From positions 128,001 to 192,000 of the forward strand of contig CAWJZV010000017.1 in the NCBI GenBank assembly GCA_963847445.1: DNA of 64,000 nucleotides, given 5' to 3'. The translations under genes and the position numbers were made by a program. Below are positions 1-64,000 of this stretch, one piece after another. The notes under the pieces are model-generated. The model did no database searches, was not told the DNA's origin, and saw nothing but the letters and a program-made list of their open reading frames with translations. The DNA comes from an uncultured delta proteobacterium (GTDB lineage Bacteria; Desulfobacterota; Binatia; UBA9968). Position 1 is the first letter of the stretch; every line of letters starts with the position of its first letter.

Positions 1-20
1 GGCCAGCAAAAAATTGTGAC

Positions 21-1061
21 TTACCAGCGCTGCGCCGGCGGCAGGCCAACCGATTTTAACCAATCGACGGTCTGGTTCGTGACCATTCTCTCATTGTTGA
101 CGAACAAGTGGGCTTGGAATGGCGAGTTGCCGGGGCTGCTGGGAATGACGACGATCTCGGCTTGCGGTGATTTAACCGCATTCGCTTTGATTCTGCCGGC
201 GATGGTTGCGCGCCGGGTGACTATGCCTTTGCCTTGGATGTTGTCGCCGTCGTCATAAACGATCAGAAACGGCACCTTGATGTTGCCAATCATTTTCTCG
301 ACATTGGCCTTGCTAGTTTTGACGTCCCGGTAGCTGATAAAGGTTTTCGCCGAAGTGATGATGAACCGGCCTTCGCGAAAGGGCAGCAGCTTGATCTCAT
401 CGCCTTTGCCGGCGGCAACCAACTCGCGGCATTCGCTGGCGAAGCTTTCGTATAGTTCGGGGCCGAGCAATGAATCGCGAGTCACGGCCGGAATGTCGAT
501 ATGCGGGCCGTAGACGCCCAGGGCTTTGACCGCCGGGTGCGGTTGGTCGCCTTGATAGTATTCGACGATCGGTGTGCCGAGGCTATGGCCGACGAGAAAT
601 ATTCTGTCGCAGCCGCGGCTGGCCATGAACGAAACCGCATCGCCGGCTTCGCTGACCGCTGTGTCAAAGTCCGAAGTGCGAAAGGAATCTCCCGAATGGA
701 CGCCGTTGTACCCCAGCACGGTGTAGCCGGCTTCGGCGAGATAGGCGCCGAGAAACATCGTCGGCGCCGAGTACCAATAGGATTCAACGCCGTGCACTAA
801 TACCACAGCGGTTGATGACGGCTTGAACAATTTCGCATCGGGGCTGAAGATGCCGCCCTGCACGTCTCGACCGTTACTGCGAAATTCTATCAGTTCAAAT
901 CCGACGCCGGCTTTCGGTAAGTAGCCCATGGAAAATTTCTCCTGCCACTTGGTAATACCGATCGGCGTGGAGCGCAAGTGCTCATGAACATCGCTTGGTA
1001 AATTGAGAATTGACAATGGATAATTGACAGTGGCGGATCGAGGATGGCGTTGTTGCCGCAT
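21..1061 (-). CDS. Alpha/beta-fold hydrolase (start uncertain, 929-1061)
   Basis: VLVHG oxyanion motif and GHSLG nucleophile elbow; AAGGAA upstream of ATG 1061. Confidence 0.75.
   Translation of the reverse strand: MRQQRHPRSATVNYPLSILNLPSDVHEHLRSTPIGITKWQEKFSMGYLPKAGVGFELIEFRSNGRDVQGGIFSPDAKLFKPSSTAVVLVHGVESYWYSAPTMFLGAYLAEAGYTVLGYNGVHSGDSFRTSDFDTAVSEAGDAVSFMASRGCDRIFLVGHSLGTPIVEYYQGDQPHPAVKALGVYGPHIDIPAVTRDSLLGPELYESFASECRELVAAGKGDEIKLLPFREGRFIITSAKTFISYRDVKTSKANVEKMIGNIKVPFLIVYDDGDNIQGKGIVTRRATIAGRIKANAVKSPQAEIVVIPSSPGNSPFQAHLFVNNERMVTNQTVDWLKSVGLPPAQRW
1001..1047. repeat. Short (about 7-mer) imperfect tandem repeats
   Basis: aattgag-aattgac-aatggat-aattgac followed by ggatcgaggatgg. Confidence 0.55.
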
Positions 1062-1133
1062 TGGTTCCTTGACGCAGTGGTCTGTAGCGCGTAGCGTCAC
1101 GCATGGTAATTAACCTTCGTAAGGAATGAATAA

Positions 1134-1868
1134 ATGATCGCACAAACAGTTAAAGATGAACTCGCGCCGTCGGGTAAACTGCGTATCGGCATCAACTATG
1201 GCAATGCGGTGCTGGCGAGCCGGGATGCGGCGAGCGGCGAGTTGCGCGGCGTGGCGGTGGATTTAGCCCGGGAATTGGGCCGCCGATGCGAGCTAGCGGT
1301 GGAACTCGTGGCCTTTGAATCCGCCGGCAAGATGGCTGCGGCGGTGAGGGCGGACACTTGGGACACGGCTTTTCTCGCGGTGGAGCCGGGACGGGCGGAT
1401 GAAATCGCGTTTACTGCGCCTTATCTGCTGATCGAGGGCACCTATTTAACGCCGCCGGGATCGCCGATTCAAGCCATCGCCGATGTCGATCAAGCTGGCG
1501 TGCGTGTCGGGGTGTCGACGGGCAGTGCTTACCATTTGTTCTTGAGCCGAAACTTGAAGCAGGCGCAAATGATCAAGGCGGAGAGCCCAAATACCGCGTT
1601 CAATCTGATCATTGAGGGCAAAGTCGATGTTGTCGCCGGCGTGCGCCAGGCGCTGATGGCCAATGCCGCCAAGCTTCCAGGTTCGCGTGTTTTCGACGAG
1701 CGCTTCATGGCGATCGAACAGGCGATGGGCATGCCGCTTGGACGCGCTGCGGCTTTGAAATGTTTGCGTCAGTTTATCGAGGATGTGAAAGCGTCCGGCT
1801 TTGTCACCCAGGCGCTTGAGCGCGCGGGCATTCGCGGTGTGGCCGTGGCGCCGCGAGCGGTTCCGTAG
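1134..1868 (+). CDS. Polar amino-acid-type (family 3) substrate-binding domain protein
   Basis: LAPSGKLRIGIN, GVAVDLARELG and FTAPYLLIEG motifs; AAGGA RBS. Confidence 0.8.
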   Translation: MIAQTVKDELAPSGKLRIGINYGNAVLASRDAASGELRGVAVDLARELGRRCELAVELVAFESAGKMAAAVRADTWDTAFLAVEPGRADEIAFTAPYLLIEGTYLTPPGSPIQAIADVDQAGVRVGVSTGSAYHLFLSRNLKQAQMIKAESPNTAFNLIIEGKVDVVAGVRQALMANAAKLPGSRVFDERFMAIEQAMGMPLGRAAALKCLRQFIEDVKASGFVTQALERAGIRGVAVAPRAVP

Positions 1869-1900
1869 ACGAGATTGGATCTTCGGTATTAAAGACGTCT

Positions 1901-2172
1901 CATCACGAAGGACACGAAGTTTGGAATCTTAATTTTCCGAAACCTTCGTGACCTTCTTCGAAAATACATGTGAGGGGATGATATGCACAACAAAGAGCTG
2001 CGGGGCTCCGTCATACCCGAGAAAGCGGGTATCCAGGCTAATTGGGCGCAGACCAAACCTGGATTCCCGCGTGCGCGGGAATGACGCGTCAAGCAGACCG
2101 CCTATGGAGGGATCCCATCCATTTTCATTTTCTGTAGACGAGCGTAAGCTCATGAAGCACTTCGTGGTGAGA
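1901..2172. repeat. CACGAAG-type palindrome interrupted by a ~207-bp insert (1954-2160) that carries a GTCAT..ATGAC REP doublet (2009-2086)
   Basis: Arms cacgaaggacacgaag and ttcgtgacc|ttcgtggtgaga; insert ends match those at 50906-51091. Confidence 0.8.
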
Positions 2173-2245
2173 TCCGGCTTCTCTGCTTCCACAGCAGTTT
2201 TTTTCAACCCTTATGCGCTGCGGTCGCTTGTGATAGACGAAAACA

Positions 2246-3559
2246 ATGGATGAGAACGATAACCAGCTGGCGCTGCGGCCGCCGTTCTCACTGCCATTTT
2301 ACTACGGCTGGTTCATTATCGGGCTGAGCTTTCTCGCTTACCTCGCCGCGTCGGCGGTGCGCTCGGCGCCTTCGGTGTTGATTCATCCTTTGGAGCGGGA
2401 ATTCGGTTGGGGACGAACGGCGATCTCTGCGGCGGCGAGTTTGAATTTACTCACCTATGGTTTGATGGCGCCAGTGGGCGGTTGGCTGCTCGATCGTTAC
2501 GGTGCTAGACGCGTCGTGATCGGCTGTCTCGCGGCTATCGCCGTCGGCGTCACGGGTACCGTGTTTGTTAGCGAGCTGTGGCACTTTATTCTTCTCTGGG
2601 GAATTGTCCTTGGCATCGCCACCGGCGTGACGCCGGCGCTGTCGGCGAGCGTGGCGAGCCGCTGGTTTATCGCCCGGCGCGGTCTGGCCCTGGGTATTCT
2701 CACCAACGCCAATGCCACCGGGCAGGTCATTTTCTTGCCGATTCTCATGGCGCTAGTCGTCTCTCATGGTTGGCGCACGGCGATGATGTTGATCGTCGGC
2801 ACGGCGTTACTGTTGTTGCCGGCGATCTGGTTGTGGCTGCGCGACTATCCTGCGGAGCTTGGCCTCGAACCTTACAGCGACGGCACGACGACATTAGACC
2901 AACGCAATCAGGCGCGCGCCGCGCCTCGCGCATTTTCCCTTGCCACCTTCGGCGATGCGATCAAAACGCCGACGTTTTGGCTTTTGAGCGGCAGTTTCTT
3001 CGTCTGCGGCATGACCTCCAACGGTTTAGTCGGCACCCATATGATTCCCCATGCGATTGAGCGCGGCATCGCGGAAGTGACGGCGGCGACGGCGGTTGGC
3101 ATCATGGGGGTGGCGAGTTTTGTCGGGACCACGTTCGCCGGTTGGCTGTGCGACCGGATGGACGCGCGCAAAGTATTGTCGGCGGCTTATTTGTTCCGTG
3201 GCTTGTCGCTGTTTGTCTTGCCCTACGTGACGGACTCGTCAGGCTTATTCGTCTTCGCGATTTTGTACGGCTTCGACTGGTTCGCCACCGGACCGTCGAC
3301 GGTGGCGCTGATCGCCAAACATTTTGGCCAGGACCGGGTTGGCGTGCTCTTCGGCTTGGTTTTCGTATCGCACCAAATCGGCAGTGCCATCGCCGCCCTC
3401 GGCGCCGGCTGGATCTATAGCGAGTTCGGCGAATACTACTACGCCTTCATGAGTGGCGCGCTGATGGGTTTGCTCGCTGCCGGGATGGCGATGATGATTC
3501 GCCGGGATCGGGATCAAGCTCCGGCTCTGCCTGTGGGCGCCCAAGCGGCGCGCGCGTAA
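2246..3559 (+). CDS. MFS transporter
   Basis: About 12 hydrophobic segments; motif A GWLLDRYGARR; paralog at 17326. Confidence 0.9.
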   Translation: MDENDNQLALRPPFSLPFYYGWFIIGLSFLAYLAASAVRSAPSVLIHPLEREFGWGRTAISAAASLNLLTYGLMAPVGGWLLDRYGARRVVIGCLAAIAVGVTGTVFVSELWHFILLWGIVLGIATGVTPALSASVASRWFIARRGLALGILTNANATGQVIFLPILMALVVSHGWRTAMMLIVGTALLLLPAIWLWLRDYPAELGLEPYSDGTTTLDQRNQARAAPRAFSLATFGDAIKTPTFWLLSGSFFVCGMTSNGLVGTHMIPHAIERGIAEVTAATAVGIMGVASFVGTTFAGWLCDRMDARKVLSAAYLFRGLSLFVLPYVTDSSGLFVFAILYGFDWFATGPSTVALIAKHFGQDRVGVLFGLVFVSHQIGSAIAALGAGWIYSEFGEYYYAFMSGALMGLLAAGMAMMIRRDRDQAPALPVGAQAARA

Positions 3560-3622
3560 GTCATCGCTTCGCGGTGAATTGCCGATTCCAGAATTCAAAA
3601 TTACCCATGGTAACCGCGCCGC

Positions 3623-4666
3623 TTACTCGCGGTAGCGCGCCTGCATCTGGGCGAGAAAGCCGCTGTCCTCGAGCTTGCGCAGAAATGAGTTGTCGATCAG
3701 GGTTGCCGGGTTGACGTCGGCGAGCTTGGGGTTTTGCATGGCCAGGAGCCGTTGCATGTTTTTTAAACCTTCAAGGGACGGATAGGGTTTGGGTTCAAAT
3801 TCCTTGACGATATCGCCGTAGCCTTCTTCGGCAAGGGATAGATCGGAGAGCTTGAGCCTGCTCATGATGGTTTTTATCGTCTGGCTCTTGCCGCTGGGCG
3901 CCAGCAGATAGTATTCGGCTTCGATCATCGCTTTCAGGATATTCTCGGCGGTGGAGGGGCTTTTATCGAGAAAAGATTTTCTCGCGACGATGCCGGTTGA
4001 AGCCATGGCCGGGAATACTTCGTTCATCACGTTGAAGCCCTTTTTCTTTAGGTCGAGACTGTAGGCGCGGGTCGTCAACACCGTGGCGTCGATCACGCCG
4101 CTTTCCAGCGCCCGGACCATGACGGTCTGATCACCGACGACGATAAATTGAATCTTGTCGCGCACCGGGTCCAACCCCAGCTGCTCCAGGGTGAGCATGG
4201 CGTACATCCATAAAGTCCCGCCGATGCTCTGGACGCCGAAGCGCTTGCCCGATAAGTCCGCCGGCTTGCGAATGTCCGGCCGCACGGTGAGAAAACCTCG
4301 GCCGCGGCTGACGAAGCCGGCGAGCAGCTTGAGCTCGGTGCCGGCGGCGGCGCCACCGAGCACCGTCGTGCCGCCGGTATAGGCGACGTCGATATCGCCG
4401 GAGGCAAAGCCGGCGGTGAGCATCTGATTGTTGCGCACCAGCACACTCTGCCCGCGCAGGCCGTACTTGCCGAAGAAATCCAAATCTTGCGCCAGCCAGA
4501 GCGGCGCGACGCGCGGGCTGGGACTGGGATAGGCGATGGCGACGCGCACCGGCGCGGCGGCGCCGTGAGTCAGCACCGTCTGCGCCAGCAGCGCGAGAAT
4601 GATCAATACAAGTGTGAGACGGCGGCGCAACTTGCGCGCTAGCGTCGTCATAGAAAGGCGTACCAT
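3623..4666 (-). CDS. NMT1/SsuA-type ABC substrate-binding protein
   Basis: Signal-like N-terminus, FFGKYGL, DLSGKRFGV, C-terminal IDNSFLRKLEDSGF; AGGAG before ATG 4666. Confidence 0.85.
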   Translation of the reverse strand: MVRLSMTTLARKLRRRLTLVLIILALLAQTVLTHGAAAPVRVAIAYPSPSPRVAPLWLAQDLDFFGKYGLRGQSVLVRNNQMLTAGFASGDIDVAYTGGTTVLGGAAAGTELKLLAGFVSRGRGFLTVRPDIRKPADLSGKRFGVQSIGGTLWMYAMLTLEQLGLDPVRDKIQFIVVGDQTVMVRALESGVIDATVLTTRAYSLDLKKKGFNVMNEVFPAMASTGIVARKSFLDKSPSTAENILKAMIEAEYYLLAPSGKSQTIKTIMSRLKLSDLSLAEEGYGDIVKEFEPKPYPSLEGLKNMQRLLAMQNPKLADVNPATLIDNSFLRKLEDSGFLAQMQARYRE

Positions 4667-4994
4667 AGAGACGCTCCTTTTGGGTCTTGGCGGGAGGAAT
4701 CTTAACGCAGTGCATATCAATCTCGCCGATTTAAAGAAAGGGCGAAATGCGCGGGCGCTCTGCTGCGCGAAGCTCTTCGTGGCGAGACCGAATACCCTCA
4801 AGCCGCCCACCATTAGTCATGTGCAGCATTTAGGTCTACACCGCTTCGTAACGGGAAGCGGTTTAGCTTGGTGGTATTTTTTGCCTTCGATGCTTAGAAG
4901 TCCAGTGGCCGAGACTCGTAGCCAGCGAGGCAGTCGTTTAGAGGTTGCAATGGGTTGGAATTGTAAGAGGGTCTTGACGAAGGGGGGGAAAATC

Positions 4995-5031
4995 AAAAAA
5001 ATGCGGCTGAAGCTCCTGGCTCCAGCCGCAT
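4995..5031 (-). terminator. Intrinsic terminator of the fasciclin gene
   Basis: Minus strand atgcggctggagc..gcttcagccgcat hairpin followed by a T-run, 16 nt after the stop codon. Confidence 0.8.
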
Positions 5032-5047
5032 GTTGCACTGTTATCCC

Positions 5048-5542
5048 CTACGGGATCACGACCGTGTCGATCACGTGGATCACGCCGTTGCTAGCCATGA
5101 TATCGGTGCGAACAACTTGTGCGTTGTCCACCATGACTTTGCCGTCCGCGACATTGATCTTCAGCGAACTTCCGTTGGCCGTCTTTGCGGTTTTAAGATT
5201 GACCACCTCGCTTGCGGTCACTTGGCCGGCGACAACATGATAGGTAAGAATCGCTTGCAGCTTGCTGCGATTTTCCGGTTTGAGCAGATTTTCCACCGTA
5301 CCGGCAGGCAGCTTGGCAAACGCTTCGTCTGTCGGGGCGAACACCGTAAACGGTCCCTTGCCTTTGAGCGTATCCACCAATCCAGCCGCCTTTACCGCGG
5401 CAACTAAGGTCGTGAACGATCCGGCCGACACCGCAGTGTCGACGATATCTTTCTCCGCTGCCATTTCTGCTTTCACCGGCGCGGCCAAAGCCAATCCCAA
5501 GCTGATCACCATTGCCCCTAATGCACATTTGAAGATTTTCAT
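5048..5542 (-). CDS. Secreted fasciclin (FAS1) domain protein, Nex18/MPB70-like
   Basis: Signal peptide; [18 protein letters not shown] and [11 protein letters not shown] motifs; GGAGG RBS. Confidence 0.93.
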
Positions 5543-5597
5543 TTTTCTTTCCTCCTTGGTTATTTTTTGTTTCTCAATCTTCCTGCGTTGGTGATAC

Positions 5598-5614
5598 AGC
5601 AAGGGCGATGCCAG
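5598..5614 (-). promoter_or_regulatory. Sigma54 (-24/-12) promoter for the fasciclin gene
   Basis: Minus strand CTGGCATCGCCCTTGCT has GG-N10-GC and matches TGGCA-N6-TTGCW. Confidence 0.88.
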
Positions 5615-5685
5615 TCTTTTGTTGGCGTCCTTTCCATCTGAATTAGCGAAGAAAAAATCGATTGAAGCGAAATCGTCGCGGGCTT

Positions 5686-5747
5686 GTGAGACACTCGTGA
5701 GACAAGCGGCTGTCTCACGAGTGTCTCACGATGTATCAGTTGCGACA
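5686..5747. promoter_or_regulatory. Probable enhancer (UAS) for the adjacent sigma54 activator
   Basis: Perfect 19-bp inverted repeat GTGAGACACTCGTGAGACA-N6-TGTCTCACGAGTGTCTCAC (5686-5729) plus an imperfect TGTATCA-GT-TGCGACA site. Confidence 0.75.
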
Positions 5748-5752
5748 GCGAC

Positions 5753-7537
<1,785 letters not shown>

Positions 7538-7705
7538 GTCTGTTAATGTAGCTGAAAAAATCGTCCGAACCGAGCGGGTGAGCACTTGTACCGCGCGGCT
7601 ACGGGAGTATGGCCGGCCGCCGCTAAACGCTGGGGATGGTTGGCAAAACTATGGCCTTGGACAAAGCAGACTGAGAGCCGGCTTGTCCAAGGCCGTCAGC
7701 AAGGT

Positions 7706-8206
7706 CTAAATCGCCTTGTAAGGGAAGCGTTTCAACTTGGTCGTGTTCTTGCCCTCGATGCGCAAGAGACCGGTCGCCGCAACGCGCTTGGGCGAGTGGA
7801 CATCGCCTTCGTTGTAAATATGCGCCATTCCCGGTTTGAGCGTGTAGACCTGGCCGCGTTTGACTTTTCCCGGTTGGCCTTCGGCGGCGGCTTCGAGCAC
7901 TTCCCAGTCGCTCATCTGAGTCTCCCCCCAGGCCTGGCCGTAGATCGCCCAGGAGTTGCCGTGATCGTGCGGATTGGCCTCGCGCGCTTCGCGATTGACA
8001 TGGGCGCAGACGCAGAAGCCCAGTTCGGCATCTTCGTAAATCACTTGGCGGTCGGGGGTGTTGTCGTTGATGTAGGTCGAGATGAACTTTTCATCTTTGA
8101 GCGCTTCCTGTACTAGGTCGCGGACTTTCTCCCGGCCGGTTCGGCTCGGGTCGGCTTTGAGAATGCGCTGCACATCCGACGCGAACGATTCAAGCGTGAT
8201 ACTCAT
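7706..8206 (-). CDS. Cupin-fold, cysteine dioxygenase-like metal-binding protein
   Basis: PHDHGNSWAIYG and GDVHSP motifs; AGGAGG RBS. Confidence 0.75.
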   Translation of the reverse strand: MSITLESFASDVQRILKADPSRTGREKVRDLVQEALKDEKFISTYINDNTPDRQVIYEDAELGFCVCAHVNREAREANPHDHGNSWAIYGQAWGETQMSDWEVLEAAAEGQPGKVKRGQVYTLKPGMAHIYNEGDVHSPKRVAATGLLRIEGKNTTKLKRFPYKAI

Positions 8207-8285
8207 GATTCATCCTCCTATTTAGTGTGACTCTGATGACCAAAGCATTAGCAAAGTAATGTGGCTACCGTCAATCGAAATACGA

Positions 8286-8314
8286 TTGACTGCTCTGCGC
8301 CGCAGCACTATAAG
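8286..8314 (+). promoter_or_regulatory. Putative sigma70 promoter
   Basis: TTGACT-N17-TATAAG, ending 7 nt before ATG 8322. Confidence 0.5.
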
Positions 8315-8321
8315 CGCAGGC

Positions 8322-9383
8322 ATGCGGCGATCATTCGTGACGGCGCGCGGGTTGGCGTTTGTCCTAGTTACGACGGCCGTGTTGGCCGCCGGCTGTTCCG
8401 GCGCATTCCGAAATTCTCAAATCACAGCGAAGGTCATGGATTACAAGATTTTAGGCCGCACCGGACTGAAAGTCAGTGTCGCTGGGTTGGGCTGTGGCGG
8501 GCCGAGCCGGTTGGGGTTGAAGGACAAGACCAGAAGCGAAAGCGATGTGGTGGCGCATGTGCGCGGCGCCATCGATCTGGGCATCAACTTTTTCGACACG
8601 GCGGAGTGGTATGGCACCGAAGTTGTGGTCGGTAAGGCGATCGCCGGCGCGGCCCGCGACCGGCTGGTGATTTCCACCAAGAAAAATATCGTGCCGGAAG
8701 ATCATCCGGATCCTGACACCGAGATTCGCCGCTCGCTCGAACAGAGCTTGAAAAATCTCGGCACTGATTACGTCGATGTCTACCATGTCCACGGCGCGGA
8801 GCCGAAGGATTATGCCAATGCCGCCGAGCGCCACTTGCCGACGCTGCTGCGGCTGCGCGATCAGGGGAAAATCCGCGCCGTGGGGATTACCGAACGGTTT
8901 GTCGTCGACTCGTCGCATCGGATGGCCGAGCGCGCTGTGCGCGACAATGTCTGGGATGTCATCATGGTGGGATTCAATCTGCTCAATCCCTGCGCGCGCC
9001 GAAATATTTTTCCGTTGACCGCGGCCACCGGTGTAGGCGTTCTCGTTAGCTATGCCTTGCGCCGCGCGTTGAGCCAGCCTGAGCGCTTGAAAAAACTTTG
9101 CGCCGAGCTTGTCGGCAATGGCGCGATTCCTACCGGCGCGTTGAACCTCGCAGAGCCGTTGGATTTCGTTACCCAAGGTGGCGCGGCGGTGTCAATTCAA
9201 GATGCGGCTTACCGGTTTTGCCGTTACGAGCCGGGAGTCGACGTCGTTTTGACCGGTACGGGCAATCCGCAACATCTCAAGGCCAATGTCGAGTCGCTTG
9301 CGCGGCCGCCGCTACCGGCGCTGGTGCAACAGCGACTGAAAGAGCTGTTCGGCAACATCGATGGATTGACCGGTAATCAGTAG
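8322..9383 (+). CDS. Aldo/keto reductase (core from ATG 8436; possible lipoprotein-signal extension from 8322)
   Basis: LGRTGLKVS, GINFFDTAEWYG, SLKNLGTDYVDVYHVH, GKIRAVG motifs. Confidence 0.9.
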   Translation: MRRSFVTARGLAFVLVTTAVLAAGCSGAFRNSQITAKVMDYKILGRTGLKVSVAGLGCGGPSRLGLKDKTRSESDVVAHVRGAIDLGINFFDTAEWYGTEVVVGKAIAGAARDRLVISTKKNIVPEDHPDPDTEIRRSLEQSLKNLGTDYVDVYHVHGAEPKDYANAAERHLPTLLRLRDQGKIRAVGITERFVVDSSHRMAERAVRDNVWDVIMVGFNLLNPCARRNIFPLTAATGVGVLVSYALRRALSQPERLKKLCAELVGNGAIPTGALNLAEPLDFVTQGGAAVSIQDAAYRFCRYEPGVDVVLTGTGNPQHLKANVESLARPPLPALVQQRLKELFGNIDGLTGNQ

Positions 9384-9590
9384 TTGGCGTGGAGAACCGA
9401 GGAACGCTATGGCTGACCTAATGCTGCGAACAGAGCGAGTGTGGGCATCACCAGCATGGAGCGTTGGATGGCGTGAGCGCGGCGCATTGCAGATTGCAGA
9501 TTCCATATTGCAGAATTGGCAACGGCGATGGCAGGCTGGCGTGAGTTGTAGTAGGTTTCGGGTGAGAGAGTGAATTCACAGGGGGGCAAC

Positions 9591-10622
9591 ATGATCGGCA
9601 AGACTCGATGGTTTTTTCTTAGCGTCGCGGCAGCGATCGCTGTTACTGTTTCGGTCACAGCGCAGGCGCAAGATATTTATAAAGACAAGACGCTGACGTT
9701 TATCGTCGGTTACTCACCGGGTGGAACTTACGATCAGTACACGCGGTTGCTGGCGCGCCATATCGGTAAGTATTTGCCGGGCAATCCGACGCGCATCGTC
9801 GAGAATATGCCGGGCGCGGGCGGCATCATCGCGGCGAATCATCTTTACAACCGCGCCAAGCCCGATGGCCTCACCATTGCCGCCTGGGCATCGCCGTTGA
9901 TCTTGCAACATGTGATGGGCAACGACGCGATCAAGATCGACGGGCGCAAAGTCGGCTGGGTCGGCATACCCGGCCCCTACGACACCGCTTGTCATTTCAA
10001 TAGTCAGAGCGGCGTCCGCACCATGGACGACTGGATCAACGCCAAACGGCCGATGAAAATCTCTTCCATCGGTCCCGGCACGAGCCTGTCCGACGTGCCG
10101 AAACTTTTGAAAGCGGCGCTCAATTTGCCGCTTGAAATGGTCGAAGGTTACAAAGGCGGCGCGGAGGCGCGCATCGCAGTCGAGAGCGGCGAGGTCGACG
10201 GTTTATGCGCGTCGTGGCAAGCGACCAAGGTGACTTGGCGCAGCCAGATGGAAGCGGGCAAGATTCACGTGGTTTTGCAGGCAACATTCAAATCGCACCC
10301 CGAATTGAAGAAAGTGCCGCTGGCGATCAACTACGCCAAGACCGAGGAGGCCAAAACGCTGTTGCGTGTCGCCGATAACGTCCATGTCTATCAGTTTCCA
10401 TTTTCCACCGCACCGGGGACGCCGGCGGATCGTCTACAAGCGCTGCAACAGGCTTTCGTCAAAACTTTTCGCGATCGTGAGTTGGTCGCGGAAGCGAACA
10501 AGGCACAGTTGGAAGTGGAACCGATCGACGGGCCGACCACGGCCAAGACGTTTGCCGGTTTGTATGATTTGAACCCGGCGCTGGTGGCGAAGTTGAAAGA
10601 CATTCTAATTCCGAAGCGATAA
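9591..10622 (+). CDS. TctC/Bug-family tripartite tricarboxylate transporter substrate-binding protein
   Basis: IVGYSPGGTYD, VENMPGAGG, KPDGLT, GYKG motifs; signal peptide. Confidence 0.88.
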   Translation: MIGKTRWFFLSVAAAIAVTVSVTAQAQDIYKDKTLTFIVGYSPGGTYDQYTRLLARHIGKYLPGNPTRIVENMPGAGGIIAANHLYNRAKPDGLTIAAWASPLILQHVMGNDAIKIDGRKVGWVGIPGPYDTACHFNSQSGVRTMDDWINAKRPMKISSIGPGTSLSDVPKLLKAALNLPLEMVEGYKGGAEARIAVESGEVDGLCASWQATKVTWRSQMEAGKIHVVLQATFKSHPELKKVPLAINYAKTEEAKTLLRVADNVHVYQFPFSTAPGTPADRLQALQQAFVKTFRDRELVAEANKAQLEVEPIDGPTTAKTFAGLYDLNPALVAKLKDILIPKR

Positions 10623-10649
10623 GTATTATCGTGAGTATCGAGGTTGGTC

Positions 10650-11186
10650 ATGAGAAAAATCCAAGTTGCTTTAGGTTGCATCATGGCAATTCTAATCTCG
10701 TCGGCGATTCCCGCGGCAGCCGTTGAGGTCGGTCAGAAGGCACCGGATTTCGAATTGCCCAGCACGAAAGGCGGCAAACTCAAGCTCAGCACGTTTCAGG
10801 GCAAAAAGAGCGTCTTGATCGAGTTCTACGTTTTGGACTTCACGCCGACGTGAATTCAAGAACTGTCATCCAGTCGGGATGACTATGCGCAGTTTGAGCA
10901 GGTGAACGCCGAAATCATCGGCATCAGCGCCAACGCCATTTTTTCACAGCAAGCGTTCGCCGACTTTCTCAAGCTCAACTTTCCCCTGGTGAGCGATTTC
11001 CCCAACCTGAAGACGATCGAAGCCTACGGCGTGCTCAACCCGCAGTCGAAGCTGGCCCAGCGCTCGTACTTTATCGTCGATAAACAGGGCGTCGTTCGTT
11101 ACAAGAAAGTTCAGGAGCGTGGCGAGGGACTGGTGCCCAACGCGCAGCTGGTCGAAGAGATCAGGAAAATCAATCAGGGAGATTGA
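10650..11186 (+). CDS. Exported peroxiredoxin (AhpC/TSA family), probable selenoprotein with Sec at TGA 10851-10853
   Basis: ORFs 10644-10853 and 10902-11186 are in frame; read-through gives APDFELP...EFYVLDFTPT-U-IQELSSSRDDYAQFEQVNAEIIGIS...LVSD...AQRSYFIVDKQGVVRY. Confidence 0.9.
10865..10883 (+). promoter_or_regulatory. Putative bacterial SECIS hairpin
   Basis: GTCATCC-AGTCG-GGATGAC, a 7-bp perfect stem starting 11 nt after the TGA, with G at loop position 2. Confidence 0.8.
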
Positions 11187-11220
11187 ATTTAGTTATTCTA
11201 GGTTTCGTTTGAAGGAGTAT

Positions 11221-11338
11221 TCACCACGAAGGCACGAAGGACACGAAGGGTTTCGGAAGGATCAATTGATCGTTCATCGATGAGGAACTTCTGATGCTGC
11301 TGTAGGCGAGCGCAAGCTCATGGACAATTCGTGGTGAA
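11221..11338. repeat. CACGAAG-type palindrome carrying the right end of the insert seen at 1954 and 50906
   Basis: tcaccacgaaggcacgaaggacacgaag ... ctgtaggcgagcgcaagctcatggacaa|ttcgtggtga. Confidence 0.75.
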
Positions 11339-11346
11339 GAAAATCT

Positions 11347-12216
11347 ATGAAAAAAGTTGTCGTTACCGGTGGCAGTGGCAAGTTGGGGCAATTCGTTATT
11401 CGTGATTTGTTGGATCATGGCTACAGCGTGCTCAGTCTCGATCGCGTCGCGCCGCGCGAAAAGCTCTGCATGAGCTGGCAGGTGGACCTGCGCCATGCCG
11501 GCGATTTGTTCGAGGCGCTGCGCGGCGGCTACGGCATCATTCATCTTGGCGCCTACCAAGCGCCCAACTTGGCGCCGGACGCCGAGACTCTGAGCAATAA
11601 CGTGTCGGCGACATACAACGTGTTGCGCGCTGCGGCGGATATGGGCGTGAAGCGCGTCGTGCTGGCGTCGAGCACGGCGGCCTTCGGCTTTATCTACGCG
11701 AGCAAACTTTGGGCGCCGAAATATTTACCGGCTGATGAAGAGCATCCCTCGACACCCCAAGATTCCTATGGACTGTCCAAAGTGTTGGGCGAGCAGATCG
11801 CCGATTCTATCGTCTCGCTGCAGCGCGATATGACCGTGAGCAGCCTGCGTTTCCCCGGTGTCAATTTCGATCTGTCCTACGAGAGTTTTCGCGACCGCTG
11901 GCGCAATCCGGCGAGCCGCGCCAGCGGCTTTTGGACTTACATCGACGCCCGCGACGCGGCGATGACCTGCCGGCTGGCGCTGGAAGCGAAGTTCAAAGGC
12001 CATGAAGTGTTCATCGCTTCGGCGGCGAAGAACTGCATGATCCAACCGACGCGCGAGTTGGTGAAAAAGTATCTGCCCAAGGGCACGCGCTTCAAAAAAA
12101 CCGCCGGCACGCACTGGAGCTGCGTCGATTCGTCCAAGGCGCGGCGCATGCTCGGCTTCAAGCCGCGGCATCTGTGGCAGGATTATTTACCCGAGGGGCG
12201 GGAGCAGAAGTATTGA
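11347..12216 (+). CDS. NAD-dependent epimerase/dehydratase (extended SDR)
   Basis: VTGGSGKLG Rossmann motif and YGLSK catalytic motif. Confidence 0.9.
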   Translation: MKKVVVTGGSGKLGQFVIRDLLDHGYSVLSLDRVAPREKLCMSWQVDLRHAGDLFEALRGGYGIIHLGAYQAPNLAPDAETLSNNVSATYNVLRAAADMGVKRVVLASSTAAFGFIYASKLWAPKYLPADEEHPSTPQDSYGLSKVLGEQIADSIVSLQRDMTVSSLRFPGVNFDLSYESFRDRWRNPASRASGFWTYIDARDAAMTCRLALEAKFKGHEVFIASAAKNCMIQPTRELVKKYLPKGTRFKKTAGTHWSCVDSSKARRMLGFKPRHLWQDYLPEGREQKY

Positions 12217-12377
12217 AGCGTTGCATTGCGCCATTCCATTCTGTTTCCGAGGCGTCGCCCCACTTTCCCCACGGAGTTGGGGTTTTTTATTTCCGCTTGA
12301 CGGAGGACCGGCAGTTCAACTAGCTTTGCCGCAGTTGCTCATTCGTTTATCTTAGCTTGACGGTAAGGAGATCCACC

Positions 12378-13400
12378 ATGATCAGAAACTTGCTGACCGC
12401 GATCGTCGTCATTGTCTGGCTATTCGCCGTAACTCAAGCTCAGGCACAAAGCGATTTTTTCCAAGGCAAGACCATCCGCATCATCGTCGGTTACTCTCCC
12501 GGCGGCGGTTACGATGCCTTGGCGCGCATGCTGTCGCGGCAAATGCCGAAACATATTCCCGGCCATCCGACCATTCTGGTCGAAAACATGGCTGGCGCCG
12601 GTAGCTTGCTTGCCGCCAATCATATTTTCAAAGTCGCCAAGCCCGACGGGCTGACCATGGGCCATTTCAGCGGCGGCTTTGTTTACAGTCAAGTCATGGG
12701 CCAGCCGGGCATCGAGCTCGATATGCAGAAATTTGTCTTCGTCGGCGCGGTGGCGCGGGATGAAAGCGCCATCGCCGTGACCAAGGCGAGCGGCGTCAAT
12801 ACTATGGAGCGCTGGTTTGCCGCTAAGACGCCGTTAAAAATGGGCACCACCGGGCCGGGCGCTTTCGGCACCGACAATGTGCTGAAAGTCATCAAGGTGG
12901 CGCTCAATCTACCGATGCAAATCATCTCGGGCTACAAAGGCACCGCCGACATGCGCCTGGCCGTGGAGAGCGGCGAGCTTGACGGCACGACTTGGGGTTG
13001 GGACTCCATGCGCGGCACTTGGCAGAAATCACTCGAATCAGGCGTGGTGTCCGTGGTGCTGCAATCCGTGCCCAAGGCGTTTGCCGATTTGCCCAAAGTG
13101 CCGCTGGCGATCGATCTGGCCAAGACAGCGGAGGCCAAACAATTGATCGAGTACGGCATTCACTTTCCGAGCAAGATCACCAAGACTCTAGCCCTGCCGC
13201 CGGGCACTCCGGCCGACCGCGCGCTGATCCTGCAGAAGGCATTGCAGGAGACGGTGAAGGATCCCGAGTTCATCGCCGAGGCGGACAAAGCCAAGATCGG
13301 ACTCGCCCCGGTGACCGTCGATGAAATGAAAAAGACCGTCGATGGCGTCTTCAAGCTCGACCCCGCTCTGCTCGCCAAGCTGAAGACCATTCTCTTCTAA
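12378..13400 (+). CDS. TctC/Bug-family substrate-binding protein
   Basis: IVGYSPGGGYD, VENMAGAG, KPDGLT, SGYKG motifs; AAGGAG RBS. Confidence 0.88.
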   Translation: MIRNLLTAIVVIVWLFAVTQAQAQSDFFQGKTIRIIVGYSPGGGYDALARMLSRQMPKHIPGHPTILVENMAGAGSLLAANHIFKVAKPDGLTMGHFSGGFVYSQVMGQPGIELDMQKFVFVGAVARDESAIAVTKASGVNTMERWFAAKTPLKMGTTGPGAFGTDNVLKVIKVALNLPMQIISGYKGTADMRLAVESGELDGTTWGWDSMRGTWQKSLESGVVSVVLQSVPKAFADLPKVPLAIDLAKTAEAKQLIEYGIHFPSKITKTLALPPGTPADRALILQKALQETVKDPEFIAEADKAKIGLAPVTVDEMKKTVDGVFKLDPALLAKLKTILF

Positions 13401-13433
13401 GAAATCGCGCGGGGCTTCGAAAGGATCTTGCAC

Positions 13434-14489
13434 ATGGCGCAGCGCAGGTGTTGCTTTGGCCGGTTCATCGCAGCGTTGACAATTCTTTGGGGCGTTGGAG
13501 AGGTATCGGCGCAGCACGATGAAAAAGCCGTGGCCGATTTCTATCGTGGCAAACAGATTCGCATCATTATCGGATCGGGGCCCGGCGGCACTTATGACAT
13601 CTACTCGCGTCTCTTGTCCAAACATATGGGGCGCTTCATCCCTGGCCACCCGGCGATGCTGGTGCAATCGCGCGCCGGCGCCGGCGGCTTGATCGCCGCC
13701 AACACGATCTACAATACGGAGCCCCGAGATGGCACGGTGATCGGTTCTTTCGGAGAAACATTTCCATTGCGCCAGGCGATGGGCGCGCCGGCAATTCAAT
13801 TCGACTCGGCCAAGTACCAGTGGATCGGCAGCGCTATCAATACGGCGATCGCCTGCGTGGCGCGCAGCGATTCCGCTGTGGCGTCGTTCATGGATATCGT
13901 CGACGGCAAGCCGTTCACGGTCGGCACCATGGCGCCGGGCAGCACGATCTACGACACGCCGGCGATCCTCAATGCGGCCTTCAATCTGCAAATGAAACTG
14001 GTGCGCGGCTTCGACGGAGTGGCGAACATCGTCAACGCCGCTGAAGCGAAGGAAGTCGATGGCTACTGCGCCAGTTGGCTGGCGATGCTCACCACGGGGC
14101 GGCACTTACAACTGTTCGACGCCGGGGTGTTGAAGCCGATTCTCATCATGGGCGATAGGACGCCGGATCACCCGCGGCTGAAGCAGGTACCCGCCGCCGA
14201 AGCGCTGGCGAAAAGCGATGAAGCGAAGCAGTTACTACGCGCCATGCATGCGCCGTCGCAGATCACCAACCCCTACGTCGTCCATCCGCAGGTGCCGAAG
14301 GAGCGCGCCGAGGCGCTGCGCCGGGGGTTTTCGGCGACCTTCACTGACGGCGAGTTTCTTGCCGACGCAAAGAAGAGCCGCATCGAGTTCTCTCCCAGCA
14401 GCGGCGAACAAGTTACCCAGGTGGTGCGGTCGATCATGAACACACCGCCGGCCGTGCTGGCGAAGATGAAAAAAATATTGGTGCAATAA
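13434..14489 (+). CDS. TctC/Bug-family substrate-binding protein
   Basis: IIGSGPGGTYD and AGAGGLIAAN motifs; similar to neighbouring paralogs. Confidence 0.85.
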   Translation: MAQRRCCFGRFIAALTILWGVGEVSAQHDEKAVADFYRGKQIRIIIGSGPGGTYDIYSRLLSKHMGRFIPGHPAMLVQSRAGAGGLIAANTIYNTEPRDGTVIGSFGETFPLRQAMGAPAIQFDSAKYQWIGSAINTAIACVARSDSAVASFMDIVDGKPFTVGTMAPGSTIYDTPAILNAAFNLQMKLVRGFDGVANIVNAAEAKEVDGYCASWLAMLTTGRHLQLFDAGVLKPILIMGDRTPDHPRLKQVPAAEALAKSDEAKQLLRAMHAPSQITNPYVVHPQVPKERAEALRRGFSATFTDGEFLADAKKSRIEFSPSSGEQVTQVVRSIMNTPPAVLAKMKKILVQ

Positions 14490-14507
14490 GCGAAGAAAGA
14501 AAAAAGA

Positions 14508-14756
14508 ATGGCCGCAAAGAACGCAAAGGCGCAAAATAGGATCGGGAGTAGGGGCGGGTTTTAAACCCGCCCTCTTGCCTAGGATAATTCGCAATCGGAA
14601 ATTAACCGCAAAGCTGTCCTGAGCGTAACGCGAGGGTCTTGGAACCGCGCAGAGGTCGCAAAGTGCGAAGCGGAGCAATTCACCACGAAGATCACGCCAA
14701 GGGTGTCGGATAATCAATATTCCGCGTTTCGTGATCTTCGTGTCCTTCGTGGTGAA
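14508..14756. repeat. Cluster of palindromic repeats: GCAAAG arm, GTAG-type REP (14548-14573), CTGAGC-type unit, intact CACGAAG palindrome (14679-14756)
   Basis: gtaggggcgggttttaaacccgccct; ttcaccacgaag...cttcgtggtgaa. Confidence 0.8.
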
Positions 14757-14788
14757 AATCCTAGTTCCCTACGGCGAAAAGGAACACT

Positions 14789-15803
14789 ATGAAATTTGGC
14801 ATTCACATTCTCCCGACTTACATGCCGGATGTCGAGGGGACGCTGCCGGATTTTTACCAGCTGATGTACGAGCAGATCATCGAGGTGGAAAAGCTCGGCT
14901 TCGATCAAGCTTGGGTGACCGAACATCATTTCGGCGGCTATGGCGGCACGCTGCCGCACCCGCCGACGTTTTTGGCGGCGGTCGCCGGTAAGACGGCGAA
15001 GATACGTCTGGGTGTGGCGGTGGCGGTGTTGCCGCTGCACAATCCTTTACAACTGGCCGAAGCCTACGCCATGGCGGATGTGATCTCCGGCGGGAGGTTG
15101 GACTTCGGTATCGGTAAAGGCAGCGAGCCGGTGGAGTACCGCAAATTTGGCATGAATCGCGATGAAGCGACGCAACGTTTCACTGAATGCACGGAAATTA
15201 TCCGCCAGGCCTGGTCCGACGAGCCGGTGAATTTTCATGGCGAATTTTACAATTATGATGGCGTCGATATTCTACCCAAGCCGTTGCAGCGGCCGCATCC
15301 GCGCATCTGGGTCGGGGCGACGCGCACGGAGGAGACCTTCCGTGGCGCCGGCGTCAATGGCTACGATTTGATGACCGTGCCGTTCGTTCACCCGACCACC
15401 GATGCTTTGCGCGATTTGGTGCGGCTGTACCGCGGCGAGCTGGCGCGCGCCGGCCACGATTTCGTCGGCCGCGACGTGCTCGGCAAGTTTCATATTTATG
15501 TCTCCGATAGTTTTGAGCGCGGCATGCGCGAAGCCGCGCCGTTCATGAAGAACTACAGCGATATTCACACCGCGGTCGATCCCAAACGCAAAATCACCGA
15601 GCGCGATATTGGTTCGGACATGGCGCGCGGATTTATCATCGTCGGCGATCCCGAGCGCTGCTGCGATACGATTCGGCGCTGGCAAGAAGAGGCTGGGATC
15701 ACGGTGTTCTCCGGGAACATTTCATTTCGGCGGCATGCCCCAGGAAATGGCGCTCAAAAGCATGCGCCTGTTCGCCGACCGGGTGATGCCGGCGTTGGCG
15801 TGA
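14789..15803 (+). CDS. LLM-class flavin-dependent oxidoreductase (frameshift near 15715)
   Basis: WVTEHHF, GGRLDFGIG and PKPLQRPHP motifs; C-terminus FADRVMPALA in another frame. Confidence 0.85.
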
Positions 15804-15897
15804 CGATTTCGCGGCGCAGTGGAATCAGGAAGTTTATTAGACCACCGCTGGCGGGCGCAGCTCGGTTGCAGCGCCGATTCCAAAGCGCTGGCGAAAC

Positions 15898-17012
15898 TTA
15901 GTTGCCGATGACGAAAGCGCTGCGAATGTTTGATTTTGACTGCAAGGTTTGGCGGGTCGCTTCGGCCTCTTGCTTGGCGCCGAATCGGCCGACGCGGAGG
16001 CGATACCAGCGCGCGGAGTTGACATCGGCGACAACGATGAAAGCGTCGTAGCCTTGGGTTTTAAGTTTTTCTTGTAATTGCAGCGCGGCTTTTTCGTCCA
16101 GGGTCGAAGCGATTTGCACCGACCAGCTATGGGTTGAAAGTGCTTGGGTCGCCGCGGGCGTGACCGGCGGTTTTTCTTCGGATACGTCCGGTCGGGGGAC
16201 TTTAGCGGGGGTGCGCGCCACCGCCCGTTTAGCCATCGTCGGTGGCGGCGTCGCCGTCCGGCGAAGGCGCGCGAGCCACCTTAATCGGCAGCGGTTTTGT
16301 GCGGGCGCGCGCTGAGCGAGTCGTATCGATGCGCTTCGCGTCCGAGTTGGTGTCAGCGCGAGGAACCGAAACGGTGTTGCCGCTGGTGACGGCTGGCGCT
16401 GCCTCGGCGGTCATGTGAAGCCGGCACCGGCCAGCGCGCCGCGTCCGGTGCCAATGCCGCTATCCGGCGCGCGGTGATCTTTTGTCCGGTGACAACGCCT
16501 AAATATCCCGATGTACTGGCGGTGAATATAAACAGTGCCGCGAGGGCCGCCAGTTGCGACCGCGAGAAATATTTCGCCGCCGGGTAAGCGCTGTGTTCGC
16601 CAGTTCTGGCCGCTTGCGGCCACTGCGCTACCGACGCCGAGGTCCCGCCGTCGCTACCATGCTGTACCGACTGGCGTTGCGCAATTGCGCCGGGCAGAGC
16701 GGCTTGGGTCAACATTTGTAACGCTTGAATGGTCGGCCGGTGCTCGGCGATCAATTGTTGAGCGCGTAGCGCGCGCGTGTCGGCGTCGCATACTTCAAAT
16801 GAAAAGTGCGTCGGTTGGCGGCCGAGAAACACGTTTCCCAGTTCGTTCCAATGCAATAACAGCGCTGCGCGCAGATCAGCCGCCTCGCCGACGAAAAGTT
16901 GCTGGCGCTGGGTGTGCAGTCCATAGACGCCGGGCACGGCAGGCGCGCAGGTCTCGACGATTGCGCCTTCGAAAGGGTGACAATTGCCTTGTGGCTGCCA
17001 GGGTGGTGCCAT
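15898..17012 (-). CDS. GIY-YIG-like domain, TM helix and SPOR domain protein (split by frameshifts)
   Basis: PGVYGL...LFVGEA..LR N-terminus; hydrophobic LAALAALFIFTA; C-terminal WSVQIAS...WYRLRVGRF. Confidence 0.65.
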
Positions 17013-17325
17013 TTATAGATGTTCCGCCGCGTACCCGCCCTATCCAGGACGGGAAAGCGCGGCGTGCGGGAGCGGTTGGTTCACGTTCGTCGGATCTATC
17101 TTAGTCGGCGAAATACGCCGCGCTGTTACTGGCTTGCAACGATTCTACTTGAGGCCAATCAACGTCGTTTTGGGTTGGGTCACTGTCCGAGCATCGCTTA
17201 AAGACAAATGTTAGCTTACGAGCCAGGTTTGGACAAGTTGTTTGTCGAACAATGCGCGATTTTTCCCGCGTCGGTTGGAGAATTACGCCATTCTACCGAT
17301 CCGGCTTTTGTGCTAGAGGTTGGCG

Positions 17326-18648
17326 ATGACCTCGAACCCAGCCAAGGACCGCTCGCCTGCTATACTGAACCTGCTGCCGTTTTACTATGGCTGGTTCGTC
17401 GTTGCGTTAAGTTTTCTCGCTAACCTGACGGCCGCGGGTATTCGTTCGGCGCCATCGGTGCTGATCCATCCACTGGAGGCGGAGTTCGGTTGGAGCCGCA
17501 CGGAGATCGCTTCGGCGGCAAGTCTCAATTTACTCTTGCTCGGATTATTCGCACCGGTGGGCGGCTGGCTGATCGATCGCATCGGCGCCCGCCGCGTCAT
17601 ACTCGGCAGTCTGTCGACCATCGCCGTGGGACTGGTCGCGGTGACGTACGTCGAGCAGCTCTGGCAGTTGATTTTGCTATGGGGCGTGGTTCTCGGGATC
17701 GCCACCGGCATCACGCCGGCGCTGGGCGCGAGCATCGCCAGCCGCTGGTTTGTCCATCGGCGCGGTCTGGCGGTGGGCATCATGACCAATGCCAATGCCG
17801 CGGGACAAATAGTTTTTCTGCCGTTGTTGATGTCGGTCATCCTCGTCGCCGGCTGGCGCAATGCGCTGATGATGATTACGGCCACCGCCTGTTTGTTGAT
17901 CCCGGCGATCTGGTTCTGGATGCGCGACCGGCCCAGCGAAGTCGGTCTTGAGCCGTACCGTTCCGGGCCGGGCGCTAATGCGAAGTCGGGCAAGAGTTTC
18001 GCACGCGGCGAAATCCGCCCGATGTCGTTTGCGGCGATCTCCGAGGTCATGCAGACATCGACTTTTTGGATTCTCGCCGGCTGTTTTTTTATTTGCGGCG
18101 TCACCGCCAACGGTCTGATCGGCACCCACTTGATCCCCCACGCCATCGAGCGCGGCATCCCGCAGGTGACCGCAGCGACGGCGGTGGGCATCATGGGTGG
18201 CGCGAGTTTTATCGGCACGACTTTTTCCGGCTATCTGGTCGACCGCATCGATCCGCGCAAAGTGCTTTCGGTGGTATACGGCCTGCGCGGCACGGCTCTG
18301 TTGATGTTGCCGTTCGTATCTAACTCCACCGGGCTGTTCATGTTCGCCGTATTGTACGGGCTCGACTGGTACGCCTCCGGTCCGGCGACCACGACAATCA
18401 TCGCGCGCAAATTCGGTTCCGAACGGGTCGGGCAAATCTTCGGCACTGTCTTCGTCTTTCACCAATTGGGCGGCGCGGCGGCGGCTATCGGCGGCGGCTG
18501 GGTGCGTGTCCATTTTGGCGATTATCAAAATGCTTTCTTGGTCGGTGGTTGCTTGGGGCTGGTGGCCGCCGGTTTGGCGCTGACCGTCGATCGGCGCGGT
18601 GTGGCGCGACCCGAAGTGGCTGGGACGCCGGAGCTGGCCGGGGCGTGA
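17326..18648 (+). CDS. MFS transporter (paralog of 2246-3559)
   Basis: LPFYYGWF, RSAPSVLIHPLE and IPHAIERGI blocks shared with the first MFS. Confidence 0.9.
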   Translation: MTSNPAKDRSPAILNLLPFYYGWFVVALSFLANLTAAGIRSAPSVLIHPLEAEFGWSRTEIASAASLNLLLLGLFAPVGGWLIDRIGARRVILGSLSTIAVGLVAVTYVEQLWQLILLWGVVLGIATGITPALGASIASRWFVHRRGLAVGIMTNANAAGQIVFLPLLMSVILVAGWRNALMMITATACLLIPAIWFWMRDRPSEVGLEPYRSGPGANAKSGKSFARGEIRPMSFAAISEVMQTSTFWILAGCFFICGVTANGLIGTHLIPHAIERGIPQVTAATAVGIMGGASFIGTTFSGYLVDRIDPRKVLSVVYGLRGTALLMLPFVSNSTGLFMFAVLYGLDWYASGPATTTIIARKFGSERVGQIFGTVFVFHQLGGAAAAIGGGWVRVHFGDYQNAFLVGGCLGLVAAGLALTVDRRGVARPEVAGTPELAGA

Positions 18649-18757
18649 GCTCGAGATAGTTCGCACTACTGTCTGCCAAGCCGTGGTACAATCACTTCAA
18701 ACGTTCGCGTCGGGAGAGATGTTTAAACCTCGGCTCATGAAAAGGAGTTTCACGAAG

Positions 18758-19561
18758 ATGCACATCAATTTTGCAGTCTCATTAAGCAGGCATGGACGAA
18801 TTCTATCGCTGGCTCTGGTAATGGCGTTTGTTATCGTTGAAACACGCGACGGGCGCGCGGCATCGGTGGGAGCATTGAGCGAAGCGCGCTTGTTTAGCGC
18901 GGCTGATGAACACTCACAAGTGATCGAGTCGATCCGCGATGGCGCCGCCCTGGCTCCGCTCGCGGAAATGTACGGTGCTGGCGGCGAGAAATGGTTCATG
19001 GTCAAGAGCCGGGCGGGAAACATCGGTTGGATCAAGTCGAGCGACAACGCCGCAGCCAGGCGGGTCGACGATCATTTCCGCGCTCTGCCGAAAGAAACCT
19101 TTGCAATCGGACCGGCGGTTATCGCGAGCTCTAGTGGGCCGGCGGCCACGGCGAAGACCTCCGAGAGCGGCGCAGTCACAATTCCATTCAAGCTCCACAG
19201 TAATTCCATGTTGGTGCCGGTGAGCTTCACCAACGGCAGTAGCTCGACGACGGCTAACCTGGTGGTCGATACCGGCGCCGGCCAGACGGTGCTATCGAAG
19301 CGAGCCGCCCGCGACCTTGGATTGACGGCCCTCGACAGTCAAGCGAGACTTGGTATAGGTGGTGCGGTGAGAGTCGACGTCGGTGTCGTCGAGTCGGTGA
19401 AGGTCGGTGGCGCTGAACAGAAGAACTTGCCCATTAGTATCCATGATTTTTCGCCTGATCCCCGTATTGAAGGTCTATTGGGCTTCGATTTTCTCGGCCG
19501 CTTTCAAATGTCGGTGGACAACGACAAGCAAATAATCGTGTTAACGCCAAAAAAAGACTAG
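18758..19561 (+). CDS. Exported SH3-like domain plus retropepsin-like (clan AA) aspartyl protease
   Basis: KWFMVK..G.IGWI SH3-like segment; LVVDTGA and GLLGFDFL motifs; start uncertain (18719-18758). Confidence 0.8.
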   Translation: MHINFAVSLSRHGRILSLALVMAFVIVETRDGRAASVGALSEARLFSAADEHSQVIESIRDGAALAPLAEMYGAGGEKWFMVKSRAGNIGWIKSSDNAAARRVDDHFRALPKETFAIGPAVIASSSGPAATAKTSESGAVTIPFKLHSNSMLVPVSFTNGSSSTTANLVVDTGAGQTVLSKRAARDLGLTALDSQARLGIGGAVRVDVGVVESVKVGGAEQKNLPISIHDFSPDPRIEGLLGFDFLGRFQMSVDNDKQIIVLTPKKD

Positions 19562-19587
19562 CTCATGGCTAAGCGGGTGGCCCAGGG

Positions 19588-20581
19588 GTGAAGCCAAAGC
19601 ACGTAACGCAGATTTGTTGGTCTCTCGCCCTGATCGGCAGTTCGATTTTCATATTTCTCGTGCCGCGATTTGTCAGCGCTCAGGAGCGCGTCAAGTTCCC
19701 CGTCGGCGTCGGCACCAAAACCCTCGGCACCGGTCTGATCTGGCTCGCCACTAAGAAAGGCTTTTTCGAAGAAGCCGGCCTCGATGTTCAGCCGGTGCTG
19801 TTGCGCGGTACGCCGGTGGCGGTGCAGGCGCTGGTCGGCGAGTCGCTTTTCATGACCCTGGGTTCCGCCGACGCGATGGTCAGCGCGGCAGTGGGCGGTG
19901 CCGATCTCGTGAGCGTCGCCGGTGTCATCAACGGTTTGACCCAAGCCATTGTCGCCGGCAAGAAATATAAAAGCTTCAAAGAACTGCGCGGCACGACCGT
20001 TGGCGTGCAGTCGCTCGCCTCGGGCGCGACCACGGTGCTCAAGCGCATCTTCAAGAAGCACGGCCTGGATTATCCCGCCGATTACAAACTCTTGGCGGTG
20101 GGCGGGGGTAATTTCAATCTCGCGGCGCTCAGTTCCGGTCAAGTCGCGGCGGCATTTCTCGTCGTGCCATTGGTTTTCGCCGCTGAAGAGCAGGGCATGA
20201 ACGTGCTCGGCTACTATAAAGACTACTATCCCAACTATCAGTTGACGGTGATGGCGGTGAAGCGCGGCTGGGCGGAGAAAAACCGCGCGCTGTTGGTGCG
20301 CTTCCTGCGCGCTGGCTTGCGTGCCAACCGTTGGCTGTATGCCAACAAAGAGGCGGCGAGCGATTTCTTCGCTAAGGAAATACCAATGGCGCCGGAGCTG
20401 GCGCGCAAGGGTTGGGATTATTATACGGCGAACCGGGTTTGGCATCCGAATCTCGAACTCAACCTCGACGGCATGAAGCTGGCATTGGAAATTCTTGCCG
20501 AGGAGAGCAAACAAGCACGCGCAGGACGCCGTGAAGTTTATCGATGGTCGCTATTTACAGCAGGCACTCAAGGACTTGTGA
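19588..20581 (+). CDS. NMT1/SsuA-type substrate-binding protein (C-terminal frameshift near 20520)
   Basis: KKGFFEEAGLDV motif; close paralog at 25631. Confidence 0.85.
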
Positions 20582-20588
20582 GACGGTT

Positions 20589-20960
20589 ATGAAAGATGGG
20601 CTCAAACCCGGACTGACACATACCCAAACCTACGAAACCACCGAGCGCATGCGCGCTACGCAATTGACCGCCGATGTTTTCTCGACGCCGGCGATGATCG
20701 GCCTGATGGAAGGAACTTGCGTGCGGCTGACCGCGCCCTATTTGGACGAGGGCGAAAACAGCGTCGGCATGCATGTCGACGTGCATCACCTGGCGCCGAC
20801 CAAGATCGGCCAAAGCGTAACCGTCACGGCGGAGGTCTTGGAGATCGACGGCAACAAGATTCGCTATGCCGTGTCCGCGGTCAACGATGCCGGCGTGAAA
20901 ATCGGCGCGGGTAAGCACCGGCGCGCGGTGATTCGGCCGAAGAAACTGTCTGACGGTTGA
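20589..20960 (+). CDS. Fluoroacetyl-CoA thioesterase (FlK)-like hotdog thioesterase
   Basis: VFSTPAMIGLME, SVG..VDVHHLAPT and G.H.R motifs. Confidence 0.85.
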   Translation: MKDGLKPGLTHTQTYETTERMRATQLTADVFSTPAMIGLMEGTCVRLTAPYLDEGENSVGMHVDVHHLAPTKIGQSVTVTAEVLEIDGNKIRYAVSAVNDAGVKIGAGKHRRAVIRPKKLSDG

Positions 20961-21132
20961 TCGGCGCGCCATGGTGTTGACCGTGAGTTTTAAATTCCCG
21001 ACGATCGCGGCGCTTGGAGACTTTACGGCGCTATCGGTAGGTTCCCGCTTGCTTGCTTATCGACTGGCGATCGAATTAATCAGGTAGAGTGAGCGTCGGT
21101 CACGTCGGACTCTGACGCTATTATTTTCAATT

Positions 21133-23281
21133 ATGCAAAGCGTGGTGCGTCATGTCGGAGTTTTTCTCGTTAGCGTCGCAATTCTCTTTTCCTTGGCGAA
21201 AATAACTATGAGCTCATCCCAAGTCATCTCGCCAACCGCTGGGCAAGCGGACGAAGATCCTTTTCTGTGGCTCGAAGATGTCGGCGGCGAACGCGCTTTA
21301 ACCTGGGTGCGCGCGCACAACGCGGCGAGCGCGCGCGAACTGGAAGGCACTGCGGGTTTCGACAAGTTGCGGGGGCGTTTGCTGGCGATCTACGAATCCA
21401 ACGAGCGCATTGCCAACGTCACCAAGCATGGCGCGTATTTTTACAACTTCTGGCGCGATGAGCGGCAGGTGCGCGGGGTTTGGCGGCGGACAACGTTGGC
21501 CGAGTATCGCAAGGCCGAACCTGCCTGGGAGATCGTCCTCGATCTCGATCGGCTGGCGGCTTCAGAGAAAGAGAACTGGGTCTGGAAGGGCGCCGATATT
21601 TTGCAGCCAAGCCATGATCGCGCGCTGCTATTTCTTTCGCGCGGCGGCGCCGATGCCGCGGCGATGCGCGAATTCGATCTGGTCAAGAAAGATTTCGTCG
21701 TCGACGGATTTACCCTGCCGGAAGCGAAGAGCCGGGTGGCTTGGCGCAATCGTGATGCGCTTTACGTCGGCACCGACTTCGGCTCCGGCTCTCTGACCAG
21801 TTCCGGTTATCCGCGCATCGTTAAAGAATGGCAGCGTGGCACGGCGCTGGGCGCGGCCAAGACAGTTTTCGAGGGCCAAGTTGAAGACGTCAGCGTGGCG
21901 GCATCGGTGGTGCATGACCACGGCCGGACATATGAACTGATTTCGCGCGGCCTGACATTTTTCACCAATGAGCTATGGTTTCGCCGCGGCGACGATTGGG
22001 TTCGAATCGATAAACCGGCCGACGCACGGGTCGAGACCTTTACCGATCAAATATTGTTGCGGCTGCGTTCCGACTGGAACGTTGGCGGGAGAACTTATCG
22101 AGCCGGAGCACTGCTTGCCGGCGATTTTGCAGCCTATCTGACGCGGCGAGCGCGAATTCGCGACGCTTTTTGAACCGAGCGAGCGCAAAGCGTTGGCGAG
22201 CACGAGTCAGACGAAGAATTTCTTGATTCTCAACGAGCTCGACAATGTGCGCAGCAAGGTTTACGCCCTCAAGCGCGCCGACGGGCAATGGCAGCGCCAG
22301 CAATTGGCGACTCCAGCTTTCGGTTCGGTGCGCGTGCGCGGCGTCGATGCCCATTCCGATGATGATGCCTCGGACGATTACTTCATGAGCCTAACCGACT
22401 TCTTGACGCCGTCGAGTCTGATTCTCGGCAGAGTCGGCGCGTCGGCGGAGGAAAAGCTAAAAAGCTTGCCGGCATTTTTCAGCGCCGATGGCTTGGCGAT
22501 TAGCCAGCATGAGGCGGTATCGAAAGATGGCACCAGGATTCCCTACTTTCAGGTGAGCCGTAAAGACCTGATGACGAACGGCAGAAACCCGACGCTGCTC
22601 TACGGCTATGGCGGCTTCAATGTGTCGCAGTTGCCATTTTACAGCGGCACTCTCGGCGCGGCTTGGCTGGAGCGCGGCGGCGTCTACGTGCTGGCGAACA
22701 TTCGCGGCGGCGGCGAATTCGGGCCCAACTGGCACTATGCGGCGCGCAAGGAGAATCGCCAGCGCGCCTACGATGATTTCATCGCTGTCGCCGAAGATTT
22801 GATCGCGCGTAAAGTGACCTCGCCGCAGCATCTCGGCATCCAGGGCGGTTCCAATGGCGGTTTGCTGGTGGGTGTGGCGCTGACGCAGCGGCCGGATTTA
22901 TTCAAAGCGGTAGTTTGCCAGGTGCCGCTGCTCGATATGCGCCGCTATAGCAAATTATTGGCCGGCGCCAGTTGGGTCGATGAGTATGGCGATCCGGACA
23001 AAAGCGAAGATTGGGCGTATATCGCCAAATATTCGCCCTATCATAATGTCGTGGTCGAGAGGAAATATCCGCGAGTGCTATTCACCACCTCGACGCGCGA
23101 TGACCGGGTCCATCCGGGACACGCGCGTAAAATGTTCGCCAAGATGAAGGCACAGGGCCATGACGTGCTGTACTATGAAAACATCGAAGGCGGTCACGGC
23201 GGCGCGGCGGACAACCGCCAGCTCGCTTACATGTCGGCGCTGACCTATGCGTTTCTGGTTAAGGAGTTGATTGGCGGGTGA
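21133..23281 (+). CDS. Prolyl oligopeptidase (S9A), frameshift near 22140-22190
   Basis: DPFLWLE, SKDGTRIPYF, YGYGGF, ANIRGGGEFG, GGSNGG, DDRV and EGGHG motifs. Confidence 0.92.
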
Positions 23282-23361
23282 CGGGATCGGAATTTTCTCG
23301 CGCAAAGCCCGCAAGGACGCCAAGGGAGCAGGCGAAAGGCAGGGCGATCTGTCGGTCGCCC

Positions 23362-24454
23362 CTAGGCTTCCGCTCTTGGAAAATTCAGCGCATCGACTTC
23401 AAATTTTCTTAGCTCCGGCATCACCTGCTCGGTGAATAAGCGCAGCGAATTGAGCGCTTGCTTCTGAGTTAGCTCACCGAAGGTAAATTCACCGAGGAAT
23501 GTGTCGCCGCCGGCTTGGTTGGCGATGGACTTGATTTGCCGCACCACGGTGTCCGGCGAGCCGCAGATAAACGAGCCTTCGGCGATGGAGTGGTCCATGT
23601 CCATCAACTGCTGGCGCCGGCTGCCGTCGAGGATCGTCGTCAAACCGGTGGCGCCGTGGGCGCCGTAGGTGCGCGCGCCGCCGCGCCGCTCCCAGAAGTT
23701 TTTCCAGTGATACTCGCCGTCGGCGCGCGCTTGTTTGTCGCTCTCGGCGACATAGATCTCGCGCATCAGCCCCATATGCGGCTTGCGTCCTGACGGCTTG
23801 GCGCGCTGATAGACTTCGCGGTATTCGTCGAAGGCCTTGCGCGTCGCTTTCATGCCGGAGGGCACCCACTGCACGGTGCTCACGCCGGTGGATGCGGCTT
23901 CTTCGATGGACTCTTTGCTACGCGTCGGCATCCACAGCGGCGGATGGGGTTTCTGCACTAGCGGGATGCTGGAGTCGACATCTTTGCATTTGAAATATTT
24001 GCCTTCGAAGCTGAACGTCTCGTGGGTCCAGATGCCTTTGATGATTTGCAAGGCTTCCAGCGTCATCTCTCGTTTCTGATCCCAGGGAACGTTGTACGCA
24101 ACGAAGGAAAATGGGCCGATGCCGGCGCCGATGCCGCACTCCAGGCGGCCGTTCATGAGATTGTCGAGCAGCGCTGCCTCTTCGGCGACGCGCACCGGAT
24201 GCCACAAGGGCAGGACGTAGACGAGCGGACCCATGCGAATATTTTTGCGTCCGTTGCGACGCCGCGCCGAGGAAACTGCCGGGACTTGGGCATTCGGAAA
24301 AACCCATGTCGAAGTGATGCTCGGCGACAAAGTAAAAATCCATGCCGGCCTGGTCGGCGAATTCTAAAACTTCGAGATGGTTGCGATACAGGTCGACGTA
24401 GGTGCGCGCCGGGTGATCATGTTTCTGCATGTGGTCGAAGAGTCCGAGTTTCAT
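23362..24454 (-). CDS. LLM-class flavin-dependent oxidoreductase (frameshift near 24250-24270)
   Basis: FVAEHHF in the 5' frame; PVRVAEE..LD...GRLE and QKPHPP in the 3' frame. Confidence 0.85.
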
Positions 24455-24464
24455 GGTGTCATCC

Positions 24465-25448
24465 TTATTTGGTCGTTTCCTTTTGAATCTCTTGCAGCAG
24501 CGAGTTGTCGTACATTTTTTCCAGGGCGAGTTTTTTCACTTCGGCGGCGCTTTCGGCGCGAAAGTCCAAGATCGAAGTGAGACCGGCAAGGGAGACGTAG
24601 GGAATTCTCAGCGCGTAGTCCTTGACGTTCTCTTTGTAGGTCTCGTCCAAAGTCGCGCCATCGGTGGTGCGCGTGTACTTGCCGATGGTGCGCTTGGCAA
24701 ACGCCGGATCGGCGATGGCCAGATCGTAGGCGGCGATGGTGGCGCGCAGAACTTTCTTCAATTCTTCCCGCTTGGTTTTGAGCTGCGAGTTCTTGACGAT
24801 GAAGCAGCCGTAGTCGAAGGGCAGGCCGATCGTTTCGGTGGTGAGCAGTTCACGAAATCCCAGCTTGCGCGCATTCAATGTCAGCGGCAGCGAGATCGAG
24901 CCGCCTTGAACTAAGTTGTTCTGCATGCCGGCGATAATTTCCTGTGTGCCGCCGAGTTGCAGCAGGGCGACATCCTTGATCGGCTGCAAACGATACTTCT
25001 TGAGTACCTGGCGAGCGACGAAGTCGGAGAAGGCGCCGAAGCGGGTGACGCCGACGGCTTTTCCTTTCAGATCACCGATGCTGGCGTGCGGCGCGGTGGT
25101 GAAGAAAGATGTTTGGCCTTTGTCGTACTGGCAGCCGACCATGACGAGGTCGGCGCCGGCGAGATTGGCGTCGACCACCGCGCCGGCGGCTGAGTACATG
25201 ATATCGATGTCGCCGCCGAGCAGCGCCTGCACCGACTTGGTGCTCGAGCCGATGTAGAGCAGCTCCATATCGGCGCCATATTTTTGATACAATCCGGCGT
25301 CCTTGCCAACCCACAATACCGTAAATGTTCCGGCGAATGCGGTGTAGGCGACGCGGAGTTTGGCTGGCTGGGCGTTGGCACGGGTCGCTATCGCCAACGA
25401 GCAGAACAAAACGGCAATGACAAATCGTGATTTTGCGCCGGTTTTCAT
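24465..25448 (-). CDS. NMT1/SsuA-type substrate-binding protein
   Basis: Signal peptide; GLYQKYG and DLKGKAVGVTRFG motifs. Confidence 0.87.
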   Translation of the reverse strand: MKTGAKSRFVIAVLFCSLAIATRANAQPAKLRVAYTAFAGTFTVLWVGKDAGLYQKYGADMELLYIGSSTKSVQALLGGDIDIMYSAAGAVVDANLAGADLVMVGCQYDKGQTSFFTTAPHASIGDLKGKAVGVTRFGAFSDFVARQVLKKYRLQPIKDVALLQLGGTQEIIAGMQNNLVQGGSISLPLTLNARKLGFRELLTTETIGLPFDYGCFIVKNSQLKTKREELKKVLRATIAAYDLAIADPAFAKRTIGKYTRTTDGATLDETYKENVKDYALRIPYVSLAGLTSILDFRAESAAEVKKLALEKMYDNSLLQEIQKETTK

Positions 25449-25630
25449 CGCTGTCCCTTACAACCCTACGACCTGTTTTCGATAGATCATGATCGCGACC
25501 TCGCTGTCAAGTTTCGCCGGTAAAGTCGACCATGCGTCGAACTTCGCCTTGACCTGTCTCTCGTTTCTAACTTATGGTGTGCTTTCCAAATAGATGCTGG
25601 ATGAATCGGCTGTATGGAGAGGTAACTTCG

Positions 25631-26616
25631 ATGGCCCGAATGAATTGGCGTATCCTAGTGGGTATCGATCGCGATGGTGGTTTTCAACCTTGGGGCCGCG
25701 GCTGGCGATCGGCCAAGAGAAGATCAAGTTTCCCGTCGGTGTCGGCACCAAGACGGTGGGCACCAACATGTTTTGGCTCGGAGTGAAGAAAGGTTTCTTC
25801 GATGAGGTCGGCTTGGATGTCCAGCCGGTCTTGTTGCGCGGTACGACGATTACCATTCAAGCGTTGGCGAGTGAGTCGTTGTATCTGGCGTTGGGTTCGA
25901 CCGATTTCACCATCGGCACGGCCGCGAGCAGCGCCGATTTGGTCGCGGTGAGCGGCGTGGTCAACGGCCTGACTCAAGCGATTGTCGCGTCGAAGCAATA
26001 CAAATCGCTCAAAGAACTGCGCGGAGCGACCATCGGCGTGCAAGTGCTGACGTCGGGGGCGACCAATGTTTTAAAGCGAATACTCAAGCAGCATGGCTTG
26101 GAATATCCGGCGGATTACAAGTTGCTTTCGGTGGGCGGCGGCAGCTTTAATCTGGCAGCGCTGACTTCAGGGCAGATCGGCGCAACCTATCTGGTCGTGC
26201 CGCTCGATTACACCGCGGAGCAGCAGGGTTTCAATATCCTCGGCTATTTCAAGGATTATTTTCCTAACTATCAACTTTCCGTGATCGCCGGAAAACGAAC
26301 CTGGGTGGAGAAAAACCGTGGGCTCTTGGTGCGTTATCTGAAAGCGACGGTGCGCACTCATCGCTGGCTCTACGCCAACAAAGAGGCGGCCATCGATTTT
26401 CTTGCCAAGGAAATGCCGCTCAAGCCTGACTTGGCGCGCCGCGGTTGGGAATATTACATCGCCAATCGCATCTGGCATCCGAACGCGGAGATTGACCTCG
26501 AAGGCTTAAAATTCACCATGCAGATTTACGCCGAACAGACCAAAGGCGCGGCGCCGGATCCGTTCAAATATATCGACCAGAGTTATTTGCAGCAGGCGAT
26601 CAAGGAACTGGGGTGA
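25631..26616 (+). CDS. NMT1/SsuA-type substrate-binding protein (frameshift in the signal region)
   Basis: QEKIKFPVGVGTKT...; GGAGAGG RBS before ATG 25631; paralog of 19588. Confidence 0.85.
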
Positions 26617-26640
26617 TCGACGGTTTCGGATTCAAAGTAT

Positions 26641-26717
26641 TAACGCAAAGAGCGCCAAGGGCGCAAGATGAATTCCAAGAGGAATTCCGGATGTAGGGGC
26701 GGGTTTGAAACCGCCCT
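26641..26717. repeat. GCAAAG arm plus GTAG-type REP
   Basis: cgcaaagagcgccaagggcgcaag ... gtaggggcgggtttgaaaccgccct. Confidence 0.7.
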
Positions 26718-26748
26718 CTTGGTTAACGATGACGCAGAAAGGAAACTA

Positions 26749-27879
26749 GTGGATCTGAATTCACTGCGGGTAGACTTGGTCGGCAGCTTACTGCGACCGG
26801 AAAAACTTAAACAGGCCTTTTCGGATTACGGCCAGGGTAAGGCGAGCGAAGCTGATTTAGCTAGCGCACAGGACGCGGCGATTGGCGATGTCGTCGCCAA
26901 ACAAGCGGCGCATAATCTGCCGATCGCCGTCGACGGTGAGTTTCGCCGCACCAGCTTTATGGAGTCGTTTGCCGTGGTCGCCGGTGTCGAGGAGTGGCAA
27001 GCCGGGGCGCGCAGCTATCATGAAATCCTCGCCCGTAAAGATGAGGGCAAGGAAGGCACGCATAAAGGCCAAGATCCGATCCTGCTCAATCGCAAGCGGG
27101 TCACCGCGCGGTTAAAGTTGATTCGCAATACCTTGGTCGACGATTTTCGCTTTGCCCAGAAATTAACCGACCGGCCAGTGAAAGTAACCTTGATCGGCCC
27201 GGATCGAATTCAGCAGTGCTACGATAGTGAAGCGTCGAAAGCCGTCTATCCATCGACCGATGAATTTTTGCGCGATGTGGTTTCAGTGGAGCGCCAGATG
27301 TTAAGTGAGCTGTCGCAAGCTGGCTGCCGCTACGTCGGTATCGATGGTCCCGGTTACACGGCCTATGTCGACCCCGACTCTATCGCCGCGATGCGCGCTA
27401 GGGGCGAGGAACCGATGGCGACCATGGAGCGGTCGATCGACGCCGACAACCAGGTGATCGCGAATTTCCCCGGCGTGACTTTCGGCATTCACATTTGCCG
27501 CGGCAACCGGCAAAGCATGTGGCATCGCGAAGGGAAATACGACGCCATCGCCGAGAAACTATTCAACGGCCTCAACCATCAACGTTTGCTGTTGGAATAC
27601 GACACGGCGCGCGCCGGCGGCTTCGAGCCGCTGCGGTTTGTTCCCAAGGGAAAAATCGCGGTGCTGGGTTTGATCACCACCAAAACGGGCCGGGTCGAGA
27701 CGGTGGACGAGTTGCGCCGCCGGATCGATGACGCGGCGCGCTTCCTGCCGTTGGATCAGTTGGCGCTGAGCCCGCAGTGCGGTTTTGCCTCGAGCATTCG
27801 CGGCAACCTGCTGAGCGAGGACGAGCAGTTTCGTAAGCTCGATGTCATGCTCGAAACGGCGCGGCGGGTTTGGGGTTAA
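26749..27879 (+). CDS. Cobalamin-independent methionine synthase II-like (single-barrel MetE family) protein
   Basis: VGSLLRP, DGEFRR, Zn ligands HICRGN, LEYD and SPQCGF; GTG start after AAGGA. Confidence 0.88.
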   Translation: MDLNSLRVDLVGSLLRPEKLKQAFSDYGQGKASEADLASAQDAAIGDVVAKQAAHNLPIAVDGEFRRTSFMESFAVVAGVEEWQAGARSYHEILARKDEGKEGTHKGQDPILLNRKRVTARLKLIRNTLVDDFRFAQKLTDRPVKVTLIGPDRIQQCYDSEASKAVYPSTDEFLRDVVSVERQMLSELSQAGCRYVGIDGPGYTAYVDPDSIAAMRARGEEPMATMERSIDADNQVIANFPGVTFGIHICRGNRQSMWHREGKYDAIAEKLFNGLNHQRLLLEYDTARAGGFEPLRFVPKGKIAVLGLITTKTGRVETVDELRRRIDDAARFLPLDQLALSPQCGFASSIRGNLLSEDEQFRKLDVMLETARRVWG

Positions 27880-27889
27880 AAAAAAGTTC

Positions 27890-27918
27890 GTTCAAGGGTT
27901 CAAAAGTTCAAGGTTCAA
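27890..27918. repeat. GTTCAA-based short tandem repeat
   Basis: gttcaagggttcaaaagttcaaggttcaa; related copies at 30260-30341 and 36928-36960. Confidence 0.6.
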
Positions 27919-28005
27919 TGTTGGAATCCCAGTTGTAACTGAGGAATGTTGACCGTCCCTACCTAAACGCGCACTACTAGCTTTTCCTGATTCACCCCCG
28001 ACATC

Positions 28006-28863
28006 ATGCGCGCGAGTGATCTTATTCGGCTGGTGCTGCTCGCGGCGATCTGGGGCGGGTCGTTTGTTTTTCTGCGGGTGGTGGCGCCGGCATTGGGAGC
28101 GATCGTCACCGCCGACCTGCGCGTGCTGATCGCTTGGGGCGCGCTGACGATTTATTTCCGTGCCGTCGGCATCGATGTGGGTTGGCGGCGGTTCTGGCGC
28201 CAGTACCTCGTCATCGGCGCGTTCAATGCGGCGCTGCCATTTTTTCTATTCGCCTTTGCCGCTCTCCACATCCCGGCCTCTTACTCGGCGATTCTGAACG
28301 CGACCTCGCCATTCTTTGGCGCGCTGTTCGCTTGGTTGTGGCTTGGTGAGAAGATTACTTTTTTGAAAAGTGTGGGGTTTGTTTTCGGTATCGCCGGTGT
28401 CGGTCTTGTCACGGGTGTCGCTTCCGCTGCGGCAGGCGGTTCAACTAATTGGGCGATGGGCGCATGTCTGTTAGCGGCGATGAGTTACGGGTTCGTCAGC
28501 GTTTATACCAAGAAGTTCGCTGCCGCGGCAAATCCACGTGCGATCGCCGGCTGCAGCCAATTGATGGCGGGTTTATTATTGCTGCCGTTGACGCCGCTGG
28601 CGCCGCCACCAGGGCCGGTAACGGGTTTCATCGCGGTGAGTATGATCATTTTTGCGCTGTTGAGCAGCGGCGTGGCTTTTTTGCTCTACTTCCGCTTGAT
28701 CGCGGACATCGGCCCGACTAAATCGCTGACGGTCACATTTTTGATGCCGGTGTTCACGATGCTCTGGGCGTCGCTATTTCTTGGCGAGGGAGTGACTGCG
28801 GTGATGATATTCGGTTGCGCGCTGATCCTCGTGGGTACTGGGTTAGTGGTGATGCGGAGATAG
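28006..28863 (+). CDS. EamA/DMT family transporter
   Basis: IWGGSF motif, about 10 TM segments, LYFRLIADIGP, LFLGE. Confidence 0.9.
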   Translation: MRASDLIRLVLLAAIWGGSFVFLRVVAPALGAIVTADLRVLIAWGALTIYFRAVGIDVGWRRFWRQYLVIGAFNAALPFFLFAFAALHIPASYSAILNATSPFFGALFAWLWLGEKITFLKSVGFVFGIAGVGLVTGVASAAAGGSTNWAMGACLLAAMSYGFVSVYTKKFAAAANPRAIAGCSQLMAGLLLLPLTPLAPPPGPVTGFIAVSMIIFALLSSGVAFLLYFRLIADIGPTKSLTVTFLMPVFTMLWASLFLGEGVTAVMIFGCALILVGTGLVVMRR

Positions 28864-28923
28864 AAAAAAGACCGAGGCAGAGAACCGCTCGGCGGGGCGG
28901 CTCTCAGCCTCAGGTCTTTTTTT
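28864..28923. terminator. Bidirectional intrinsic terminator between convergent genes
   Basis: aaaaaagaccgaggc ... gcctcaggtcttttttt. Confidence 0.7.
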
Positions 28924-28951
28924 GTCCTTTGTTGGTTTACTATCTATTCTC

Positions 28952-29428
28952 TCAGCGGCCGCGATCGCCGGCCTCGCGCATGCTCCACATGGGACGCTGG
29001 CGGGCGCAGAAACGGCGCGCGGCGTCGACCTGCTGGCGCGAGCCGTCGAGGTCTACCTGAACATTGAAACAGTGTTCGCGGCCGGTGTGGCGGAAGCCCT
29101 CAACGGCGGGAATCTCGAGCTCATTCACGCCAGGGCGCATATTGAAATTCCGAGTATGACCGACGATGTTATTGCCCTCACGGATCAGAATATCGGTTTC
29201 GCAATCGCGCCGGCCTTCGAAATTGACGCGTACCTTCCAGGCGCGAACCCGCTGGCCCTCGATAACTGGATCCGGCGACATATCGAGATCCTGAATATTT
29301 ATGCGATCGCCGCGCTGGCAACCGCGGCCGCCCCGGCGGTCCCCATCGGCCGCCATCGTTTCTGGCGTAACGTTCATCAGTAGGCTGCTGAGCACTCCGG
29401 TTAGAAATGCTGCTTTGATCCACGACAT
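28952..29428 (-). CDS. Hypothetical secreted protein (158 aa, 4 Cys)
   Basis: GGAGG RBS; signal-like MSWIKAAFLTGVLSSLL; own terminator. Confidence 0.7.
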   Translation of the reverse strand: MSWIKAAFLTGVLSSLLMNVTPETMAADGDRRGGRGCQRGDRINIQDLDMSPDPVIEGQRVRAWKVRVNFEGRRDCETDILIREGNNIVGHTRNFNMRPGVNELEIPAVEGFRHTGREHCFNVQVDLDGSRQQVDAARRFCARQRPMWSMREAGDRGR

Positions 29429-29514
29429 ATGCTTTCCTCCTTCAAGGTTTTGTCTGTCAGTTAGACGTAAGAAACGAAAAATGGCTATAGCCGAGGCAAA
29501 ATTAAGCCCGACCC

Positions 29515-30241
29515 CTAGGGCGCCAAGCTTTCCATCAAACGGCCAAATCCTTTCACATTTTCCTTTATATCGATCAGTCTCATGGCGTACCAGCTGCACG
29601 CTAAGCTGCTGGTGATGACCGGTTTGCCGATTTCGTCTTCGAGGAGCTGGACGTCGGTGATCGTCGGCCAGCGCGGGCAGGGGATGAAAACACCATCGGC
29701 GTCGCGCGCTTTGGCGTAGAGCCGCTTGGCGATCTTGTACGAGGCGTGTACCGGCAGGTCGGTGAGCTGGGCGTTTTTGCGCACGCCGTAACCGGCGATC
29801 TGCAAGACTTCGAAGCCGCACTGTTCGAGATGGCGCTTGAGCCGTTGATTGATCTCGTCTTCGTAGGGCGTGCCGACGACGAGCTTTGTGCATTTCATCG
29901 CTTTGAGCGCTTCGACTTCGGCGGTCAAACCGGCGGCCACGGGAACTGCCGAACTTGTCGGAAAGTTTCTTGCCCAGTTCCCGATCGGCACCGAAGGGCA
30001 AGCGGGTGAACAGCGGCGAGCCGCTAAAGATTATCGAATCGCAGTTGTTGTCGACCAGGTCCTGGATCGCTTCTTCGATGCGGCTCAGTTGCGCCTCGAA
30101 GTCGCTGTCGACCAACTGGCGCACGGTGCCGGTGGTGTTGAGCATCATGAAGCCTTCGGGAAACATCTTGTAGAATTCGTAAACCAGGGTATCGCCGCGC
30201 GATGGGGCGACGTGACCGATGCGAGCGCGCCAGCCGTACAT
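29515..30241 (-). CDS. Asp/Glu racemase superfamily protein, maleate isomerase/arylmalonate decarboxylase-like (frameshift near 29950)
   Basis: YGWRARIGHVAPS, VGTPY, DGVFIPCPRWP and LEDEIGKPVITS motifs. Confidence 0.85.
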
Positions 30242-30259
30242 AATTACCTCCTGCGGAGT

Positions 30260-30341
30260 TGTTCTAAGGTTCAAGGGTGCAAAAGTTCAAGGTCGGATTT
30301 GCTTTACTCAGTTCCAGCAGTTCCGATCGTTCCAGTCGTTC
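30260..30341. repeat. GTTCAA/GTTCC short tandem repeats
   Basis: gttcaagggtgcaaaagttcaagg; gttccagcagttccgatcgttccagtcgttcc. Confidence 0.6.
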
Positions 30342-30348
30342 CATGGGA

Positions 30349-31224
30349 CTATGCAGGCCAGCCGTAGAGTTTTGCCGGGTTGGCGGCGAGAATTGCGTTG
30401 CGGATTGTTTTGTCCGGTACCGCGGTGACCAGGAAATCCAGCAGGTCGCCGTCGTCGGGCATCGGCACGGGCACGCCGCCATGGGGCCAGTTGCTACCCC
30501 AGACGATGTTGTCCGAGCGGTTAGCGACGATCGCCTGAATCACGTCAACCATGTCATGGTAATCCGGCGGGCCGGATTTTGATAGCTGATAGAAGCTGTA
30601 GAGATTGATCCAGGCGTGCTCTTGGTTTCTAAGTATCGTCAGCAGCTCGGCGAATTCACTATCCTCCCTGGTCATATGCGGCTCGGCGTGGGCGACATGG
30701 TCGAACAGGTAAGGGACTTTGAGAGAATTCAAGAATGGTACGGTGGCGATCACTTCGGCCATCGATTGCGACATGAACTCGACATGCCAATCGAAGCCGG
30801 CGCTGCGCTCGATCATTCTCCTGCTTTGCTCGAAGGACAGGCCGCCGCGGCCGTTGGCTTTAATCCGAAAGCCGCTGAAGCCGCCGTCTTTCAGTTCGCG
30901 CAGTTGTGCGTCGGTAATCGCCGGGTCGAGTAGCGCGAGACCTTTGAAGGCGCCGTTCATGCGCTTGAGCGCGTCCAGGGTGATGCGATTGTTAGTGCCA
31001 TTGCCACTGCCGGTGACGATGACGGCGCGTTCCAAGCCGAGAGCGCGATGAGTTTGCAAATAATCGTCCAGTGTCGAGTGCGGATCGGGATCGTAGCCAC
31101 GCTCGGCGACCAGCGGATAACGCTCGAACGGACCATAAACATGCAGATGGCAGTCGCAGGCGCCGGAAGGCAATTTATAGCGCGGCGCGTGGGGATTGGC
31201 GTTGGGCGGCTTTACCGGTCGCAT
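30349..31224 (-). CDS. Amidohydrolase_2 family protein, 2-pyrone-4,6-dicarboxylate lactonase-like
   Basis: ACDCHLHVYGP and VWGSNWPH motifs. Confidence 0.85.
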   Translation of the reverse strand: MRPVKPPNANPHAPRYKLPSGACDCHLHVYGPFERYPLVAERGYDPDPHSTLDDYLQTHRALGLERAVIVTGSGNGTNNRITLDALKRMNGAFKGLALLDPAITDAQLRELKDGGFSGFRIKANGRGGLSFEQSRRMIERSAGFDWHVEFMSQSMAEVIATVPFLNSLKVPYLFDHVAHAEPHMTREDSEFAELLTILRNQEHAWINLYSFYQLSKSGPPDYHDMVDVIQAIVANRSDNIVWGSNWPHGGVPVPMPDDGDLLDFLVTAVPDKTIRNAILAANPAKLYGWPA

Positions 31225-31370
31225 GATGACCGCCAATGTAATGCAAAAGCGGGATGAATATCCAGCGCATTTCTAGCCATTGGCGGTTTACGGCTTGACG
31301 GCGCGGGAGGTTTTGCTTAGCGTACTGCTTGATCAGTACACAGCAATCTCAAACTTGGCGGAGGTAAGTT

Positions 31371-32534
31371 ATGGCAGAAGCGAACCTGCAATTGTTCTTG
31401 TTGGGCGCGGAAAGACTGCTACGTTGCCGGTGGGACGGCCGGAGCGAAAACCTCGAGATTCTCAACAGCGCGATGGACGGCGAGACCGTGCGCGAGGTAG
31501 CGCGCGATCCATTCAATCCGAACAAACTCTATGCCGCGACGCTGACCGAGATCCATGTCAGCGAAAATAACGGTGACAGCTGGCAGTGGCTGCCTTCCGG
31601 CGGTATCGACTACCGGGATATTTGGACCATGGCGGTGCATCCGACGCGGCCTAATGAAATCTATGTAGGCACGCTGCCGGCGGCGGTTTACGTCAGCGAC
31701 AATGGCGGCCGGTCGTTTCGCGAACTGGCGGCGTTTCGTAATTTGCCCGACTACAACAAATGGACTTTCCCTCCCGGCGCCCATGTCGCCCATGCGCGCT
31801 CGATTGCGCTCGATGCGCGAGTGCCGGACGAGATCATTGTCGGAATCGAAGAGGGCGGCGTGGCGCGCAGCCGCGACCGCGGCGCGACTTGGGAAGATAT
31901 TAGCGGACCCGCAAGTCCGACGGCATTTCCCAAGATCAACGATCCAGCAGGCATCGTGCCTTACGAGATGGGCAGACATGAAGAGGGTCGTGTCTACCGC
32001 GATGTTCACTGGGTGACGCGCCATCCGACGCGCTTGGAGACGTTATTCGCCAGCACCGGTATCGGCACTTATCGTACCGACGATGGCGGGAAAAACTGGA
32101 CCAAGTGCGAGTATGGCTTGGGGCGCGCCTACGCGATCCCCATGACCAACCATCCAGCAGTTCCAGACAGAATTTTTCTTGGCGCGGCGGAGAACGGTCC
32201 CGCGACCTGGGCCGGTTACCGGACGGTACGCGCCGGCCCGTACAATACGGTCAAGTTTAGCCGCAACGCGACCGCCGAGACCGGCGGTGCCAAGACCCAG
32301 ATCTTACGCAGCGATGACGCGGGCAACACCTGGAGCTATCTCAAAACTGGCCTGCCCGCTGGCACGGAACACATGACCTGCGGCTTTGCCAGCCATCCGC
32401 AAGACCCCAACACTTTGTGCGTCGGCTATACCGATGGTTCGGTCTACGCGAGCAATGACGCGGGACAGAATTGGCGCCGATTGATCGTGTCGCTGCCAAA
32501 GCTTTATGGTTTAAGATTGATACCGTCTGTTTAA
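31371..32534 (+). CDS. BNR/Asp-box repeat beta-propeller protein
   Basis: Repeated SxDxGxxW boxes (SENNGDSW, SRDRGATW, TDDGGKNW, SDDAGNTW, SNDAGQNW); GGAGG RBS. Confidence 0.85.
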   Translation: MAEANLQLFLLGAERLLRCRWDGRSENLEILNSAMDGETVREVARDPFNPNKLYAATLTEIHVSENNGDSWQWLPSGGIDYRDIWTMAVHPTRPNEIYVGTLPAAVYVSDNGGRSFRELAAFRNLPDYNKWTFPPGAHVAHARSIALDARVPDEIIVGIEEGGVARSRDRGATWEDISGPASPTAFPKINDPAGIVPYEMGRHEEGRVYRDVHWVTRHPTRLETLFASTGIGTYRTDDGGKNWTKCEYGLGRAYAIPMTNHPAVPDRIFLGAAENGPATWAGYRTVRAGPYNTVKFSRNATAETGGAKTQILRSDDAGNTWSYLKTGLPAGTEHMTCGFASHPQDPNTLCVGYTDGSVYASNDAGQNWRRLIVSLPKLYGLRLIPSV

Positions 32535-32700
32535 CAGGCGACTGAAACGCTGAATAATCGGAGCTTTCGGTAGCTTTATGGTTTGATTCGGTATTTTATA
32601 TAATTTTGTTTTGTGTATTGAAATGGTTGACAGGTTCGCCGCAATACTTCACAATTAATCAATTAAATCAGTCTAGGACGGGGCTGGAAAGGTGGTTTCG

Positions 32701-33264
32701 ATGGGGGATCATCAGCGAATTCTGCACAATGGCTTGAAATTACTGGCGGTTACTTTTTTGGTTTCATGCGGTAATCCCGCAAACCCACCGCCACCGAAAT
32801 GGACGGGAGAGAATCTCCCCGCTATAGCGGCAAAACCGGCGGCGCCCAAGCCACCGCCTGTGTCGCCAAAGGCGGAAGAGAAGACGAGCTTAGAGGCTTT
32901 GCAAAAGGGCGAAATGGCGACAAGTGGACCGCTGAAAGACGTTGGTTTCAACTTCGATAGCGCGGCGCTTTCCGATGCCGCCCGCGCGACGTTGAAAAGC
33001 AACTCTGATTGGCTCAAGGCCAATGCTACGGCGCGGATTCAAATCGAAGGCCATTGCGACGAACGTGGCGCAGCGGATTACAACATGGCGCTCGGCGCAA
33101 AACGCGCCCAGGCATCGATGGATTACTTAGCCACTTTGGGTGTCGCAGCCAACCGCATGTCGACGATCAGCTACGGCGAAGAAATCCCCATGTGCAAAGA
33201 TAAGACTGAAGCCTGCTGGGCGCAAAATCGGCGCGCGCGGTTCGTCGTTAGTGCAGCCAAGTAA
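32701..33264 (+). CDS. pal: Peptidoglycan-associated lipoprotein (OmpA-like domain)
   Basis: Lipobox LVSC; IEGHCDERG..YNMALGAKRA, ISYGEE, NRRA. Confidence 0.85.
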   Translation: MGDHQRILHNGLKLLAVTFLVSCGNPANPPPPKWTGENLPAIAAKPAAPKPPPVSPKAEEKTSLEALQKGEMATSGPLKDVGFNFDSAALSDAARATLKSNSDWLKANATARIQIEGHCDERGAADYNMALGAKRAQASMDYLATLGVAANRMSTISYGEEIPMCKDKTEACWAQNRRARFVVSAAK

Positions 33265-33288
33265 CATCCGTTCCAAATAATCAACTCG

Positions 33289-33328
33289 AAAAAAAGGCCC
33301 ATGTCGTCACGACATGGGCCTTTTTTTT
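33289..33328 (+). terminator. Intrinsic terminator
   Basis: A-run, ggcccatgtcg-tca-cgacatgggcc, T8. Confidence 0.9.
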
Positions 33329-33483
33329 GGCGCGGCATGATACGAGTCGGCAACCGATTCGACGCACAGTATCCGACTATAATCGTGGCTATCGATTGAC
33401 ATCGAAAGCGGGCGTTTGTTAGGTTCGCACGTCGCTGATTGTGCGTGAGCGATAAATCAACCAAGCGAGAAAAAGGTAGATCC

Positions 33484-34224
33484 ATGCGTTACGGTTGGCG
33501 AGCACGAATCGGTCATATCGCCCCAGCGATACTCGACACGTCGGGTGAAGAAATGCGCAAGTTGTTGCCCGCGGGTGTCCTGCATGTCGGCCTGACGATC
33601 AGCGAACCGATTCAAACACTCGGCGCAGAGCAGGCAGCGGCGGCGTTTGGCCGCATGGTCGATGCCGGCAAGCGCTTGGCCGCGGAAAAGGTCGATGTGC
33701 TCATCTGCGGCGGCGCGCCAGTGGCGTTGTCCAAGGGCGCGGCTGGCGACGCCGAGTTGACCGAACTGCTACGCCGTGAGACGCAGTTGCCGGTGGTGAC
33801 GGCGAACGGCGCGGTGATCGACGGTTTGCGTACACTGGGCGCGCGCTCGGTGCTTGTCGTCAGTCCGTTCATCGACGCGCGTAATCAGGAGATCAAAAAC
33901 TTTCTCGAAGCGAACTGCTTCACAGTGGCGGCGACCAGAGGGCTTGGCCTCACCAAGAATATCGACTTTGCCAGTCAGTCGCCTGACGCTGCGTTCGCGC
34001 TTGCCTATGGCGCGGCGAAAGCGCATCCGGAAGCGGACGCAATTTATATCGCCTGTCCACGCTGGCCGTCGGTGGATATTATCGCTGCACTGGAAGCGGA
34101 CACCGGTAAGGCCGTCGTCGCCGCACCCGCGGCGATGGTTTGGGGTGCGCTCAAGGCGCTGCGGATTAACGACTGTCGACCCGGTTTTGGACGACTGATG
34201 GATAGTCTGCGCAGCGCGAATTAG
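33484..34224 (+). CDS. Asp/Glu racemase superfamily protein, maleate isomerase/AMDase-like
   Basis: YGWRARIGHIAP, VVSPF, AIYIACPRWP and LEADTGK motifs. Confidence 0.85.
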   Translation: MRYGWRARIGHIAPAILDTSGEEMRKLLPAGVLHVGLTISEPIQTLGAEQAAAAFGRMVDAGKRLAAEKVDVLICGGAPVALSKGAAGDAELTELLRRETQLPVVTANGAVIDGLRTLGARSVLVVSPFIDARNQEIKNFLEANCFTVAATRGLGLTKNIDFASQSPDAAFALAYGAAKAHPEADAIYIACPRWPSVDIIAALEADTGKAVVAAPAAMVWGALKALRINDCRPGFGRLMDSLRSAN

Positions 34225-34296
34225 CGACTTGGCTGAGCCAGGCAGATCGACTCCGAATAGCACTACCGTACTAGTCTCGCGAGAGGGGACGCTGGA

Positions 34297-35312
34297 ATGA
34301 AAATGCTGAATGAGTTGGGACTGTATTACCGATTAGTTGTGATAATGGGCATGCTCGGTGTGACCCATTGGCTGAGGCGCAGGAGCGGTTCCGGGTTTCT
34401 TACGGCGGATTCAATGAAACCGCGACGTCGATGTGGGTCGGCATCGAGCGCGGCATGTTTAAGAAATACGGCATCGACGCGCAGATGGTTCAGGTGCGTA
34501 ACGGCGCGCTGAGCATCGCGACTTTGGTCGCGAAAGAAGTCGAAGCAGTTTGGCCGGCGCAGTCGACAATTTTGAGCACCGTATCCGGTGGCATCAAGCT
34601 CACCTGTATCGGCGGACCGGTGAATAAGATCCCGCGCAATCTCATGGTTCGCAAAGAGATCAAGGGCGCAGAAGACTTGCGTGGCAAAACCGTTGGCGTG
34701 CAAAGTATCGGCGGCGGTTTGTGGCTGCAAACGATGATTATCTTGGATCACCTCGGCGTCGATCCGGATAAGTACGGCATCAAAGTGCGTGTCATCGGCG
34801 ACGAAGCGACTCTGGCGCAGGCGATGATCACCAATAACATCGACTTCGGCGTCATTACCTACGGTTTGAGCGAGACATTATACCCGCAGGGATTCAAATC
34901 ATTGATCGACGCTGCCGATATTTCGGCTCCTTACCAGGGCCCGGAAATTTGTGGGCTGAAAGAATCCGTCGCCAGCCGCAACGAATTTTACTTGCGCGTC
35001 ATCAAAGGGTTGGCCGAGGCCGTTGCTTATATCCTCGACGACAATAATAAATCGGATGTCTCCAGAGTGGTGCAGCGAAATCTGCGCCTGAGCCGCCCCG
35101 ACGTGATCGAAGGCTCTTACAAAGTGTTGCGCAAGATGACTACCCTCGACCTAGCGCCCAACGTCGCGGCCTTCAAATCTGTTCAGCGCATCGTTGCGCG
35201 CATCAACCCGAAGATTGTCCAGGTCGATCTCGATCAAGTCATCGACGCAAGCTTCGTGCGTCAATTGGAGTCCAGCGGCTTTTTAGCGGAGCTGCGCAAG
35301 AAGATCAAATAA
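34297..35312 (+). CDS. NMT1/SsuA-type substrate-binding protein (frameshift near 34370)
   Basis: GMFKKYGID, DLRGKTVGVQSIGG and IDASFVRQLESSGF motifs. Confidence 0.85.
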
Positions 35313-35329
35313 CCGGCGAGGTCTTCATC

Positions 35330-36296
35330 TCAGGAAAACAAATCCAAAGTTTCCTTGGCGAACAGTTCGTCGACGGCGAATTTGCGCTTAGTCAGCCCCT
35401 GTTCGTGCGAGTAGAGCGTCGCGGCTTCTAAAGTCGCAGCGTTATGTCTTGACACCGTAGGGAGCGACATCCGCGCCAAGCACCTGGCGGGCGAATTCCA
35501 TATCCAAGTTGACCCATGGGAGCGACGCCAGGCCTTCTTCATAATCCTCGAAGGCGAGTTCCTTGGCGGCTTGAAAGCCTTGGGACAGGCGCACGGCCAA
35601 AGACGGGTCTTGTTCGTAGATCGCCCGGCGCATCACCGTCATGTGCATGATCGGGTATATTTTCGTGCGCTGGTAATAGTCCGCTTCGACAGCGCGGCAG
35701 TCGGGAAATAGCCGCGCCACCAACGGCGAACCCTGGAGAAACGCGCGCGGCGGCGAGGTCACGGCGACCGCGTCGAGCTCGCCCGCTTCGAGCAGGCCGT
35801 CGAGGGTCTGATCCTTGCCGATGTTGTCGATGCGGATACCCGGCGGAATGTCGATGGCGACATGCTCGGCGCGGCGGCGAAACCAGTGAATGTCTTCGGG
35901 CATGACGCCGTATTCATGTTGCAACAGGCCGCGCACGAACAAGAGCGCGGTCATCGAGTAATCGGCGATGCCAACCTTCTTGCCTTTGAGATCGGCCGGC
36001 TTGACGATGCCCGCCTTGGTATTGATCCAGATATAGGAATGGCGAAACACCCGCGATGGAAACACCGGAATGGCGACGAAGCGCCGGTCGTCCTTGCCCA
36101 TCGCGATCATGAAATTCGACAGCGACATTTCCGAGGCGTCGAATTCCTCGTCGTGCAACATGCGCAAGAAAATTTGCGATGGCGGCGAGATGTTGACGAA
36201 CTTGAGATCGACGCCGTCGACTTTGACGCGGCCGTTGGCCAGGGCGCGGCAATGATCGTAGTCGCGCATACCGATGGTGATGGTTCTATTTGCCAT
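35330..36296 (-). CDS. 4,5-dihydroxyphthalate decarboxylase-like protein (frameshift near 35450)
   Basis: YDHCRAL, FDASEMSLS, AIPVFPSRVFRHS, IYPIMH; C-terminal EQGL...VDELFA. Confidence 0.85.
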
Positions 36297-36466
36297 ATGT
36301 CCTCCGCTTCGAGCGTGGCAAATGTAAGTTGAATGGTCTGCGGAAGTCAATCGGGACAGACAGTAGGAGAGGCTCCCACCGGCTCTGTCTCTGGGTCAAT
36401 TCTCTGTCTGTCCAGTGGACAGGTTCGGAGCGGATGGGATAATGGAGAGTCGAAAGGAGTTGGCGT

Positions 36467-36907
36467 ATGGACAAACTTAAACTCGATGCCGTCGTACACT
36501 GGTCGATTCCGGTGAACGACTTGGAGGCGGCGGAGAAGTTCTACGGCGAGATTCTTGGCCTGGAGCATGTCGGCCGGCTGGCGAACACGCCGATGTCCTG
36601 CTTCAAGCTCGGCAATCACAACATTCTTCTGTGCCAGCGCAACGATCCGATCTACCGTACCGTCGAGCAGGACGGCCGGCTGCACCATGCTTTCGACGTC
36701 AGCCCCGAGATGTTCGACAGGGCTTGCAAGCTTTTTCACCAGCTCGCCATCAAGATTCACGAGCCGGTGGATTATCGGCCCGGTGGGTTTTTCACCGGCC
36801 GGCAACTGTTCGTTCTCGATCCCAGCGGCAATCGCATTGAATTGCGCGACGCCAGTTGGAAGAAGGGCATGCCGACGCCGACGTATGAGGAGATCGTCGC
36901 GTCGTGA
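36467..36907 (+). CDS. VOC/glyoxalase family protein
   Basis: H.SIPVNDLEAAEKFY, HHAF and DPSGNRIEL motifs; AAGGAG RBS. Confidence 0.88.
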   Translation: MDKLKLDAVVHWSIPVNDLEAAEKFYGEILGLEHVGRLANTPMSCFKLGNHNILLCQRNDPIYRTVEQDGRLHHAFDVSPEMFDRACKLFHQLAIKIHEPVDYRPGGFFTGRQLFVLDPSGNRIELRDASWKKGMPTPTYEEIVAS

Positions 36908-36996
36908 CGCTGCGCGTCCGCTCACATGGTTCAACACGTTCAAGCCGTTCGAATCGTTCTGGACGAGCCAACGCTTCCCTCGGCAAGGTCGGCATT

Positions 36997-37440
36997 ATGA
37001 AGAAGCACCTGGGTTGTCTAGGTCCCATAGTCCTGTTGGCAATTCTAATGGGCATTGGCAGATTTGCATGGCGCGGAGAAGATCCGTGTAAGCGGCGGCG
37101 GTATGACGCCGCTTCACTCCCTCATTTGGGTTGCCAACCACGAAGGGCTGTTCAAGAAATACGGCATGGATGTGGAATACCTGGCGATGAATAGCGGCAC
37201 CTTGGGTGTGCAGACGATGCTGTCAAACGACAGCCAGTTTCTCTTTTCCACCGGCGCCCTGGCGGTCACCGCCAACTTACAGGGCGCGGACATCGCGATG
37301 ATCACCGGCGGATTCAACTTATTCGCTTTCAAAGTGGTCGGCCGGCCCGAGATCAAGAACGGGCAGGATTTACGCGGGCAAGAAGATTTCCGCATCAGCC
37401 AATTCGGTGCCGCCACCGATTTCGCGGTGCAGGCGAGTCA
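36997..37440 (+). pseudogene. 5' part of an NMT1/SsuA-type substrate-binding gene, truncated
   Basis: GLFKKYGMDVE and DLRG..ISQFGAATDF, then an abrupt switch to unrelated sequence. Confidence 0.7.
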
Positions 37441-37454
37441 AGGGTGCGGCGGCG

Positions 37455-38460
37455 ACAGCTATTTGACCGGGAAAAAGTCTTGGCGAGCGATAGTGCCAAC
37501 GGCCGACCGGTGGTGCTGATGGTCCACGGAAGCGTGTCGCTGTTGACCCAGCCGTTCGATGTCGACCATGAAAGCTACAGCTGGATGAATTATCTGGCGC
37601 GGGTGGGTTTGATGTCTTGGCCATGGATATGACCGGTATGGAAAGTCATCGCGGCCGAAGATGGACGATCCGTGCAATGTCGGGGCGAAGCTTGCAGACA
37701 AACGCAGATGCCGAACACTTTGAAAGAAGCCTGCAAGCCTTCTTACCCGTATCAGTTGGTCAACCGGCAAGAGCGATCACGACGATCACGACCGGGTGAT
37801 CAAGTATATTCGCAAGTGCGTGGCGTGGCTAAAGTCAATTTGCTCGGTTGGTCGGGCGGCGGTTATCGCACCGGCACTTACACTAGTGAGCGGCCGGAGA
37901 AAGTCGACAAGCTGGTGATTTTCGCTTCGTCCAATTATGCGCGTAAGAACCCCAGTAAACCCGCGACAGTGACCGACAGCTGGCTTTACGAGTGACGGAT
38001 TCAGAGCCGCGAACTGAGTTGAGAAGCAGCGCTGGTTTCCATCGCCAAGTGTGCGGACCAGATCGAACGGGCATGGCGATCGCATTTGGGAGCTGAGCAA
38101 AGCGCATGACCCGTTAGGCATGACCTGGGGCCGACGTAATTGCGCGCACCGACGCGCACATACTGGGGTTGGAATGCCGAGGAGGCGAAGCGCGTAACGT
38201 GCCGACCTCGGTCATGCTCGGCGAGTTCGACGATTGAATGCATCGAACCGCGAACTGTACGAAGATCTCGGCACGGAAAATAAAGTCTTCGTCAGCATCG
38301 CCTGCGGGTCGAATTTTCTCGTCTGGGAAAAGAACCATGGCGCGCTTCATGAGGCATCGCGGCAGTGGTTGATGAACGTGACGTTTAACGGTGCGGGTCG
38401 CGGCGAATTTCGCATGAAGCCGGAGAATAAGGTTAACACCACTTGGGAATTCCCACATGA
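37455..38460 (+). pseudogene. Alpha/beta hydrolase lacking its 5' end, with multiple frameshifts
   Basis: Fragments VVLMVHG, SYSWMNYLA, MDMTG, NLLGWS.GG and LYEDLG..NKVFVSIAC in changing frames. Confidence 0.65.
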
Positions 38461-39458
38461 ACGCAGATCGCCCGCCTTCCTATTATCCCTACGTCCCGCT
38501 ACCCGACCGCGGGCCGCTACGCTTTCCCGATGGCGCGCAGTTGGCGCTGATTATCACGATTAACTTAGAATACTGGGAGCCGTCTCGCCCCGGACAGAAG
38601 GAGCCGCTGTTCACCGGTGGACCGATGACGATTCCCCATGCGCTGCCGGGCGATGTGCTCGATACGGCCAACTGGACTTGGCGCGAGTATGGCCAGCGCG
38701 TCGGCGTCTGGCGCATGATCGAGATGTTCGACAAGACGGCAGTCAAGCCGTCGTGCACGATCAACGGCCTGACCATGACCGAGCGCCGTCGCGTCGTCGA
38801 CGCCTGCAACGAGCGCGGCTGGGAACTGGTGCCGCACAACTGGGCGCAGAACGATTTGCTGACTTACTATGCCGACAAACCGGATGAAGAACGCGCGGTG
38901 ATTCGGCGCACGCTCGATACTTACGAAAAGGTCGTCGGCCGGCCGGCCCAGGCGTGGCTGTCGTCGGCGATCCGCGGCACGCTGCACACGCCGGCGTTTT
39001 TGAAAGAGTTCGGTTTGCTCGCTTACTGCGATTATTTGAACGACGATCAGCCGTATTTGATTCACACTATTCATGGGCCGATCGTCTGCGTGCCTTACTC
39101 CAACGACATCAACGACTTTAACCTGTTCGCCCGCGGCGGCATGTCGGCGTCGGCGGGACTAGAGACATTGAAAATTTGCTTCGATCAACTTTACTCGGAA
39201 GGCGCGGCGACCGGGCGCATCATGAACGTCGGCCTGCATCCCCATGTCATGGGCCACGCCCATCGCATCGGCGCGCTGCGCGAGTTCGTCGAATACGCCC
39301 AGGCGCGTGACAAGGTTTGGTTTCCCAGCCGCGCGGAGATCGCCCGCTGGTATTTGACTGTGCATGAGACGCATATTCCGGATTCGCATTTGGAAGTAAG
39401 TAAAGGTAAGGAGTTAAGGGTTTCGGAACGGAAATCGGGAGAGAAGAATGCAGACTGA
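38457..39458 (+). CDS. Polysaccharide deacetylase family protein (PuuE-like)
   Basis: INLEYW, EYGQRVG.WR, NDDQPY and GLHPH motifs. Confidence 0.87.
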   Translation: MNADRPPSYYPYVPLPDRGPLRFPDGAQLALIITINLEYWEPSRPGQKEPLFTGGPMTIPHALPGDVLDTANWTWREYGQRVGVWRMIEMFDKTAVKPSCTINGLTMTERRRVVDACNERGWELVPHNWAQNDLLTYYADKPDEERAVIRRTLDTYEKVVGRPAQAWLSSAIRGTLHTPAFLKEFGLLAYCDYLNDDQPYLIHTIHGPIVCVPYSNDINDFNLFARGGMSASAGLETLKICFDQLYSEGAATGRIMNVGLHPHVMGHAHRIGALREFVEYAQARDKVWFPSRAEIARWYLTVHETHIPDSHLEVSKGKELRVSERKSGEKNAD

Positions 39459-40335
39459 GCGTTACGATTACTCGGCGATTGTCAGGCGCAAACCGTTCAA
39501 ATGGCCCAACGGCGCGCGGGTCGCGCTCATGGTGGCGCCTAATATTGAGTTCTTCCATGTCGACAAAGTGATTCCCGGCGCCACGAGTTCCGCATTGCCG
39601 GATGTGACCGGCTATGCGCTGCGCGACTATGGCTCGCGCATCGGCGTGTTTCGCATGATGGAGGTGTTGGATAAACATTCGCTGCGCGCCAGCGTGTTAC
39701 TCAATGCCGATGTCTGCGCGCACCATCCGGCGATTATCGAGGAAGGCAATCGACGAAATTGGGAATGGCTCGGCCACGGAGTCACCAACAATACTCGCAT
39801 GAATCAATATCCCGCCGACGAAGAGCGCGGCGTGATCCGCCAGATTCGCGACACGATTGCGTCGGCCACGGGCAAAGCGCCGCGCGGTTGGCTCGGTCCC
39901 GGTGGCGGCGACGAGAGTCCGCATACGCTCGATCATTTGGCCGCTGAGGGATTCGATTACGTCTGCGATTGGGGTTTTGACGATCAGCCCTGCGCCATGC
40001 GGGTGCAGTCGGGGCGCATGATCGCGATTCCTTACCAGCAAGGTCTAAACGACATCCGGGTGATTTTTCAGGGCGGCCACACGCCGAAAGACTGGTTACA
40101 AATGGTCTGCGATCAGTTCGATACGCTTTACCTCGAGGGTGTCAGCCAGGCGCGGGTGATGACGATTCCTCTCCATCCGTTCGTCATCGGCTTAGCGTTT
40201 CGTATCAAATATCTCGACAAGGCGCTGGAGTACATCTGTTCCCACGACGGCGTGTGGAAAGCGACCGGAGCGGAGATCGCGGATTACTATTATGCGAACT
40301 TACTACCAGAATCCATGATGCGGAGGCTTCGATGA
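39448..40335 (+). CDS. Polysaccharide deacetylase family protein (PuuE-like)
   Basis: WPNGARVA, DYGSRIG.FR, GWLGPG, DDQP and PLHPF motifs. Confidence 0.87.
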   Translation: MQTERYDYSAIVRRKPFKWPNGARVALMVAPNIEFFHVDKVIPGATSSALPDVTGYALRDYGSRIGVFRMMEVLDKHSLRASVLLNADVCAHHPAIIEEGNRRNWEWLGHGVTNNTRMNQYPADEERGVIRQIRDTIASATGKAPRGWLGPGGGDESPHTLDHLAAEGFDYVCDWGFDDQPCAMRVQSGRMIAIPYQQGLNDIRVIFQGGHTPKDWLQMVCDQFDTLYLEGVSQARVMTIPLHPFVIGLAFRIKYLDKALEYICSHDGVWKATGAEIADYYYANLLPESMMRRLR

Positions 40336-41313
40336 CGTTTATAACCGTGGCCGCGTGGTTGATCGCATTTCTCTTCAATATGTCGGCCAATGCCGCGGAC
40401 CGAGTCATCATTGGCAATGTCTCGCGCACGGTCGAGCAACTGCCGAACTATGCCGCCACCGACAGGGGATTTTTTAGCCAGGAAGGCATTCAAGGCGATG
40501 TCGTGTTGATCGGCTCCACCGATACGTTGATCCAGGCGCTCATCGCCGGGCAGGTGAACGTCGCCATCGTCGATCCGTCGGCGGCGATCAACGCGGTGGA
40601 GCGCGGCGCGTCTCTGAAGATCATCGGCGGTACGGTGCCGGTGGCCGCTTACACTCTAGTCACCTGTCCCAAGTACAAAAGCATTAAAGATCTGAAGGGC
40701 ACCAACATCGGCGTGGTCAGCTTGGTTTCCGGCAGCACGATTTTTTTGCGTGAGATGTTGAAAGCCGAAGGGCTGGAGCTCAACCGCGACTACACGATCA
40801 TTCAAAACGGCCCCACCGGTCAGCGGCTCGCCAGTCTCAAGACTTGCAGCACTGTCGGCGACGATGTTGCTCGGCGGCGACCTACCGCGCTCGCGCGAGC
40901 TCGGCTTTTTGGAGATCGCAAAACTGTCGGATTATATTCCTAACTTGCAGTTTCACAGCTTGATCGTCGACAGCAAGTGGGCTGAGGCGAATAGTCCGCT
41001 GACGGTACGCTATTTGAAATCGATGGTGCGGGCCATGCAGTGGGCCCACGGCAACCGCGAGCAAGCCGCCGAATTGGTTGCCAAACGCACCGGCATTCCG
41101 CTCAAGTCGACGCGCGTGACCGTCGACGAATATCTCACGCAGGGGATTATCAGCAAAGACGGATCGGTCAATCGCGAAGGCTTCCAGCGTTTGATCGACT
41201 TGATGGGCGACAGACTGTTCAAGAGCAAGCCCTATCCGGCGCCGGAAAAATATTTGGACTTGAGCTATCTGCGGCGCGCGCAGCAGGAGCTCGGGGTTAC
41301 GAGCGGTCGATGA
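40332..41313 (+). CDS. NMT1/SsuA-type substrate-binding protein (frameshift near 40855)
   Basis: GFFSQEGI, DLKGTNIGV and KYLDLSYL motifs. Confidence 0.82.
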
Positions 41314-41345
41314 ACGAAGTAAATGTTAGGCCGGCGCATCGGTCG

Positions 41346-41408
41346 AGATCCCTCTCTCCGTTCGGGATGACAGGGCTCAAAACTGTCATTTCGAACGAAG
41401 GGAAATCT
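41346..41408. repeat. ATGACA/TGTCAT REP-like doublet
   Basis: agatccctctctccgttcgggatgaca ... tgtcatttcgaacgaagggaaatct form imperfect inverted copies. Confidence 0.65.
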
Positions 41409-41493
41409 TTCCGTAATCGGCAAGTGACGCAATCGAGACGTAGCTTCTGAACGGAGTCGTGCGAGTATGCGCGACTCGAAAAGTTGAGGAGTG

Positions 41494-42502
41494 ATGATGA
41501 ACCGACCACTGCTTCGAGTTTTATTATCTATGATGGCGATCGTAGGGTTCGTTACGCTGTCGACAAGTATGCGTCGGCGCAGGACGGCCGCCGGCTGCGC
41601 GCCGGCTATGCTTCGCTCTCGGGTAACATGGCGCCGTACTGGGCGGCGAAGGATTCCGGGCTTTACAAGAAATACGGCCTCGATATCGATCTCGTGGCGT
41701 TTCCCAGCGGCACGGAGGGGATGGCGGCGATGATCGCCGGCGAGATCGAGTTTCTCGCCATCGCCGGCAGCACGACGGCGAGCGCGGCCATCGGCGGCGC
41801 GGATGTCGTATCGCTGGCGATCACCACGGAACGTTTGGTGACGAGCCTGATGACGATTCCGAGCATCCAGCGGGCGGAGGAGCTGAAAGGCAAAGCGGTG
41901 GGCATCAGCCGGTTCGGCACTTCCATCGATACCGCGGCGCGTATGGCGCTGCATCATTACGGTTTGGAAGCGATGAAGGATGTGATGCTGGTGCAAGTGG
42001 GCGCGGTTTCCTCGGGCGTCGCGGCGCTGCGCGGCGGGCGCATTCAAGGGGCGATTTTGTCTTATCCCGATTGATCCAGGCGCGCCGGGAGGGCTTTCGC
42101 GAGCTGCTCGACATCGCGTCGTTAGGAGTTCCCTACGCGTCGACGGGGATCACCGTGCGCAAGAGTTTCATGGCCCAGCGCCGCGATGTCGTGGTCAATT
42201 ATGTGAAATCGATTCTCGAGGCGACCGCCCGGATCAAGCGAGACAAAGCATTTACCATCGAAATGATGATGAAGTATTTCCGCACCAAGGACCGCGAGAT
42301 GATGGAAGAGACCTACGAGGTTTCCGTGGCTAAATATTTGAAGCGCGTGCCGACGCCGACCGCGGAATCGTTTCGCACGGTGATCGATGAACTGGCCCTG
42401 GTCAACCCCAAGGCCAAGGGTCAAGATCCCAAACGGTTCTACGACGAAAGTATTTTGCAGGAGCTGGACAAGAGCGGCTTTATCAATGCGCTCAACCGGT
42501 GA
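41494..42502 (+). CDS. NMT1/SsuA-type substrate-binding protein (frameshifts near 41565 and 42070)
   Basis: GLYKKYGLD, LKGKAVGISRFG and LDKSGFI motifs. Confidence 0.82.
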
Positions 42503-42553
42503 ACGCCTGCCTCTCCGACTCTCGTAAGGTTACCGACGAATCAGTTGCGGCGG

Positions 42554-43419
42554 TTAGTTCAACAGCCCACTGCCTTCGCTCGTTACTATTTGGACGAAAT
42601 CCGTCTTGGCATTTTTCATGCGGTTCATCTGGCTATCGGCTTCTTGCATGAGTTCGGCGACGGTCCGTGGCGCTTTGGTACAGGCCACGGCACTGATATA
42701 GAAGTTGAGCGGGTGAGAATATTTGCGCCGTTCGTCCTTGAGCGCGTTGTGCAGTTGTTCGAGCGCCAAATTGGCGCCGGTGGACGCGGTGTTGGGTAAC
42801 AGCACCGCGAAGCTGGTCCCCGCTAACCTTCCCACCAAGTCCGGTCGTGCGACATTCTGCCGAATCGTATGGGCAATGGTGCACATCATCTGATCGCCCG
42901 ACGGATAGCCAAGCCGCTCGTTGATCAGCTGCATACCGGTGATGTCGATGCAGGCGAGGGTCAGGGGTTCAAGGCCAATGGCGCGATTCATTTCCTCGGA
43001 AGCCAAGTCGGTAAAAGGCGCGGCCGTTGGGCAGCCCGGTGAGAAAATCGCTGTTCGCAAGATTGGTAAGCTCGTCAAGCTTAATTCTGAGATATGCTTG
43101 GGTCAATGCGAAGACCACGAATAGACTGGTGCACATGAGCAGGTTGCCGTAGGCGATCCATGGCGAAGAATATACCCGGCCGCTCAGAGAGTCGGCGACA
43201 AACCAAACCAGTGATCCGAGAATCGCCAAGTAGATTGCCCACCGCCTGGGAGACAAACCAGCTGGCGAGAAATATCGGGATCAAATAGACCAGCAAGAAC
43301 TGCATCTCGATGCCGGTGGTCAAATCGAGCACGCCGAGCAAGATGGATACAGCGATGGCGATGACAGCGACCGTGCGCTTGGACCGGCACTCAAAAAAGT
43401 TAGCTAATTGCGAATTCAT
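42554..43419 (-). CDS. Membrane protein with a degenerate GGDEF domain (two frameshifts)
   Basis: About 4 TM segments, DFLTGLPN; AGTSF in place of GGDEF. Confidence 0.78.
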
Positions 43420-43677
43420 TAAACGACTCCCGCGACTGTGTCTGCTAATCTGGGGAATTGTAATCGACAATCCTCCATGCAGTCAATTGTGTCGTCGCAT
43501 CACGTCGAGTTTGGAATCACCAGTTTGCCGATGAGCTGGGCGGGCGCAGATCGGATCTGCCTCGGCGCGGAAGCGGAGAGATACGCCATTTAGTTTGTCA
43601 AAATTCCCTAAAGTTGCTTTAATTCGCGCCGTATGATGGGTACAGGGGCTTACCGTCAGCGTCATGAGGAGGGCCGG

Positions 43678-44709
43678 ATGATCAACGGCATTAACGGTTG
43701 GATGATCGCGTTCGCTGCGGCGTTGCTTATGGTCCCTCAGTTTCATCCGGCCCACGGCCAGGAAGCGTATTACAAAGGCAAAACCATTCGACTGATCGTC
43801 GGTCTAGCGCCGGGAGGTGGCTTCGATACCTATTCGCGAGTCATCGCACGCCATATGGGCAAGCATATTCCCGGAACTCCGGCGATGGTGGTCGATAACA
43901 TGCCCGGAGCGGCGAGCCTGTTGGCGGCGAATCATGTCTACAAAGTAGCCAAGCCGGATGGACTTACCATCGGCAATTTCGTCGGCGGTCTGGTCTTTCA
44001 ACAAATTCTCGGCTTGCCGGGCGTAGCGTTCGATGGCCCCAAGTTCGAATACTTGGGCGTGCCGGCGCAGGATAATTTCATCATCGGCATCGCTAAGTCC
44101 ACCGGTATTACGAGCGTTGAACAGTGGAAGGCGTCAGGGACGATACTGAAGATCGGCGGCGTGGCGCCCGGCGGTGGCACCGACGATATTCCAAAGGTAT
44201 TGAAGGCGACCTTGGGATTGCCGCTGCAAATGGTGTCGGGCTACAAAGGCACGGGACCGGTGCGGTTGGCATTCAATGCCGGCGAAGTGCATGGCATCAG
44301 CAATTCTCTGGAATCGTTTCGCTCGACCTGGCGCGCCGAGCTGGAAAAGGGCGAAGTGACCTATCTGATTCAAGCGAATTTGAAGCCTCATCCAGAGCTC
44401 CCCAACGTACCCTGGGCCGCCGATCTGACAAAAAGCGAAGAAGCGCGCAAGATGATCCTCACGACTGCGCGCGTCAACGGCGTGCTCAACCGGTTCTACG
44501 TTTTGCCGCCGGGAACCGCCAAGGATCGCGTGTTGTTACTGCGCAAAGCCTTCATGGAGACGATGAAAGATCCTGAGTTCATTGCCGACGCGCAAAAGGC
44601 CAGGCTCGATCTCGACCCCATCGACGGTGAAGAGATTCAAAAACAGGTGCGCGAGCTGTTCAAAATTGAGCCGGCGTTAGTCGCGAAGTTGAAAGAGATA
44701 TTGAAGTAG
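43678..44709 (+). CDS. TctC/Bug-family substrate-binding protein
   Basis: IVGLAPGGGFD, DNMPGA, KPDGLT and SGYKG motifs. Confidence 0.88.
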   Translation: MINGINGWMIAFAAALLMVPQFHPAHGQEAYYKGKTIRLIVGLAPGGGFDTYSRVIARHMGKHIPGTPAMVVDNMPGAASLLAANHVYKVAKPDGLTIGNFVGGLVFQQILGLPGVAFDGPKFEYLGVPAQDNFIIGIAKSTGITSVEQWKASGTILKIGGVAPGGGTDDIPKVLKATLGLPLQMVSGYKGTGPVRLAFNAGEVHGISNSLESFRSTWRAELEKGEVTYLIQANLKPHPELPNVPWAADLTKSEEARKMILTTARVNGVLNRFYVLPPGTAKDRVLLLRKAFMETMKDPEFIADAQKARLDLDPIDGEEIQKQVRELFKIEPALVAKLKEILK

Positions 44710-44918
44710 TATCGCTCTAGTGCGCGCCCAGTCACGCTGAATATACATTTTCTTTTCGCCGCCGGCATTCTTCGAGTTGAATCGAATCGTATTTCACGAT
44801 CGCCGCGCAGCATAGGCAGATGTTAGAGCGGCGTCAAGACTCAATCGCGCTTGTTGCGCAGGTTAGCTTTTGTTATGAGACGAATGAGTCTAATCTTTGC
44901 TTCACGGGAGTGTGTTGA

Positions 44919-45948
44919 ATGATTTCACTAGATCGAATCCAGATTCTTTTCATCGCCATCGCATCATTGTTGCTGCCGGTGCCGGCAGCTTACACCGCCA
45001 CGCCATACTACGAGGGCAAGACCATCCGCATTATCGTCGGCACTGCGCCCGGCGGCGGCTATGACACGTACACGCAGGCTTTTGGCGCGCCATTTTAGCA
45101 AACATATCCCGGGGACCCCGAATGTCATCGTCGATAACATGCCTGGCGCCGGCGGTCTGCTGTCGGCCAACCATATGTATCGCGTCGCTAAAGCCGACGG
45201 CTTGACCATCGGTCATTTTGTCGGCGGGCAGTTTTTGCAGCAACTCCTCGGCCGGCCCGGTATCGAGTTCGATGCCCGGCGTTTCGAATATATCGGTGTG
45301 CCAGCCCAGGATAATTTCGTTCTTACGGTGGCCAAGACGAGCGGCGTCACCAGCATGGAACAGTGGATGGGCTCAAAGACGCCGATCAAGTTCGGCGCCA
45401 TCGCACCGGGAGACGGGACCTACGATACCCCCAAAGTGATCGAAGCGACACTCGGTGTGCCGATTCAAATCGTCAGCGGTTACAAAGGTACTGCGCCGAT
45501 TCGTTTGGCTTTCAACAGCGGCGAGGTCGGCGGGTTGAGCAACTCATGGCAGTCTTTGAAATCGACTTGGTCCAAAGAGTTGGAGAGCGGTGAAGCGGTC
45601 GTGCTCGCGCAGTTGTCGACAAAGCCCCATGCCGATCTGCCCAAGGTGCCGCTGGCGATGAGCCTGGCCAAGAATGATGAAGCACGAAAATTGATCGTTG
45701 CCGTGGCGCAGAGCCACGGCGCTGCCGTGCGGCCCTATTTGCTGCCGCCCGAGACGCCGAAAAATCTCGTGGAGATATTACGCAAGAGTTTTATGGAGGC
45801 GATTCGCGATCCGGAGCTGCTCGCCGAGGCAAAAAAAGCCAGATTGGAAATCAATCCCGGTTCTGGTGAAGAATTGGAGCGAAATGTGACAGAGCTGCTT
45901 CGATTGGACGCTCCCCTAGTCACGCGCTTGAAAGATATTCTAAAATAG
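44919..45948 (+). CDS. TctC/Bug-family substrate-binding protein, tandem paralog (frameshift near 45075)
   Basis: YYEGKTIRIIVGTAPGGGYD, then DNMPGAGG; GVPAQDNF shared with 43678. Confidence 0.85.
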
Positions 45949-45953
45949 CCGCA

Positions 45954-46406
45954 ATGAATGTTTCACTCGGGCTTGTTGGCGCGCTGGTTCTTGGCTTGGC
46001 CTTGGCAAGAATTGAAATTGCTTTCTGCCAAGAAGCAGAAATCGACAACGCTCCAGCTCCGCTGGAAGAGCTTGCTAAAACTCCGGAGCCGGCGCCATCC
46101 GAGCAAACCGGCCTGGCGGCCTTCTACCACGCGACCTTTCAGGGGCGCCGCACGGCTAATGGCGAATCCTTCGACCACAATGGGCTGACCGCGGCGCATA
46201 AAACGCTGCCCTTCGGCACCCTCGTGCGGGTGATCAATTTGCGCAATAACAAGAGCGTGATCGTGCGCGTCAACGATCGCGGCCCGCAGCAGCCCGATCG
46301 GGTGATCGACCTCACGCATCGCGCTGCCAGGATTCTCGGCTTCCTGCAACACGGCATGACGAAAGTTGTCTTAGAGATCCTCCCGTTCGGCGCCACCGAC
46401 AAGTAG
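45954..46406 (+). CDS. rlpA: Septal ring lytic transglycosylase RlpA-family (DPBB) protein
   Basis: GRRTANGE, TAAHKTLPFGT, VRVNDRGP and IDL motifs. Confidence 0.88.
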   Translation: MNVSLGLVGALVLGLALARIEIAFCQEAEIDNAPAPLEELAKTPEPAPSEQTGLAAFYHATFQGRRTANGESFDHNGLTAAHKTLPFGTLVRVINLRNNKSVIVRVNDRGPQQPDRVIDLTHRAARILGFLQHGMTKVVLEILPFGATDK

Positions 46407-46460
46407 GCTGCGAGTCATTCATGACACCTGCGAGCAGACGGCTCAGTTCGCTCATTAGAT

Positions 46461-47474
46461 CTATTTGAACGCCGGCATTACTTCTTTGGCGAACAGGCGC
46501 ATGGATTTCAAGATTTCCTGATGAGGAATACCGCCGTAATTGAATGTGGTGGTGAGCGTGTCGAAGTAATAGTTCTTGCCGGCGTTGTGAATGCCCCGGA
46601 TAACTTGGCCGGGATCGCCGTAGTTATTTCTCCCCGTGGCCAACATCATGTCCCAGTCGTATTCTCCCGGCGCGGCGGTCAATGAACGGCGGCCGATGCG
46701 CGAAATCTCGTCGTAGCGTGTCACCGCAGCCATGCCGATCTCTTGGGCGCGCGCAGCGTTCTCGTTGACATGGGTGCGCACGTGAAATTGGCAATGGCGA
46801 TCTTTGGGATCGATGCCGGCTTCAATCAATCCTTGCTTCCAAGCCGCGACGCCGGGGCCAACTCGTTCCGGCGGATGAGGATGGCCGACGGTCATAATGT
46901 GATAGCCCTGCCGCCCCGCCCACCCCAATCCCTGCGCTGAAGTGCCGGCGACCCAGATCGGTGGGTGCGGCTGTTGCACCGGCCGCGGATAAAGCGTCAA
47001 TTCTTCGAATTGCCAGAACTTGCCCTGATGGCTGGCGCGCTCGTTGGACCAAACTTTCAAAATCACTTCGAGGGCTTCGGCGGCGCGCTCGCGGTCGTTT
47101 TCCCGGGTGACGCCGAAGACGCGGTAATCCATCTCGGTGTTGCCCGAGCCGATGCCAAATTCCAAGCGACCGCCGGAAATCGCGTCGACCATGGCGTAGT
47201 CTTCGGCGGTGTGGAGCGGATGGCGCAGCGGCAGGATGGCGATGCAAGGGCCGAGGCGGATTTTCTTGGTGCGCGCCGCCGCGGTGGCCAACAGCACGGC
47301 GGGATTCGCCACCAGTCCGCCGTAGCCGAGGAAGTGATGTTCATTGAACATGAAACATTCCCAGCCCAGTTCCTCGGCGAGCTCGATCTGCTGCAGAATT
47401 TGCTGGTAGTAGACATCGTAAGGCGGATCGATGTCCGGGTAGTAGGTCGTGAGGATGTTGATGTAGAAGTGCAC
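46461..47474 (-). CDS. LLM-class flavin-dependent oxidoreductase
   Basis: FNEHHF, SGGRLEFGIG and PRPVQQPHPP motifs; GTG start after AGGAG. Confidence 0.9.
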   Translation of the reverse strand: MHFYINILTTYYPDIDPPYDVYYQQILQQIELAEELGWECFMFNEHHFLGYGGLVANPAVLLATAAARTKKIRLGPCIAILPLRHPLHTAEDYAMVDAISGGRLEFGIGSGNTEMDYRVFGVTRENDRERAAEALEVILKVWSNERASHQGKFWQFEELTLYPRPVQQPHPPIWVAGTSAQGLGWAGRQGYHIMTVGHPHPPERVGPGVAAWKQGLIEAGIDPKDRHCQFHVRTHVNENAARAQEIGMAAVTRYDEISRIGRRSLTAAPGEYDWDMMLATGRNNYGDPGQVIRGIHNAGKNYYFDTLTTTFNYGGIPHQEILKSMRLFAKEVMPAFK

Positions 47475-47548
47475 GATTGGTCTCCTGCTGATCGTTACGC
47501 TGTAACACAATCGACCGGAAGCGGTAAAGCTGAATCAAATGGAAGAGG

Positions 47549-47780
47549 TTTCACCACAGAGGGCACGAGCAGAGTCGAAGAATCGGATTCGGAAGAATGG
47601 CCGCACCCTTCGACGTTGCAGGACGATCGGGCACGCAAAGACACAAGAAGGAATTCGCGAAATGTTCGGGCGGTTTCAAACCTGTCCGTGAAACTCCAAT
47701 TCTATGTTGCGCCTTTGCGTGCTTTGCGGCCAATCTTCTTTTCGGATTGCGGCTTCGCTGCGCAGTGTCTCCGTGGTGAA
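47549..47780. repeat. Nested repeat cluster: CACAGAG outer arms, GCAAAG palindrome, CCCTTCGAC unit and degenerate GTAG-type REP
   Basis: ttcaccacagag...ctccgtggtgaa enclosing atggccgca..cgcaaag...ctttgcgtgctttgcggcca. Confidence 0.7.
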
Positions 47781-47803
47781 ATCGGTATTCCGGTCAAACT
47801 GCA

Positions 47804-48779
47804 TCAACGGCTCGCGCTCAGATCGCGGCGGGCTTTTTCGAGGAAGCTGTAGTCGACGATTTGCGGGATCGTGAACGGTTGGGTGACTTTCGAGTCTTCG
47901 CGCACCAAGTCGATCATCAGCTGCATGCCTTCGGGCTTGGCCATCAGGTCGCGGGCCATGCCGCGGTTAAATTGGCGGAGCATCTCGGTGGCGATACGCC
48001 GGTCGGTGAGCTTCCATTGTTTCATGACGATGGTGATGACTTCGTCGCGGTTGCGCGGCTCTAAAGCGAAATTCAATGCGCGCAGCGCCGCCCGCACCAT
48101 GCCGTAGACTTCGTCAGGGCTTTCTTGAATCCGCTTGATCGAAGCGCCGATGGCGTTCTGGGGAAAATTGACGATATCGCCGACGAACAGCAGTTCATTA
48201 TAGCCGCGGTCGACGGCGAGAATATTTTCCGGCACGCCGAGGAGCGCGGCGTCGACGGCGCCTGATTCCAGCGCGGCCAGGCGGTTTTCTCGCAGCGGTA
48301 CGATGGTCACATCGCGGCCCGCCTGAAAGCCCAGATGCTTGAGCGCCGCGTCGGCCATCAGCGTCGCGGTGCCGCCCGGCGTGCTGCCGCCGATCTTCTT
48401 GCCCTTTAACTCTTGTGCCGTACGGATTTCTTTACGCGCAATCAGGGAAATCAACGGGCGATCGACGGCGCAGGCGAGAATCTTGGCCGGGTTGCCGCGC
48501 ACGATGCCCTGAATCACTGCCGTTGATGGCGGCGCTGTAGTCGATATCGCCGCGCACGAACGCGGCGTTGACCGCCTGGGTCGCCATGAAAATGGTTTCC
48601 AGGTCGATGCCCTGCTCGCGGTAGAAACCTTTGTGATAGGCGAGATGAAACGGCAGAAAGCCGATGTTGTTGGACTGGATGCCGAGGCGGACTTTTTTCG
48701 CTGTCGGTCTGCGCGCCGAGATGACTCGGCGCGACCCCGATTGCAAGAATTATCAACAGGGAACAGCGGTAACGCTCAT
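47804..48779 (-). CDS. NMT1/SsuA-type substrate-binding protein (frameshifted)
   Basis: KGFYREQGID, ELKGKKIG and IVDYSFLEKAR motifs across frames. Confidence 0.8.
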
Positions 48780-48808
48780 TGTTCCTGTCCCGGTGAATTA
48801 TGCCGATC

Positions 48809-49910
48809 TCATAGCGCGTAGAGCGCCCGCGAGTTATCGCTCAAGATTTTCTCCTTGACCGTCGGCGTCAGGTCGCTGCGCTGGCGAAAGATTCTGATCG
48901 CATCGACATCGCTGGAGATATCGGTGTGGCCGTAGTCGGTGCCGATGACCAGATTATCCTCGCCGGCTTCGCGCACGATGTAGGGAATGTCATCGGAGTT
49001 TTCGCAGGTGACAAACATGCCGTACTCTTTGAGCAAGTTGTCGGGCAACGCTGCGGCCCATGGTTTTGAAACGGTTCTTGGCTTCATGCATCACCCAGGG
49101 CACCCACTGGGCGCTGGCTTCGATGAAGCCGAAGCGCAGCTTGGGAAACTGCTCGTGGATCTCGCTCAGCAGGATATCGTTGAACGACGCCACCGTCGGC
49201 ACGCGGAAGCGGTGCAGCGTTGCCGCGATGCGGGTCGGGTGATTGTACAGGTCGTTCAGCCATGGGCTGCCGTTGGCGATGTGAATAGCGATCGCCATGT
49301 CGAGCTTCTGCGCCTCTTCGTAGACCGGATAGAAATAAGGATCGGCGAGCAAGCGATTGCCTTCCACCGGGCGTAAGCAGACGGCGACGGCGCCGTTCTC
49401 TTTGGACCAGCGGATTTGGTCCAAAGCGTCGGGCATGCTGAGCAGCGGCGGCATGCAAGACCAGCGCAGCCGGCCGTCGCTTTGTTTCCAGATGTCGGCG
49501 AGCCAGCGGTTCCAACTCTTGCACAGCGCGACGTCGGCGGCCGGACGATCGGCGCAGGATTCGATGAAAATGGTGTTGTGCAACACCTGGACATCGACAC
49601 CGGTGGCGTCCATATATTCCAAGCGCAAATCGACGTTGCCGAGTTCGCGGGATGCTTGTTGGTCGGCGAATTTGCGGCCGACCTGCTGTTGGCGTTTGTC
49701 CAGTTCGTCGTCCGAGAACGCAGGGAAACGAAAACCGCGGACTTTACCGTCGATGACCCAGAACTGCTGGCGCACACCGGCCTCTTCGCGGGTCTCCAGC
49801 GGCACCGGTCGATACTGTTCTTCCGACTTGTCCATAAACTCCCACGTCCGTAAGCATTCGACGACGTGGGCATCGGCATCGATGACCAAATTCTTTTTTG
49901 CGCTATCCAT
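48809..49910 (-). CDS. Amidohydrolase_2 family protein, ACMSD-like (frameshift near 49060)
   Basis: IDADAHV, AIHI and IGTDYGH motifs; GGAGG RBS. Confidence 0.87.
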
Positions 49911-49977
49911 GTTTACCTCCGACTCGAACTCAATGGCCTAACACTAATTGACGGGATGAGTAGCTGTCAATCATCGA

Positions 49978-50735
49978 TTACTCGCGGGCGATCTCCCAGG
50001 CGACCACCGATTCGGTCTTGCCTTTGAGTTCCAGCTCTCGGCGCGTCGCCTTGGGAAACTGCCGGGCGACCGGACCGAAGGTTTCTTGGCCCAGCAATAT
50101 TTCACCCGGCGCGGCGGCGCCTTGGAGCCGCGCGGCTACGTTGACAGTATCACCGAGGACCGTATAGTCGGTGAAGTCTTTGCCGCCGACGTTGCCGACA
50201 AACGCCGGGCCGGTGCTAATGCCGATGCCGATCTCGCAGTCGGTCGTTCTCCGGCAATGTGGCAACATCGCGCAGGATTTCCAACGCGGCGGTCACGGCG
50301 CGTTGTGGATGATCGCGCCAATTCAGCGGCGCGCCGAAGAACGCCATGACTTCGTCGCCCACCAGCTTGTCGAGGGTGCCGTCGTGGCGAAAGATCGCCT
50401 GGGTGGCGATTTCGTAGAAGCGATTGAGCCGCGCCGCCACTGCCGCGGGCTCCATCTGTTCCACCAGCGAGGTGTAGCCACGGATGTCGACGAACATGAC
50501 CGAGATGTTTTTCGTCTCCCCGCCCGGAGGAGCAAGCTCGTATCAGAGGGTACAGAGATGGGGATTCTTGCGCGACGGGCGGATCTGCAGCAACTGATAA
50601 GGCACGGCGAAGATGCCCAAGAAGGGCACCAGGCATTCCTTGCAGCGCTTGCTCGACGGCAAATGGCGATGCAGTAGACGCGCCATCTTGGTCGTGCCAA
50701 CCGTGCGGCGAATCCAGATCAGTAGTTTGTCTCAT
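49978..50735 (-). CDS. Class III adenylate cyclase with N-terminal CxxC...CxxU module, candidate selenoprotein (TGA 50545-50543; indels near 50690 and 50240; alternative start 50686)
   Basis: MARLLHRHLPSSKRCKECLVPF...PSRKNPHLCTL-TGA-YELAPPGGETKNISVMFVDIRGYT is one frame; DKLVGD, GIGISTG and DYTVLGDTVNVAARL motifs. Confidence 0.8.
50516..50532 (-). promoter_or_regulatory. Putative bacterial SECIS hairpin
   Basis: Minus strand CTCC-T-CC-GGGC-GG-GGAG: 17 nt, bulged U, G-first loop, starting 10 nt after the TGA. Confidence 0.65.
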
Positions 50736-50811
50736 GCGCGGGATTCTACGCTGAAAGCGATGAGGTTGCAGCAGACCTTGTGGCCGGCTTAAATACCCGT
50801 GAAAATGCGTG

Positions 50812-51101
50812 TTCACCACGAAGGCATGGTTCGACTAGGCTCACCACAGGCTCCGGACACGAAGGGTTCGGGATAAATGTTCCGAGTTTCGTGCTCCGCG
50901 TGTCCTCCTTAGAAAATACACGTGCAGCGATGATCTGCGCATCGATAACGACTCTCTGTTCCGTCATACCGGCGCAGGCCGGTATCCATCCCCTCCCGCC
51001 CCTGGATGCCGGCCTGCGCCGGCATGACGAGTCTAAGGAATGGCTTCCGGTAGTTTCATTATCTGTGGGCGTGCGTAAGATCATGATTCATTTCGTGGTA
51101 A
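50812..51101. repeat. CACGAAG palindrome with a TTCGAC..GCTCA unit in the left arm and a ~186-bp insert (50906-51091) carrying a REP doublet (50962-51029)
   Basis: Same insert termini and same insertion point as at 1954-2160. Confidence 0.8.
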
Positions 51102-51132
51102 GAACTGAATTCCTTGTTATTACACAACTAGG

Positions 51133-51822
51133 TTAGCCCTTGGTGGCGATGCGTTTAAAAAACCCTTCACGCTCCAGCTCGTCCAAGATGCGCTCGTCGA
51201 CATACTTGGCGATATTCATGTCGAGTTTGGTTTCCGGATTGCGCTGGGCGAGCATGTCGAGAGCGAGGCGCATGCCTTCATGGGAGACTCGCGGGGGAGA
51301 TGAGAAGGACTTGGCGAAATACTGATACGTCTCGTCGACCACGGCGGGGTTTTTCTGCTTCATCCTACTTGTATACATCGCCGTCGACTTCTCCTTGTTG
51401 GCGATGAACTGGTAGGTCGCCTCACTGTAGACCTGCATGAAGCGCTTGACCATATCGCGGTTTTTCTCGATGAAGGAACGGCGCGCGGCGATGACGTTCA
51501 TCGGAAACGCCGCGCCTTTCAAGTCGGTCATGTTGGCCAGCGTGGGTAGACCCAGGCGTGCCGCTTCGCCGGTCTCCGGCGGCGCCAGCAGCGTCGCGTC
51601 TAGAGCGCCGCTTGACAGCGCGATCAAACGATTGGCCGCTGAGCCGCTGGCCAGCAGCGTGACCGACTGGCGCGGTATGTTCCATTCTCTTAGCGCTAAC
51701 ACCAACGATACTTCATGGGCGCCGCCGAAGCTCACCATGCCGACTTTCTTACCGATCAAATCTGCCGGCCGGCGAATATTTTTCTGCGTAACCAAGCTGA
51801 ATGGAAATTTATTCAACGACGG
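51133..51822 (-). pseudogene. NMT1/SsuA-type substrate-binding gene lacking its 5' part
   Basis: Family similarity starts at LNKFPFSLV..DLIGKKVG; the upstream frame runs through repeat DNA. Confidence 0.7.
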
Positions 51823-52232
51823 CACAGCGCGGCCGAGCCGCAACCAAAATTTTGAAGTTCTCGCGCAAAGCACGCAAAGGGCGCAAAGGAACGGAATAAA
51901 TAAATACATAGCTTGCGATGTTGGCGTCCTGGGCGCGAGGAGGATCCTAATCCGAGGAGATTCGGCACCGTGCAATTTGACCTCGTCGCAAATTAACCAC
52001 GAAGGCACGAAGGACACGAAGGTTTCGGAAAAGTAATATTCCGAACTTCGTGCTCTTCGTATTACTATCCGTGATAATATTGCGCGGCTTGCGCAAATTG
52101 TCCGAGCGCCAAATCCAATAGGGCGGGTTTCAAACCCGCCCCTACCAATCCCGATTCCTTTTTGCGCCCCTTGCGTTCTTTGCGGCCATTTTTCAATTCG
52201 GTTGCGGCGTGCCGCGCTGTCCTTCGTGGTGA
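51823..52232. repeat. Large nested repeat cluster
   Basis: acagcgcggccgagccgcaacc end, GCAAAG arms, CACGAAG palindrome (51995-52232) split by an insert (52061-52218) containing a GTAG-type REP (52119-52145). Confidence 0.8.
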
Positions 52233-52266
52233 AAAATTCTTTCGCGATTTGCCTCGACGTTCACCA

Positions 52267-53082
52267 CTAGAAGTACATCCCGGCATCGCTGCTCTTGCGT
52301 GACACCGGAGATAGCACGCCGAACAGCGACTTCATCGCCCAGTTGGCTAGCGATGCGAGGATAAAGATGAACAATAGCAGCGAGTACATATCGGCGATGC
52401 GGAACTGACCGTAGTACTCGACGATCATGAAGCCCAAGCCGGCTTTGGCGATTTTCGTTTCCGCGAGCAGCGCGCCGGTGACGGCGGCGCCGAGACCGAT
52501 TCTAATACCGGTGAAGACTTGGCCGGCGATGGCCGGGAGATAGACATTTTTGGCGATCTGCACCGGACTGGCGCCGATGGTGCGGGCGACATCGACGTAA
52601 ACCTTTTTCACTTCGCGCATGCCGGCGATGGTCAGCAGCGAAATCGGAAAGAACGCGGCGATGGCGCCGACCGCGAGTTTGGATTGAACGTCGATGCCGA
52701 GAAACAAAATGAACACCGGGAAGATCACGATCTTCGGCACCACGGCGGCGTAGAGAATCAGCGGCTCGACGATCTCCAACCAGCTGCGCTTGCTGCCCCA
52801 TAAAATGCCCAGCGGAATGCCGCTGAGGGCGGCGACGGCGATCGCTCCGCCGACTTCATAGAGGCTGGCCTTTAGATGCGGCAGCATGACCGGCGTGGTG
52901 ACGTAGATCCACAGCGATTGGAGGATTTCCACGATGGACGGAAAGAGCTCGGGAAACAATAAGCCGCTGCGACCGATGAACTCCCAGATGGCGACCAGGC
53001 CGAGCAGCGTGAGCGCCTGAACGCCAAAGGGCGTGTGAATTGCCGCCGCGAGGGCCGAGGGCTTGGGTTGCGCGTGGGCCAT
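52267..53082 (-). CDS. ABC transporter permease (SsuC/TauC type)
   Basis: About 6 TM segments; EAA-like VARTIGAS; LLAE..AKAGLG. Confidence 0.9.
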   Translation of the reverse strand: MAHAQPKPSALAAAIHTPFGVQALTLLGLVAIWEFIGRSGLLFPELFPSIVEILQSLWIYVTTPVMLPHLKASLYEVGGAIAVAALSGIPLGILWGSKRSWLEIVEPLILYAAVVPKIVIFPVFILFLGIDVQSKLAVGAIAAFFPISLLTIAGMREVKKVYVDVARTIGASPVQIAKNVYLPAIAGQVFTGIRIGLGAAVTGALLAETKIAKAGLGFMIVEYYGQFRIADMYSLLLFIFILASLANWAMKSLFGVLSPVSRKSSDAGMYF

Positions 53083-53084
53083 GG

Positions 53085-53831
53085 TTACTTCCTGAACCAA
53101 CGTTCGCAGCGGTTGATTAAATACAGAAACAAAATCGACAGCGAGATGGTGCCGAACAGGCCGGCGTAGACTTCTTCGATTTCGAACTTATACGACGCGT
53201 CGGACAGCCACATGCCGACGCCGCCGACCTGGGCGACATATTCCAGGCCGAGAACCGATTTCAAAATATAGGTGAGCGCCAAGCGAAAGCCGCTGAAGAT
53301 CGTCGGCGCGACGGCGGGGATCAAGATATGGCGGAACATCTGCTGGCGCGACAGATTCATGCTGGCGCCGACCTGCAATAAGATCGGATTGACGTTTTGA
53401 AAAGCGCCTTTGGTATTCATGATGATCGGAATCAAGCCGAAGATCGACGACAGCGCGATCACCGCGGCGCTGGTGCGGCCGAAGGTAACGAGAAAGATCG
53501 GATAAGCAAGAATGATCGGCGAGGAGAAGAGCGCGGCGAGCGGCATTTCGTAACTGGTGCCGATGAGCTTGTAGCGCCAGAGCAAGAAGCCGGCAAGGAC
53601 GCCGAAGATCGTGGCGATGACCAGACAGGCGGCGATCTCGAAAAGCGTGATGCCGGTGAGCGCGAGCGCGTTGCCGTGCAACAGTTGCTGCCAGAGCACG
53701 ATGACCGCGCGCGTCGGCGCGGCGAGAAAGAACGTGCTGATCCAGCCGCCGCGCACCGCGGTTTCGACGAGCAAGAGCGCGCCGAAGATGATGCCCAGCC
53801 GCCAGGCGGTGAGTCTCGTGCTTTCAGACAT
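53085..53831 (-). CDS. ABC transporter permease (SsuC/TauC type)
   Basis: TM segments; RHILIPAVAPTIFSGFRL. Confidence 0.88.
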   Translation of the reverse strand: MSESTRLTAWRLGIIFGALLLVETAVRGGWISTFFLAAPTRAVIVLWQQLLHGNALALTGITLFEIAACLVIATIFGVLAGFLLWRYKLIGTSYEMPLAALFSSPIILAYPIFLVTFGRTSAAVIALSSIFGLIPIIMNTKGAFQNVNPILLQVGASMNLSRQQMFRHILIPAVAPTIFSGFRLALTYILKSVLGLEYVAQVGGVGMWLSDASYKFEIEEVYAGLFGTISLSILFLYLINRCERWFRK

Positions 53832-53849
53832 GATGCGGAATTCATGATA

Positions 53850-53933
53850 CTCACCACGAAGATCACGAAGGACACGAAGGTTTCGGATGGTTAAATTTCC
53901 GAACTTCGTGCTCTTCGTGTCCTTCGTGGTGAG
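53850..53933. repeat. Intact CACGAAG-type palindrome inside the ABC operon
   Basis: ctcaccacgaagatcacgaaggacacgaaggtttcgga ... tccgaacttcgtgctcttcgtgtccttcgtggtgag. Confidence 0.88.
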
Positions 53934-53965
53934 CATGGGTATTTCGTCTTTGCTGCTTGTCGTTC

Positions 53966-54970
53966 CTACGGCAGGAAGCTCAGGTCGACTAGGGCGTTGA
54001 GCTCCGCCGGCGTCAGCGGCGCGTTTAAAAATTTATTTCTGATGCCGTCGTCGATGATCGTTTGCAGGCCGCGGATCGGTTTCAAATTCATCGCCGCCCG
54101 GTTGTAGAAGTCCCAGGTGGCGAGCACGGCGGATTCGGGAAATTTTAGTTCAGCGCGGCGAATCCATATCTTGGCGGTATCCTCTTTATTCGCGAACATG
54201 TAGTCGAGGGCGCGCTGCTGGGCGCGGAAGAATCCGCGCACGGCGTCGGGATTTTTCGCGGCAAAATCGTTGTTGGTAAAATGCACCCGAGCCGACTGGT
54301 CGCGCATCGATACGATCTCATCGCCTTTGACGACGACGCGCAGCTCGCCTTTCTCGACGCGGTCCAACTGGAACGGCGCCACCGACCAGGCGGCGTCGGT
54401 CTGACCGGTGCGCAGAGCCGTATAGACTTCTGGGATGCCGCCGAGCGAAACCGGCTCGGCGGGTTTCAATCCCTTCGCCTTGATCTGATCCGCGATTCCC
54501 AAGACCGCCATGTGGCTCGAAGCGCCGGGACGGCTGTAGGCGACTTTCTTACCCGCGAGATCTTCGAGCTTGCGCATCGGCGTGTTCGCCTGCACGTACC
54601 AGAAGGCGTCCATGCCGGTGATCTCAGCGGCGGCGATTTTGACCGGCGCCTTTTTGACGAATGCGCTGATCACCGCCAAGGTGCCGGTGCCGAGGCCGAT
54701 CTGCGCGTCGCCGGAGACCACCGCTTGGACGTTTTCACCGCCACCGCGGGTAAACACGGCGTCGACGTCGAGATTGGCGTCGCGGTAAAAGCCTTTTTCC
54801 TGGGCGATGTAGACCGGCAGGGCGACGGTGAAAAGAATCCGATGGGGCACGACGACGATGATTTTCGTGCGCGCGGCCGCCGCCCAGGCGGAGGACGCGG
54901 CGGTGACGACGAAGAAAGCCGCGCCCGCCAAGACGAGCCATTTGCTGAACTGCGATAAATATTTGTTCAT
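53966..54970 (-). CDS. ABC substrate-binding protein (NMT1/SsuA type)
   Basis: Signal peptide; EKGFYRDANLDV and DLAGKKVA motifs; lies in an operon with the ATPase and permeases. Confidence 0.9.
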   Translation of the reverse strand: MNKYLSQFSKWLVLAGAAFFVVTAASSAWAAAARTKIIVVVPHRILFTVALPVYIAQEKGFYRDANLDVDAVFTRGGGENVQAVVSGDAQIGLGTGTLAVISAFVKKAPVKIAAAEITGMDAFWYVQANTPMRKLEDLAGKKVAYSRPGASSHMAVLGIADQIKAKGLKPAEPVSLGGIPEVYTALRTGQTDAAWSVAPFQLDRVEKGELRVVVKGDEIVSMRDQSARVHFTNNDFAAKNPDAVRGFFRAQQRALDYMFANKEDTAKIWIRRAELKFPESAVLATWDFYNRAAMNLKPIRGLQTIIDDGIRNKFLNAPLTPAELNALVDLSFLP

Positions 54971-54982
54971 GGCTGATTCTCC

Positions 54983-55778
54983 TTAAATGTTTTGCTGTTT
55001 GAAACTCTTGATCGATTCTTCTCTGAGCGCGTTCCAGACCTGCGCGACCAATTTGCCGAAGCGGTCCGAAGCGATGATCGACGAGTCGCGCGGCTGCGGC
55101 AAGTCGATGGCGACGATCTCTTTCACCCGCCCCGGCCGCGCGGTCATGATCATGACCCGGTCGGAGAGCTGCACCGACTCGTTGATATTGTGGGTTACCA
55201 AAATAATCGTTTGCTTCAACTGATCGCGAATGCGCATGAGCTCTTCGCCGAGAATGATGCGCGTCTGCTCGTCGAGGGCACCGAAGGGTTCGTCCATCAG
55301 CAGGATCTTGGGCTCGAGCACCAGCGCGCGGGCGATGGCGACGCGCTGCTTCATGCCGCCGGAAAGTTCCGACGGATAGCGCTCGTCAAATCCCGACAAG
55401 CCGACCAGACCGATCATTTCCTTGGCCTTGCGCCGCCGCTCGTCCGGCGCAACGCCGCGCATCTCCAGACCGAACTCGACGTTGCCCAACGTCGTGCGCC
55501 AGGGAAACGTCGATTCTTCCTGGAATACCATGCCGACCCAAGGATGCGGCCCGGTGACTCTTCTCCGTGCCGACGGACAATTCACCGGAAGTTGCCGGAA
55601 TCAAGCCGCCGATGATGCGCAGCAGCGTCGACTTGCCGCAACCCGAAGGCCCGATGATCGAAAAAAACTCGCCCGACTGCACATCGAGAGACACATTGTC
55701 CACCGCCGGCACCAACGCCGTCCCGTTGTCGGGATCGCCGAAGACTTTGTTGACGTTGCGCAGGGTTAAGATCGTCAT
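54983..55778 (-). CDS. ABC transporter ATP-binding protein (SsuB/TauB type; frameshift near 55565)
   Basis: GPSGCGKST, LSGGMKQ, LLMDEPF and VTH motifs. Confidence 0.9.
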
Positions 55779-55962
55779 GAATGAGTTTTAAATTGGTGTG
55801 TTGCTTCGTAGCCGCAAAACTGGCCTCCGAGGTAAGGTGGCTTAAAATAGGCGGAAAGTGGGGGGCGTCAAGGAGAAACGAGAGGCGTGTGAGAGGCGGA
55901 TAGGGATAAAGATTAGTCAAGTATAAGCCAGCTATTGGTCAAGCGGGGCCGAGTCGCAAACC

Positions 55963-56010
55963 CAGCCCGCCGATGATTCTGAGTAATGTCGACTTGCCGC
56001 ACCCGGACGG
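55963..56010 (-). pseudogene. Isolated 16-codon Walker A fragment of an ABC ATPase
   Basis: Encodes PSGCGKSTLLRIIGGL, identical in protein to 55602-55649. Confidence 0.7.
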
Positions 56011-56179
56011 CATTGATAGATCGAAGAGAATTCGCCAGTTTGGACAGTCGATTTCTTCGCTAGTGCCATGGTGCAACCTCGATTGCTGGGGAATAATTTT
56101 CTGAGATACTAGACGATATGACCGGTAACGGGGCAAGACGTCGCGCTGATGCGCGACCGCCAGTACAGGGGAATGAACC

Positions 56180-57410
56180 GTGAGCGAGATTAACTACAAC
56201 ACAATCCAACCCGAAAACGGCGTGCCGATCAAAGCCTGGACCAAAGGCGTCGCCGTCGAGGCGTCGGCGGAGAAGCAGCTGCGCAATGTCGCGGCTATGC
56301 CATTTATCTACAAGTGGGTGGCGGCGATGCCGGATGTGCATTGGGGAATCGGCGCGACGGTGGGGAGCGTGATTCCGACCAAGGGCGCGATCATTCCTGC
56401 CGCGGTGGGAGTAGATATCGGTTGCGGCATGATGGCGGTCCAGACGACTTTGAACGGGAGCCAGTTGCCGGATAACTTGCGCGCGATTCGCACTGCCATC
56501 GAAAAGGCGGTGCCGCACGGGCGCACCGAGAACGGCCGCAAGGGCGATCGCGGCGCGTGGGGCGAGATTCCCAAGCGGCAGATCGGCGTTTGGCGCCAAC
56601 TTGAGCGCGGCTACAAAACGATTACAGCAAAGTATCCCAACTTGAACCGCGGCAACGACGTCAATCATCTCGGCACGCTGGGCACCGGCAATCATTTCAT
56701 CGAAGTGTGCTTGGACGAGAGCGATCGGGTGTGGTTCATGCTGCATAGCGGTTCGCGCGGCGTCGGCAACCGCATCGGGACCTTCTTCATCGATCTGGCG
56801 CGCAAGGATATGCGCCAGCATATCAAGAATCTGCCGGACCGGGATTTGGCCTACTTCGAGGAGGGCAGCGAGCATTTCGCGGACTATGTCGACGCGGTGA
56901 GCTGGGCGCAGAACTTTGCTTTGTGACAACCGCAAGCTGATGATGGAGCAGTTGATCGAGGCGGTGGAAAATTGCCGCGAGTTGCCGCCGTTTGCGCTGA
57001 CGGAAATCGCGGTCAATTGCCATCACAACTATGTTGCGCGCGAAGAACATTACGGCCAGCAGGTGTTTGTCACCCGCAAAGGCGCGGTGCGCGCGGGCAA
57101 GGGCGACATGGGCATCATCCCCGGCAGCATGGGCGCGCGTTCCTACATCGTCCGCGGCCTCGGCAACGACGAAAGTTTTCACTCGTGCAGTCATGGCGCG
57201 GGCCGCTTGATGTCGCGCAACGAGGCCAAGCGGCGCTTCAGTCTCGACGACCATATCAAAGCGACCGCCGGCATCGAGTGCCGTAAAGACTCCGACGTCA
57301 TCGACGAAACGCCGATGGCCTACAAGCCCATCGACGATGTCATGAACGCGCAGAAGGATTTGGTCGAGATCGTCCACACGCTGCGCCAGGTGGTGTGTGT
57401 GAAAGGATGA
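56180..57410 (+). CDS. rtcB: RtcB RNA-splicing/repair ligase (frameshift near 56920)
   Basis: MPDVHWG, VGVDIGCG, GTLGTGNHFIE, HSGSRG, HHNY, PGSMG, HGAGR, IDE.P.AYK and VKG motifs. Confidence 0.93.
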
Positions 57411-57476
57411 GATGGAGAATGGAGTACTGGAGTGTTGGGTGGTCTGGAGGCTATCTCAAATCTCTATTACCTTCAC

Positions 57477-58734
57477 TCACTCCAATCCCGGGTTTTGCAT
57501 GAACACCGATGGCTGCGAGCTTTTGCTTGGTTTCCGGATGGCGCATGGTGCGCTTCAAGACGAAATCGAACAGCAGCGGATTGTAGTCGTAGATCTCATT
57601 GAGCGCTGTGCGCTCTTCGCCGGTGATAAATCCGTCTCTTGCGAGTGACCTTGTGCGGATCAATGCGTTGATCGCCGGCAACGGGTAATCGCTGCCGTTG
57701 ACCAACCGGGGATGCAGATCTTGGCGTTTCAGCAGAGTCGTGAACGGCCCGGGCATGCGGTTGAATTGCAGCATCGCCGAGACCTCGCCGAAGACCAAGC
57801 CGCGATACTTCGCTTCATCCATCAAACGCAGAAATAGATCGAAGCAGTTGGCTTGCTTATCATTGTTGCCTTGGCCGTTGTCGAGGTCGGCGCAGCTGCC
57901 GAGGCTGGCGGCGTGAGCGATGATCACGCGGATGCCCATGTCCAATGGTTTGCGCAGTCTCAGCGGATTGCCGAGTTCTTGATCCTCCTCCGCTTCTACC
58001 GCTTGCTCTTCGCCGCCGTGGGACAAGAGGATCATGTTGTGTTCTTTCATCTTGCGGTAGAACGGCTCGATGGCTTTATTCGCCGGGTCCATGCCCATGG
58101 CGTTGGGCAGCCATTTTATATACTTCACTCCGGCCTTGCCCCATCTGTCCAATTCGTCGATCGCGTCCCGTCGATACGGGTGTAGCGAAATCACCGGAAG
58201 AAACACATCGGCGTACTGGCGCGCCAGCTCGACGACGTAATCGTTGGGCACATACATGGTGGTCTTGGATCAGATCCACGGTGCCGTCGGGCTTGTAGTG
58301 TTTGTCGAAGGCCAGGATGCGATATTTGCCCTGGCGTTTATTTGCCCGCGCCAGCCGGACCAGGCGGTTAATGTATTCTTGATCGGTGTCGTCGATATTT
58401 TTGACATCCGATGCGCTGGAATAAATGAGAAACTTGAGCCGCTCGAGATTGATGCCGCTGCGCATCTTCGGATTCACGAAAGCGTCTTTGACGCTGGTGC
58501 CGATGGCGAGCACATGGGTGTGGAAATCGACGAGCCGGGCTGGGTCGATGCCATCGAAGGCTTGGTCGATGAGTCGTTTAGTTGCGATCCGAGGCCTTTT
58601 GTTCGAGATCCTCGGGTTTTTGCGTGAACGCGCCGCCGATCCGGTCGATCAAGCAGCCGGAAAATAGCAGAAACACCGAATAGGCCGATCAATCGGCATA
58701 ACCGGGAAGCTGCACTGAGCCGGAAGTATTTCAT
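57477..58734 (-). CDS. Amidohydrolase family protein (several frameshifts)
   Basis: DFHTH, IKWLP, LSHGGEE, IIAHAA and NGSDYP motifs across frames. Confidence 0.8.
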
Positions 58735-58948
58735 GAGTGGCCACAGTTTCCACAACCGGCCCAGGCTGTCAAACTGGCGAGCGCCGGCGGTAAGAAAAGT
58801 GAACTGTCAGGAGTCTGCGCGGAACAGTTTTCGTCCGCAAGCGATGCGAATTGCCGCTTGGAATACTTAGAAAGATCAAGGCAAGCGATGGTACAGGGCT
58901 TGCGCTTGAAAAGCCTCATCCCTGTTCTGTCACCGGTCGGAGAGTGGT

Positions 58949-59314
58949 GTGGAGTTCGACGAAAGCCTTATCAGCAATACCCTGGAACACCGCGGCTGCG
59001 GCATCCGCGCCGCATCTTATGAAGTCGCGCCGAAGTCTTGGCTGCCAGAAGCCTGTGTGTGGGTGCACATGGAAACCGGCGCGCGTAAGATTTGGGTTCA
59101 CAGCTTTGCCCACTGCTTCGCCGCGGAGGAGCTCACCTTTTCCAGCAAACTCGACGCCGATTGTTGGGCACTGGTCACCGCCAAGTCGATCATCGATCGC
59201 GCATTCGAGCAGCCCAAGTCGTCCAGCCAAACTTGGGCGAGACCGCGGGCGAATTATTTTTCGCGTATCTGGGGTTTGACGCGCCGCTCACTCTCTGTCC
59301 GGCGCCATTCCTGA
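58949..59314 (+). CDS. Hypothetical protein
   Basis: GGAGAG RBS, GTG start, 121 codons; no recognised motif. Confidence 0.55.
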   Translation: MEFDESLISNTLEHRGCGIRAASYEVAPKSWLPEACVWVHMETGARKIWVHSFAHCFAAEELTFSSKLDADCWALVTAKSIIDRAFEQPKSSSQTWARPRANYFSRIWGLTRRSLSVRRHS

Positions 59315-59345
59315 CTAAGTCGCTTCATCCTTGGATGAATTCGAG

Positions 59346-59476
59346 AGGGCGGGTTTAAAACCCGCCCCTACATCGGATTTCCGCTCCGGATTTATTTTGT
59401 GCCCCTTGCCTTCTCTGCGGCCAACATTCCAAATCCGAATCTTAAACTCTGTGATCTCTGCGTGCTCTGTGGTGAG
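59346..59476. repeat. GTAG-type REP, GCAAAG arm and CACAGAG arm
   Basis: agggcgggtttaaaacccgcccctac; ctctgtgatctctgcgtgctctgtggtga. Confidence 0.75.
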
Positions 59477-59597
59477 TCCTTATGCTCTTTCCGTGGCGCA
59501 GCTACGATGTTACTCGATGGTCTTGACTTGACAGACCGTCGCGCCGTTTGTATTGAACAAGCTCCAGGCGTAACGCTTGTCGGCACGGGAGGACTAT

Positions 59598-60593
59598 ATG
59601 GATCTGCAAGAACTCAGTCAGTGGATGAAAGAACGCAACTTAAAGGGCCACTGGGAACACTCGGAATGGTCGCAGACGGTCAAGCCCTGTCTGTGGAACG
59701 GCGAAGAGATCATGCAAGCGCTCAACTGGTCCGGCGAGCTGATCACCACCGGCGAGGCGGGGCGACGGACAGTTCAGATGCGCAATCCGGGATTGTCCGC
59801 CGGCATGACCAACACCGTGCATATCTCGGTGCAGCTGGTAAAGCCCGGCGAGATCGCTGCGGCGCACCGCCACACCGCGGCGGCGATCCGTTTTGTCGTT
59901 AAAGGCACGCCCGACGCTTACACCGTCGTCGAGGGCGAGCGCTTCCCGATGTTCGAAGGCGATTTCATCACCACGCCCAACTGGACTTGGCACGATCACT
60001 TCAACAATTCCACCGAGCCGGTGATGTGGCTCGATGGTTTGGACGTCCGGCTGGTGACCCACTTTGGCGCGATGATTCAAGAGAATTTCAAAAAAGAGCA
60101 GCAGCCGCTGGAAAAGCCCGACAATCTGTCGTCGAAAGTATTTTCCCATACCCGGCCGAGCTGGGTGAAAAATGATTTTCAAGCGCCGCCGTATCGTTAT
60201 CCCTGGGAGGAAACCAATGCTGCGCTGCAAGCGCTCAAGGAGAGCGCCGGCGATCCCTACGACGGCATTCTCCTGGAATATACCAATCCGGTGGACGGCG
60301 GCCACACGCTGCCGACCTGCTCCTGTTCCATCCAACTGCTGCGGCCCAAGGAAAAAACCAAGTCGCATCGCCACACCAGTACGACGGTTTACTACGCCTT
60401 CCGCGGCCAAGGGACGGCCAAAGTATCGGCCAACGAATTCTCCTGGAAGCAGGGCGATATTTTCGTCGTGCCGTCGTGGATGTGGCACTCGCACGAGAAC
60501 ACCATGAGCGACGACGCGATCCTGTTTTCGATCAGCGATCGACCGTCGACCGAAGCGCTCGGGTTGTATCGGCAAGAGGGGGAAGCGTCTTAG
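59598..60593 (+). CDS. Gentisate 1,2-dioxygenase-like bicupin
   Basis: AHRHT..AIRF, TPNWTWHDH, WLDGLD, second cupin HRHT and VVPSW; GGAGG RBS. Confidence 0.88.
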   Translation: MDLQELSQWMKERNLKGHWEHSEWSQTVKPCLWNGEEIMQALNWSGELITTGEAGRRTVQMRNPGLSAGMTNTVHISVQLVKPGEIAAAHRHTAAAIRFVVKGTPDAYTVVEGERFPMFEGDFITTPNWTWHDHFNNSTEPVMWLDGLDVRLVTHFGAMIQENFKKEQQPLEKPDNLSSKVFSHTRPSWVKNDFQAPPYRYPWEETNAALQALKESAGDPYDGILLEYTNPVDGGHTLPTCSCSIQLLRPKEKTKSHRHTSTTVYYAFRGQGTAKVSANEFSWKQGDIFVVPSWMWHSHENTMSDDAILFSISDRPSTEALGLYRQEGEAS

Positions 60594-60699
60594 GATTTAG
60601 AGTCGAGGATGGAGGATCGAAGATCGGGATCGCAAGATTTTCGGCCGATAGATCGCAGCGAGTTGCGCGCCGACTATGCCCGATTGGAGCAGCCAGGGC

Positions 60700-61120
60700 G
60701 AGGCTCGCCTATGATCTCCATCAACGCTAGCATATCGCATAGCCCAGGATCGCGCTGAGATTCAGGCGATTTTGGATGAGATCGAGCGTGATAACCGATT
60801 CTCTCGCGACTTCCCATCGCGGCAGACGATCGTCGGACTGAGATCATGACGACCAAACGCCGGTAACTTCATTAGACTAGGCGACGAAATTCCAATCCGG
60901 CGGCCTTGAGCTTTTTTGCCGTTCGATTAACCGAAGCGAAACGTTTGTCGCTCGCCTATTGAACCTGCGGTGACGCCGATCTTTTTGCCTTAGATCTTGC
61001 AGGGTCTTGAATTTCGGCAGCGAGTAAAAAACTTTCGAAGGAACTCAGATGGCGTCGGCGAAACAAACAGCATCTGGCAACCGACGATTTACGCGCGCGA
61101 CGGTGTAATAGTTTTCGCAT
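60700..61120 (-). pseudogene. Heavily degraded NMT1/SsuA-type substrate-binding gene remnant
   Basis: GGAG followed by ATG near 61120, and a PKFKTLQDL-(K)GKKIGVT-like segment near 60970-61020; no continuous frame. Confidence 0.45.
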
Positions 61121-61151
61121 TATCGCTTACTCCTACGCAGCAGCGAATTTC

Positions 61152-62550
61152 TCAGCCACCCAGTCGAGCGGCGTTTTCGCCGGCCAATATTCCAGTCACG
61201 ATCGCTTGCATCAGGCCGCCGGTGTAGCCGCCGCGGTAGCCGCCCATCAGTCCGCCGATGGCGTCGCCGGCGGCGTAGAGGCCGGCGATCGGTTGGTCGC
61301 TTTGATTGAGCGCTTGGCCTTTGCCGTCGATGGCAATCCCGCCCATGGTGAAGGTGATGCCGGAGACCACCCGCAGGCCATAGAAGGGCGCGCGCAACAC
61401 TTTCGGTTTGCCGGTTCGCGTCACTGGCAACGACTTGGAGTCATTCGCGCTAACCGCGCGATTGTAGGACTCGATGGTTTGACTCAAGTTGGTGGCGTCG
61501 ACGCCGAGTTTTATTCGCTAAGCCTGCAACCGTGTCGTCGCAAAATAACTCGCCGCCGTTGTCGAGGATCCAGGGATTGGGCGCGGGGATTGCCAATGAC
61601 GTCGAAGACGGCGAACTCTTCGACGCTGCCCATGATTCGCCGTCGAAGATCAAAGTCGCGCCGGTGGGATCGTCGGTGCGGGAAAGCTCGTTGGCGACGG
61701 CGACATCGCCGCGCCCTTCGTCGACGAAGCGGTTACCGTTGCCATCGACTAAAACTCCTTCATCGACGAAAGAGTCCAAGCGCGGATAGGGCCAGAAGCG
61801 GTCGTCGGTGAGCGCTTTGCGCGCGATCAGGTGGCCGTAGAAATATTTCAGGTTGACCGCTTTGGCGCCGACTTCCAGCGCCATGCGCAGACCGTCGCCG
61901 GTGTCCTGCTTGGAGCCGCGCAGTTTGCAGCGGTCGGCGTGGGCGCCGATGTATTGCTTGACGAGTTCTTGGTTGGCGGCGAAGCCGCCGGTGGTAAGAA
62001 TTGTCGCGCGGGCGCGCAGTTCGACGGACTCGCCGTCGCGTTTGCCGATCAGGCCGACGACTCGGTTATTTTCAACGATCAGGCTGACGCCTTCGATGCC
62101 GTTGAGATAACTGCCGCCGAGATTGAGAAATTTTTGTTTGAGACTCGCGATGGCGCGCGGGCCGACATCTTTTTTGTAGACAGGTCCGAAGGAGATTTCG
62201 CTCTTCTGGTTGAGCCAGATTCTTCCCGGCGCGGTTTCTTCGATGGCGACACCGACGGTCTGCAACCAGTCGATGGCCCGGCCGCAGGTCTGCGACCAGG
62301 AGTTTACCAGGTCGGGATAGCCGACGCCTTCGGCCATGACGAAGTCGTAGAGCTCCTTGGCGCCGGTTTTTGGACTTTTGCCGCCGGCGCGCAGACTGCC
62401 CGACGCCATCAAGACGTTGCCGTCGCCGAGCTCGCCGCGGCTTTTGTCGACGAGCAAAACCTTGGCGCCTTGCTCCGACGCGCGCACCGCGGCGGTGAAG
62501 CCCGCTAAGCCGGCGCCGACGATAAGAATCTCAGTTTGCATTGTTTCCAT
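61152..62550 (-). CDS. FAD-dependent oxidoreductase, fumarate reductase/TcuA-like flavoprotein (frameshift near 61500)
   Basis: IVGAGLAG, TTGGF, TGDG, GNRFVDE, TFTMGG and GLYAAGD motifs. Confidence 0.87.
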
Positions 62551-62577
62551 GGTATTCTCTTGTTTGGGATAAATTTT

Positions 62578-62657
62578 TACCACGAAGACACGAAGGGCAC
62601 GAAGTTCGGAGAATAATTTGTCTCTAACCTTCGTGAACTTCGTGTCTTCGTGGTGAG
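62578..62657. repeat. Intact CACGAAG-type palindrome
   Basis: accacgaagacacgaagggcacgaag ... cttcgtgaacttcgtgtcttcgtggt. Confidence 0.88.
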
Positions 62658-62691
62658 ATCCTCTATTTCATATCAGAGACGAAGTTCACAA

Positions 62692-63695
62692 TTACGGCAG
62701 TTTGTAACCCAATTCCTTGGCCACTTCGGTCGCTAGGCCGGTCGTCGGCGACTTCGGCGAAATTTACTTTGCGATCGGTGAAGCGGCCCTGGGCTTGGAG
62801 CGAGCGCACCAGGTTGTCGATGCCGGGGCGGTTGGGGACGCCGGTTGGATTCAGCGTTGTCTGGAACGCGTCATAGGTGTCGGCGGCGCCCTGACTGTCC
62901 ATCTTCAAAAGCCGCATGATCAATTCGACGGTCTTGGGTTTGGATTTGCGCACTTCGTCTTTGGCGACTTGCAGCGCGCGGATGACGCGCCTGATTTCGG
63001 CGGGCCGCTCTTGCACGGTTTTCACCATGGCGGTCAGGCCGCCGCCGGGCATCTCGACCATGGCGCCGACATCCATGAGTTTGTTAAAGCCTTTTTTCGC
63101 CGCGGCAAAAATATGCGGCGGCGACATCAGCGCGGCGTCGACGAAACCGGATTCGAGGGAATAGAGAATCTGCAGTTGCTGGCCGGGTATGGCGACCATC
63201 GTGTAGTCTTTCGGGTTGAAGCCGGATCTTTCCAACGCAATCGTCAGCGCTACATGGTTGGTGCCGCCGACGCCGCCGGAGAGGGCGATCTTTTTGCCTT
63301 TGAGATCCTGCAGCGTCTTGTACTGCGGCGCGGCCTGGATCCAGTAGGAGATCCGATCCGAGGAAAACCAAATAGCACGCGACTGCAATCCGGTGAGTGT
63401 CGCGGCCACCGATGCCGGCCCGACGCCGGCGACGTAATCGATGTCGCCCTGGGCCATGGCCGCGGCGCCGATGGGCGGGCTCATGACGATGATTTCAACG
63501 TCGAGACCATTGGCATTGAATGTGCCCCAATCGCGCGCGGCCAGGAGCGGCAGCGCGGTGATGGTCAGGCCGGCGTTGGAGATGCGCACTTTGGCGCGCT
63601 TGTCCTGGCTCGCCGCCGGGAGAGCGTTGAGAATGATTAGGAACAGTGCGAAGCAAATTTTGCCAGACTAATTTTCGCGGTGATAATCGATTCAT
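62692..63695 (-). CDS. NMT1/SsuA-type substrate-binding protein (frameshifts near both ends)
   Basis: NGLDVEII and TLQDLKGKKIA motifs; the ELGYKLP-stop C-terminus lies in a shifted frame. Confidence 0.82.
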
Positions 63696-63739
63696 GACGG
63701 TCCTCTATCTGACCTCTGACCTCGGATTTCCGACCTCCG

Positions 63740-64000
63740 TCATCTGATCAACTTGTTCGCGCGCGCCAGCACCTCCGGCGCAATCGTCACGCCGATCTGT
63801 TTCGCCGTTTTGAGATTGATCACGAATTCAAACTTCATCGGCTGCTCCACCGGCAGATCTCCTGGCTTGGCGCCCTTCAGGATTCTGTCCACGTAATATG
63901 CGACGCGCCGGTAGCTCTCCGTTTGGTCCGCCCCGTAGTACATGAGCCCGCCGGCATCTACGGCTTCTGAGTTGCTGTGCACGGACGGCAACCGGCTCTT
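63740..64000 (-). CDS. 3' end of an ABC_sub_bind-type (COG2984-like) substrate-binding protein, partial
   Basis: YVDRILKGAKPGDLPVEQP.KFEFVINLKTAK.IG motif. Confidence 0.88.
   Translation of the reverse strand, partial: KSRLPSVHSNSEAVDAGGLMYYGADQTESYRRVAYYVDRILKGAKPGDLPVEQPMKFEFVINLKTAKQIGVTIAPEVLARANKLIR

Follow-up and report, generated by a model that had tools for sequence, protein, structure and literature searches.

An in-frame TGA on the minus strand of the window, by which we mean the whole 64,000-nucleotide stretch of DNA that was analysed, is very probably the selenocysteine (Sec) codon of an adenylate cyclase with an N-terminal CxxC...CxxU module. Taken as a whole, the best explanation, which we regard as likely with considerable confidence, is a gene for a Sec-containing class III cyclase in which recoding is directed by a hairpin and in which the frameshifts seen in the window are errors of assembly. 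One gene of ~251 codons would encode a soluble class III adenylate cyclase of the Lys/Thr type preceded by a 63-residue Cys4-type module. The fourth position of this module would be a UGA in this lineage, read as selenocysteine, and a short hairpin starting ~11 nt past the UGA, within the codons for A-P-P-G-G-E, would direct the recoding. The preliminary description of this DNA had proposed a new selenoprotein of this kind, and the proposal is supported, having passed each of its named refutation tests that was run.

Results

Re-reading of the minus strand found the arrangement as first described. An ATG at 50686 opens a 47-codon segment (...SSKR-CKEC-...-RKNPHL-CTL-TGA) ending in the TGA at 50545-50543, and the same frame stays open for a further 15 codons (YELAPPGGETKNISV) into the cyclase reading frame, which begins MFVDIRG at ATG 50497. 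The start of the gene, which had been placed at ATG 50686, had to be moved. In eight intact orthologs (L021-L028), with an open frame of ~250 codons, the real start corresponds to ATG 50735, 63 codons 5' of the TGA, and in the window this ATG is put out of frame by an extra base near 50725. One extra base near 50237 spreads the cyclase domain over two frames, so that 50497..50216 covers PF00211 positions 6-89 and 50268..49978 covers positions 98-176. Two 1-nt insertions thus divide the gene into three frames in this assembly (Table 1).

Table 1. Features of the candidate selenoprotein gene, in window coordinates.
Feature	Position	Strand	Description and basis
Whole gene as read in orthologs, ~251 codons	49978..50735	-	ATG 50735-50733, Sec codon, stop TAA 49980-49978; orthologs L021-L028, DNA alignment with G003 and G004
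N-terminal module, 63 codons	50546..50735	-	Two short helices, then LPSxxRCKxC...PF.G...PSRKNPxxCxx; ends directly before the Sec codon
Extra base, frameshift 1	50725	-	Four codons past the true start; gap in G003; no counterpart in contigs of runs X1, X2, X3
TGA as predicted Sec codon	50543..50545	-	Fourth ligand position of CxxC-x26-CxxU; conserved column in relatives; TGA/Cys pairing; unchanged in contigs of three other runs
Linker YELAPPGGE and class III nucleotide cyclase catalytic domain (PF00211)	49981..50542	-	Pfam, Foldseek; frame-broken at ~50237 in this assembly
Putative bacterial SECIS hairpin core	50516..50532	-	6-bp stem CUCCUC/GGGGAG including a U.G pair, loop CGGGC; extendable by 3 pairs to 50513-50535
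Extra base, frameshift 2	50237	-	Inside the cyclase domain; no counterpart in G003, G004 or contigs of runs X1, X2, X3

Contigs from three sediment metagenome runs of three studies, near-identical to the window copy (12-14 differences over ~750 nt), lack both extra bases and keep the TGA unchanged; the TGC or TGT at 50543-50545 that would have undone the proposal was not found in them. Additionally, the neighbouring amidohydrolase gene (break at ~49050) and selB are frame-broken in this assembly, and such similar single-base insertions point to a general indel problem. On these alignments the two insertions most probably arose in this assembly and do not reflect decay of the gene. It is improbable that the selenoprotein family is real while the copy here is a decaying pseudogene, with both insertions, and possibly the selB breaks, being real. 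The frame-breaking insertions and a selB lying in four frames would fit such decay, and if the split of selB were real the strain could not decode Sec. However, the independent contigs free of both insertions, the wider indel problem and a selD that retains its own Sec codon all argue against decay.

One contig from an RNA library spans the TGA (50388-50627), a weak hint of expression; DNA can occur in RNA libraries. RNA runs contain only small shares of the sequence words.

The enzyme half of the gene is readily assigned. The two window pieces score 36.6 and 44.1 bits against PF00211 (gathering cut-off 21.9), and an intact ortholog scores 87 bits (E 1.6e-24). The best Foldseek match is CyaC of Spirulina platensis (1wc1; E 2.4e-19, TM 0.85 by target), with Cya2 and CyaB also matched, and phmmer against soluble class IIIb-type cyclases of solved structure gave E values from 2.5e-26 to 4.8e-24. 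Twenty-two sequences share D83, K123, D127, T191, N198 and R202 (ortholog numbering) without exception; across 41 sequences D83, K123 and D127 remain invariant and T191, N198 and R202 are at least 90% conserved. We take these residues to have their canonical roles: two metal-binding Asp, substrate Lys with Asp/Thr, and transition-state Asn and Arg. The preliminary description had read ATP specificity from a Lys and an Asp. The Lys and the predicted specificity for ATP stand, while the second position is not the Asp but T191 of the D-Y-T motif, which aligns with the Thr of Pseudomonas aeruginosa CyaB and with the Gly of the guanylyl cyclase Cya2. The predicted specificity pair is thus Lys/Thr, which points to ATP. 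CyaC, CyaB (3r5g) and Cya2 of Synechocystis (2w01) share with the candidate the catalytic fold and the metal Asp, Lys, Asn and Arg residues, but none has a Cys4/Sec N-terminal module and none is a selenoprotein.

The N-terminal module is well defined in its own right. Thirty-four diverse sequences have invariant columns P, C, C, P, S-R-K-N-P, C and C/U, with the two CxxC knuckles at C13, C16, C43 and C46, and AlphaFold2 gave pLDDT values of 84-90 for residues 21-70. The 76-residue N-terminus had no match above cut-off in Pfam and NCBIfam (DUF6276 appeared at E 0.11, below its cut-off), where no described zinc-ribbon HMM matches the module. A PDB sequence search returned no relative of it, and a protein atlas queried with a Cys homolog returned only unnamed clusters with scores < 0.9. 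The module lies directly before a cyclase domain in nine of the ten longest matches scanned; in three of these a MerC mercury-transport domain lies upstream, and in one a cNMP-binding domain and a Crp HTH lie downstream. The Cys/Sec centre is ~12 residues before the first catalytic strand.

The TGA was claimed to occupy the position of the fourth Cys in a CxxC-x26-CxxC pattern, and the homologs bear this out. The column (...RKNP.LCTL-TGA-YELAPPGGE) is TGA in all ten related genomes with an ortholog, with protein identities of 52-95%; one ortholog (L024) is from an unpublished genome, G005, and the remaining nine genomes agree. Full-length homologs have an invariant Cys at this column in protein alignments. 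Among 153 unique loci from genome and metagenome scans the column is TGA in 59 and TGC/TGT in 94, with no TAA, TAG or other residue in these scans. Nine loci had been missed by the motif search: two with TGA (the same G027 gene), three with Cys, three cut by contig ends and one unresolved. On a tree of 148 sequences at least six switches between Sec and Cys are required. Selenoproteins are usually recognised by just such a pairing of Sec and Cys at a CxxC motif.

It is very improbable that the TGA is an ordinary stop separating two genes, one for a 63-residue Cys-rich peptide and one for a separately started cyclase of 172 residues. Gene callers annotate the locus in just this way: among the matches listed, the 42 that reach 74% identity or more are all 93-182 aa in length with query cover of at most 60%, at least eight representative small ORFs stop exactly before the column, and the window has an ATG 16 codons past the TGA. 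However, no conserved start codon was found 3' of the TGA, codon +16 being Leu in 29 of 49 sequences and written with six different codons, and a protein begun at +16 would lack some of its first catalytic strand. For the 15 codons that separate TGA and ATG, the uninterrupted Cys forms, single proteins of 250-270 aa, have a homologous stretch in the same frame; peptide and cyclase, which might have proved independent genes in relatives, are one gene there. The nucleotide constraint 3' of the TGA, described below, is also specific to TGA forms. Finally, over 28 ortholog pairs for each side, pN/pS was 0.23 for the part before the TGA and 0.29 for the part after it, low values that indicate purifying selection on both sides, as expected for the single translated gene that we favor. 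Five of eight orthologs terminate this gene with TGA, so the codon also serves as an ordinary stop in these genomes.

Bacterial SECIS elements lie just 3' of the UGA, and the minimal element of Escherichia coli fdhF is a 17-nt bulged-U hairpin ~11 nt downstream. The preliminary description had proposed a 17-nt hairpin with a bulged U starting 10 nt 3' of the TGA. The 17-nt stretch 50532-50516 (CUCCUCCGGGCGGGGAG), ~10-11 nt past the TGA, does fold as a hairpin, with a minimum-energy structure of a 6-bp stem, one pair of which is U.G, and a 5-nt loop. The bulged U did not hold, as in this structure hairpin position 5 is a U paired with G, and 20 of 43 distinct sequences have C there, forming a C-G pair. 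The candidate thus resembles the fdhF element in being a short hairpin just 3' of the UGA within coding sequence and in having a G in the apical loop, and differs from it in the absence of a bulged U, in loop sequence and in stem.

The candidate instead agrees with the general bacterial SECIS model. As published (PMC13188914, Fig. 2 legend), this model has a 3-9-nt loop, a 4-16-bp stem, a G in the first two loop positions, a UGA-to-loop distance of 16-37 nt and an MFE of at most -7.5 kcal/mol. The hairpin, with its 5-nt loop CGGGC, a stem of 6-9 bp, a spacing of 16 nt and -9.6 kcal/mol, falls within these limits, and it is this model only, not the fdhF element, that it matches.

Thermodynamics was considered as evidence for the hairpin and rejected. 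Relative to dinucleotide shuffles, neither the 17-nt fold (-6.8 kcal/mol, z = -0.21) nor the 41-nt fold (-9.6 kcal/mol, z = -0.69) stands out for its composition, a third z-score was +0.38, and mean MFE does not separate Sec from Cys forms: the 48 nt 3' of the codon average -17.8 kcal/mol in the former and -18.7 in the latter. The codons for P-P-G-G are intrinsically self-complementary, which yields some hairpin potential even without a SECIS.

Codon usage and base pairing were more informative. In 49 unique Sec forms, codons +4 to +9 are GCT (44 of 46), CCT or CCC (26 and 22 of 48), CCG (48 of 49), GGC/GGT/GGA, GGG (49 of 49) and GAG (45 of 45), and the flanking four-fold codons of these forms have an entropy of 1.5-2.1 bits. 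In contrast, among 36 Cys forms that also encode P-P-G-G, every one of the four possible codons occurs at each site (1.3-1.8 bits). The main Sec clade includes a single Cys form, L127, in which the codons are gct cct cct ggt ggt gag. Over 43 distinct sequences 98.4% of cells are paired, with pair types UA 38 / GU 3 / GC 1 and UG 23 / CG 20, a figure to be read in light of a main-group stem that hardly varies, two of its six pairs never changing and most being uninformative, and of tested structures that were derived from the same sequences. The hairpins of other Sec subgroups occupy the same position but differ from this one, and they show compensatory changes, with two pairs altered on both sides (CG/UA/GU and GC/AU).

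A single in-frame TGA followed by a GC-rich hairpin is by itself not beyond chance; judged from the aligned relatives, it is the comparative evidence that puts the observation beyond chance. Comparison demonstrates, at the level of sequence, the UGA, the frame on both sides of it and a nucleotide-level constraint on the predicted hairpin.

The genome was suggested to decode UGA on the basis of the Sec-type peroxiredoxin in the same window, and a search for the Sec machinery confirmed that the components are present. We found selA (E 1.5e-148), pieces of selB adjoining it in the four frames noted above, selD (E 1.8e-107, with one in-frame TGA of its own) and, with ARAGORN, a tRNA-SeC(tca). The Rfam tRNA-Sec model gave no hit above its cut-off of 47 bits in the genome, the best being 45 bits at other tRNA loci. 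Among relatives from the ortholog search, SelA is strong in nine of nine with the Sec cyclase; a tenth, G027 (completeness 92%), has a TGA ortholog and no SelA match. SelA is also strong in four of five Chloroflexota genomes with the Sec form, and Cys forms occur with or without it (strong in two of five genomes). Co-occurrence with SelA within the order was set aside as uninformative, since 59 of 61 genomes have SelA.

These distributions bear on whether the UGA might be read through with a residue other than Sec, such as Cys or Trp by near-cognate decoding, with the hairpin as a read-through stimulator. The identity of the inserted residue is not decidable by computation, and Cys would restore the ancestral Cys4 site. 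Nevertheless, we assign this possibility scarcely any probability, as the TGA forms reside in genomes with SelA while the Cys forms do so irregularly, the hairpin fits the bacterial SECIS model, and the Sec/Cys pairing at the CxxC is that of known selenoproteins. Lastly, although this assembly clearly contains errors, the notion that the TGA arose from TGC/TGT through a sequencing error or a nonsense mutation private to this copy is refuted by its presence in ten related genomes, in 59 unique loci and in the contigs of three other runs.

Discussion

Known prokaryotic selenoproteins are mostly redox enzymes or proteins that handle metals or metalloids, and new families still turn up regularly. 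The candidate cyclase is accordingly an addition to a known phenomenon and not a new principle. No nucleotide cyclase is present among the 119 prokaryotic selenoprotein families in Table 1 of a 2026 inventory (PMC13188914). The nearest parallels in that inventory are the FmdB-family putative regulatory protein (TIGR02605, CxxC_CxxC_SSSS, UxxU) and the Dual CXXC motif small protein (NF041197), both of unknown function, in which Sec likewise replaces Cys in a two-knuckle CxxC...CxxC arrangement (PMC13188914). These are small stand-alone proteins whose models do not match the module, whereas the motif of the candidate is joined to an enzyme that would make a second messenger.

What the module might do is a more tentative matter. 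The four Cys/Sec residues may be metal ligands or may form a C-x-x-U selenenylsulfide, and the cyclase would then be controlled by the condition of this centre, such that cAMP output would answer to oxidants, thiophilic metals or selenium supply. Class III cyclases dimerise. The fusions of the same module to MerC hint at mercury-like metals. Control of the cyclase by a Cys3-Sec centre is a possibility to which we lean somewhat less than to its absence. We are a little more reserved still about the fuller proposal that this centre is a regulatory metal or redox sensor and that the proteins constitute the first selenoprotein family in second-messenger signalling, widespread and with several Sec/Cys switches. 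Were a cAMP synthase to carry a regulatory module with Sec, second-messenger signalling would be tied directly to the chemistry of selenium, redox or metals.

The Cys forms, members of the same family, are the closest known counterparts of the candidate. They are annotated as 'adenylate/guanylate cyclase domain-containing protein' in, for example, Mycobacterium, Mesorhizobium, Iamia, Acidimicrobiia and Chloroflexota, and they have the same architecture (40-66% identity), with the same invariant LPS..RCK.C...PSRKNP..C..C module directly 5' of the cyclase domain. They differ in having TGC/TGT in place of TGA and in the lack of nucleotide constraint on their A-P-P-G-G-E codons. In the mycobacterial literature, as far as the available portion of PMC2447327 covers it, we found no functional study of Cys-form members. 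The natural Sec and Cys versions, existing side by side, are ready controls for the role of Sec in a Cys4 site.

Public annotation splits the TGA-containing genes into a 'hypothetical protein' of 46-87 aa and a truncated cyclase of ~172 aa, and because this splitting is systematic the family is invisible in protein databases. It is widespread among Binatia and Dehalococcoidia/SAR202 from soil, sediment and marine sources.

Conservation of the TGA and of the reading frame across it

A conserved UGA at a Cys position, an RNA-level constraint specific to selenocysteine (Sec) forms, the decoding machinery and a single reading frame, each demonstrated by sequence comparison, bear out the candidate selenoprotein adenylate cyclase with a CxxC...CxxU module proposed in a preliminary description. 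Together they make it very probable that the gene belongs to a widespread, mis-annotated but genuine family of selenoproteins, namely class III adenylate cyclases that bear a Cys3-Sec module at the N terminus. When 60 relatives and the window's own genome were searched in six frames, orthologs at 52-95% identity turned up in 10 relatives, each with an in-frame TGA, and direct inspection found the TGA column identical in 10/10 (...RKNP(H/N)LCTL-TGA-YELAPPGGE). One of the ten (locus L024 of related genome G005) belongs to a genome that is unpublished; the nine others agree. All further matches were paralogous cyclases at 32-44% identity without the TGA.

Scans of one representative genome per species and of public metagenome contigs yielded 80 and a further 80 loci, respectively. 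At the module's fourth Cys column, 59 of the 153 unique motif-carrying loci had TGA (Sec forms) and 94 had TGC or TGT (Cys forms). The nine loci missed by the motif search comprised two with TGA (both the same gene of related genome G027), three with Cys, three cut by contig ends and one unresolved. No TAA, TAG or other residue occurred at this column among the loci of the two scans, in line with the expectation that homologs carry Cys or TGA only. TGA forms came from MAGs labelled Candidatus Binatia, 'Syntrophobacteraceae' and 'delta proteobacterium', and also from Chloroflexota (Dehalococcoidia, SAR202 and groundwater 'Chloroflexi'); Cys forms came from Actinomycetota including Mycobacterium, Alphaproteobacteria, Binataceae, Chloroflexia and others.

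The upstream peptide and the cyclase are one gene in relatives, as the proposal supposed. Uninterrupted Cys homologs of 250-270 residues aligned over their full length, and the TGA column is Cys in all of them. For eight intact Sec-form orthologs (28 pairs), pN/pS was 0.23 over the 63 codons upstream of the TGA and 0.29 over the 90 codons downstream, and thus both sides are protein-coding in the same frame. No conserved start after the TGA was found in 49 sequences; the position of the window's ATG at 50497 is Leu in 29/49, written with six different codons. The cyclase gene itself ends in TGA in 5/8 orthologs; TGA thus also serves as a normal stop there, and there is no reassignment of the code. 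In public annotation the in-frame TGA is taken for a stop: among the matches listed, all 42 hits at ≥74% identity were 93-182 residues long and covered no more than 60% of the read-through query, and the N-terminal module profile matched at least eight small representative ORFs (46-87 aa) that end exactly before the column (...SRKNPxxCxx-stop).

Constraint on the RNA downstream of the UGA

The putative SECIS hairpin is a 17-nt element (-6.8 kcal/mol, or -9.6 kcal/mol with three extra pairs) whose 6-bp stem, CUCCUC/GGGGAG with a single U.G pair, closes on a CGGGC loop. Its 5-nt loop, G at loop position 2, stem of 6-9 bp, UGA-to-loop distance of 16 nt and MFE below -7.5 kcal/mol agree with the bacterial SECIS model, including its MFE limit of -7.5 kcal/mol, as set out in the Fig. 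2 legend of PMC13188914. Folding energy was dropped as evidence for the hairpin, because it was unremarkable against shuffled sequences (z = -0.21 for the 17 nt, -0.69 for the extended fold) and downstream regions of Sec forms folded no better than those of Cys forms.

Codon choice was more informative. In the main group (49 unique Sec forms), the codons following the TGA were GCT for Ala +4 (44/46), CCT (26) or CCC (22) for the 48 Pro codons at +5, CCG for Pro +6 (48/49), GGC (40), GGT (5) or GGA (4) for the loop Gly +7, GGG for Gly +8 (49/49) and GAG for Glu +9 (45/45). Four-fold codons a few positions off the hairpin used three or four codons in these forms (1.5-2.1 bits), and 36 Cys forms with the same P-P-G-G used all four codons at every site (1.3-1.8 bits). 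The lone Cys form that falls within the main Sec clade has gct cct cct ggt ggt gag at these codons. At the level of codon choice, these comparisons demonstrate an RNA-level constraint downstream of the UGA that is specific to Sec forms.

Across 43 distinct main-group sequences, 98.4% of cells were paired, with the reservation, common to our pairing tests, that structures were derived from the same sequences, that the sequences are related and that most main-group pairs are invariant. Pair 15-29 was UA in 38, GU in 3 and GC in 1, and pair 18-26 was UG in 23 and CG in 20; the U previously described as bulged is therefore paired, alternating with C. Ten further unique Sec forms from other subgroups have different hairpins at the same place: CCUCGGC-GGC-GCCGAGG is one example, and stems of 8-9 bp that carry a 3' bulge and close on a GGU/GGC loop are another. 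Among these forms, five have two pairs altered on both sides (CG/UA/GU and GC/AU), partly by synonymous changes, and 97.5% of their cells were paired versus 37-68% for slid partners.

Selenocysteine machinery

As anticipated, the window's genome carries the Sec machinery: selA (E 1.5e-148), selB as fragments directly downstream of it, selD (E 1.8e-107), which has its own in-frame TGA, and a tRNA-SeC(tca). The selA, selB and selD genes are adjacent on one strand. The Sec-type peroxiredoxin noted in the window was likewise recovered (AhpC-TSA, E 7e-35); its in-frame TGA takes the place of the peroxidatic Cys (FYVLDFTPT-U), and it belongs to a known selenoprotein family. SelA was found in 59/61 genomes of the order, so co-occurrence there says little. 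A strong SelA match was present in 9/10 relatives with a TGA ortholog, and none was found in the tenth, the 92%-complete G027 with a frame-broken cyclase copy. Strong SelA was found in 4/5 Chloroflexota with the TGA form, the fifth being a 1.6-Mb MAG, and in 2/5 Cys-form genomes.

The cyclase domain and the N-terminal module

The C-terminal 180 residues form a class III nucleotide cyclase domain (87 bits, intact ortholog). An AlphaFold2 model of ortholog L021, built on an alignment of 41 sequences in which U was entered as C, had a mean pLDDT of 89.9 and a pTM of 0.84, and its best structural matches were CyaC of Spirulina platensis, Cya2 and CyaB of P. aeruginosa. Residues D83, K123, D127, T191, N198 and R202 were invariant across 22 sequences; with 41 sequences this still holds for D83, K123 and D127, and the other three were at least 90% conserved. 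K123 aligned with the Lys/Glu switch position. The specificity residue is T191 rather than the Asp of D-Y-T named previously; T191 aligned with the Thr of 'DYTIIG' in CyaB and, in the guanylyl cyclase Cya2, with a Gly. The Lys/Thr pair (K123/T191) is what we take to be the mark of ATP-specific class IIIb cyclases.

The N-terminal 63 residues matched no family in Pfam, NCBIfam or PDB. The module (pLDDT 84-90 in the L021 model) has the consensus LPS.PRCK.C..PF.G-x13-PSRKNP..C..C, in which P, C, C, P, SRKNP, C and C were invariant in 34 diverse sequences. Many Cys forms (loci L056-L119) have a fifth Cys directly after the fourth (C-x-x-C-C-D/E), where Sec forms have U-Y/F. Searched against 1.84 billion representative proteins, the module profile gave 920 hits at E ≤ 0.001, of which 303 reached E ≤ 1e-10. 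In nine of the ten longest hits the module directly precedes the cyclase domain; three of these nine have a MerC mercury-transport domain further upstream, and one has a cNMP-binding domain and Crp-type HTH downstream of the cyclase (representative proteins P0210, P0213, P0245 and P0231). The last fusion is a predicted one-protein cAMP circuit.

A sensor mechanism for the Cys3-Sec module is a tentative reading, to which we give somewhat less than an even chance. The four Cys/Sec positions may make up a metal site or provide a redox-active C-x-x-U pair. The end of the module lies ~12 residues ahead of the first catalytic strand, from which we infer that the state of the module could gate cyclase activity. 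Fusions with MerC, together with the broader association of selenoproteins in prokaryotes with Hg/As handling noted in PMC13188914, would make sensing of thiophilic metals a reasonable alternative to oxidant sensing. Sec decoding would also make expression selenium-dependent.

Evolution and novelty of the family

An unrooted FastTree tree of 148 sequences (Sec/Cys column masked; five frameshifted rows, including the window's own, left out) placed 44 Sec forms and one Cys form in a main clade (support 99) uniting Binatia with Dehalococcoidia/SAR202, and four more Sec clusters inside the Cys-dominated part. The tree requires at least six Sec/Cys state changes, three forced by well-supported branches; shuffled labels average 44.

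The word 'cyclase' is absent from the main text of the 2026 prokaryotic selenoproteome review (PMC13188914), with none among its 119 Table 1 families, and from the main texts of deep-Sep (PMC12013277), BSepDB (PMC13326102), the 2022 review (PMC9312934) and the GOS survey (PMC2398784); supplementary lists, such as BSepDB Table S2, could hold an entry. Full-text literature searches on selenoprotein or selenocysteine nucleotide cyclases, or on Binatia selenocysteine, returned nothing relevant, and no NCBIfam model covers the Sec/Cys cyclase family.

Gene layout, frameshifts and neighbours

Positions of the features discussed (window coordinates unless a contig is named)
Feature	Position	Strand	Remark
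Cyclase gene	49978..50735	-	
Ortholog start ATG	50735	-	one base out of frame in window
ATG of preliminary description	50686	-	
TGA (Sec codon)	50545-50543	-	
Putative SECIS hairpin	50532-50516	-	17 nt
PF00211 positions 6-89	50497..50216	-	
PF00211 positions 98-176	50268..49978	-	
Extra bases, cyclase gene	near 50725; 50237		
Extra base, amidohydrolase	~49050		
Amidohydrolase, one ORF	48990-49910		
Amidohydrolase, other ORF	48809-49087		
NMT1-like binding protein	47804-48517; 48432-48746		frame-broken
ABC-transporter permease	52267-53100		precedes cyclase
Repeated stretch	50900-51090		just upstream of cyclase
Peroxiredoxin	10644-11192	+	
selA, selB, selD	G000:C14:191714-195726		contig of window's genome
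selB	G000:C14:192855-194823		four frames

The minus-strand reading of the preliminary description is matched exactly by the window, from its ATG (...SSKR-CKEC-LVPFLGIFAVPYQLLQIRPSRKNPHL-CTL-TGA-YELAPPGGETKNISV-MFVDIRG). Its 47-codon segment upstream of the TGA stands, but the Pfam search split the cyclase domain over two frames rather than one, and its ATG is not the start: the same frame remains open and conserved further upstream. In eight intact orthologs the start ATG is placed 63 codons ahead of the TGA (M-R/K-K-L-L-I-W-I-R...), so that the protein has ~251 residues.

DNA alignment with orthologs of two related genomes located two single extra bases in the window's copy, and a 3.4-kb comparison with the same relatives revealed a third window-specific one, which splits the neighbouring amidohydrolase into two ORFs that share out its Pfam positions 54-201 and 234-288. 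These could be real, reflecting strain-specific decay of the cyclase gene, which we regard as improbable. Contigs from three sediment metagenome runs of three different studies differed from the window at 12-14 positions per ~750 bases; all three lack both extra bases in the cyclase gene, and none differs at the TGA. Because of this we read the frameshifts as probable errors of the present assembly. Single-extra-base breaks in the amidohydrolase, the NMT1-like protein and selB point to a general indel error rate of the assembly.

The permease-cyclase-amidohydrolase order recurs at loci L023, L024, L026 and L027, with no evident functional link between the cyclase and these neighbours in the window or at those loci. 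The ~190-nt stretch just upstream of the cyclase gene is absent from the site in related genome G003 and mostly gapped in G004. It contains an inverted repeat (GTCATGCCGGCGCAGGCCGGCATCC ... GGATACCGGCCTGCGCCGGTATGAC) and resembles a small repeated element of the MITE/REP kind, since the genome has 8-15 occurrences of its 20-mers.
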